Positions 1 through 64,000 of a stretch of DNA of 64,000 nt are shown here, in pieces; position 1 is the stretch's first letter, and every line of letters starts with the position of its first letter. Both the position numbers and the translations under genes were made by a program. Below the pieces are notes generated by a model. It did not search any database and was not told the DNA's origin. It saw only the letters and a program-made list of their open reading frames with translations. Origin of the DNA: the human T2T-CHM13v2.0 reference genome, Homo sapiens; assembly GCF_009914755.1 (NCBI RefSeq), contig NC_060925.1. One strand, 5' to 3'.

Positions 1-519
1 CTGGAAGTCTGAAAAACAAATAACATTAAGAATGAGAAAGGAAAAATAGGAAAAATTTTAAATCAAAAGGCATTGAAAAATCCATATCAACACCATTTAA
101 AATTTAGGTGAACTGGGCAAGTTTCTAGAATAATATAAATTATTAAAATTCACTTTTAAAAAAGTAGAAAATATGAAAAGACCAACAACCAGAGAAAAAT
201 GGAAAGTGTTAAAAATCTACTCCATGAAAGGCATGAAGAGTGGGATAATGGGTGAGTTCTACCAAGCCTTTTAAAAAAAATTTCAATGTCTCTAATATGT
301 TAATTTTTATGTATTACATAGTTTAAAATGTAATTTATAACAGTTTGAAAGCATATATTTCAACATATATTTTTAAAGGAGAAATTTAAATCAAGTATAT
401 GCAGACCCCGAAGCACGTGTATAGAACCTTGGAGTTCACTAAACATAATTCTACCAAGACTTTTAAGCAACAGATAAGTCCTATATTATTAGACTCTTCC
501 AGAACATGAAAAGAAAAGG

Positions 520-865
<346 letters not shown>

Positions 866-1067
866 CTAAATTAATAGATTAAAGGAGAAAAACTAGATTT
901 CTAAATCCCATTTGATTAAACATTTTCTTGAATTAAATAACAACAAAAGCCCTAATTCTAGAAAGCTAGGAATAGAAGAAAACTCTCTTGATGAAGCTTA
1001 TCTATTTGAATCATACTTAGGAGAGTTCTCATTATTATTAGTAACATGACAAGAATGCTGTCTTTTA

Positions 1068-1351
1068 TGGCTCACGCTGGTAATCCTAACACTTTGGGAG
1101 ACCACAGTGTGGGAGTATCACTTGAACCCAGGAGTTCGAGACTAGCCTGGAAAACATAGGGAGACCATGTCTCTACAAAAAAAATTTTTTTTAATTAGCT
1201 GGGAGTGGTGGCATGCACCTGTAGTCCCTGCTACTCAGGAGGCTGAGGTGGGAGGATCCCAGAGTCCAGGAGTTTGAGGTTGCAATGAGCTATGATTGTG
1301 CCACTGCATTCCAGCCTGGACAAGAGTGAGACTTTGTCTGAAAAAAAAAAA
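1068..1351 (+). mobile_element. AluJ-like
   Basis: Dimeric Alu, A tail, TSD aatgctgtcttt. Confidence 0.88.
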
Positions 1352-2166
1352 ATGCTGTCTTTCACTAATATTAATTATCCAATATTGTTCTGGAAAACCT
1401 AGCAAATGAAATAAAGAAAAAGAAATGAGATAGATAAGAATTGGAGAGAAAAGAAAGTACAATACAAATATTCTGGAGTAAAAAGCTTATTAATATTTTC
1501 AGATGCTATGGATTGTCATACTTAAAAATTAAGACAATCAACTAAAAAATCAACAAAACACTAAGAAGAGAATTGCATAAGGTAGCCCAGTACAAGTTAA
1601 ATATACAATATGGAAATACTTCCTATGACATCAATTAGAGAAAACATCTGTCGACAATACTCAGAACACTATAAAATAGCTAGTAATAAACCTAACAAAA
1701 AAATGTGTAAAATCTGCATGAAGAAAACGTGATGGGAATACTTACTACAAAGATTTCAGTTCTTCCCAATCTAACCTATAAATTCAATACATTCCTAAGC
1801 AAAATCCTCATGAAATTTTATTAAGAACCTTGGTGAGCTGATTATAAAGTTTATTAGTAACATGAGTGTATAAGAATAGCTATAAGAAAATTTTAAAAAG
1901 AAGAAACATTTCTAAATATACACTAACCTATAATAGTTTATGTGGATAATGTAGAAATAGACACATAGATCAATGGGATGGAATAGAAACAGTTCTGTAT
2001 ACATGTGGAGGTTTTGTATCTGATATAAGGGGCTTTTTCAACCAGTGGGGAAAGGCTGCCCTATTCAATAAGTGGTGGGACAAAGATCTAAGCATGAAAA
2101 AAACAAAGTGATAATTGAATAAAATATAGGAAACTATGTTGGGATCTTGCAGGCAGAAGAGAATGA

Positions 2167-2592
<426 letters not shown>

Positions 2593-4451
2593 CTAGAGAG
2601 GTTGGAGAGCAGACTAAGGAAGGGAGAGGAGGTGAAAACATGGGGATTTGGAGATGGAAGAGACATTTTTGAGGGAAGTTGTGATCTTTTCTTTAAAGCA
2701 GAACATAAGATTTTATGCTGAGACTCTCAGGGAGAAGTGGCTGATGAAGGTAGAACCCCATTTCTTGAATTCTTGGCTTCTGAAGTTAATATGTGAAAGA
2801 AGCAAATTACTATTGGACTACATTCTGACAAGCAAGATGCATGAAATCCAAGCAAATATTTTTGCACATTACCTTGTAAAGGTAATAATGAGAAGGCTTT
2901 AATAAGAGCACAGCAGGTGATGTAAACAAAGGACTAGTCAATGAATTTGCAGAATTCTTGCCCCTCCAGAAAGCCCTCTGCATTAGCCTTTGGACTCAAC
3001 ACTTATAAGGTTCTCGACATATCAAGAACCCAAGGGTTGTATGGGATTCTGTTCCTTGTCACATTATGCCCATTTGAGAACAAGGGGACTATTCTGGAGC
3101 TGATCAGTCTTTGCCTGTCCTGAGGTGACTTCAGCCGAGATTTGGGAAAGGCTGGGTCCCTCCCTTGCCCCAGTGTTGAAAGCTTCTCCCATATATGGAA
3201 TGTAATTGCAGTTGAAGCTCTTTTTATTTATACTCATGCCAGGCACAGTGTGGCTGTAACTAGGATATAAATAAGACATTGAATAACTTTGGTCTTAATG
3301 TGCACAGAAACCTGTCTTTAAAATGACTGCCCAAGCAGAAGATTCCTTGGAAAATAAATATCCTTACTCTATTAATTTTAAATAGCAGAAGCATGCAGAG
3401 TTCTTTCTTCCTCTCCCCCCAAAAAAAGCCTTTGGGAAAAAAATCAATATTAAAACCTCATCCTTACTGTCTAATTACTCAGTGCTGAAATAAAGGTAGA
3501 CAGAGGTTCCATTAATTTTGGAAAAGTAAAACCATACCTTGGGGAAAAAAATGCCACAGAACGCTAGGGCTGAAATGTAAACCATTAAAAAATTTGGCAA
3601 CAACAATTCCATATTAAAATGCTATGAATAGAAAGGGCTAAACTCACAAATATTAAGCCTACTAAATAGTTTCTTTTAATTTATACCAGGAAATTATAGG
3701 GAAAGAATCCTCTCCTTGAGTCCTGGAATACAGCTTAAAATTATCTGGAATGGAGAAAGGAGAATACAGTGCCATAAAAACTACCAGTTAGAAACTTCAG
3801 TTTGGAGTGTGTGTTCAAGATTCTAATGTGAATTAACTCAGAAATCATTTAACTTTAAGCTTTCACGCTTTTCCTTTATCAGGATTTGTAGGTCCCTCAC
3901 CCTGACACCAATTAACTTTACAATGACCCCCTCCTGCCCAGTGTGCCTTGGAATTATCAGTGAATGGGAAAGAAAAGGGGAAAGAGAGGGACAGAAGAGA
4001 GAACCAGGCAAGGACAATAAAGGCAGGTGTGGGGAGAGATAGATAAGAGAGGAAAAAGCTGAGAGGGAGAGGAGAGGAGGAACTTGAGAAGAGGGCCCTC
4101 TGTGGTTATCATGTGAGCCTTTCTAGGGTTTTCTTAGGCTCCTCTGGGTCTCCAAACCAATTATAATGATATTCAACAAATTGCAAAATTTTGGTACAAT
4201 GCCTCTGCCCCAGGAAGCATTTGTTCATTTTGGGTGTTCCATCTGAGTCAATGTCCAGCACAGCACCTTACACTCAACAGGTCCTCCATGCTGTCTGTGG
4301 TATTAGGTGACACTTTGTTCATTGGTGACACAGTTTCTGCTGACCCTAGACCAGTGGCTCTCCAAGCACTAAGCCAGCAGCCACATCAGAATCCCACCTG
4401 AAGGAGATCACCTTTGACCCTTCCACCTTACACAGTTGGTTTAAATCTGAC

Positions 4452-4585
4452 CTTTCTGGATCAAAGTCACCAACGATTGTTGATTCGTGCTTGTGGACTT
4501 GCTGCTGCAAAGTCAGATGCTTGTCCTTGGTGGCCAGAAAGTTCTGCTCCAGCAGTTCAAGGTGTCCCTGCAGTTTCTCCAGGAC
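4452..4585 (-). CDS. AKNAD1: AKNAD1 exon 6 (VLEKLQGHLELLEQNFLATKDKHLTLQQQVHKHESTIVGDFDPE-R), coiled-coil-like, 134 nt
   Basis: ctgcag| acceptor, AAG|gtcaga donor, frame continues from exon 5. Confidence 0.92.
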
Positions 4586-5398
4586 CTGCAGCGGTGAAGT
4601 CACTGGAATCATTCACATGCAAGCCTGTGTGTGTAATTGTTTTCCCAAAAACACAAAGCAGGTGTACCCTACAGTAGTGTCAAAACAAAGCTGCCATCCT
4701 TCTCCCAGCAGCATAAATTGTTTTGTCTCAGAGTCTGACATCTAAACTACAGACAACCCAAGGGTCATCTCAACATTCACAAACCCTCACAGCACACAGC
4801 TCAAAAGTACAATTACTTCTGATTTCTCTCTCAGAACCCACTCAGAGGCCTCTGGCCTTCCTTAGTGGGACATTCATAATCCTGTATATTTGCAGAATGG
4901 TTTTTAGCTTACAAAGCATTTTTCCATTCCTCATCTTATTTAATCAACACATCAATGTTGTAAATGTAGTAAAGTATATTTTATTATCCCACTTTTACAA
5001 AGGAGGAAATTGGAGCTCTAGCAATATGTCTGAAGGCACATAGATCTTAAAAAGGAACTGTAGTTACATGGCCTGGGTTTCAGTCTGTGGGGAGTTGGAG
5101 GATGAGATGGGGAAGGAACAGCAGGAAGATTTAGCCAAAGCTGTGAATGGGTCTTCCAGACGTCACTACGTGCAGCCTCAAGCAGATGAATGTTTAAACT
5201 GTGCGGGTTAGGGGCATGTTGAAGATGTATGGAGGCTTCAGTTCCACATCCCCAGTCACTAAACATTCCCTGAGCACTTTCTATTTCTGGCCCTGGGCCA
5301 GAAGTGTGAGATTAAAAAATTGCATCAGGCACAGTTCCTGGTCTTAGAGATGTTATTCCATTGAGAAAAGAGACTGTGGCTTAGAGTACTTAGCCAAA

Positions 5399-5823
<425 letters not shown>

Positions 5824-6110
5824 TCAGGCATAAAGGATGCTCTGGAGGGCCTGGACCAGGCAGTATCCATGAAAATGGAGAGGAAGGGATGAATTGGACA
5901 GAGGTTGCCCAGGACAGAAACATAGCTCGGTGAGGTTACAGGATCAGACACAGCTGGGTGCAAGTTCAGACTCTGTCACTTACTCATTGTATGATTTTAG
6001 TAAACTTGAACTCTCTAAGCTTCAGTTTCTACATCTGTAAAATTAAGGTAATACTCCTTGCCTCATATTATAAAAACTAAATGAGATAATGCATTGTGCC
6101 AGGACTATAG

Positions 6111-6461
<351 letters not shown>

Positions 6462-6513
6462 TAAACAAGAGTTTGGAAACATATTGGCTAAAGGGTAGAT
6501 AAAAAGCGGCAGG

Positions 6514-6970
6514 TGTGGCAGATGTTTTACATTTCTCCCCAGGTTCATCCTCTTTCTCTGTGCTGACCTTTAATGGACTGCACCACAGGCTCCCCTGGGC
6601 CCTGGCTTTGGTTGGTTTTAGTCGATGGAAGGCAACAGCAGGAGAGAGGAGTTGGAGGATGAGATGGGAGTCTTTTCTTCCTCACCTGTGCCGTCATGGA
6701 GTTGACTCTGTCCCTCCACCAAAAGCCACAGGGCTTGTCAGCTAGTCCCACAGTGACAGCTGCTCTCTTTAGGCTCTAGGACCTGCTTTTCCTCTGTTCC
6801 TTCAGGCCAAAGGGGAGCTCCCCACGGGTCCTTCCAGGAGATGCTTTTCCATCCCTTATTGGTTTCCCTTAGCCTTGCCCACACTGTTGTAAACTAATGC
6901 CTTTGTTAAACTCTCCTCCGTTGCCCCATTTGAGTAACCATCTGGTCCCTGCCAGAACCCTGACTGACAC
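6514..6970 (+). mobile_element. Old ERVL solo LTR (LTR33-like)
   Basis: Starts tgtggcag, ends ccctgactgaca, resembling the LTR33 3' end. Confidence 0.55.
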
Positions 6971-8482
6971 TGTAAATCTCACAGACAATGCTTGAGTTTC
7001 TCAGCTTGGGAAGTGAGAAGAATGTGGTAGACCTGACTAAACTGGGGAATTTGGAAAGGCTAACAGGCTCGAAGATATTGATGTTGGACAAGGTAGAGTT
7101 TGCAGTGAGGGTGGGATGTCCGAAGTGAAGAGAGACACAAACATTTGGAGCTATAGATGAGAAGTCAGGACAAGTCACTTACGAACTGGAAGCCTGAAGA
7201 TGGCAGCTGAGGCCATGAGGAAGAATTATGTGTTCAAGGGAAAGAGGGTAATGAGAAAAGAGATAAAAGCTAATCACAAATTATAATTCAGGATCTTGGA
7301 ATTTAAATTGCATTATGTTGCAGAAGATAGGGCACAATTTCCTAGGCAGAAGTGTGCCTCACTGAATTCTCATAACAACTCTGAAAGGGAAGACATGCTG
7401 TAACATGTCTACAGTTGTGTAACCAATAAGTAGAGGCACGACATCCGCTCCAAAATCCAAATGCTTTCTGCTGTGTAGTGCTGCTCAGGCTGAGGCGGTT
7501 GCTTGTAGCCCTGTCTGGCTTTTTTCAAGACTGAACCACCTGGGCCTGGAAGTCCCAGACCACAGGCTGATAATGTCAGGAGCCACCTTTACTCTCCTCT
7601 CGGTCAGCAGGGATCCTCACATACCTGATAACATCAGGAAGAAACCTCCCGCATCCAGGCTTCCGAAGGCTCCTGACAGAACCAGTTTTCTCTGCTCTGC
7701 TCAGCCCTTTAAAATTCTGTGTTCTTCCAATTCCTGAAATCCTAGCTTTCTGGAGATCTTGCTTATCGTTGTTTCTTCCATAATCCCTGCAATCTGGCTT
7801 CCAGATCCACCACTTCAATCAAAACCAGGCTTGCCAAAGACCCTTATAACATCTTGATTGCCAAATCCAATGCACTTCTTATTTGGGCCCACTCCCCTCT
7901 CCTTCAAACCCCCTTTTCTCTTGGCTTCTCCGCCTCCGCTCCTCCCCAGCTGCCATTTCCCTCGAGTCTCTCCTGGGCCCTCTTCACTTCTCACTCTGTG
8001 TATTTTGCCTGGCCCGTCTCATCCACTCCAGCGTCAACTCACAACTATGCCCAAATCTACATTTCTCACCCAAACAGCTCTGCAGGCCAGATCCACTGGT
8101 CTAACTGCCTACTGGAGCCCTCTACTTAGATGTCCCAAAGGTAGCTCAAACTCAAAATGCCCCAAACTCAACTTGACGTCTTGCCTCCTGCTTGCCTTCC
8201 ACACCCATTCTAAACGGGATCCTCTACTTTTATTCCTGACCTTGGTTACCCAAGCCAGAAATCTGGAGCTCATCCAGGCCTCTTCCCTTCCTCTCTTCAG
8301 CCCTTTCCATCTGCCACCATTTCCCTAAACCCCCAGATTTGTCCCCATCTCCAGCCTCATTGCCAGCCTTCGTTCAGGCCCTCCTGACTTGTTACCTGGA
8401 TTCTGGCTTCCGAACCAATCTCTGTGCCTTCAGCCTTGCCCCCATGGTGCTTCCCATTTGTCAGCTTGAAAACCTTCAATGC

Positions 8483-8887
<405 letters not shown>

Positions 8888-10069
8888 TCACCACGCGCTC
8901 CCAAGTGCCGTATGGTAAATCACAGTGCCCACAGCTCCTCACACTGGCAGCACTTCCTCACCCCTGTGCCATTGCACCTGCTGTTTTCTTTTTCTAGAAT
9001 ACCCCTTGGTCTCCTGCCAAGCTCATCCCTATTCCTTCTGCAACACCCAGCTCAGAAGTGACTTCCAGGAAGCCTTCCAAATGTCCCCTCACTGGCAAAG
9101 GTGAGCCTCTTCTAGGCTGCCATTAGCATTCTCTGTAACATTTCTCCAGCTGCATTTTAGCTGCCTGTTTACCAGTCCACTGTTCCTAAGAGACTATAAA
9201 CCACTTGGAAAAGGAATTGTTTATTCATCTTGAATTCCTAGTGCCTGGTACAGGGTCTGGGACATAGAAAGTGCCTGATAAATGTTTGTTGAATGAATGA
9301 TTTAATTAACAGGATAAAGGAGAGAATAATCAACTGTGTCTTTTAGCATTTGGGTCCCCTGGTTTTTGTCCATGCTGCTAGGTTTCTGAAGCACAGCCCT
9401 CCCTAAACCTTGCTTGTGCCTACGTCAGAACTTCTGACCTTATCCCTTGTTGATGAGCCAATGGCCTCAACTACATCTTCAATGTCAGGTCAGCATACTT
9501 CTGGTTCTCCCAGCCTTACCCTTCACCCCATTGCTCCACCCCCTTCCATTGATCCTGGCACTGACAACATGACTGCTGTGGTGATGACATAAATTAATGG
9601 TTTGATTAAATGCAGCAACTAGCAAGGATATGAAAGGAAAAGATTTTGACCTGAAAAACATTGCTTCAAGGTTGATTTTATGAGTATTCAAAGTCATATT
9701 TAATTTCCAGGTAATGGCAATTCTTATAACCTGAATTCACCAGTACCCATCAACTGCGGACAGGCCCACCCTTTATAACTGATTATGGGTTCTTCTCTTG
9801 AACCTCCCGTGGTGTCAGATTAATTATGAGTAACCTGGCAAGGAGTAATAGCCATAAGTAATAGATCCCCTGAGAAGGAAAGAGGGCTAAATAGATAGAG
9901 AAACAGAATTCTAAGCTCTTTTAGCCCCCATAAACAAAGATGGTTTAATCTTTAGCAAAACATTTCCACTCCCACCACTGTAGAGAAAACATGGCACTAT
10001 AAAGTTATTTATCTTTATCCAAGCCATATTCTCTAATCAAGATTTTAAAAACGGGATAAAATTCATTAC

Positions 10070-10132
10070 CAGCTTCTTGTCTTGCAAATGGTAAGGAGAG
10101 TCCTGTTTTATTCTTTTGGAAAATTCTTGTAC
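10070..10132 (-). CDS. AKNAD1: AKNAD1 exon 5 (VQEFSKRIKQDSPYHLQDKKL), 63 nt
   Basis: cactgcag| acceptor, CTG|gtaatg donor; 97-nt intron to exon 4. Confidence 0.9.
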
Positions 10133-10229
10133 CTGCAGTGAAAAAATTACAATCTCTCATTAATGGCATGGTTTCTCATGTATGAATTTGGTTACTTATA
10201 TTGTTTATAATAAGCTTTAAAAGTATTAC

Positions 10230-10378
10230 TTTAGTCTTCAGTTGATCAGTCTGTTCTTTCAACTTCTGACACATCTGTTTCCCTTGGGATATCTTTTGAA
10301 ATATGTAAGAAGAACTTGAGGAAGTGCCTTTCTGAGAGGTTGGTGACAACTTAGAGAGACTTGCCTCAGATTCTATTC
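10230..10378 (-). CDS. AKNAD1: AKNAD1 exon 4 (IESEASLSKLSPTSQKGTSSSSSYIFQKISQGKQMCQKLKEQTDQLKTK), 149 nt
   Basis: tttcttgtatag| acceptor, AAA|gtaata donor, open frame, phase 1 to 0. Confidence 0.9.
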
Positions 10379-10512
10379 CTATACAAGAAAGAACACATTT
10401 GGGCTACCATTCATCTCAACTTATCACAGTTTTATTAAGTACTGAAAACAGAAAGCTGTTGCAGTCACCACCACTTACTATTTTTAAAATTTAATTTTTT
10501 TCAAAATATTTA

Positions 10513-10828
<316 letters not shown>

Positions 10829-10854
10829 TCAAAGAAGTTTTAAAACATTAGTAC

Positions 10855-10894
10855 CTGTGAGAAGTTCTTGGTGGATATGTACTATGGGCTCCAT
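10855..10894 (-). CDS. AKNAD1: AKNAD1 exon 3 (MEPIVHIHQELLT-G), 40 nt
   Basis: gtgcag| acceptor, G|gtacta donor, phase 0 to 1 consistent with neighbours. Confidence 0.9.
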
Positions 10895-12989
10895 CTGCAC
10901 AATTAAAGGGTAAGAAAACGTTACTGTCGATATTGATCAATGACACCACCGTTCAGAATGACCCAACATGTTCTGTCATCATAGAGGGAGCCCAGGTTTG
11001 CAGTCAAGAGCCGGAGCCATGATGCCAAGGTTGAATTCCACTCTGACACTTACTTGCTGGGCAACCCAAGTAATTGTCTCATCACTTATAAGCCTGCAAT
11101 TCTTTGGCAGGAAAATGGGGATAGTAAGTGAACCTGCCTCAGGGGGTTGTTATGAGGATGAAATGTTAAATATCTACCATAGTATCAGGCAGGTGGTAAG
11201 CATGTAACAATACATGTTACCTGTTATCACCATTGTGTTTGATACTGGTATGTGAAATGCTGAAACATTTCTCCTAAAACTAGACTATAAGTTTCACAAG
11301 GGTAGGGACCATGGCTGGTCTTGTCACCAGCTCTGTTGCTGGTGCTGTCACTAACACAAAACTCATGGTAGCCACACTCTAGAGAATAACAGAGGATGCA
11401 TTAAGTTCCAAACTGTGTGTCAAGATAGTGATGGTTTTCTACTCACCACTGGCTAATTGAACAGTTTAAATTCCAGAGTGATTCACCTTGTGGGGTCTTT
11501 CCTTTGTTCCCAACACATAAAGCTCAGAAACATGCTAGTGCTGGAGAGCTGGTCAAAATGGACTATGGTCTTTCTAGACATCTCAACTATATGACGAATA
11601 TGAAACCTGCAGTGTCCAATTCTCCAATCTGAATTGACAGAACTGGAAAAAATCAGATACCTGACCTCGAACCCCCATACCAGAGGGAGAAGAGCCTGAT
11701 ATCCATCTGCTCCTGCTAACCACGGGGCACTGAGAACTGGACACAATGAGGATGTTCTCCTGCAAGCAGAACAAGGAACCCCGACACTTCCCAATACCAC
11801 GGGGGTGTAGGTTTCTCTCAGACCTAGAGAGCATCCCAGTCATGGCCAGGTGGGCTGTTGGCTCAGGTTTGGATGTAGGGGGTTCTGCTCAAACTCCCCA
11901 GGCATTCAGTTGAAAGAGAGGGGAGCTGAAGTGTGAAAATGGAAATGGAAATTAAAAAAAAGAGAGAGAGAGAAAAATCACTTCCAAGGTTAGGTTACAG
12001 AAAAAGAGAGAGAATGGAAATGGAAACAGGCAGTGTGGTTCAGTCCAGGACACCTTCATATAAGGCTCAAAGGAAAGATCATGCACTCTAGGCAAAGTGC
12101 CCAAGAACTAAAATGTATATTTTGATTATTAATATGGATTTACCTTACTATTGGGCCTCAAACATCAATGAGATCCTGAGCCTCAGCATGTTGAGAAGTT
12201 GGTGGGGGAGTGTGAGAAGTTGGCGTAAGGGAAAGGGGGAATAGCATAAATTAAGCATTAACAAAGTTTTGTACCAAATGATTACCAAGATAACAAGCTT
12301 GAAATCCATTACTAACGATCTTAATTCCATTGGACTTAGCATTAATAACTAAGGGCATAACGTACGTTAAGACACGAGGCCAGGCCTCTGGGGGAAATTA
12401 GGCAATGGAAAGGCGAAGATAAGGTTGCTGCCCTCCAGAGCCTTAGAATCTAGTGGAGGAAGCAGATGCTTCTGCTATTAAGATCCAAAGCAGGCTGAGA
12501 TACACACTCTGATGGAACGACTAAACAAGTGTGGAAAAGGTTGTGACTTAGGAGACCTGAAAAGTTATGTGGCCCAAGGGGGAATTGAAGGAGGCCATGA
12601 AAACAAGCAGGTCTTTGGCAAGTCAAGATGGGATGTGCCACGCAAGGCAGGAACTCAGAGAGCTCAGGGCCTGGGAAGAGGTTCTGGACCAGCCAGGTAA
12701 CTGCAGATGACTCCTGAAGGAAGGCAGCTAAGTTTAAGTGAGGAGAGCCAAATTCCGGCTTGCGGAATTTGGATTTTATTCTCTTATATGTTTTTGTCAG
12801 TGTAGCCTGTGATGCTTCTCGTGAGGACACTGAGAGTCGGAGTGGCCACGTCACTCATCCAGGGTGACCCAGGGTGCTGAATGAAACTTTGGAACTAGAA
12901 CCAAGCTCTATTCACCCTCCAAAAACCCACACTGAAAGAGATAAGCAGTGGTCCCAATTAATGTGTTTACAGGAGACTGTTTCATTTAC

Positions 12990-13982
12990 CTGGATTTGTT
13001 GTGAAGGTTCAGTGATTTTCCCTTTCTGCTCTTGATGTTGTTTTTCAACACAGTTTGACTCAGGCGTGGTTTCTAGACTATCTTGCACAAGAGTGGGTTT
13101 ATCTCTCGACTTGGAAGAAAAGCTGGCTTGTTTAGCTATTGCAAGTGGTTTATTAATTATCTTATTTTTAGGAATTTTCACTTTGGGAGCAATCTTAGAG
13201 AAATCAGGGAGCTGGTAATGAACTTGACCTTGGCCGTATTTGAACGTGTTGCCTGAATTTGCTTTTTCAGTCTGCTGTTTCTGGGGTGACTGCCCTTGAT
13301 AACTTTTTTGTTTATCACCTGGACCCTTGGTTTTAGTTAGAACATTCACATTTTCTTGATGGCTGCTATCTCCAGCAGCCACTGGCCCTTCTAAATCAGA
13401 GGTATTTTCCTCTGTCGTGGTGGCAGAACCAGGCTTATTGCTGTTTTCACCATCCCTTTTCGGGTTGAGTTGGTCAGTGAGTTCTGGGGTTTGTTCTTTT
13501 GGCCAAGAATTCTTATTATAACATGAAATAATACTTTTAATAATAGCTTCCTCTTCAAAACTGTCGGCATTTGAGATCTCTGGGAGGGTTTCACAATCAA
13601 TGCCTTGACCTCTTAAGAATGGCTCTTTGGAAAGATGATGAAGTAAAATATCAGAAATGCTTGACTTAGAAGCGTCTCCTTCATTTGCTGGAATATGAAG
13701 AGCTGCAGTGCATTGTTTCTCTTTCTCGTCTTTTTTGTTGGCAGCATTTTCAGTAATTTTACCCAGGGGTATGGTCACAGCTGTATTTCCACAAGTCTCA
13801 TTATGCATAGCCTTCTCTTGAGGGTCATCTGCTATGAAAATAATTTGATTTAAGACTTCAAGGCCATCCTTTTTTGAGGTAAAACTGTAATCATTGCCTA
13901 TCTTAATCTGAGAGAGGTCCCCATCATAAGGCAAATCCTCCTGCTTATAAGTCGTGTGTTCTGAAAAATCAGCCTCATCCAT
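12990..13982 (-). CDS. AKNAD1: AKNAD1 first coding exon (exon 2), MDEADFSEHT...PSQQIQ, 331 codons; exon including UTR probably 12990-14085
   Basis: Long non-repeat ORF recognised as the AKNAD1 N-terminus; ATG at 13982; donor CAG|GTAAAT at 12990, phase 0; acceptor tttcacacag| at 14085. Confidence 0.95.
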
Positions 13983-14438
13983 GTGTGTGCAGCCCGATCG
14001 CTCTCGTCCTCTGCCTCCTGAGCTGGCTGCTGTCAGTTGTAACAATAGCTCTGGTTCTCACTGACTGTCTTCACTGTGTGCTATTCTGTGTGAAATGAGA
14101 ACAGCCTCATTGTTAAATATATTGGAATAATGTATACAACTATGCCAGAACAAAGTGGATGTTTTTTTAATTTGAAAAATTCAGTTACAAACAGGAAGGC
14201 AGGAAGCTCAACCACAAGCTGACCCAACCTCAATCCACACTATGTTAACACAATCAGTAGAATAACAGCAAGGAATGGGGGAAAAAAAAAAAGAGAGTGT
14301 TACATTTTTCATTTATTAAATTTTGAGGATGACATTAGTCTACAGTTAATGGCCAAATACTTATCAACCTCCCTTAGGAGATAGTATTTGGAGTTTATTC
14401 TCCCAAAGTAGGAACTTGGGATGCAAGTAAAGGATTGA

Positions 14439-14748
<310 letters not shown>

Positions 14749-14969
14749 TGATTTTTTTTTTAACTACCAGAGCCACGCCTTGTCCACGTGTCACTGACAG
14801 TCTTCTAAGCCATGTGGCGATGGAAGCTGGCCTAGCTCACATGTAACACCCACCTTCTCCATTCTGGTGCCTTTTCACCTGTCCCTCCAGACCTTCTGGT
14901 CCCCTTCTCCTGACTTTCCCTTGCATGTCTGAGAAGGGCAGAGAAGGACTTACAGAAATATGACCAAGG

Positions 14970-15351
<382 letters not shown>

Positions 15352-16450
15352 TCAGGCAGGAACCTAGTCAGAGAGGCTGCCTTCCCTGAACAACCCCTGC
15401 CAGCCACCACAGCCCAGGCGGCGGTCTGGTGGTACCAGACTCTTTGGGGATATTCCTGAAAATGGCTGGAGTAAAACCAGCTGCCATTTGGTATGAGTCC
15501 TATTTTCTCTTTTTTAAACAAAATTTAAAGCACCCATTCAGATATCTCTTCCTGATTTGTGAACTTTTGGGATGATTCCTCAGAAGTAGTAATCTCAAGT
15601 TTTAAGTAGAGTAACTGAGATTCCCTCTCCCCTGGAGCACCAGCCCAGGGTGACCACAGCTGCTGGCAGCCTCCCTTGCCCATACAATGATTATGTTGGG
15701 TGAGCAGATCTCTGAGGTTCTCTCTCCAACCAAATTTTTATGAGTCTATAAGCTGGTGATTTATTAGGTAACCTCAAAAGCTAAAATCATATGTTTGACC
15801 AAAATAAATTTTTTTGAACTAAGTCGTCCAAGAAAAAAAGGAGTACAAACTAAATGTGGTAAAAGCATCTGTGAGACATTGTACAAAAATCTTAATTTAT
15901 AGACACATGCCAATGTTAGAGAACCCAAATTAAACAGATGCTCTGTTTAGAGAGGTGGAGAGAAAGGAGAATATCACTGCAGGATTATTTTAAATCATTT
16001 AAAGAGGGTAACATTTAGTATAAAGTGAGGCATGTCTTCATGAGAAGAATTACAGGCTATTCTAATCCAAGTTGAAGAACAAGGGAAAAGGCTTCCCAAG
16101 AAAGTGAAAGGCACAGTGGGAAAGCAGAAGTGGAGAGGCATGGATCTGAATACTCTGGCTTCTCTGCTTTCTAGCTGTGTGTCATCTGGCAAGTTATTTA
16201 ACTCTTGTGAGTCTCGGTTGCCTTTTCTGAGAAATAGGACTAGCAATACCTGAAATAAGGCACTAAAGTACTCGGCATAGGGCTTGGCACAGAGTAAGAA
16301 TTCCATACATTGTTGTTGAAAAATGAAAAAACAAAACCAGTCTCAGTATTGGAATACTGAAGAATGCCCAGGTCCAGAGGTGAGGCACTCCTTATCCGTG
16401 GGGATATTTAAAGGATAAAGGAAGGAATTGCATATGTAAAACATAATCTC

Positions 16451-16762
<312 letters not shown>

Positions 16763-16823
16763 TTAAGACAATTTTAAAACTCAATCTGTAAATAAATATA
16801 TTTGAAGGTAAAAAAAAAAATCA

Positions 16824-17135
<312 letters not shown>

Positions 17136-17197
17136 TCACTAAGCAAGTTTAAACAAAATATTGTCTAATTTTTTAGAACAAAAAAAAACAGAGTATC

Positions 17198-17471
17198 TTT
17201 TTTTTTTTTTTTTTAGACAAGGTCTCACTCTATCACCCAGGCTGGAGTGTAGTGACAACACCATGGCTCAACTGATCTTCCTCCCTTAGCCTCCTGAGTA
17301 GCTGGGACTACAGGCGCACACCACCACACCTGACTAATTTTTAATTTTTTTTTTAGAGATGGAGTTTCACCATGTTATTCAGGACGGTCTCGAACTCCTG
17401 AGCACAAGTAATCCACCTGCCTCAGCCTCCCAAAGTGCTGGGATTACAGACATGAGCCACTGTGCCTGGCC
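17198..17471 (-). mobile_element. AluJ-like
   Basis: Reverse Alu. Confidence 0.88.
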
Positions 17472-17736
17472 TGAGAGTATGTTTAAATGCCTACAGAGAG
17501 AATGGAAGAAGAAGAAAACAAATTCTAGTTTTGCAAGACTTTTAATGACCCAAGTATCAGTCCCAAAGTTATCCTCATGCTTTCTTTACATTTTCAGGAG
17601 CTCATTGCCAAACGCCATACCCTTCTTGTATAGAAAGGAAAGATACTTTGTTGGCCAAATTCCCACTTTTAAAATATAATTAATTAAAACTGATAAAATT
17701 TGAATTTTGCTCTGGCTCTCAAGAAAAAGAAAAAAA

Positions 17737-18080
17737 GTCCAGGCACAGTGGCTCATGCCTGTAATCTCAGCACTTTGGGATGCCAAAACAGAAGGATTCC
17801 TTGAGGACAGGAGTTTGAGAACAGCTTGGGCAACAAAGCAAGACCCTGTCTCTACAAAGAAAAAAAAAATTAAAAATTAGCCAGCAGTGGTGGTATATGC
17901 CTGTAGTCCCAGCAACTTGGGAGGCTGAGATGGAGGATCAGTTGAGCCCAGGAGGTCAAGGCTGCAGTGAGCAGAGATCATGCCACTGCACTCCAGCCTG
18001 GGTGACAGAGCAAGACCCTGTCTCTCTCTCTCTCTCTCACACACACATAAACACACACACACAAACACACACACAGACAA
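17737..18080 (+). mobile_element. AluJ-like with (TC)n(CA)n tail
   Basis: Dimeric Alu consensus. Confidence 0.88.
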
Positions 18081-18247
18081 AGAAAGAAAGAAAGGAAAAG
18101 AAAAGGAGTGAGATACCATTAAGATAAACCAGAAACCTGAGGAACACTCTCATTACATACAGGAAAACAGCTTCTGTTGTTATTATTTTTTGCATGTGTG
18201 CATGCAAAATATCAAGAGGATTTTTTCTGGAAAAGGACAATCCATAC

Positions 18248-18450
18248 CCTTAGCAAGGTAATGAGCTTCTTTGAGATAACTGGAGGAACTGGAGCATCTT
18301 CCCATGTCAACACTTGGCTCAATCTTGAAATCCAAAGGCATATCCAAAGAGGTTCCACTCAGAATCCAACAGAACCTTTCTGTAGAATCCAAATTGATTT
18401 TCTGAAGTCAGGTGACTACATTTGGGGCCACGCCTGCTTATGCAGCTATC
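18248..18450 (-). other. AKNAD1: Candidate non-coding first exon of AKNAD1 (5' boundary unknown)
   Basis: Unique-sequence block upstream of exon 2 with donor AGG|GTATGG at 18248; exon 2 has an acceptor so an upstream exon is expected. Confidence 0.4.
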
Positions 18451-18559
18451 TTGACCATTATGTGCTCAGCAATACCTCACAAGTCACTCTGAGATGAACA
18501 CTTTGAGCAAACAGGGCCAGGACATCACAGTGACCCAGGCTGTGAAAACACTTCAGGCC

Positions 18560-19850
18560 AGTCCCTGAGTAGGAATGGACAACAAGGTGGTCACCATGCT
18601 GACAGCTATTCCCTGTGTGATTTACTTTATTATGAAGTCTAAATTTGATGCTGAAGTGCTAGCCTAAGCTCACTAACCTGCCAACTTAGAGAAGAAGGTA
18701 ACCATGGCTAGGATGACTGGGAATCTGATGGACTCAATTAAGAATTTCTACAGATGGGAAAACCAAAACTCCTTAGTGGCAAGAGGCCAAAGATGGTCAG
18801 CGAATTGTTGTTTCCGGCTGGTAGGTGACATTTCTTCTATTCGCTAAGCCCATTTTGTGATAACACAGTTTTCCATATTGACAGGATTGTTTTCATCACC
18901 AAAGGAAAACCGTGGGTCCATGTTCCTGTGACAATCTCTTTGTCTCATTCCCAACACCCTCTGTTCTGTGTTTAAACCTCTACAAACCAGGCAAACTGGG
19001 GACTATGTGTAGGACCCAGACATGGAGGAGAAAGCAGGCATTGTTTCTACTTACCTTATCTGCCCCTCCACTAAGGTACCAGTTAGTACAACCACGTAAC
19101 ACTCACAAGTCCTACACTTCTAAGATCAGCCCTACTGACTTTGTCACGGTAAGAGTTGGCTGTTGGAGGCAATGATTCAACAATCTAAATTCTGATTATT
19201 CCTTTTTGTATCTGTCATTTAGAATGTGAATAGTGTACATCTAAAAGCTTTAAGTACATTATCCATCAATTTTTACTACACAAAGCAGTATGCTGCTCTG
19301 TCTTCAAACAGCACAATGCTACAGTCAACACAAAGGGCAAAACCATGGCAATATGGCAATTGCAATAGAAACTCACCAACATCTTGGAGTCTCTGGATAT
19401 CACAGGTGAACAAGTTGAAGGGCCTTGCGACACAGACAAGCAACCCTTTAATTCTAAATCATCTTTTTTTCAACAGTTGGAAGTTGACTGCAGTTGAATA
19501 ACAGAACAAAAACGGAGCTTCAAAATCATGGCGTGCCTGCTTCTTCTGGGTTCTTTTAACTGCAAGCAATCAGCTTTGAAGAGCACGTAGGGAACTTCTG
19601 ATGTGATACAAACTTTTGTCTTTTTTTTTTTTTTTGTCTTTTAAGAGCATTCAAAAACACTTGGTCTGGCTGTTTCAATTTTCTCTTTCTCTCCTATTCC
19701 TAGCTCAAGAATAACATTTACATATGAAAGAAAATAGGAGATGGCTCAGAATAATATGTCCAAGGCCACGCCCAGGCGTCAGGGATTCATGAATTTTGTA
19801 TACAGTGTATGATGTTTCTAGATTAAAATATTTTCAAAGGTAACATGATA
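18560..19850 (+). ncRNA. SPATA42: Probable SPATA42 testis lncRNA locus, divergent/antisense to AKNAD1 (boundaries approximate)
   Basis: Position recalled from locus annotation; repeat-free block with + strand donors (18821, 19149), acceptors (19075, 19476) and ATTAAA at 19822. Confidence 0.5.
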
Positions 19851-20457
19851 TAGGCTCCCTCTGTAATGACTGCATTTGATTATGCTCTGGTAATTCTATC
19901 AGCTAACTTTATCTCAGAAATGTGGGGTACCCACAATGCAGTGCCTCAACTGTAACCATATACCATTCAGTGAGGCTGTCTAGCTTCACCCTGTCATTGT
20001 GGGGTGGCAGAAGGGAGACACTGTGATGGGCAACAAGTCAATCCAATACTCCTACAAGAGCCAGATGGATGTATTATTTATAGTCAGTCTTAGGGCTGTC
20101 GTCCTTTTGGGAGTGCGCATGAATTTGATGACCAGCTGTTACAAATTTGTTATCCTGAAACTATTTTAGAAGTTGGGGGGAAGGGAGGAAAGCCTTTTAA
20201 AAGTGCGAGTAAAGCAGTATTTGGAGAAACTTCCTGCCTGTGTTTTACCAGAAAACTTTGCTGGTTTTCCTTGCTCTTTGGTGAGGTTAGCCCTGTCTTT
20301 TTATCCAATTTTCCCATTGATGTAGCCTAGTGTGTGCTGTAAACCACGGACCTTTGCTGTGCTTTGGGAACATTTAGAAAACTCTTACCAATTAATTTTC
20401 TGAAAGTAATTCCAGTGATAAACTTTAAAACACATTGATTTAAAGAAGTATAATGTC

Positions 20458-21126
<669 letters not shown>

Positions 21127-22421
21127 TAATCTTGTCCCTGAAACGTCTCTGCCCTTCCCTAAACTTTCAAACTTAAGTTTTGCAACCTCCTCCTGGAGAT
21201 AAGAAGGGCCAGAATATTTTAGGAAAACCCTTCCTCCCTTAACCAAAGACTTATGCTTCTCTCCTCCGCCCTCCTCCCCCTGCCTAAAGGAAGAACATTG
21301 ACTTGTAATTATAATTTTTTAAAATAATGAATACAAGGTTAAATATATTGCACATTGATACCTAATCTATGCTCCTCAAAATGATTTCAAAAAGTTAAGA
21401 TTTTGATTAAAAGTCTATTTTCATATTAGAAGAAATATCTATAGAATGAATCTCAAAACATGTGGTAGGATTACAGGTAACTTTTATTTTCCCGTTAGAA
21501 CTGTTCCTTCATTTATTAAACAAATATGTATTGAATGTACCTGTTAGGCACACAGTACCATGCAGGTCCTGGAATCAAAAGGAAATATAGAGAACAGTTA
21601 GGTTATGGACTTCGGTGCCAGACTGAGTTTGTAGTTAGGCTCTGCTGCTCACTACTGTGCTATCTTAGAGAAGTTGCTTAACTTCTCTGTTCCTTAGTTT
21701 GTTCATCTGTAAAATGGGGGTATTAATAGCACTACCACATAGAGTTGTTGTGAAGAGTATGTGAGTTGCTGTTTAAATCAACACTTACGTAGCACAATGC
21801 ACCTGATGCTATTCTAATCACTTTCCAAATATTCATTAACTGAGTGCAAAGGATTTAACACATTGTATATTATTATAAATGGTGATAAGTGCTATGAATG
21901 ATCGGAAGAGACTGCTGGAAGAAAGAATATAAGAAAGGAAGGAAAATCTTTCTCGAGATCAGATAGGCAGGGAAGGGCTCTCCAAGGCCATGCATTTCAA
22001 CTGGAGCCTGAAGGACGCATACCAACGACGCAGAGAGTCGGGGCAGAGCGTTCTGGGCTGAGAGGACATGTGTGCAAAGACCTGAGGATGGAAAATAACA
22101 TTGTTTATTGGGAAAGCTGAAAGGAACCAGCATGGTGGTGGCAGAGATTAAACAAGTTGATGTATTCAAGACATAAGACATTTTTGAGTAATCAACAAAA
22201 CCTGGCAATGTGCTGGTGAAGGCAGGGGAGAATTTAATCAGGACCCCTTGTCATGCTTTCTTGTATTTTTCCAAGTATTTTAGAATAAAGATCACTCAAA
22301 TCAATAAAAAAAAAAATGACCCCAAAGAACAAAGGACATGAATTAAGAGAAAAAAGATATACAAATATACATGGCACTTAAACGTATAAAAAGATGATTA
22401 CCTTTGTTAGGGCATGTTCTA

Positions 22422-22953
<532 letters not shown>

Positions 22954-23835
22954 CTATGCCTACTTTAGCTTTAATGCATGCATGAGGTTTAGAACAGTGC
23001 CTGACACATAATGTCTTGATACATGCTAGCTTTAAAAACTTGTTAACCATTATGTAAAATACCTCTCTCAGTATTTCGCAATTTTAGCTTTTTTAGTCAG
23101 TTTGTATGGTTTTATATGAGATGAGGATTTGAAATGTAAATCTGTTATAAGTTGTGCCATGGTAGAAAAACAATAGCTATCAATACTTCCCTAACCCCTT
23201 TCTTGTAAAAAGCACAAAGCTTTTTGCATAGTCGTAAGTTAGAGCCCCCAACACGATTATAAAGTAAATATTACCTGATCCAATGCTGCAATGCCAATTT
23301 TTACTAGATAGTATTAAGATACTGGAAGTGACAACCATATGAAAGGTAAATAATCAACGTTTAGCCTTTTATGATAGGCTTGTGTAGGTTTCAAAAGCGT
23401 TAATTAACTAAAACTCACAACACCTAGGTGAAGTATTTCTTTACCCTCTCAAGCAATGTCATTATCTCAGAGAAGGGAACTCGGTACAAGGTTAAACAAC
23501 TTAGGACAGGAAACAATTATCTGCTCAAAAATAACAGCACTTTGCCTCTAAATAACACTTTTCAACCAACAGTATCCAGTCACATTGCAAACTCTAATTA
23601 AACACTCTCAGGGACTTAAGTATCTCCCTTTAACCTTGTGGAACAGATTGAAGGAGAGGAGGCAGTTTAGCTAAAATTACACAGCAGGCCACTAGCAGCC
23701 AGGATTTAATCCCTTGGAATCAGGGGTGAGGTGGGATTAAAAGCCTACTGTGTGGTAGGTGCTTTGTGTATATCTCTTCAGTCCTTTCCACAGCCCCCGA
23801 AGTAAATATCATTGCTTCTTTAAGATGAGAACTGA

Positions 23836-25205
<1,370 letters not shown>

Positions 25206-25462
25206 GTACTCTTTTGGAGGATTCTTAGAAAACTAGGATCTATGCCTCATCATTTCATCCCCAAGCAGCATTTATTGTATCTCCAGGGGGTACTACTACC
25301 CCAAAGTCCCTCTTGATGTGAAGCTTTTTTATCCCGTGGAACAATTGTAATTTATTGAGATACAGCAGGAGGGCATACCTTCAAAACTGGAAAGTTTAAA
25401 AAAAATTAAAAATGATAACTATTGATACATGCAACTGTAATACATGGATGAATCTCAAAATA

Positions 25463-25769
25463 CAGTTATGTGTCACTTAACACCAGATACACATTCTGAG
25501 AAATGCATCATAGAGTGTACTTACAGAAACTAGATGGTATGGCCTGCTACACACCTAGGCTGTATCGTATAGCCTATTGCTTTTAGGCTACAAACCCATA
25601 CAGCATGTTACCATGCTAAATTATGTAGGCGATTGTAACACAATAGTAAGTATTTGTGTACCTAAACATAGAAAACGTTCAGTAAAAATATGGTAATAAA
25701 ATCTTACGGGACCACTGTTGTAGATGTAGTCTGTCATTGACCAAAATGCTATTATGTGGCGCTTGACTG
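25463..25769. mobile_element. Tigger3a/MER7A-like DNA transposon inside an old L1 3' end (about 25420-26095)
   Basis: TIRs cagttatgtgtcacttaa / attatgtggcgcttgactg, TA on both sides. Confidence 0.8.
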
Positions 25770-25796
25770 TAATTTAGCTATTTGAAGGAAGCCAGG

Positions 25797-25798
<2 letters not shown>

Positions 25799-25831
<33 letters not shown>
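25799..25831. repeat. (AC)n microsatellite
   Basis: Direct reading. Confidence 0.95.
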
Positions 25832-25834
<3 letters not shown>

Positions 25835-26109
25835 GGTATATATTGTATAATTCCATTTATATAAAATTGTGAAAAATGCAAAGTGATATATAATAATAGA
25901 AAGTAGATCAGTGGTTGTCTGAGTTGGGTGGAGGTTGAGAAGGCAGATAGGGTGACCAAGAGACATGAGGAAATTTTTAGAAGTGATAGATATGTTGATT
26001 GTGGTGATTTTTTTTCAGAACTTCACAAATCGTGCCTTTTAAATATGTCCTGTTGATTGTATGTCAGCCATAGCTCAAGAAAGCTATTAAAAATAATACA
26101 GCTGAGGGA

Positions 26110-26698
<589 letters not shown>

Positions 26699-27664
26699 AT
26701 AGTAATAATAGAAAAGAGACTTTAAAGTCCTCTGAGGCACACAGGAACTTCATAAAATGAGATTATAGAGCCAGGGAGAAAATTGTATCAAACAGCAGTA
26801 ACCTTATCTATAAAGCTCTTCAGAAAAGTTTTAATGACCTCATTCAGATGTTATCATTTTAGGATGATTGCAGGTTTGCAAGTGTAACACATTTGGCAGT
26901 TTGTTTTGTGTACTGTCTAAGCTCCATATGGCCTCTGAGGCCCTTTGTGAACTGCGGCAGCCTACCTCCCCAACCTGTCTTCCTACCACACCTTGCCTTG
27001 AAATTCATGCTTCAACAATCCCAAGCTATTTATAGCTTCCCAAGCTCACCTGGTGTTTTATGTCCCCAAGTCTTTGAAGAAGACACGCCTGGAATGCCCT
27101 TCCTGTCTAGCGTCCTTGGCCAGGAGAGGTCATCCCTTCATCTTTTGCCAATTCATGTCCTGTACAAGGTTCCTCAGTTACACTTTCCCCACTATCTTGT
27201 AATTAATTTTTTCATATCTGTCCTGTCACTAGCCTATCTGTACTCCCAACCAGGGCATATGGCAGGGATGGCAGGGTCTCAACATTTATTTCATGGAACT
27301 GGAAATTCTCCCAGTGTGTCATGGTGGTATACATGAGAACCATTAGGATGTCTACAGGGAAGAAGATCCACCAAAAGAGGAGTTTGGATGTTGCTGGATG
27401 AAGGGATAAAGCATGGTCCTGAAGTTGATGGCAGTGACACTCCTGCAGCCTGAACTAGAGCCGTGGGTTCTCAATAGGATGGCAGGACCACCCAGGGGCT
27501 TTTAAAAATGGAGGCGGAGTGCAGCTGGCATTTAGTACTCAGGGGCCACAGTGGAAGTAAAGTCCTGTGCAAAGAAGAATGCTCTCGTCCAAAACGCCAA
27601 TAGGGCCCCCAGTTAGAAACACTACTCAAGGATAAAATGTGTTTTCTCTGTGAAGACTGAAAAT

Positions 27665-27970
<306 letters not shown>

Positions 27971-28422
27971 TTAGTGCTTCATGTGAGTGGGATGTGCAGC
28001 TAGTGATGAGGACTGGAATCCTCTCCCTGAAGTGCTCACTCTCTGCACTTACTCCTTGGCCCCTGGGGGTCCCCTGTCCCCTGAACTTCTTTTGCTCCTC
28101 AAATACACTGCCTCCTGCCTACCTTAGACCTTCCCTTCGTCTGTTCACGGGGCCTGAAGTGTCCACCCCACCTTCCTCCTGCCTTTCTACCTGGTTATTT
28201 CTTACTCAACTCCTAGCATGCCACTTCCTCCAGAACCTTCTTTCATTCCCACAGTAGGCCAGGGTCCTCTGATATAAGCCTCCAGAGTACTCCATGTATC
28301 TCCTTAGTAGCATTTATCACAATAATAAAATACTAGTAGAAGGAGGGAGGGGAGACAGTGAGAAAAGGGAAGGCAGACAGGGAGGAGGTAAGGAAGGGAA
28401 GAAGACCAATTTGGCTGCTTGA

Positions 28423-28776
<354 letters not shown>

Positions 28777-29364
28777 TGAGTTTGACCCTTAGCTCTGCTC
28801 CTTAGTAATTGAGGACCTTGGATAAGTTATCTAAGTGATCTGAACCTCAGTCCCCACATCCACAAAATGGAGATAAAGGGTGCTCATGACAATTAAATTA
28901 GATAAGTGTATGGAAGTGCCTTGCTCAGTGTCTGACACATGGTAGGTGCTCAAAAAATGTCAAATCTTTTTACCTTCTCTCCTTCTCCCTCTTCCCCAAA
29001 TGGAAGGGCAAGTAAGGGTGAAAATTTAACTGAGAAAGGTGGACTGAAAAAGCCTTTGTACCTAGCTTGCTAGAGAGAACATCTATAATCCTCCTAAATG
29101 GGTTTAAGAGGCTCTGTGAACACAAAAATGTCTTAAAAGAAGCCTGTGGTCAGAGGATGAACAGTCATAATTGGTGAGAGTGGAAGCAATGGGTAGAATT
29201 CATAGACATTGGCATGGTCGTGTTGCTCAAATATTCATAAAAGATCTACCCTTTTCTGCACAATCCCTCCAGCATGCTAGCAAGTATCTGTAGGATGACT
29301 ATACTTGGTTTCTTGGAAAGAATGTGACCCAACGGGGAAGTGAGACACCGCTAAAAATTTACTT

Positions 29365-29494
29365 AGTTTTTATGCCTAGTGTTCCATTATCGGAATGCTA
29401 AGCGTGTGGGAATTATTTATGTCCTACTGCTCAAGGTCATCACTAAGGTCTGATTGCAAAAATTCCAAAAAATGCAACCTCAGGCATAAATGGG
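29365..29494 (+). mobile_element. MER85 piggyBac (PGBD3-derived) MITE
   Basis: tttatgcctagtgttccattatcggaatgctaagc...gcaacctcaggcataaatggg followed by TTAA; about 130 bp. Confidence 0.88.
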
Positions 29495-30447
29495 TTAATG
29501 TCTCTGAGACCAGAGCCCTACCAAAGTTCTGTTCTACTAATGCAGAACACAATGGTTTGGGAAGGGTCAGTGACAACTATCTGAGGTGGAGTCTAGCCAC
29601 TAAGGTAGAAAGAATTCCAAATGATGACAATTTGGATTGGTATGATTTGCCTAAAACTCTGGGCACATTTGCAATCCCATTATTAAAACTGATAATAACA
29701 TCATAAAACAATGTCATTATCTTCAGAGGAGAACATCTGAGCAAGCATGTTACCCTAAAGGCAAACAGAATCTTAGAAGTTAGGTACATGGAAGACTTCT
29801 AGAGTCATCATAAGAGTCTTGCTTCCTTTCTTAGCAAGCCACCCTACTGAGTTTTTGAACAATGTGGTAGTAATGAAGTTTTACCAGGCAACTTCTTTGC
29901 AACTTCCTTTACACCTGACACCATGTAAATTAAGAGCATTTGATTGCTTTGCTGGCAAAGCAAAGGCAGCCTCTAGATCTGCTGTTAACCAGTGATAGTG
30001 TCCACTTCAACTTTAGTGAACCCTAAGAGGTATTAATATATCTTCACCAACCCTGTAAAGAAAGAGAGGTGTCTCCTGGTTAAAGCCCTAAGCTACTTAC
30101 TTGCTTCTCTTTCTCAGACAGGCTTCTTAAACCTACCATCTTTGTTTGATCTACAAGTCCCAAAGGGTTTCCATGCTATTGCCTTTGCCAACTCCTCAAG
30201 GTTTTAAAATTGGAAGTCCCTCATCCTGGGGCCCTCTCAGTCTTGGGATGATTGGTCACCCCAGCTCAGGACAGATTCTCTCCATTCCACCCAACCACTA
30301 ACATCTGTATTATCCGCCTCCCCCAAGCACTTACTCTCTTTTCATACCTTTTTTTTTTTTTAATAGAAAGATACCAGAAGGAAGTGATAGAGAGAGGCAT
30401 GTGTGGGAAATATGTACAAATTCACAGTGGTTTTTCTTAGTTTTCAA

Positions 30448-30751
30448 CTTTTTTTTTTTTTTTTTTTTTGAGACAGGGTCTCACTTTGTCACCCAGGCTG
30501 GGGTACAGTAACGTGATCTCAGCTCACTGCACTCTCTGCCTCCCAGGCTCAAGTTATCCTCCCACCTCAGCCCCCCAAGTAGCTGGGATTACAGGCATGT
30601 GCCACCACTCCCAGCTTATTTTTGTATTTTTAGTAGAGATGGGGTTTTGCCATGTTGGCCAGACTGGTCTTGAACTCTTGGACTCAAGCAATCCACCCGC
30701 CTCAGCCTCCCAAAGTCCTGGGGTGACAAGCGTGAACCACCGCGCCCAGCC
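30448..30751 (-). mobile_element. AluJ-like
   Basis: Reverse Alu. Confidence 0.9.
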
Positions 30752-31040
30752 AGTTTTTAACTTTTTTATATTTTATATTTATCTGCTTATTGTAGAAAAT
30801 GTGAAAAATCGAGGAAAGTATAGAAAGACAATGCTTCAGCATAATTGCTTCTAGTGTTTCGAGGTCATAATATGTAAAAAATTTTATACAATTTTTTTTC
30901 ACCTAATGTCAAGAACATTTCCCCACATTATTAAAAACTTTGAAATGAAAATTTGTTTTTAATAGTTATATCCACTACATGGCTATACTATAATCATTTC
31001 CCTAATGACAGACATTTAGGGTATATCCAAGTTTTCAACA

Positions 31041-31341
<301 letters not shown>

Positions 31342-32529
31342 TAAAACATCCTTGTCTGTATTTCTAATTATTTCTTTAGGATAGATTCTTAGATGGGAAA
31401 GTATTAGGACAGAGTGTAAGTACTTTAATGCTCTTAATATAAAAACAAAATTGATTACAAGCATATATTCATCAACAGTGTGGGAATAATATATTGATAT
31501 GCTCTCTGCAATACTAAATTGTAATATTTTTAAAAATCTTTGTTAATTAAAAAAGGTATTTTAGTGTTTTAATTTGTAGTACTTCAATAATTCATGAAGT
31601 TGGACATTTTTCATGTTTATTGTCCATTTTTATTTCTTCATTTGTGAATTATCTCTGTCCTTTGCATATTTAGCTATTATCTACAATATAACTGTTTTTT
31701 AATTACAAGTAATACATGTTCATTGTAAAACATATTAGAAAACATTAATACTTATAGCACTTTATAACCTGCTCCTAAAAGAACTGAATCCAATACATTG
31801 TGAATACCTTTCCATGTCAACCAATATGCATCTATCTTAGCTAGCAAATAAATTCAATTGCTGCGCAATATTCCACTATATGGATGACTTGATTGTTTTC
31901 ACCAATCTTTTGGACAGGTAAGTGGTTTCAAATGTTTGAATATTAAAAGTGATTGTGTGATAAGCATCCTGGTGCATTTGTTTTGCACATTTGCCTGATT
32001 GTTAATGTAGGTAAAGTCCTAAAAAATGGAATTTTTCGGTCAAGAGGTACTAAGGCTTTTGACACATATTACAAAATCTCCCTCCAAAATGGTCATACTT
32101 AGTTGCAGCTCCGACCTCAGCTTATGAGAGGACTCATTTCATCACATCCTCAGCAACAATGGGTAACATAATTTTTTAAAATCTGAAGTCTGATGGGCAA
32201 AAAAGGAGTCCCATTGCTGTTCTAGTTTGCATTTATTTAAATAATAATGAAGCTGAAGTTTGTAAGTGAGCTCATTGTGGTCACTTAAGTGCTGGTCCTT
32301 GTCCTTTGCCCTATTGGGTTGTTGTCTTTTTTTCTTTGAGGTTATTTCATTGTAAGAGGTTAGACTGTAAGGTAATTTCATTTAAATACTAAGTATTTAG
32401 TATTAACTCTTTATCAGTAACATAGGTCTCCATTTGTCATTTTCCTTTTGAATTTTTAAAAGTCAGTATATATAGAGAAAGTAAAAGCATGGCTCCTGAG
32501 ACAGACTGGTTCTACCATTTACTAGCCTT

Positions 32530-32959
32530 GGTGGATGCTATGTTAGGTGCCCTGTTTGGATACGCTTTACTGGCCAGTACACCTGTCTCTCCACTGTTGT
32601 GAGGTTGGCTGCTAGAGCTCACAGGTGCCTTTTTCTCTGGAGAGTCTACACTAGGGAAGGCAGCCACACTTGGGGGGGTGCAGTTACGCCCCACTTTATC
32701 CTGATACAAAGGTACAAACACCTTTGTGTAAGATGGGGCTAATTCTGCAGTTTGGTTTATGCTCTAGATTCCAGAGCCCTCCCTCAATAGAGCAGATCAA
32801 GGCTAGGATTTCCTAAGATCCGTTTTTCTTGGTTGTTTCCCCTTCCCTATCCTGTTTCACTCTCTCCCTATGGGTTCCTCCTAAAGAGCCCTCCCTCGAT
32901 AAATTACAGGGTCTAAATCCCATCTCAGGATTGGCTTCTAGGGAAACCAGCCTAAGATA
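32530..32959 (+). mobile_element. Old ERVL LTR (LTR16-like) inserted in a MIR
   Basis: 3' end tctcaggattggcttctagggaaaccagcctaagata; MIR core ctgtaaaatgggga resumes after it. Confidence 0.5.
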
Positions 32960-33420
32960 CTGTAAAATGGGGATGATGTTAGTACCTACTTCATAGGGTT
33001 GCCGTGGAGATTATAGTTAAAATAATAATAATAGCAAAATTTAGCACTTATATGTGGTAGGCCCTGTTCTAAACACTTTATATGTATTAATTCATTTAGT
33101 CTTTACATCAGTCAATGTCCAGGTATAATCCTCAAACATGAAAAAAGTTTAGACTAGTGCTTGGCATATATCTAGCACCAATAAATCTTAGCTATTATTA
33201 TTTACTGATTTACTCTAGATTTCACATGAGAGATTAGGCATGTTAGTAGGCTGTTTCCCTGCATTTTGAAGTCTCCTTCCCATTCTCTTTTTCTTAGCTA
33301 TTCCTTTGGAAAGCTCTTACTCACTCACCTACTCCACACTCTCATTTTTTCCTTCTTTTATTCTTATTTTATATATATACATACACCTATATATGTGTAT
33401 ATATGTACATACATATATAG

Positions 33421-33745
<325 letters not shown>

Positions 33746-34238
33746 ATCTCCTTTTATTCTAAAAGGTGGAGTTATCAAGTCCACATTCTTGCTGAGGAAA
33801 CTACACAACCAATCTTCTTTCTTTTAGTCAAGGGAGCACTGTTACTCTGATAGATTTTGTTGGGGGAGGGAAGCAACAAATGTTATTTACTTGGTTATTC
33901 AAGTTTGCCTTGATTCAGTGTGGTCGTTTATAATTCAGGGAAGTCTAGCCACCCTGGTTTCATCTTAAAGCAAAGTTTGGCCTATCCTAACAACCCCACA
34001 TGTTGTGAGGCTATGTACATTATCAGTGCTCTCCCCCTACTCCAACACACTGGAAAATGGTCAAGGAAGCCTGTCAGCAGTGTGATCACCAGGGGGTTTC
34101 ATCTAGTACTGTGGAAGTGATGTGGTAAAAACTTCATTGCTGTGTTCCCAGCATCCAGCAAAGTGCCTGGCATAAAATAGGCATTTAAACATAAATGTTA
34201 TGGAGCAGATCACAGTATGTTTTTAAACAGATCCCTTC

Positions 34239-34272
<34 letters not shown>

Positions 34273-34407
34273 GATCCAGGATCCCCAGCAAGACTAATGT
34301 GCCTTTTTGTTTTTCATGACATTGACATTTATAAAGAGTCTGGGCTAGTTGCAGAATGTCTCAAATTCTGGATTTGTTCCAGAGTGCTTTTTTAAAAATA
34401 TAAATCA

Positions 34408-34915
<508 letters not shown>

Positions 34916-35235
34916 CTACATTGCCTTTTGTATGTTTTCCTCTTTCTCACTGCAGCCACAGTGGCCTTCCTCCGGTTTCTCAAGTCCACAAAGCTCTCAA
35001 ATCCTGCAAAATCCTCGCAGGACTTTGCACTGGCTGTTGCCTTTTCCTAATGTGCTTTTCCCTGAAGTTTGCTTGAAGGCTGGCTCCTTCTCATAATTCA
35101 AATCCCAGTTTGAATGCCGTTTTCTCAGAGAGGACTTCCTTATCTTAGCCCCCAATCTGAAGTAAAGTAGTCACTTACTCACTCTCACATCACCCTTCTT
35201 GTAACTCTCTGCATGGTACCTATCATAACCTGATA

Positions 35236-35531
35236 TTTTTCTTTTTCTTTTTTCTTTCTTGAAGCAGGGTCTGGCTCTGTCACCCAGGCTAGAGTGCAGT
35301 GGCTGGATCATAGCTCCCTGGAGACTTGAACTCTTGGGCCTCAGCCTCAGCCTCCCGAGTAGCTGAGACTACAGGTGTGTGCCACCACACCAGGCTAATA
35401 AAAAAAATTATTTTTGTAGAGATAGGGTCTCACTATGTTGCCCAGGCTGGTCTCAAACTCCTGGCCTCAAGCAGCCGTCCCACCTTAGCTTCCCAAAGTG
35501 CTGCAATTACAGGTGTGAGCACACCCAGTCC
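35236..35531 (-). mobile_element. AluJ-like within an L2 remnant
   Basis: TSD cctgatattt. Confidence 0.88.
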
Positions 35532-36045
35532 TGATATTTCTTGTTGTTTATTTTTGTTGAGCTCCAAGAGATCAGGGGCTGTGTTCTGTTGTGCTCACTA
35601 CTATATTCCCTGTACCTAGAACAGCTCCTGACACACAGCAGAAGTTTAATACATACTTGCTGAATACTGTAATGAATAAGCTGAGAGCTGAGGATGAAAA
35701 GAAGCCAACCATTTAAAGAGCTTGGGGAAAATCTAGGCAGGGAGGAGGTCCTGAGAGAACCTTGAGGCTTAGTCCATTCTAGGGCATGAAGAATGCCCTG
35801 TGTACTTGGAGGAAAGTGAGGCAGCAGGAGGAAAAAATAGGAGAGAAGAGAGAAATTGGCAGGGGCAAGATGGCTTAAGGCCTTTTCCCCCACAGGAAGT
35901 TTGGATTTTATTTTAAATTAAATGGGAAATCACTAAAGGTTTACGAGTACGAGAGTGACATAATCTGACTTATGCCATTTAAAAGATATTTTTCAATTTG
36001 AGTGATTAGGAAGATGGAAGTAACTAATATCAGAGATAGAAATCA

Positions 36046-36388
<343 letters not shown>

Positions 36389-36905
36389 TCTCTCTATATA
36401 TATAAAATTTCCTTTGTGGCTTTCACAGTATCCATACTTTAAAAGAATTTATAATTAAGAAGGAATTAATACCTACCTCTGAAACAGTACAGCCAACCAA
36501 TTCCATTGTTATTTACAAGAACCTGATATTAAAGATGGTTGTAACGATAATAGGTATCAAGTATGGAGCAGTTTCTATGTGTCAGGCCCTATGTCAACCA
36601 CTTAACAACCTTACCTCACAGAAGCATCATAGCAACCCTTATTAGAAGAGGCTTTATTATGTTTTACAGGTGGGGAAACTAAGACTAAAGAAGATAACTC
36701 ATTCAAGGTCAATCAGCAAGTAAGTAGCAGAATTGGAACTCAAACCCAGGTCTAGTTTGATGATAAAGCTGTTCCTTTAAGCAATTTGCCATAACATGCA
36801 CCTAATGGGAAATGTTGCTTGGATCACTGGTTATGGCCATCATTCACGGAGATACTGAACCCGGAGTTTTCTTTAACATAGCCTTTACCCTGTAGAAACA
36901 TTTAA

Positions 36906-37290
<385 letters not shown>

Positions 37291-37688
37291 GGTATTTTGT
37301 GAAGAACAAACTATAAGGTGACTACTATTTTGGGGTCACCTTGACATGGAGGAGAGGTGAATGGAAATAAAACTTATTCTTCCCAGTGTCTTTAGAATGT
37401 AGGCGCTGAAACTGAGTGAAACTGAGTAAAACTGCCACCCAATTTTCCTGGGAACCAGCGATTCTGTAGTCAACAGAAGTTTGCTTTTCCAACAGCTGGA
37501 AACGCCAGGGTTGGGCACAGCCTCAAGAACTGAGGCTGCCTTGTTCAGACTTTCACACGGTCCCTCTGTTCCTTCCACAGAGGCCTCTTTTTCTTCTATA
37601 TCCCGCATCTGCCGCTTGGGACACTCATTCTGTAGCGCAGCACCAAGTCTTCCAAAAAGGCGGCGCTGGTTTTGCGCTCCTTTTTTAA

Positions 37689-38039
<351 letters not shown>

Positions 38040-38199
38040 AACTCTAGACAATATTTATTGCTCTACTTTTTAGTGTCTGAAGAAGAAAGAAGAGGACAGG
38101 AAAGAAACTTCAGTCTGAGGGTTGAGGACACGTCCCGGAGCAGAGGAGGACCAAGCTCCCAAGCCCCCTGTCACCTTGACACGCAGACGGTTCCCCAGG

Positions 38200-38760
38200 A
38201 CTGCGAAGAGGGGGGCAACCAGCGCCCCGCCCCGCCCCGCTGCGCCGCCCGCCATTGGCCGGTCCGAAAGACGCGGGGCGTTGTCGGTTTGAATGAGAGC
38301 GCCTGGAGCCGGGGCGCAGGCGCAGAGGAGGGCGGTGTTGAGACCGGCGGAGCGGCGGGACCCCTAGGTGGCGGAGGGACGCTCCGGGAAAGCGAGGGGC
38401 GCTACGAGCTCTGGCCCACGTGACCTGCCGGGGGCGGGAGCAGGGGGCGCGCCGGCCTCCTGCGGTGCCCCTGCCTTGGGGAGGGGCCGTGACCACCCGT
38501 CTGTCGCCCGAGGCGGCCGCCGCTGCACCTTCACCGCGTACCCGGGACCCGCCCGCCCGCGGGAGGTGAGCGCTTCCGCGACGCGGGTTCTGAGGCGTTT
38601 GAGGGGCTCTCGGAGGGAGGTGACAGGGAGGGGTGCGTGTGCGTGCGTGTGGGGCTTCTGTGTCCAGAGGTCTGGGGGTGACGTCCTTTGTTTTGGGCAG
38701 GAGGCGGGCTGGGGGCTTGCGGGACCTGTGGGCGCTGCGGGGACGCGGCGTCGATGCTCA
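38200..38760. promoter_or_regulatory. GPSM2: CpG island promoter of GPSM2 with GC boxes (38225-38240), inverted CCAAT (38254-38258), CHR TTTGAA (38288-38293), E-box CACGTGAC (38417-38424), CRE-like TGACGTC (38679-38685)
   Basis: Abrupt GC/CpG-rich segment; motifs read directly. Confidence 0.9.
38320..38565 (+). other. GPSM2: GPSM2 non-coding exon 1 (TSS approximate)
   Basis: Donor GAG|GTGAGC at 38565 inside the CpG island. Confidence 0.8.
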
Positions 38761-40888
38761 AGAAACCAGAAACTCGGCTTGAGGAGTTGCTGCTTTTTTG
38801 TCGGAAGGTCTTCAAATGAGAGTAAAGCGTTAAGAGCCTCACTCCTGAGTCTTTTTTTTTTTTAAGATAAAAACTATACTAGAGTCCAGCGACTTCTTAC
38901 CACTCTGAATGTGAGTAACAAATTGTGAATCAAAGCCCGAATCCCCGTGGAATTCATTCCGAGGCTGATTGCAATCACTTGGAGTCGGGCGCGTCCTACC
39001 TAAACCAGGCAGTTTATGGCAAATACCTGCCTTGACCGTGCTTAAATTAGTGAACTTTTGGGCACCAACTGGTCGATTTACCATAGAAATTGGTAGTTGC
39101 TGCAAAAAGAGTAAGTAAACATAAAACGTTAAGAAAACTCTTTCCTGAAATCTATAGAATACCTTCGAATAAAAAAAAATCTGTAATTTCCTTGTTTTAA
39201 TAGTAACCAGTTAGAGCATTTGAACTAGTAGCATTTGAACTCTGTTAAAGAAAACGAGTAAGGATGGAAATTTTATTGGCCTTAATGCATAATTTAACCA
39301 CACCGTAGAATTAAACGAAGTAGGTTCTTGGCTTTCCTTTCTATCGGGTTTGCATTGGAGCGTTCGTGGGGTGTGTTGGAAGTCAGCAGGACCAACAGAG
39401 CTGAGTTTTCAAGCTGCCACTTTAGAAGGGTGTACCGAAGATTTCTGGCCTGATAATAGCCGGTGTGATTGCTTCTGATAAATACCACTTTTGATTGGGT
39501 TCTCACTATTCAGGAGCAGCTTTAGTTGATTGTTTAGAAGTGAATAAACAACATTAAAAAGGGTAGATCACTGTTGGTTGACATGGTGTGTGTAAGGAGA
39601 GGGGGGCCTCAGGGATTAGGGGTGGTCTCACACCTACTTCTCTTTACAACTACCACGGAGTCGTTTTCGCAAGCTATTTCCCAGGCTATTACTTATAATT
39701 TAAGTATTGGAGCGGTTTCAAAGTAAAAAGTTGTGTGATGTTGTTGTAGAGGCATGTCTCCAAAATCCTCTCTGGCCAGATAAGCAGTTTAATTGTATTT
39801 TCTTACATTCTTAAATCAGATATTCGGTGTTACAAACATATTTTAATATAGATCTGAGACTTGCTTACTAGACTAATTAAAACAGTGATAAGATATAGTA
39901 GTTTTAAAAATGACCTTTTCATAAACATAAAATATTTCTAAGATCTATCTTTAGAAATTTGTAATTAGTTCTCTGGAATTTTAAAATGGAAAATCTGACA
40001 TAGATTTAGGTTATTCTAAATTTATTTGAATATATATTAAATATGTCTATTTTATAATAACAGTTACTGTTATTACTACAGCACTATGTTGAGTACTTTT
40101 GTTATGTATCAGAGCCAGGTGCTGGGTCAGGTGCTTTATAAATCATGTCTGTAATTATCACAGCACATTTTAGGTAAGTGTCATTATGCCCACACCAACT
40201 GAGAGTTTAGCGTAAGATCATATAACTAATAAGTCACTGTGCCGAGATTCAAATCATGGCCTGATCCCAAAGCACATGCTGTATTGCTTCTGTGTGTCTG
40301 TTTAAATCTCTGCTGTGTCTCTGGATTCCATTTGTAGGGACAAGTTCTACTTTAAAGATGCCTTTAGGTGCTGTGTTTTGTTGTAGCTTCGCAGAAATAT
40401 TTCAATCTTTCTGTTGGAACTATCTTGCTTCATTATTTTATAAATCATCTTATAAATCACATTATATTTTCAATATCTTCTTAATCATCTTTATACAAAA
40501 CATAAGTGAAGAGTAAGACTTTTCTGAGTTTCTTACATAAATATGAATAGAATCTTTACTGTGGAGAAGAAATGTATTACAGTCCGGTTTTCTCACTATT
40601 GTAGGATTCTTTGGCCTCGTCATAATTCCTGTCTTCTTCCCAGGGAAGAAATTAAAGTTTGTTGGGCCTCTCTTATGTGCAAAGCAATGTCGTTGGTGTT
40701 GTGAGATGACAAGAAAATGCTTCCTATTCAGTAGTTGTTTCTGGAGTTTTTGTAGTATTTTTCTTTTCTCCCCATTCCTGCCTTATATGTTGCTGCTGGT
40801 TTATCTTCCTAGCAGAGATCCAACTTGGCTATTCCTTTGTGGGGAAAAAATACCAGCAAGGTTCCCCATTGTGTAAATAAAAGGCTGA

Positions 40889-41159
40889 GGCCGGGTACGG
40901 TGGCTCACGCCTGTAATCCCAGCACTTTGGGAGGCCGAGGTGGGCGGATCACGAGGTCAGGAGTTCAACACCAGCCTGACCAACGTGGTGAAACCCCGTC
41001 TGTACTAAAAATACAATAGTTAGCCCAGTGTGGTGGCACACGCCTGTAATCCAAGCTACTCAGGAGGCTGAGGCAGGGAGGCGGAGGTTGCAGTGAGCCG
41101 AGATCGCGCCACTGCACTCCAGCCCGGGTGACAGATCAAGACTCCATCTCAAAAAAAAA
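40889..41159 (+). mobile_element. AluS-like with right-arm internal deletion
   Basis: gaggcagg joined directly to gaggcggagg. Confidence 0.88.
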
Positions 41160-41647
41160 GGGGGGGCTGAATATGAATATATGCTTCTGCCACATGTTCA
41201 GAGTCCCTCACAGTTTGTTACTGTTCTACCTTCTCAGCCTTCTCTTTCACTACTCTGAATACTGTGTGCTTATCCTGGAACACATTCTGTGCATTTCTAC
41301 CCTCCCTTTTTCTTGAGCCATTCTTTTCCCTTGACTGGAATGCCTTTCCTTCATTTGGCTAATAAGATCTACCCATCCTTCAAGGTGCTGTACAAAATTC
41401 CTTGCTTCCAAAAAGTTTTCCCTGGTCCTTTTCAGTTAGAATTATTATTCCCATATTATCACAAAACATTATTGAATAGAAACATTTATTTTCCCACAGA
41501 ATGGTGATAACTTTTGGGAAGAGAAGACAAAATCATGTTTAATATATTTTCCTATGGAGAATTCTAAACTCAAACTCTCTAGGGACCCTTTCTAAGCATT
41601 TATAATATTTCTGCATTTGGGATTTATTTCTGCTTTAAAATGTGTTT

Positions 41648-41935
<288 letters not shown>

Positions 41936-43287
41936 TTAGTGGAAAGGACCATTTCTTTTCTATTTCACTATTGAGCTTTAAAATTATGTATATGTATTAA
42001 TTGATTGAAGCTGATGACTGGACCATCGTTGGTAATAATAAATGGCTATGCTTACCAAAAAGGTTTATATATAGTTCAGATGATCTAACCTGGTGGCAAG
42101 AAAAGTAAATTATATTTATTGTCTGATGAATGTTACCAGTTTGTGTAGATCCATGGATGGAAGAAACAGACCAAAAACAAACAAAGAAACAGACCAAAAG
42201 TTATTGGCATTTAAGTGGCAGTCAGGATCAGATAGTTTAGATAAATTCGAAGAAGCACAAAATGTAACCTGGTTTGCAAACTTTTTACTGCCAGTGGAGT
42301 AAAGCAGGGCTAGGATTTCTTTGATAAAGAGCTAGCCTTTCTTGTCTGCTCTGATTGCATACCTTGGACAGTGCCTGGAAGTCCACCTAGCTGTCTAAAG
42401 GGAGTCTGTCTATTTTGACTTCCTAATCAGATAATTAAATGTGAGGCAGTTAGAGTTATGTACTAGTTGATCTTTCTATATGTCTCTGTCAATTCCCGGG
42501 ATATGGAAAAAATGATTGCCTTTTCTTTATGGTTAGATGCCGTGATCTAGCAATTTTGTTAATTTTGAGGTTTTTGGAGCATTGCTTGGAAGATGCTATT
42601 AAGAGACAGATTTGTTCCTTGCAGATTGTTAGTTGTAAATAGTAGTGGAGGTTGGAGGTTGAACTTGATGACTTCTCAATATCCTTTCAAACCTACAAAT
42701 TATTTTCCAGTTCTTCGTCCTGTGATTAAATTTTCTTATCCTAATGATCAAATTTGTAATTTAATATTTGTTGCAAATTTTACTAGTCTTACACTATATA
42801 CACACACATTGTATCTAGGAAGTAGGTTTGTTAACTCCATGTAATGAGGAACATGAGTGAACACATTATTGCTAAATTGGCTAGAGAGTTCTTAAAACAT
42901 GAATCATGAATCAAGAATTGCTTGTTTGTTCAGTGAATATTTTTTTGTGTGAAGTGCTACCTAATTGTTATGGAGATTGTAATGTAAGAGGCACTTTTAA
43001 AGATATTCTTCCCTTGAGAATAGTAAGACTATATTATAAATTGCTCTTATTGAAATAGTGAATAGCATTCTGTCTTCTTGCTTATTTTAATGGTCTTAGA
43101 AATGGTTCTTTCTACATGCAGTTTTCATCAAGTAAAATATTTTGCAACTTTATTTATATTCATTTACTTATTCGTTAATTTGTGAAACATGTAAATGCTA
43201 CATGTTTACATCTTAAGGAGTATGAAATTAACATTTTATAATTGCAAAATTTAGAATTTCATTAAGAACTCATGGATGAGAACAATA

Positions 43288-43585
43288 TTTTGTTTTATTT
43301 TTTTAGAGACAGGGTCTCACTCTGTGGCCCAGACTGGAGTGCAGTGGTGCAATCATCGATTACTATAACCTCCAACTCCTGGGCTCAAGCAATCCTCCTG
43401 CCTCATCCTCCCAAGTAGCTGGGGCTATAGTCACAGGCCACCACACCTGGCTGATTTTTCAATTTTTTGTAGAAACGGGGTCTTGTACGTTGCCTGGGCT
43501 GGTCTTGAACTGTTGGTCTCAAGTGATCCTTCCACCTTGGTCTCCCAAAGCACTGGGATTACAGATGTCAGCCACCGGGCCTACC
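43288..43585 (-). mobile_element. AluJ-like
   Basis: Reverse Alu. Confidence 0.88.
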
Positions 43586-43609
43586 TAAGAAAAATATTTA
43601 AATTTAATA

Positions 43610-43941
43610 TCAGTATCTGTGGGGAATTGGTTCCAGGACCCCCTGAGGATACCAAAATCCATGGATGCTCAAGTTCCTTATATAACATGGTATAGTATTT
43701 GCATATAACCTATACGCATCTTCCCACAAACTTTTAATCCTCTCTAGATTATTTATGATACCTAATACGATGTAAATGCTATGTAAATAGTTGTTATATG
43801 GTATTGTTTAGGGAACAATGCCAAGGAAAAAAGTCTACATGTTCAGTAGAGACACAACTTTTCATTTTCTTTCCTGAATATTTTTGATACGCGGTTGGTT
43901 GAATCCACTATGCAGAACCCACAGATCTGGAGGACCTACTA
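43610..43941. mobile_element. MER2-like Tigger DNA transposon
   Basis: gtatctgtggggaattggttccaggacccc...ggttgaatccac. Confidence 0.75.
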
Positions 43942-44257
43942 TAATTTAATTTAATTCTAAGGTAAGTTAATTCTAATACCTCTCTTTCTGCTCCATTTTA
44001 TAAATAACAGCCCAAACCTCATAGTGGATAACGGGAGATAATATCATTGCCAGTTTAGCTGTTTGTGTAATCTAGACGCCTTTGGAGCTATTGCAATGAG
44101 TATCCACACTAATTCCCTTTATTAATTTTTTTATTAAGGAAAAAAGAGGCACAGTGGAATTCTGAACAAAAGGAAAAGAGATTTGATGTGTTGATAGCTG
44201 CTATTTGATGTGTTGATAGCTGCTACCTTTTTGTTCTTTCTTAAAATACTGCTCCCT

Positions 44258-44430
44258 AGCCCGTGCTGTGGCATGCACCTGTAGTCCCAGCTACTTGGGA
44301 GGTTGAAGCGAGAGGATCACCAAGAGTTCCAGGCTGCAGTGTGCTATGATTGTGATGTGAATAGCCACTGTACTCCAACCTGGGCAACATAGCAAGATCC
44401 CATCTCTAAAAAAACAAAACAACAACAAAA
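44258..44430 (+). mobile_element. Alu monomer (FRAM/FAM-like)
   Basis: Single Alu arm with A-rich tail. Confidence 0.75.
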
Positions 44431-45231
44431 GATAGTGCTTCCTTTGTTGGCCAAGGGAAGAGATAAGAGGAGTACTATTTTGTGTTTCTTGCAGGCTAAA
44501 CTTGTTATTAATGTGAAAACCTCATTTCCTCTTGGAAACTTCATCAGTATTCCCAAGGCTGTTTCTTTCTACCTTCCCTCCTTTCACCTTCTGCTCTGTT
44601 CCCTATTAACTTCTAGCTGTACTTAATTAACAGAGCAGTGAGTATTCATTAGTCTGGTTTATGATATAGCTGAAATACTTAAAAGGATGTTATATAGAAG
44701 AGGAATTAGGCTTTATTGTATATGGCAGCAGAAGGAAGAAGTAGAACAAATGGGTAGAAATGGAAGAATTGCTCAAAGTATGGAACGATTTTCTTACAGG
44801 AATATTCAAAATTAAGATTAGCTGCTTTATGACCTATGTAGGAATGCTATAGTAAGATAGTGGACTAACTGACCTCTAGGATTGTTTATAACACTGAGAT
44901 TCCAGGACTTTATGATTGTATATCTACCAATTTATCTCATATATGTATATGTATATCCTTCTTTGTCTTTCTCAACTGTTATCTCAGAGGTTATAGTTTA
45001 TGTCTGATATGCTGTAGCTCTCTCTAATGTATCGGTATGGATTCATTTTTATTTAAATATTCTCAGTCTTTATCACTGAAGATTTTACCTTTATTCCTCT
45101 CTTTTTCTTTCTCACCCTCCTATTAGATATATTATAGAGCTGCTCATTTTGTCCTCCTTTTCTCTGAACTTCTCTTTATTATTTTTCATCTGCTTATTCT
45201 TTCTTTAGCTGCTTAACTAGTACATTGAGGG

Positions 45232-45577
45232 TTTGTTGTTGTTGTTGTTGTTGTTTTGGTGGGGGCAGACAGAGTTGCACTGTGTCGCCTGGGCTGGAGC
45301 GCAGTGGCATAATCTTGGCTCACTGCAACCTCCGCCTCCCGGGTTCAGGCTCACTGCAACCTCCACCTCCCGGGTTCAAGTGATTCTCATGCCTCAGCCT
45401 CCTGAGTAGCTGGGATTACAGGCTTGCATCACCACACCTGGCTAACTTTTGTATTTTTAGTAGAGACAGGGTTTCACCGTGTTGGCTAGGCTGGTCTTGA
45501 ACTCCTGGCCTCAAGTGATCACCTGTGTCTGCCTCCCAAAGTGCTGGGATTACAGGCATGAGCCATTGCACCTGGCC
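45232..45577 (-). mobile_element. AluS-like with internal 31-bp tandem duplication
   Basis: 16-bp TSD taactagtacattgag. Confidence 0.92.
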
Positions 45578-46610
45578 CTAACTAGTACATTGAGTTATTA
45601 ATATCAGTGTTCATGGTAGTTTTTTGTTTCATTTTGTTTTGGGGCAGGGTCTTGCTCTGTCAACCAGGCTGGAGTGCAGTGGCATGAATATTAATACTGT
45701 TAGTAACAGCAATCCAAAAAACTATAATCCAAATGTCCATCAACAGCAGAATGAAAAATACATTTGGTATACAATGGAATATACATGCAAGTTGTAGCTA
45801 TGCACAACAATTGAGAAAAATCTCAGAAACAACGTTCAGCAAAATCATATAAAACTAAATGGTATCTTATTTAGGACTATACTGACATTCGTGTTAAAGT
45901 TGTAAAGACAAGCAAAGGAATAAGGAACAAAATACAGTTTAGAAATCACCTTAGAGGGAAAAGGAAGGAGATGGGTTAGGTTGGACTACCCAGGAGACTT
46001 TAAAGGCAGGTAATGTTCTTATTTTAGACTGAATGGTGTTATATAAATGTTTGTTGTGTCATTCTTTTTACCATATACATATTTCCCAAATGTCTTTTGT
46101 ACCTACCCAATATTAATAAAAAACATTTTAAAGACCTTAAAGAGTTTAAGTAGAATATATTTTGAAAGCAAATGAATCCAACTATAACCGAAGTATCAGT
46201 GTGATATCTTCTTTGAAGAAATAAATTTACTGAGTTTGGAGTTGACTATTTCAAATAATTATTGAATTTTCATTTGATTTGTTAATAGTAGTTTTTAAAA
46301 GTTTGAAGCAGCAATTTTGTTTTTAGATGCTAATATGATACATACTGTTCTTTTTTGTTTATAGCAGAAAATATTACATAAAAGTATTAAATTTCAAACA
46401 TATTTTAAAAATTACAGTTCTCAAATCTCATCTATTCCCACCCCTATTTAGAAGCTCCATGATGACAGTTAAGCCCTGTGCTATCTTCTGTATTGATTGA
46501 CATGACAGCAGTCTGCAGAGTTAGCTTGTGATTATGTACAGCTCAGGGTTACTGTAGGTTGTTCTTTGAAAATAGGACTTCAAGCAAAGCATCTTGTATT
46601 CCTTTTGCAG

Positions 46611-46858
46611 AAATGTTGCTGAAGTGCTGCTGAAAGGGCCAGAGATGCAAGGATTTGGGATACATTTTGAACCTTTAAGCTGTCTGACATTGACCTCCTT
46701 TCATTATTAATAAAGAAGAATCAGGAGCTTAGGATGTATTAACACCAACTCATTAATATACTAACCGGACAATGTTCTACAAACAATTCTACATTGTAAA
46801 GGACTGGATTGGCACAAAATAAAATAATTTTATTTTATTCAGCTTATAATATGACTCG
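46611..46858 (+). other. GPSM2: GPSM2 exon 2, 5' UTR part (248 nt) containing five upstream ATGs
   Basis: Acceptor ttccttttgcag| at 46610; contiguous with the start codon. Confidence 0.85.
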
Positions 46859-46914
46859 ATGGAGGAAAATTTGATAAGCATGAGAGAAGACCATTCTTTT
46901 CATGTTCGTTACAG
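46859..46914 (+). CDS. GPSM2: GPSM2 exon 2 coding part (MEENLISMREDHSFHVRY-R)
   Basis: Recognised LGN N-terminus; donor CAG|GTAAGA; phase 2. Confidence 0.95.
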
Positions 46915-47412
46915 GTAAGACTATTGCTGTCTTAATGGATGACTTTTAATCCTTATTTTAAAGTGTTTTTAACTCTGATGACCATTTCAAGTTTCAGTTG
47001 AAAATACTCAAATATACCAGCCATAGTATTGTCTGTAGACAATATTTTCTTTTTGTTGTAAGTTTTCCTTTCTGTAAGAAAATGATAGTAGAGACCAATT
47101 ATGTACTATGGTTTGTTTAATGTTCTCTGGAAGAGTTTATGAATAATTTCTTTATAATTTGTAACTTTTTATGTAATGCAAATATGTAAATGAAATATGT
47201 TTGAAAATCTTTGGGGCTAAAAGGTGGATTTTTTAAAAATGTGGTCAGCTGAAGGACCAAACCTTTGCATTGTAATTTAATGTGATCTTTTAGACATGAA
47301 CTTTTTATTTTTGATTTATTTTTATTTTTTGTAGTGTATTGTTTTGATTCCCTTCTCATTTCCTTTTTTTGTATATTTTTTATTTTATTAATTTTACTTT
47401 TTCTATATTATC

Positions 47413-47529
47413 AGAGATGGGAGTCTCACTATATTGCCCAGGCAAGTCTCAAACTCCTGGGCTCAAGCAATCCTCCTGCCTCAGCCTCCAGAGTAGCAGG
47501 AACTACAGGTGTGTGCCACTGCACCTGGC
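47413..47529 (-). mobile_element. Alu monomer (FLAM-like)
   Basis: Single reverse arm. Confidence 0.75.
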
Positions 47530-48235
47530 TTTTTATTTTATCTTTAAAGGAAATTTTATTTCACAACCATTATTACTGTTTTAAATATGTACCTAATCCA
47601 CATTAATATAAATACATTATTATTAAAATACAAACAAGCGCTGTTCAAAAGAAATGTCATTTTTAAGCTTAATGTCTAGTGACATTTTGTGTTGTTTTGC
47701 TGATTTAATACTTAAGACCACATTTTTACATGAAGTAGTGGTTTGGTAATCCCTAATTTACTCCAGAAAGCAAGTCAGGCTGAGGAAAGGCACCCACATG
47801 CATTCTCTCACAAGCTTCACGGGAGAAATTCCCTAGGGAAATGGCCTGGCTCCTCTAGGACTTACAGTGTTCCCTTGGATGCCCAAATGGATTGTCTACA
47901 TTCCTGGTAGAAGGTTGCAGATTGTAAGGACCAGTGTTCCCACCTTTGTTCTGCATCCACAAGTGTCTTTCACAAATACAACACACTCCCTTTGGCTACA
48001 CCTTATATATAATAGGTTATGCACATGTATGTGTGTTGGTGGGGGTGGATGCTTCCCACTGATCTAGATCAGGATCCAAATCAGACATACACATCAGGAA
48101 AGGAGGGAAGATAGCCAGGAAGTGATAGCTGGGCAGAATGAAGGTACAGAATGGGCAGGTCTTCCTGATTTTTCAGAAGAGCCCAGGAAATCTGAAAATC
48201 TGAAGAGTGTGTGTGTGTGTGTTTTTGTGTTTTTG

Positions 48236-48537
<302 letters not shown>

Positions 48538-49387
48538 TAAATCTTTATTGTGCTGTCTCCAAATTCTGAAATGTTGGCAGCTAATGCAAATTTTTTTTTA
48601 AAAATGTGGGTTGAACATTTTAAGGAGGAGAAAGAGGCCTGTAACAGACACAACTCTCTAAAAAACCACACAGGCAGGTGGGGGAGGTAGAGCTCAAGGT
48701 TTTGAGAAAGCTGCTCTCCAGGACGTAACATACACTTACCCTGGGACTCCGAGGCGCTAACCCTCCTGCACCTCGAGGCCCAGAGCACCAAGTGCGATGT
48801 CCCCATCTCCTGGCCTTGCCCACCTCATTGCCCTCCATATCTCCTCATCACACCTTCGATTCCCCAAACCCCATAGGTTTCTCTGCCTCCCAGACTTTGC
48901 CCCTTATTCCTTGGATGGCCTAGAATGCCATTACCTGCCATCCTCCCAGGCACTGCCTGTTGCAAGCCAGGCTCCCATTCTCATTCCTCACTCCTAGAGG
49001 GTTGCATACAGACCTTCCTATTGCACCCTTCTAGATGGGCTGCTTAGGTCAGTGTCACCCACAGACACCATGCACCCAGTGACAGTCTGTGAGAGCATGC
49101 AGCCTACCCCCATCCGTGTGTGGAGCTCAGCCTTCATAAATGAGCATCTTGAAGGAATGGGTATTAAATAAAGTCGGAATAGGTGGGTACTTTGTAAACA
49201 TGATAACCAATAGCCAGTTTAATATTTAGTGTTAAATATTAATGACATCTCTAATGCAATTAGGAACAAAACAAGGCTATCTGCACTATGATTATTAATA
49301 TTCTGCAAGTTCTGGTAATTGCACTAAACGATAAAATAAATGCAAACTTAAATATTATCATCATTTAATAAGGTGATTAGGGAATAT

Positions 49388-49984
<597 letters not shown>

Positions 49985-50419
49985 TAATAGATTCTTTATC
50001 AAAACTGTTACAAGTTAATTATTAGATGAACATCAGAATATAGTAGCAATTAATAGAATTCAAAATCTCAGGAGGGTGTACCAAATTTTAGATGTCTTAA
50101 CATATTTAGGAAATGGGAGATTTATCATCCTGTAAATAGTTCACGTTAGGAAGGTTCATGCCAAGGAAGTTAACATAGGTAAGATGAGGACATTTCTATT
50201 AAAAAAGAGTTTCAAGTAAAATAAAATGGAAGACATTTAAGATAATTAAGATGAGCTTTTAATATACGAAATGCTGCCATCCTACCCTTTACATAAATTT
50301 CCAGAAACCTGGGAATTATATACTTTTTTCTTTTCTCATTCTGTATCCAGCATGAAGTATTGCTGGTTTCATCTCCTAAATGTTTCTCAGATTCATCTAC
50401 TCATGTGCATCCTCCCAGT

Positions 50420-51009
50420 TGTTTGAAAGGCTTGTTCCCCGGTGCTGTAAAGAAATAGCACTTGAACATAAATTTAATTTATTTAGTAAGGCCATTTTTA
50501 CTTGCTGCAGAAGGGGTACACTCATCAGCAGTTTTGCCTCGAGAGTACACTGAACAAAGGAGACAGGGTCATTTATAACCTGATGTATCCACCCTACTGC
50601 TGTGTCTGGTTTCCATTAACTGGAACGGGACCTCACATTCTGTATTTGTCCCGATTGGCTAGCAACTTAGAACTTTTTAAAAGAGGCAAAGGTAGAGGGG
50701 AACAAAGGAAGGAGGAAGTAACTTGTGGAATGTTGAGAAAGATAAAAACACTTTTAAATAAGGAAGAGGAACAGGCTATGACCTAATGCTTGCTTGGACC
50801 AGTGTAAGCATGCTAGGGCAAATACTTAGGCTAAATTGTGGGAGCTAAGAACATAAGGTACATTGATTTCCTTATTACCGCTAGCAGATATTTAAGAATG
50901 TTAACACAGTTCTTTGAATAAATTTTGCGTCTAAGGAATAAATACTATTTATTCCTAATTAGATGGGGAGGAAAGTCTTTGAAGAGGAACCTTTACTTTA
51001 CTTTTTACA
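50420..51009 (-). mobile_element. ERV1 solo LTR of the LTR10 family (LTR10C-like), antisense in GPSM2 intron 2
   Basis: Minus strand starts TGTAAAAAGTAAAGTAAAGGTTCCTCTTCAAAGAC, ends CA; 590 bp; interrupts an L2-like remnant. Confidence 0.72.
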
Positions 51010-52835
51010 CCGCCATAGCTATAATTGAGATCCTCAGGATCTTCTTTCCAGACTGCCTCCATTCTTCACCTCTTGGAACCCGTCGTTTTGACTTGTCACT
51101 AGTGGGCTCAATCTCAAAACACAGAGCTAACCGTGCAACCTCTCTGCTTAATACCTAGGGTGGCTCCTAGTCACCCGGCCAAGCTGAACATAGAACACAA
51201 GATCTTCATTATCTGGCTTCTGCCTATTCCTGGGACCTTACTTCCTGCCATTCTTCACCTTGCACTTTGAGCTCTGGTTTCCTGCATGTCATGCTGTTTT
51301 ATATTTCAGTGTCTTTGCTCATGCTATGCCCTATGTTGAACTCCCTTCCCACTTTCTTTGTTTAGCTAATTCTACTCTAAGATACAGCTCGGAGATTATC
51401 TCCTCCTGGAAACCATTTCTAAGCTCCATAGTTAGGCTCTGTGGCCTCCGTGTGCTCATATTACAATCTGTGCATTTTTCTTTCTTAGCACCAACTGTAT
51501 TAAAATTAAGTTAATCTGTTTTTATGGTGCTCCCTTCCTCCTCACCTCTCCCTTTGAGCATTAGCTCCTCAGCTGTGGTCACTCCTCAGCAGCCATGATA
51601 ATTAGCATGTTGTCTGGCACATATTGAACTTCAATGGAATATGAACGTAATAAGATGTTTATCTGTCTTGCTAAATGTTTTGAATAGTATTGTGCTTTCT
51701 AATATGGTAAGAACAGTAGATAAGTAGGAATGGCTTGTACCTCTGCCTGTTGGAAGATCTTAGAATTGTCCTTTTTCTGTGATACAGTCTAGATCAAACA
51801 TGGTTGCACTTTGCTATAGGACTTCACCAAGGGAAACTTAAAAATCTGTACTGTCTGTAATAGGACTATACCAAACAAATCTCTGGCTTTATCAGTGCTC
51901 TAAGACCAGCATTCTGTATATTGATTGGATTGTCGTATAATTGGGGGTAATGATTTGAACTCTTTATGTTAGGCCATAGGCTGGTATAAGTTATTCTTCT
52001 GCTATAGTAAATCCTTATGAAATGTTTTATCCATCTGGTTCTTCCATTGTGGAGGTCCTCCTCTATCCCTGGAGGAGTTTCTGTGGCACAATGAATTTGT
52101 AATTTTGAATGGAATGTTTCTTGGAACACTAAGTAACCTCCTAAGGGGACATCAGAATGCTTTATTGAAATATTTTGCACCTATTTCAAAAGGTAGAGAC
52201 TGATAGCAAGTACAATTTAAGTTAAAAAAAAATTATATGGTTGATTTTTAAGGAATTATTAATTTTTTATGTGTGATAATGGTATTGTGATTGTATTTTT
52301 TGAAAAAGATTAATCTTTTAAAGATACATACTAAGGTATTTACAAATTAAATCATATGCTTTCCGGAATGTACTTCAGACCAATCTGGGGTTGGAAGAGT
52401 AACGATCAGAGTAGAGATGAATAAATAATATATTGATTATATATGTGTAATTATTGACGTTGAAAGATGGATACATTGGGTTTGTTACACTAGTTCCTCT
52501 GGTTTTGTGTTTCTTTGGAAAATGTCATTTATACTTCTTACTGTGAATAATAAGCATTTTAATACTTTAATATTGTAAAAGTTAGATTCTTGCATGTAAG
52601 TTGTGAAGGAATACAGATATGGTGTTGAATTCTTTAATTTTGTTAGCTCAATGTAGTTGTTAATGTGCTTTCTTGAGTAGTTTAAGGTAACATGGAGTGA
52701 TGGAAAGACCACTGGATTTGGAGACAAAGATAAATTTTCATATCTCAACTTTGACATCCCATGACCTTAAGCAAGTCATTTAACCTGTCTCAGCATCACT
52801 TTCTCCTTCTGTAGCAATACCTATCTTAGAAGGTT

Positions 52836-53184
<349 letters not shown>

Positions 53185-55099
53185 TAAAATCACTTTTAAA
53201 ACTAAATTACCATACAAATTTTTGTTTTTTAATCATTTTCTTCCTTCTTATTCTATATTATTAATCATCTAACCATACAAATGTAAATCAATTGAGCACT
53301 ACTTTTCCTTTTACATAATAAATGAGAACAGCTAGATATATGTGGTAAATTGAATGGATGAAATTTGTTTATTGGGGCTAGCACTGGTGATGGAAAAGGT
53401 TCATGCCCAATTAGAATACAGAGAAGGTAGAGCTAGGATTTATGAAAGAAGATCACACAACCACAGAAATGGAAAGCATAATAGAGAAAATGGAGAGTAG
53501 TCTTATTTTGCCTCTTAAGTCCTGAATTCCATCATTTATTCTTAAATAGTATGTAAGCCCTTTGAAGCAAGAGTCAAATCTGGACAAAATTGATGTTATT
53601 AAGTCTTTTAGAAAGATGTAGCATCATGGTTTTATGTTTTGCATTCACTGACGTCCTGTGAACACGAAACAAATTTAAGGAGGTAAAGAGGATAATAGTC
53701 AAGTGCAAAATCTAGTGTGGAAGAGAAGTTAAAAATTAAAAGAAAAATTGAAATGACATGAGTTTGCACAGAAAATGAGAAATTCTAGCTAAAATGTTCA
53801 CTCTATTAGCAAAAATGAAAACACGTCAGTTAAGGATAGTAGTACTGTGTCTATTTGAAGTTTATTAGAAACATATTTTCTTTGATTATACAGCTAGATA
53901 GGCTCTCAGAAGCATAAAGGAAACTTTGTATGTGGGATGAATTTTAATGGAGGGGTATGTTCTTGGTTTTTCTTCTACATGTGGGTATGTTCTTTGTTTT
54001 CAACCCAACTGGTAAACAAAGGAAGTAATTCTATTCTCTCATAGTGACAGAGAGGATATGAAATTACTTTCTCTGTTACTATTTAATGATCTTCTAAAAA
54101 ATTTATAAACCAAGCTGCCCTATTTTGCAGGCATAAATCTATATTTGATTCAGGTGTTAGAGATTTTTGCCAGAATATTAACTTATTTTCTAATAAAATA
54201 CACCAGAGCCTGAATCTATCTAAGAATTAATCATAAACTAGAGTGTTTGGGACATTATTTCAGGTATTAGTCACTGGAATAACTTTTCTAAGATAGTCTC
54301 TCCTGTAGGGCATTCTCACTACATGGACTTCAAGGACAGCCATGTAGCCAGCAAGCTTCCAGTTTGCTAGTATTGTTTCTTATGACAATTATGTAAAATG
54401 CCTTTTTAAAAACGTGTAACACTTACGATGCCATTCAATCTATAGCTAAGTTTTGTGGGATGCCACATCATTTGGATCAATGGTTCCAGTAAAATGTTCT
54501 GTAAACTTAAATCCAGAAGATCAGTCATTTGTGGTGAAGTTATTTATTTGAAGAAGATACTTCTCAGTTTTATATGAATATTGGCAAACACTTTTATACT
54601 TCCGATTTTTAAATGTTGTTCACATGAATAGCCAGTTCTGCCTTATTCCTAATTTCCCGGCCAGCAACCCAGTCATCCTGAACTGATGGTGCTGTCATGT
54701 GTGACCATTTCCTCACTTCCCCCTCAGTGAAATGATGCGCCATCATTAGTAATCCATTGTATAGTGGCGTGTAATTTTTTTTACCCAGTACTCTATTGGT
54801 GGACATTTAATTCATTTGTGGTTTTTTTGCTGCTGTGAATATCCTTTCATATGTATCTTCTTAAATTTGTGTAAGTATACCTTAAGATCAATTCTTAGCA
54901 CTGAAAATGCTTGAGATATAATTTTTAACATAATTTAGAATGCTTAAATTAAAAACTTTTTGTAGGAAAAGAATTATTTTACAAATAAAAATATCTTTTC
55001 CATTTTTTTAAATAATATTTCTTAGAAATTCATTGGTTTCAGTTTTTGACAAATAAAGACAACCAGTTCAGGTACTTCATCTAGCAAAATAATCCTTTA

Positions 55100-55430
<331 letters not shown>

Positions 55431-55758
55431 TTATCTTTATACATAGAATATGACAATAACTTCATAAAATCTTAAACAGATATACTCAATTTTTTCTTTT
55501 ATGAAATATCTCATTTTCAGAAATACAATTCTAAAGGGCAGTTTTCATTTTTGGAAGGCAAAAATAGGCTTTATTAATTGTGAAGTGACATATAAAGAAA
55601 CATAAATATAGCTGTTTAAGGTTTCTGATTTAACTGCTTATCTTACTATGTATTTTAGATCTTCTCTCCTGTATCTAATTGGCTTGTAGTCTAATATTGT
55701 AGCAAAATGTTGGAGGTTTACCTGCATTATTTTGCATAGATCCATAAAGTGAAGATGG

Positions 55759-56049
55759 GGCCAGCCATGGTGGCTCACACCTGTAATCCCAGCACTTTGG
55801 GAGGCCAAGATGGGTGGATTGCTTGAGGTCAGGAGATTGAGACCAGCCTGGCCAACATGGCAAAACCCTGTCTCTACTAAAATTACAAAAATTAGCCAGG
55901 CATGATGGCACATGACTGTAATCCCAGCTGCTCAGGAGACTGAGGCACGAGAATCACTTGAACCCAGGAGGCAGAGGTTGCAGTTAGCCAAGATTGTACT
56001 GCTGCACTCCAGCCTGAGTGACAGTGAGAGACTGTGTCTCAAAAAAAAA
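55759..56049 (+). mobile_element. AluS-like
   Basis: TSD aaagtgaagatg. Confidence 0.9.
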
Positions 56050-56424
56050 GTGAAGATGAGCAAGCAGTAGCCATTGGCTAAGTCATTTGAATTCTTAAAA
56101 AAAAAAAAGATACCTAGATAGAAAACTTGAAAATTACCTATTGGAATTGGCTACATATATCTGCTTGTTCTAAACCAGAAGTCTGCTTTGAACCTTTACA
56201 ATTGGCTCAGTTTATCTTTGTCCAGGCTTTTAGCTTCATCAGGTACATTTTCTACTTTACAATCCCATTTTAATTTATGGCTCTAAGGACCCTTGAAATT
56301 TTGCAGACTGAAAAACAGCACTCACAAAAACATGTTAATTGATCTACCACTAGATATACAGAGTATAATCATATTTGAATGATATTAGGGTGGGTGGTGG
56401 TTTAATTCACATTTCTTATAAAAG

Positions 56425-56584
56425 CACTGATTCTCAACCCTAACTTGTACTTTAGAATTACCTGGGGCTTTAAAAAAATACAGGTGGCCAGACATCACCC
56501 AGAGGGTGGAGTTCAGCGTTGGGAGTTTTAGAAAGTGCTCCAGGTGAGCTCTGCTGTTGTACAGCCAGCATTAAGAACAACTGC
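56425..56584. mobile_element. MER5A-like
   Basis: gattctcaacc...ttagaattacctgggg...taagaacaactg. Confidence 0.65.
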
Positions 56585-56770
56585 TCTATTGGAGTGGCTC
56601 AAAGCTCATTCTAGTAAGGAGTAACTTAATGCTGTTCCAAAAATTAAAACATTTGATGAGCTTAATCAGAGCTTCTCAAAGAGTGATATGTATGCCACTG
56701 GTGGTACATAAGGTAACTTTACTCACTTTTAGATTTTAATAATTTCATATTTGTTTAATGTGTATTAGAA

Positions 56771-57217
56771 CGGGGTTCCCAACCCCTGGGCCACAGACCA
56801 GTACTGTTGTAGCCTGTTAGGAGGTAAGCTGCAGGTGGGCAGGACGAGTGAGCATTTTCACCTGAGCTCCGCCTCCTGTCAGATCAGCAGTACCATTAGA
56901 TTCTCATAGGAGTGCAAACCCTATTGTGAACTGCACATTCGAGGGATCCAGATTGCACATTCCTTATGAGAGTTTAATGCCTGATGATCTGTCACTGTCT
57001 CCAGTCACACCCAGAGGAGACCATCTAGTTGCAGGAAAACAAGCTCAGGGCTCCCACTGATTGTACATTATGGTGAATGTATAGTAACAAGAGGAATAAA
57101 GTACACAATAAATGTAATGCACTTGAATCATCCCAAAACAATCCCCTGCCACCCGTCCATGGAAAAATTGTCTTCCACAAAACCGGCCCCTGGTGCCAAA
57201 AAGATTGGAGACCGTTG
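56771..57217. mobile_element. MER1A hAT DNA transposon
   Basis: ggggttcccaacccc...gattggagaccgttg with perfect 8-bp TSD tattagaa. Confidence 0.85.
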
Positions 57218-57659
57218 TATTAGAATATACATATAAGTATCGTATCAAATTCACAGTTTCATGAGTACTGCTTTGGATGAAGCTCCATTTTTTTAAAATG
57301 ATAAGTTAAAGATAGTGTGCCAATTTAAAGGAAATTTGCCAAATTACAGAAATAATTAAACGAATAGGTAGTTCCTACATATGGCAGAAATCATGAAGAT
57401 GCTGAAGAAACACAATGGCAACTTTGGTGAAGGGCACCCTCTAAAATTTAGGATTTGAATCCAAAGTATCAGTGTTTTTTTCTCCCAGATATGTTTACAG
57501 TGACTTAATCCTTCTTTTTCAATTCAGGGACAGACTTTCAAAATTAGTATTTCTGCAAATTTTTGAATCATTGTTTTCTAACTTAGTTTCTTGACACCTA
57601 GTTCTCTTGTGAAAATGTGTCTTACAGATCAAGAATATTTTGTTCCTCTATTTTTCTAG

Positions 57660-57774
57660 GGTATAAGTGGACATGTGGTGGTAAGAAGAGGAAGGAGAGT
57701 GAGTGTGTGTTGTGTGTGTATGAGAGAGAGAGCGAGGGATGGATGGCTGGATGGTCAGAGGGGCTGATGAACAG
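57660..57774 (+). other. GPSM2: GPSM2 cryptic exon with internal UG repeat (TDP-43-repressed type), 115 nt
   Basis: Acceptor ttcctctatttttctag|, donor CAG|GTGACT, internal GTGAGTGTGTGTTGTGTGTGTATG; GPSM2 is an established human TDP-43 cryptic-exon gene. Confidence 0.75.
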
Positions 57775-58206
57775 GTGACTAGATTACTTGGATACCTGGG
57801 TAGAGAACAATATTAATAATTGTAGGGCCTCACTTTCCTACATACTCATCTTCTCAGACTCTAAGGAAGTCCAGAGGTCTGTTACAACTCAGAATTGTTT
57901 GGGAAATACTGCTTTAGGCTCTTTCACTAGTAACGTGGATTGCTCTGGGCCAATTAAAATGAGCTCCACATAAAGATATTTAGCTATCCTGACCTCTCTG
58001 AGCAGGCTCAGAGAAATTCGAATAGGCAAATTACCTCTTGCTACAAATAACTGCTTACTGTTTTATCAGGAATGTATATAAACTTCAGTTATAGAGGCAG
58101 CTGCCCTGAACAAGAGTAGCCGCTTAAATTATATTACGGGAAGTTAAAAATACTGTGATGCAGCTGTAATGTTATGTTTAAATGTCTGTCCTGTATAATT
58201 TTGTAG

Positions 58207-58428
58207 AATGGAAGCTTCTTGCCTAGAGCTGGCCTTGGAAGGGGAACGTCTATGTAAATCAGGAGACTGCCGCGCTGGCGTGTCATTCTTTGAAGCTGCA
58301 GTTCAAGTTGGAACTGAAGACCTAAAAACACTTAGCGCTATTTACAGCCAGTTGGGCAATGCTTATTTCTATTTGCATGATTATGCCAAAGCATTAGAAT
58401 ATCACCATCATGATTTAACCCTTGCAAG
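58207..58428 (+). CDS. GPSM2: GPSM2 exon 3 (MEASCLELALEGERLCKSGD...HHHDLTLA-R), TPR region, 222 nt
   Basis: ttttgtag| acceptor, AAG|gtaatt donor; TPR motif YSQLGNAYFYLHDYAKALEY. Confidence 0.97.
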
Positions 58429-58834
58429 GTAATTAATTTAAGCTTTTAAATATTCTTCCTTCTGAAATTAGCTATTACTTTAAAAAATATTTCTATTCAA
58501 TTAACAAAAACTAACTTAATACATTTAATGAGTTCTACTTCAGTAACATCGCTTTTCAAAACTAACCTTTAGGCTGAACACAGTTTAATTGAATGAATAG
58601 TAGTGAATTGACCCTAGAGTTTAATTAAATGGATGAAAACTAATTACATTCAAATCCAGAAATGTAAGTTTTAAATATTTATTTAAAGTAGGTTTCAAAG
58701 CCAATGGGTTTTTCTTACCTTAAGCATGTCAGTTTGTCCTCTTGGAAAACTGTACTCTGGCTACTTTATATTTTAACACCATTTGTATTTTAATACCATT
58801 TGGTTTTTTGTTTTTTGTTTTTTGTTTTTTTCAG

Positions 58835-58970
58835 GACTATTGGAGACCAGCTGGGGGAAGCGAAAGCTAGTGGTAATCTGGGAAACACCTTAAAAGTTCT
58901 TGGGAATTTTGACGAAGCCATAGTTTGTTGTCAGCGACACCTAGATATTTCCAGAGAGCTTAATGACAAG
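58835..58970 (+). CDS. GPSM2: GPSM2 exon 4 (TIGDQLGEAKASGNLGNTLKVLGNFDEAIVCCQRHLDISRELNDK), 136 nt
   Basis: ttttttcag| acceptor, AAG|gtaata donor; NLGN TPR motif. Confidence 0.97.
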
Positions 58971-59301
58971 GTAATACCGCAGCATTAGATGGTAGGCCTA
59001 ATATTTTCATTCAAAGGGCTTTGCATTTTAATACTATTTAATTATTCTATAGTTTATTTTAAAATTAATACCAAAAAAGAAAACATTTATAGACTAATAG
59101 AAGTAAAAGAAAAAAAATTTAATGGAGAAAAAGAAGGAAATAGTAAGAGGTCTTTCATAAGTAATTATTTGATTGGTTCTGTATGGAGAGCCAATATAAA
59201 AATTTTTTTCCCTTGTCCGTAATACTAAGGATATTACAAATATATATGATAAACCTGACCTCTGTTTTCAAAATGTAAACTTTGCTGATGTCTTCATTTA
59301 G

Positions 59302-59444
59302 GTGGGAGAAGCAAGAGCACTTTACAATCTTGGGAATGTGTATCATGCCAAAGGGAAAAGTTTTGGTTGCCCTGGTCCCCAGGATGTAGGAGAATTTCCA
59401 GAAGAAGTGAGAGATGCTCTGCAGGCAGCCGTGGATTTTTATGA
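59302..59444 (+). CDS. GPSM2: GPSM2 exon 5 (VGEARALYNLGNVYHAKGKSFGCPGPQDVGEFPEEVRDALQAAVDFY-E), 143 nt
   Basis: catttag| acceptor, TGA|gtgagt donor; LGN motif; missed by the ORF track. Confidence 0.96.
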
Positions 59445-59984
59445 GTGAGTAGGGGCTGATATGGGCAGTCATGTAGGCCCATCTAAGCCGTGGATCTGCT
59501 GTACGTTCTTTATTCAGTAGTAAGTTTTTAAGTTTGGCAAAGATTTTAAAGTTATGAACTAGCAAAATCATCAATTCAGTTGCTTAAATGTTACAGTGTT
59601 ATATTAGTAGTAATCTGCAGCTTTCATTTAAGTTGCAGACCAGTGCCACTTAGTGGCAAAAGCAAGAAATGTCAATGGTTGGTCTGTTATTTAGAGTAAT
59701 TTAGTCTTTTACCAATAGAATTTCATAGAACTACTTAACTATAGGGGTTCCAAGATTAACTCTGTGCTTGACCCTGGGCAGAAACCTATCTGAATAGTTT
59801 AATAAAGTGTTCCCAGCTATTTCCTATAATTGCTCTTCATCATAGATGTCATCCTTAAAATGTTGCACATTATGGCTGTAAGCTTCCCTACATTTTTTTC
59901 TGATAAAAAGAATTAGATATGTAAATCACATACATAAAATTGTTCTGCAAACTTATTTTTTCATCACTTTTTGCGATCCCTTAG

Positions 59985-60108
59985 GGAAAACCTATCATTA
60001 GTGACTGCTTTGGGTGACCGAGCGGCACAAGGACGTGCCTTTGGAAATCTTGGAAACACACATTACCTCCTTGGCAACTTCAGGGATGCAGTTATAGCTC
60101 ATGAGCAG
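59985..60108 (+). CDS. GPSM2: GPSM2 exon 6 (ENLSLVTALGDRAAQGRAFGNLGNTHYLLGNFRDAVIAHEQ), 124 nt
   Basis: cccttag| acceptor, CAG|gtacag donor. Confidence 0.97.
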
Positions 60109-60221
60109 GTACAGTGGAAAGCCTTGGAGCCAGATCATTTCCTCCATCAAAGTTCTGAACAGTGATTAGATCATTCTTCAGTTTTATTTTATCTACATCT
60201 AATTAAAATTGTTTGTTTCAG

Positions 60222-60337
60222 CGTCTCCTTATTGCAAAAGAATTTGGAGATAAAGCAGCTGAAAGAAGAGCATATAGCAACCTTGGAAATGCATATATAT
60301 TTCTTGGTGAATTTGAAACTGCCTCGGAATACTACAA
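60222..60337 (+). CDS. GPSM2: GPSM2 exon 7 (RLLIAKEFGDKAAERRAYSNLGNAYIFLGEFETASEYY-K), 116 nt
   Basis: tgtttcag| acceptor, CAA|gttagt donor; 113-nt upstream intron. Confidence 0.96.
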
Positions 60338-61562
60338 GTTAGTCTAATATTTCTGTAGATAAATGTAAAATGAATACTCAGTCCCATTAATTCATAGGCT
60401 TTAGGTTTAAAATCTGATTGTAGCAGAACTTTTGGCATCTAAGCCTCAATTTCCTTATCTGTAACAGAATATATCAATACTTCATTTTGGGGAATGCTGT
60501 GAGGATTGAATGAAATAATATACTAAACACAGTATCTGGTACACAGTGCTCAATAAATATTATTGTACATAAGATTTAATAGCAGCAGTATGACCCCTTT
60601 ATAATATTGGTTTTTATCTTTAAAAGTAATTGTTTTTAAATGAAGTTTTCAACCTTTAATATCTTTTAAACCTGTTTAGCATATGTGGTGTATATTGTGT
60701 ATATGCTTTATTTCACTCAGTTATGGGTTAGAAGAGAGGCCAAAAGAAAGCCTTGTAACAAAAATATTTATAGTCTATACCAGTGATCACTGAATTTTTT
60801 TCTCTACCTTCCCACCCTCTTATTGAGCAGTTCTCCCTTTACCCTCTTTCTGCCTATATTTGACTGTCACTGTAAGCTGAGTCCCCCATTCACTTACCTG
60901 AAGCATTTACAATCCCAGCTTCTTCTGTGGCAGGATCTCTCTTATCAGTAGATTTGAGACATAGATGATAGAAAGTTTAGACAGCTTCAAGTTGCCTGAT
61001 CTGTGCTTTCTAGATTGAGTTTTCCCTAGTTAGTGGGGATTGAAGCCTCTTACAGATTTTGGGTAGAAGGCAGTTTGACTAAACCGAAGACACAGTGATT
61101 GATTTGTATTTTGTTAAAGAAGCCAATATGAGACAGTTCTGGATAATTTGTCATCTTCATAAAAAAGGTAAAATTGTTTTAGGCCTATCTAAAAAAATTA
61201 AATAGCATTCCACTTTGCTTTAAACATCAACTAATGGTTAATATTTGTTGGTTAGGTTAGTTAGATATGAAATAGCCTCCCAAATAAAATATATCACTGT
61301 GTACTATGTGAAGGAGTATATATTTTGATTTTAAATATAAAAATTTCCTATATTTAAAGCCAAGGGATATAGAGAAGTCTTAATTATTAAATGGTGTATC
61401 TGTGTTAAATACTGAAAGGTTCTATTATAAAATGGATAGTGGCTATTTGACTAAAGAAGCATGAATATAAAGTAATGAAACTTAGTTTTTTTCCTCCCAA
61501 TAAGCAGGCTAGAACTCAGAACTTTATATATATTCCAAGTCGTTGGTTAGAAATATTTTTAG

Positions 61563-61881
<319 letters not shown>

Positions 61882-63132
61882 TGGAATTGTTATCAGGGCC
61901 AAACAAGAAGGCTAACAATGTAGATCCATATCCTTCCGGATACAAAGCAGTAGTTTGGTAAACCTATGTTAGTAATTGAATTTGGTTCCAGAAAGATTTC
62001 TGATCATTTACAAATCAACTGTACCATCAAAGAATAATGGTATGCCAGAAAGCATTATGCCACAGGATCTGAAAGCAATTCCAAAAGTCTTTCAAAAATA
62101 TTTGAAAAGACAGGCAACATTAGAATAAGTAGGTAGCCTCCCAAGGTGACAGATTTGAAGGTATCATCATTAAATATGTAACTTTAGATTTGTTTGCTTA
62201 AAAAAAGCTATCACGTTACCGCATAGTAATTTGTCATATAGTTATAAGTGATATGAAGTAATTATACTATTTGACAGAAATAATGGGAGGGTCATTTAAA
62301 TTACTGAATCCAAAAGCATCTATAGGTTTAAGCACTGATAATAACACATTAACATTTATACAGCAACTACTATGCACAAGATGCTATTCTAAGCACTTTA
62401 TACATATTAATTTAATCCTCACAAAAATCCTTCGAGATATTTCCCCCATTTTATATAAGAAGAGACTGGTATACAGAGAGATTGAGTGACTTTGCCCTTA
62501 GCTTAGTAATTGGCAAAGTTGGGATTTAAACCCAGTCTAGCTCCAAGATCTATGCTCTTAACTGCTACGCTAGCTTCTCACTGGCAATACCACAGGTAGA
62601 ATTTGGGTAATGTTTGGATGTAGTATTCAGTATTTTTCATGAGTTGGTGACTAATGCCCGATACATAAGAATTTTACCTAAGTGGTGACTAATAGCCTAC
62701 ACATAAGAATTTTACCTAAATATTTTAAATTTTGACAATGCAAAGGTGACGGTATGATTGAAAACAGATGTCATGTGGAAAAAAGCCTCTTTTAGCTATT
62801 GCCAATACTAAAGGGAAAGTTTTTTTAAATGTTAAAGATATTATGTTAATCTCTAGAACCTCTTGATTTTATGTTTCAATACTCCTTTACTTTGATGAAT
62901 TGTTAGGATTCTCAAATTTATTCTAAAAGTCTTGAATCTTCTTTCTGTGTTTCAAAAACGTCTTTTCATTTTGTCTAAAAGTAATGGAGAAAGTACGGGA
63001 TATGAATATTAGGCTCTCAGAGATTTAAAGACAGCAGAAAGCAGCAGAGAGGAAAAATGAGAGTTTTGTTTTGTGATTCTTAAAGCCCAAACTGAGAATG
63101 ATCATTATATAAGAATTAATTTCTTCTTGTAG

Positions 63133-63288
63133 GAAGACACTACTGTTGGCCCGACAGCTTAAAGACCGAGCTGTAGAAGCACAGTCTTGTTACAGTCTTG
63201 GAAATACATATACTTTACTTCAAGACTATGAAAAGGCCATTGATTATCATCTGAAGCACTTAGCAATTGCTCAAGAGCTGAATGATAG
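63133..63288 (+). CDS. GPSM2: GPSM2 exon 8 (KTLLLARQLKDRAVEAQSCYSLGNTYTLLQDYEKAIDYHLKHLAIAQELND-R), 156 nt
   Basis: ttcttgtag| acceptor, TAG|gtatgt donor. Confidence 0.97.
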
Positions 63289-63522
63289 GTATGTTTTACG
63301 TCTTTTTACCATAACTAAGGTAAAATATAGATGCATTATTGAATCCCTAGAATTTTTCCTTTGTTTCTTTTCCTTTGTTTTCCTTAAAATCCCTTTTAAG
63401 GAATTTTCTTTCAGTGATATCCTCTGTATATCATTGTATGAAGGGCTAGTCTGTGATAGAGGATTAGTCTGGTTCCATATGCCCTTGACCCAAGATCAAT
63501 GACTAGGTCCCAAACTCAATTA

Positions 63523-63746
<224 letters not shown>

Positions 63747-64000
63747 CTAACTACATAAGTGTGGGAATTGTGGTGAACTTAGAGATAATGTCCAGTGTGA
63801 AGGGGGCAACTGCTACCCAACTCCAACTAATTGTTGCCAGCCAGGAATGAAAATCCGTTATGTCCACATCTTCCTGTTTTTTAAAGAGAAGCTGGAAGTG
63901 CTGAGTTTTATATGAAATCTGATTTTTAAATGTTAGTGGCTAATTCAGTTTTTTTGTTTTACTGTATTAAAAAACATTATTTTCCAGCATTTAGTCTGTG

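What the first reader, a model, noticed from the sequence alone, without database searches (positions are those of the whole stretch)
57660..57774. GPSM2 UG-repeat cryptic exon is a frame switch that could give LGN a new N-terminus, not only a poison exon
Seen: a 115-nt AG/GT-bounded exon with an internal UG tract (57699-57722). Spliced after exon 2 the canonical frame stops at once (AG|G GTA TAA), turning Met1/Met8 into a 20- or 13-residue uORF. A second frame is open across the whole exon and in frame with exon 3. It starts at the normally out-of-frame ATG 46902: MFVTG-YKWTCGGKKRKESECVLCVYERESEGWMAGWSEGLMN-R-MEASC..., 43 new residues with a KKRK basic cluster and two more in-frame ATGs (57743, 57767) before the strong-context Met20 (AGA ATG G). 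Established: GPSM2 carries a TDP-43-repressed cryptic exon used as a marker of TDP-43 loss, and short 5' ORFs allow re-initiation and partial NMD escape. Inference: TDP-43 loss could yield near-full-length LGN with a cryptic N-terminal peptide or lacking residues 1-19. ATG 46902 has weak context.
Basis: partly seen in the sequence, partly recalled or inferred. Interest (0 to 1): 0.85.

Follow-up and report, generated by a model that had tools for sequence, protein, structure and literature searches.

The report
Known TDP-43-repressed GPSM2 cryptic exon

Summary
Window 57660-57774 is a 115-nt AG/GT-bounded stretch in GPSM2 intron 2 with an interrupted UG tract at 57699-57722. It is the published TDP-43-repressed GPSM2 cryptic exon. 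A published 'cryptic GPSM2' primer pair maps inside it and across the 57774|58207 junction. The acceptor at 57660 is inferred from sequence only.

In the LGN frame the exon stops translation at codon 21 (TAA 57664-57666). The ATG at 46902 does open a stop-free frame through the exon into exon 3.

That open frame is within chance: 3.2% of shuffles and 12.8% of intron windows show it. ATG 46902 has the weakest context class and lies behind two better AUGs.

A 2025 paper already ran ORF prediction on this exon and filed it as 'in-frame'. A proteogenomic screen that used all Met-to-stop ORFs does not name GPSM2 in its main text.

Best reading: a known loss-of-function or poison-type cryptic exon. 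N-terminally altered LGN is possible but unproven. The exon is already known; interest is low to moderate.

The parts
46611..46914 (+). GPSM2 exon 2 (MANE; a short form starts at 46843). It holds the 5'UTR with five uAUGs and LGN codons 1-18 plus 2 nt. Donor is CAG|GTAAGA.
   Evidence: RefSeq rows; sequence; AUG list; donor matches 8 of 9 consensus positions
46851..46874 (+). Last uORF (7 codons, A at -3). It overlaps Met1 and is in the same frame as ATG 46902. It is present in all isoforms that contain exon 2.
46859..46861 (+). Annotated LGN start (Met1; T at -3, G at +4). With the cryptic exon it heads a 20-codon ORF.
46880..46882 (+). Met8 AUG (A at -3, A at +4). With the cryptic exon it heads a 13-codon ORF.
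46902..46904 (+). Out-of-frame AUG (T at -3, T at +4). It gives a 10-codon ORF in normal mRNA. With the cryptic exon it gives a stop-free path into the LGN frame (predicted 708 aa).
57621..57625 (+). Branch-point-like CTTAC; its A lies 35 nt upstream of the acceptor AG.
   Evidence: consensus match only; inferred
57640..57659 (+). Polypyrimidine tract and acceptor AG. It has 16 of 18 pyrimidines, the best of all AG sites in 57450-57760 and equal to the best annotated acceptor in the window.
57660..57774 (+). 115-nt TDP-43-repressed cryptic exon of GPSM2, in intron 2. It is in none of the 10 RefSeq GPSM2 transcripts.
   Evidence: a published forward primer maps to 57714-57735 and the reverse primer spans 57774|58207; single copy in the genome apart from its microsatellite core
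57664..57666 (+). TAA that ends the canonical LGN frame at codon 21. It lies 108 nt upstream of the next exon junction.
57699..57722 (+). Interrupted UG tract, the presumed TDP-43 binding site, followed by a (GA)5 run at 57722-57731.
   Evidence: PMC11416411 describes the GPSM2 repeat as a non-continuous UG repeat
57739..57741 (+). Out-of-frame AUG in strong context (G at -3, G at +4), 72 nt after the stop. Its 28-codon ORF ends at 58257 and overlaps Met20.
57743..57745 (+). First AUG in the LGN frame inside the exon (T at -3, G at +4). It would add 11 residues before Met20.
57751..57753 (+). Second out-of-frame AUG (T at -3, G at +4). Its 24-codon ORF ends at 58257.
57767..57769 (+). Second AUG in the LGN frame inside the exon (weak context). 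It would add 3 residues before Met20.
57775..57780 (+). Intronic part of the donor (GTGACT). The full 9-mer matches 8 of 9 consensus positions and is the best donor within 300 nt.
58207..58428 (+). GPSM2 exon 3. Met20 is at 58208-58210 (A at -3, G at +4), and the TPR core starts here.
   Evidence: LGN TPR crystal constructs start within 5 residues of Met20

Best explanation
Window 57660-57774 is the already described, TDP-43-repressed cryptic exon of GPSM2 (LGN), lying in intron 2.

How it works:
- TDP-43 normally binds the interrupted UG tract inside the exon (57699-57722). This keeps a splicing-competent pseudo-exon silent.
- When nuclear TDP-43 is lost, the exon is spliced between exons 2 and 3.
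- Its main effect is loss of normal LGN from those transcripts. The canonical frame stops at codon 21 (TAA 57664-57666). That stop is far enough upstream of 13 exon junctions to be an NMD substrate.
- Because the stop is so close to the start codon, the message looks like a GPSM2 mRNA with one more short uORF. Decay may therefore be incomplete, and some ribosomes may re-initiate.

Expected side products:
- Most re-initiation should go to the out-of-frame AUG 57739.
- A smaller part should go to the LGN-frame AUGs 57743, 57767 and Met20. These would give LGN lacking residues 1-19, with 11, 3 or 0 extra residues.
- The 43-residue alternative N-terminus from ATG 46902 is a possible but probably very minor product.

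Shown here: the anatomy, the frames and the match to a published junction primer. Taken from papers: TDP-43 dependence. Inferred: NMD sensitivity and every statement about translation.
For: - Anatomy and frames.
- None of the 10 RefSeq GPSM2 transcripts contains the exon.
- PMC11416411 Table 2 lists 'CRYPTIC GPSM2' primers. The forward primer maps uniquely to 57714-57735. The reverse primer equals the last 10 nt of the exon plus the first 13 nt of exon 3, and is not contiguous in the genome.
- TDP-43 knockdown or knockout induces the GPSM2 cryptic exon in HEK293T, HeLa, SH-SY5Y, iPSC motor neurons and myoblasts. It is also detected in ALS/FTLD/AD brain and IBM muscle (passages).
- UG-rich tracts: 2 in the window, against a mean of 0.13 in 100 shuffles.
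- The stop is 108 nt upstream of the next junction, and MANE has 15 exons.
- The reported re-initiation optimum is about 78 nt after a start-proximal stop, and AUG-proximal stops evade NMD (abstract starts of PMC6614817 and PMC3273812).
- LGN TPR constructs that start at or near Met20 crystallised with partners, so a form lacking residues 1-19 would probably fold.
Against: - The acceptor at 57660 was not confirmed by any text I could read. Acceptors at 57528 and 57489 have nearly as good pyrimidine tracts, 15 of 18.
- One cell-line re-analysis did not detect the GPSM2 exon (PMC5446763).
- I saw no data on the NMD sensitivity of this isoform. Its easy detection without NMD inhibitors in many tissues could mean NMD is weak, which would leave more room for protein products than I assume.
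- PMC12143990 files the exon as 'in-frame', which at face value contradicts a pure poison-exon label.
- TDP-43 binding to this tract was not tested here.
- Cross-species non-conservation could not be tested, because no other mammalian genomes were at hand.
Confidence: 0.75

Rival explanations
1. One reading: the exon acts as a frame switch. Ribosomes that start at the normally out-of-frame ATG 46902 read through the exon. They make a 708-aa LGN whose first 19 residues are replaced by a 43-residue cryptic N-terminus with a KKRK cluster, in amounts that matter biologically or as a neoepitope.
For: - The ORF is real and stop-free.
- Of the strong-tract acceptors tested with length = 1 mod 3, only 57660 gives a stop-free path.
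- The uORF at 46851 ends 27 nt before ATG 46902 in the same frame, so some post-termination ribosomes pass Met1 and Met8.
- PMC12143990 used ORFfinder and called the exon 'in-frame', which fits its longest ORF being this one.
- N-terminal additions at this position are tolerated in crystallised constructs.
- KKRK fits the classical monopartite nuclear-localisation consensus (recalled, not tested).
Against: - ATG 46902 has T at -3 and T at +4. It follows Met1 (G at +4) and Met8 (A at -3). The toy model gives it about 5% of Met1's share, with assumed parameters.
- The open frame is expected by chance in 3-13% of comparable sequences.
- Most ribosomes would still stop at 57666 and mark the mRNA for NMD.
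- A literature search for four peptide strings from this ORF found 0 papers.
- The proteogenomic screen of TDP-43-depleted neurons took all Met-to-stop ORFs and reports 65 peptides in 12 genes, yet its main text never names GPSM2.
- Bulk-brain inclusion differences are below 4%.
Confidence: 0.08
2. uORF-like re-initiation: after the 20-codon ORF, ribosomes resume scanning and start at 57743, 57767 or Met20. They make LGN that lacks residues 1-19 (plus 11, 3 or 0 new residues). The AUG-proximal stop lets a good part of the mRNA escape NMD.
For: - The stop is 60 nt after Met1.
- In-frame AUGs lie 76, 100 and 109 nt after the stop, and Met20 has A at -3 and G at +4.
- Abstract starts say AUG-proximal stops can substantially evade NMD (PMC3273812). 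They also say re-initiation is best when the stop is near the first AUG and about 78 nt before the next one (PMC6614817).
- The normal 5'UTR already carries five uORFs, so this mRNA is translated despite uORF termination.
- RefSeq models a Met20 start.
- TPR constructs starting at Met20 fold and bind partners.
- The exon is readily detected without NMD inhibition.
Against: - AUG 57739 (strong context, out of frame) comes 4 nt before 57743, and AUG 57751 follows. Both ORFs run past Met20 to 58257, so they should capture much of the re-initiating flux.
- Internal short ORFs are reported to repress N-terminally truncated proteoforms (PMC11933307, listing only).
- Re-initiation after uORFs does not fully protect from NMD (PMC10187673, title and abstract start).
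- I saw no protein or Ribo-seq data for GPSM2.
Confidence: 0.25
3. The real cryptic exon uses another acceptor (for example 57528 or 57489) or an internal donor. In that case the reader's frame arithmetic does not apply to the transcripts actually made.
For: - The acceptor was not confirmed in any text I could read.
- Acceptors at 57528 and 57489 score 15 of 18 pyrimidines.
- Internal donors after 57698 (7 of 9) and 57680 (6 of 9) exist.
Against: - 57660 has the best tract (16 of 18) and a branch-point-like motif at -35. The donor at 57774 is the best (8 of 9) and is confirmed by a published junction primer.
- The longer exons carry 3 or 4 stops in the frame that rejoins LGN. That would not fit the 'in-frame' label of PMC12143990.
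- All variants keep, or precede, the TAA in the canonical frame.
Confidence: 0.07

Closest known systems
TDP-43-repressed non-conserved cryptic exons (class defined by Ling et al. 2015, a paper not held here; GPSM2 and ATG4B were its first tissue markers according to passages)
   Same: It is an intronic, unannotated, AG/GT-bounded exon with a UG-rich tract. It is included on TDP-43 loss. It is this very exon: a published primer maps to it and to its junction with exon 3.
   Different: Nothing differs; it is the known member. The UG tract lies inside the exon and is interrupted.
Poison-type cryptic exons that cause NMD and protein loss (UNC13A type; abstracts of PMC8891020 and 10.1101/2021.04.02.438170 in the listing)
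   Same: There is a stop codon in the host frame more than 55 nt upstream of downstream junctions, so loss of the normal protein from those transcripts is predicted.
   Different: The stop is only 20 codons from the start. The truncated ORF is therefore uORF-sized, and rules for AUG-proximal stops (weaker NMD, re-initiation) may apply. NMD sensitivity of the GPSM2 isoform was not seen in any text.
In-frame cryptic exons that yield cryptic peptides (HDGFL2, MYO18A, CAMK2B; PMC9900763 passages)
   Same: A stop-free frame crosses the exon and rejoins the host protein. PMC12143990 lists GPSM2 beside HDGFL2 as 'in-frame'.
   Different: The length is 115 nt, not a multiple of 3, and the host frame has a stop. 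The open frame is reachable only from a different, weak AUG. No peptide is reported.
AUG-proximal nonsense codons with NMD evasion and downstream re-initiation (PMC3273812 and PMC6614817; and early CRISPR frameshifts rescued by re-initiation, 10.1101/716019; listings only)
   Same: There is a short first ORF. In-frame AUGs lie 76-109 nt after the stop, one of them in strong context.
   Different: Here the stop is brought in by splicing, not by mutation. Two out-of-frame AUGs intervene, and their ORFs overlap the best in-frame AUG.
Internal short ORFs that repress N-terminally truncated proteoforms (PMC11933307; listing only)
   Same: The 28- and 24-codon ORFs from 57739 and 57751 sit just upstream of Met20 and overlap it.
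   Different: They exist only in the exon-containing mRNA. Their use is untested.

Membership tests
TDP-43-repressed cryptic exon | Intronic sequence absent from normal annotated transcripts | tested here: met
   0 of 10 RefSeq GPSM2 transcripts contain 57660-57774
TDP-43-repressed cryptic exon | Competent splice signals at both ends | tested here: met
   AG with 16 of 18 pyrimidines upstream, and a donor matching 8 of 9 positions. Both equal or beat the annotated sites in the window. This is a consensus count only, not a trained splice-site score.
TDP-43-repressed cryptic exon | UG-rich TDP-43 binding tract in or next to the exon | tested here: met
   24-nt tract with 9 TG dinucleotides. It is one of 2 such tracts in 64 kb, against a mean of 0.13 in 100 shuffles. 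Binding itself was not tested.
TDP-43-repressed cryptic exon | Inclusion when TDP-43 is depleted, at these junctions | not testable with these tools
   From papers only. The donor junction 57774|58207 matches a published junction primer. The acceptor junction was not seen in print.
TDP-43-repressed cryptic exon | Not conserved across species | not tested
   No other mammalian genome was available. The exon is single copy in this genome and overlaps no masked repeat of 100 nt or more.
NMD-triggering poison exon | Stop codon in the host frame | tested here: met
   TAA at 57664-57666
NMD-triggering poison exon | Stop more than 50-55 nt upstream of a downstream exon junction | tested here: met
   The stop is 108 nt before the junction with exon 3, with 13 junctions downstream in the 15-exon MANE transcript
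NMD-triggering poison exon | Isoform stabilised when NMD is blocked; host mRNA or protein reduced | not testable with these tools
   No passage seen gives this for GPSM2. The AUG-proximal position argues for weaker NMD.
In-frame, peptide-producing cryptic exon (HDGFL2 type) | Length a multiple of 3 and no stop in the host frame | tested here: not met
   The exon is 115 nt, and the host frame has 4 stops within it
In-frame, peptide-producing cryptic exon (HDGFL2 type) | Exon-encoded peptide detected | not tested
   0 papers hold any of four peptide strings. GPSM2 is absent from the main text of PMC9900763. Supplements were closed.
AUG-proximal stop with re-initiation | Short first ORF with the stop close to the first AUG | tested here: met
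   20 codons from Met1 and 13 from Met8
AUG-proximal stop with re-initiation | Accessible downstream in-frame AUG at a suitable distance | tested here: inconclusive
   In-frame AUGs lie 76, 100 and 109 nt after the stop. The strong out-of-frame AUG at 72 nt comes first, another follows at 84 nt, and their ORFs overlap Met20.
AUG-proximal stop with re-initiation | N-terminally truncated protein observed | not testable with these tools
   No data seen

The most novel reading that the evidence does not exclude
The GPSM2 cryptic exon is not a simple poison exon. It turns LGN's first 19 codons into a sixth uORF, so the mRNA partly escapes NMD as an AUG-proximal-stop transcript.

TDP-43-deficient cells would then make N-terminally altered LGN. 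One form would lack residues 1-19, with 0, 3 or 11 new residues. A smaller amount would be the 708-aa form with a 43-residue cryptic N-terminus carrying an NLS-like KKRK.

These proteins would keep a folded TPR domain and its partners but lack the native N-terminal segment. They would offer a non-neuronal cryptic neoepitope (brain glia, IBM muscle), and possibly a mislocalised or dominant-negative LGN.
Probability: 0.12. Interest if true: 0.55.

Novelty: already known. Interest (0 to 1): 0.3.

Why it matters
The exon itself is a standard marker of TDP-43 loss in ALS/FTD, Alzheimer-type TDP-43 pathology and inclusion body myositis, so finding it again adds nothing.

The one fresh point is that its stop codon is start-proximal. 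The usual verdict of 'out-of-frame, therefore NMD, therefore no protein' may be too simple for this gene. A large 2026 review sorts cryptic-exon outcomes into four classes: in-frame, out-of-frame with NMD, NMD escape with truncation, and polyadenylation. In the 300,000 of its 403,460 characters that are held, it has no hit for 'start codon' or 'uORF'.

If N-terminally altered LGN were made, it would be a broadly expressed, non-neuronal cryptic protein marker. It would also be a possible modifier of LGN-NuMA function.

The idea is cheap to test with a reporter, with existing Ribo-seq, and with existing NMD-inhibition RNA-seq data. As it stands it is an inference on a weak start codon.

Tried and rejected
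Confirming the acceptor junction from print:
- Ling et al. 2015 is not held.
- Primer tables are images or supplements in the IBM preprint, the Perry-syndrome paper, Schmidt 2019, the JCB paper and the Brain paper.
- Only the donor junction could be confirmed.

Other checks that led nowhere:
- Transposon origin: no masked repeat or functional-element row overlaps 56500-59000. The exon is single copy apart from its microsatellite core, which has 25 short look-alikes. Tandem Repeats Finder gave 0 rows at score 30 or above for 57400-58000. I therefore rejected a mobile-element origin.
- Selection for the open frame: rejected. It is open in 3.2% of shuffles and 12.8% of intron windows.
- Published peptides: 0 papers.
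- A published link between TDP-43 cryptic exons and alternative or downstream start codons: none among the 15 papers listed of the 57 that held at least 3 of 6 terms. The 2026 review has none either. GPSM2 has 0 hits in the main texts of PMC9900763, PMC12262510 and PMC12667841.

Steps not done:
- I ran no trained splice-site scoring, because no model was available. I used consensus counts instead.
- I ran no cross-species comparison, because no mammalian genomes were available.
- I ran no protein word search, Atlas search or structure prediction of the spliced protein. That would have required typing a joined sequence, and the 37-residue exon peptide alone would not find full-length relatives.
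- The role of LGN residues 1-19 in NuMA:LGN hexamers is only recalled. PMC6525239 was seen only as a listing.

The scanning model uses probabilities I assumed (0.9, 0.5, 0.1). It is an illustration, not a measurement.
Full report
**1. What the sequence shows**

Window 57660-57774 is 115 nt long. It is preceded by a 20-nt pyrimidine-rich tract ending in AG and followed by GTGACT.

It lies in the 11.3-kb intron between GPSM2 exon 2 (46611-46914) and exon 3 (58207-58428). None of the 10 RefSeq GPSM2 transcripts contains it.

The stretch 57699-57722 is an interrupted UG run with 9 TG dinucleotides and 92% G+T. A (GA)5 run follows it.

I spliced the exons by coordinate in a script.
- The canonical frame reads Arg, Val and then TAA at 57664-57666. 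Met1 and Met8 therefore head ORFs of 20 and 13 codons.
- ATG 46902 normally gives a 10-codon ORF ending in exon 3. With the exon it gives a stop-free path into the LGN frame.
- That path has 43 residues ahead of Met20, a KKRK cluster, and in-frame ATGs at 57743 and 57767.
- The product would be 708 aa, against 684 aa for LGN.

**2. What it is**

This is the published TDP-43-repressed GPSM2 cryptic exon. PMC11416411 (Table 2, passage seen) lists a 'CRYPTIC GPSM2' primer pair.
- The forward primer maps once in the window, at 57714-57735.
- The reverse primer is the reverse complement of the last 10 nt of the exon joined to the first 13 nt of exon 3. It is not contiguous in the genome.

The junction 57774|58207 is therefore in use in the literature.

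Passages in several papers report that this exon appears on TDP-43 knockdown, knockout or dominant-negative expression. The cell types are HEK293T, HeLa, SH-SY5Y, iPSC motor neurons and myoblasts. The exon is also used as a marker in ALS/FTLD, Alzheimer-type and Perry-syndrome brain and in inclusion body myositis muscle. One cell-line re-analysis did not detect it. PMC11416411 describes the GPSM2 repeat as non-continuous, which matches the sequence here.

The founding paper (Ling et al. 2015) is not held. I know it only through citations and recall.

**3. Splice signals and the unconfirmed acceptor**

I could not find the 46914>57660 junction in any text open to me, because the primer tables are images or supplements. 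The sequence evidence is as follows:
- 57660 has the best pyrimidine tract of all AG sites in 57450-57760, at 16 of 18. This equals the best annotated acceptor in the window.
- A CTTAC branch-like motif lies 35 nt upstream.
- The donor after 57774 matches 8 of 9 consensus positions, the best within 300 nt.
- Acceptors at 57528 and 57489 (15 of 18) cannot be excluded on sequence alone. The longer exons they would make carry 3 and 4 stops in the frame that rejoins LGN.

**4. Origin and chance**

The exon overlaps no masked repeat of 100 nt or more. It is single copy in the genome. Only its microsatellite core, about 57695-57746, resembles 25 other places.

UG-rich tracts of this density occur twice on the + strand of the window. 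The mean in 100 dinucleotide shuffles was 0.13.

The open alternative frame is not special. It is open in:
- 3.2% of 20,000 dinucleotide shuffles of the exon;
- 1,434 of 11,177 115-nt windows of the same intron;
- 303 of 2,737 AG..GT-bounded candidates with the same length class.

With hundreds of TDP-43 cryptic exons known, some will have such a frame by accident.

**5. How translation would probably go (inference)**

Exon 1 has no AUG. The long exon 2 has five uAUGs. The last one (46851, A at -3) overlaps Met1 and ends at 46874. GPSM2 is therefore already translated through leaky scanning and re-initiation.

*ATG 46902.* In the exon-containing mRNA the start-codon contexts are:
- Met1: T at -3, G at +4.
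- Met8: A at -3, A at +4.
- ATG 46902: T at -3, T at +4, the weakest class.

A leaky-scanning toy model gives ATG 46902 about 5% of Met1's share. Its probabilities (0.9, 0.5, 0.1) are assumed, so this is an illustration only.

*Re-initiation.* Ribosomes that stop at 57666 could resume scanning. The AUGs that follow, with their distance after the stop, are:

| AUG | nt after stop | Frame | Note |
|---|---|---|---|
| 57673 | 6 | out | 3 codons |
| 57720 | 53 | out | 15 codons |
| 57739 | 72 | out | G at -3, G at +4; 28 codons |
| 57743 | 76 | in | LGN frame |
| 57751 | 84 | out | 24 codons |
| 57767 | 100 | in | LGN frame |
| Met20 | 109 | in | A at -3, G at +4 |

An abstract start seen in a listing puts the re-initiation optimum at about 78 nt after a start-proximal stop (PMC6614817). 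That distance falls on the 57739/57743 pair, and the out-of-frame AUG comes first there.

The two out-of-frame ORFs run to 58257, past Met20. They should therefore shield Met20, as described for internal short ORFs in PMC11933307 (listing only).

**6. NMD (inference)**

The stop lies 108 nt before the next junction. Thirteen junctions follow it in the 15-exon MANE transcript, so the classical rule predicts decay.

Against that, AUG-proximal stops are reported to evade NMD substantially (PMC3273812, abstract start). Re-initiation after uORFs protects only partly (PMC10187673, title and abstract start).

The exon is easily detected without NMD inhibitors in many systems. This fits incomplete decay but does not prove it. 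In bulk FTLD-TDP cortex the inclusion difference is under 4%.

**7. What an altered N-terminus would mean**

Five of the six human or mouse LGN TPR sequence clusters in the PDB start within 5 residues of Met20. Those named in the table as complexes or known to me as such bind partners. Only 6hc2 carries 12 more residues upstream.

Residues 1-19 therefore seem dispensable for TPR folding. LGN lacking them, or carrying a foreign extension, would probably fold.

RefSeq already models a Met20 start in a transcript that skips exon 2 (XM_054336189.1).

I recall, but could not read, that the N-terminal segment contributes to NuMA:LGN hexamers. PMC6525239 was seen only as a listing. KKRK fits the classical monopartite nuclear-localisation consensus; this is recalled and not tested.

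**8. What is already in print about translation of this exon**

PMC12143990 (passages) added cryptic exons to MANE cDNAs, ran ORFfinder and BLASTp, and filed GPSM2 under 'in-frame exons' with AARS1, ACTL6B and HDGFL2. Its figure legend mentions novel start codons.

A 115-nt exon cannot be in-frame in the strict sense.

PMC9900763 built its search space from all Met-to-stop ORFs and reports 65 peptides in 12 genes. GPSM2 is absent from its main text, and the 2026 review lists no GPSM2 protein-level detection.

A search for four peptide strings from the ORF found 0 papers. No listed paper links a TDP-43 cryptic exon with an alternative or downstream start. The review has no hit for 'start codon' or 'uORF' in the 300,000 of 403,460 characters held.

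**9. Verdict**

- The exon is already known.
The frame logic is right, and the start-proximal stop is a fair reason to doubt a pure 'poison exon' label.
- Use of ATG 46902 is unlikely to be more than a few percent of initiation.
- Re-initiation in the LGN frame is hindered by out-of-frame AUGs.
- No protein evidence exists in what I could read.

My confidence in each reading:

| Reading | Confidence |
|---|---|
| Known TDP-43 cryptic exon acting mainly by loss of normal LGN | 0.75 |
| Detectable re-initiation products | 0.25 |
| Meaningful 43-residue N-terminus from ATG 46902 | 0.08 |
| Different junctions than assumed | 0.07 |

These are not exclusive, since the first allows minor products. 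Interest is 0.3.

Noticed in passing
window 48198-48235: This is the only other UG-rich tract on the + strand of the window, with (TG)9. It is also in GPSM2 intron 2, directly followed by a T-run and an antisense Alu-like stretch. It could be a second TDP-43 binding site.
   Followed up: no
window 46611-46874: The long form of GPSM2 exon 2 carries five upstream AUGs. The last one (46851, A at -3, 7 codons) overlaps Met1 and is present in every isoform that contains exon 2. Exon 1 has no AUG.
   Followed up: partly
window 38322-38565 joined to 58207 (XM_054336189.1): A RefSeq model transcript skips exon 2 and starts its coding part at Met20 (58208). An LGN lacking residues 1-19 is therefore already modelled.
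   Followed up: partly
window 57680 and 57698: Near-consensus internal donors lie inside the cryptic exon: GTG|GTAAGA (6 of 9) and AGA|GTGAGT (7 of 9). The second sits at the first bases of the UG tract. They would make 21- and 39-nt mini-exons that still contain the TAA.
   Followed up: no
window 57695-57746: The exon's core is a compound (TG)n(GA)n microsatellite with 25 short look-alikes elsewhere in the genome. A 2-nt length change here would break the ATG 46902 frame, but not the AUGs at 57743 and 57767. This is an inference; no variation data were seen.
   Followed up: no
window 58208-58426 versus PDB: PDB chain 6hc2_A of LGN has 12 residues before Met20, which fits a start at Met8 and an older 677-residue numbering (recalled). 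Residue numbers in structural papers may therefore be offset by 7 from the 684-aa RefSeq protein.
   Followed up: partly
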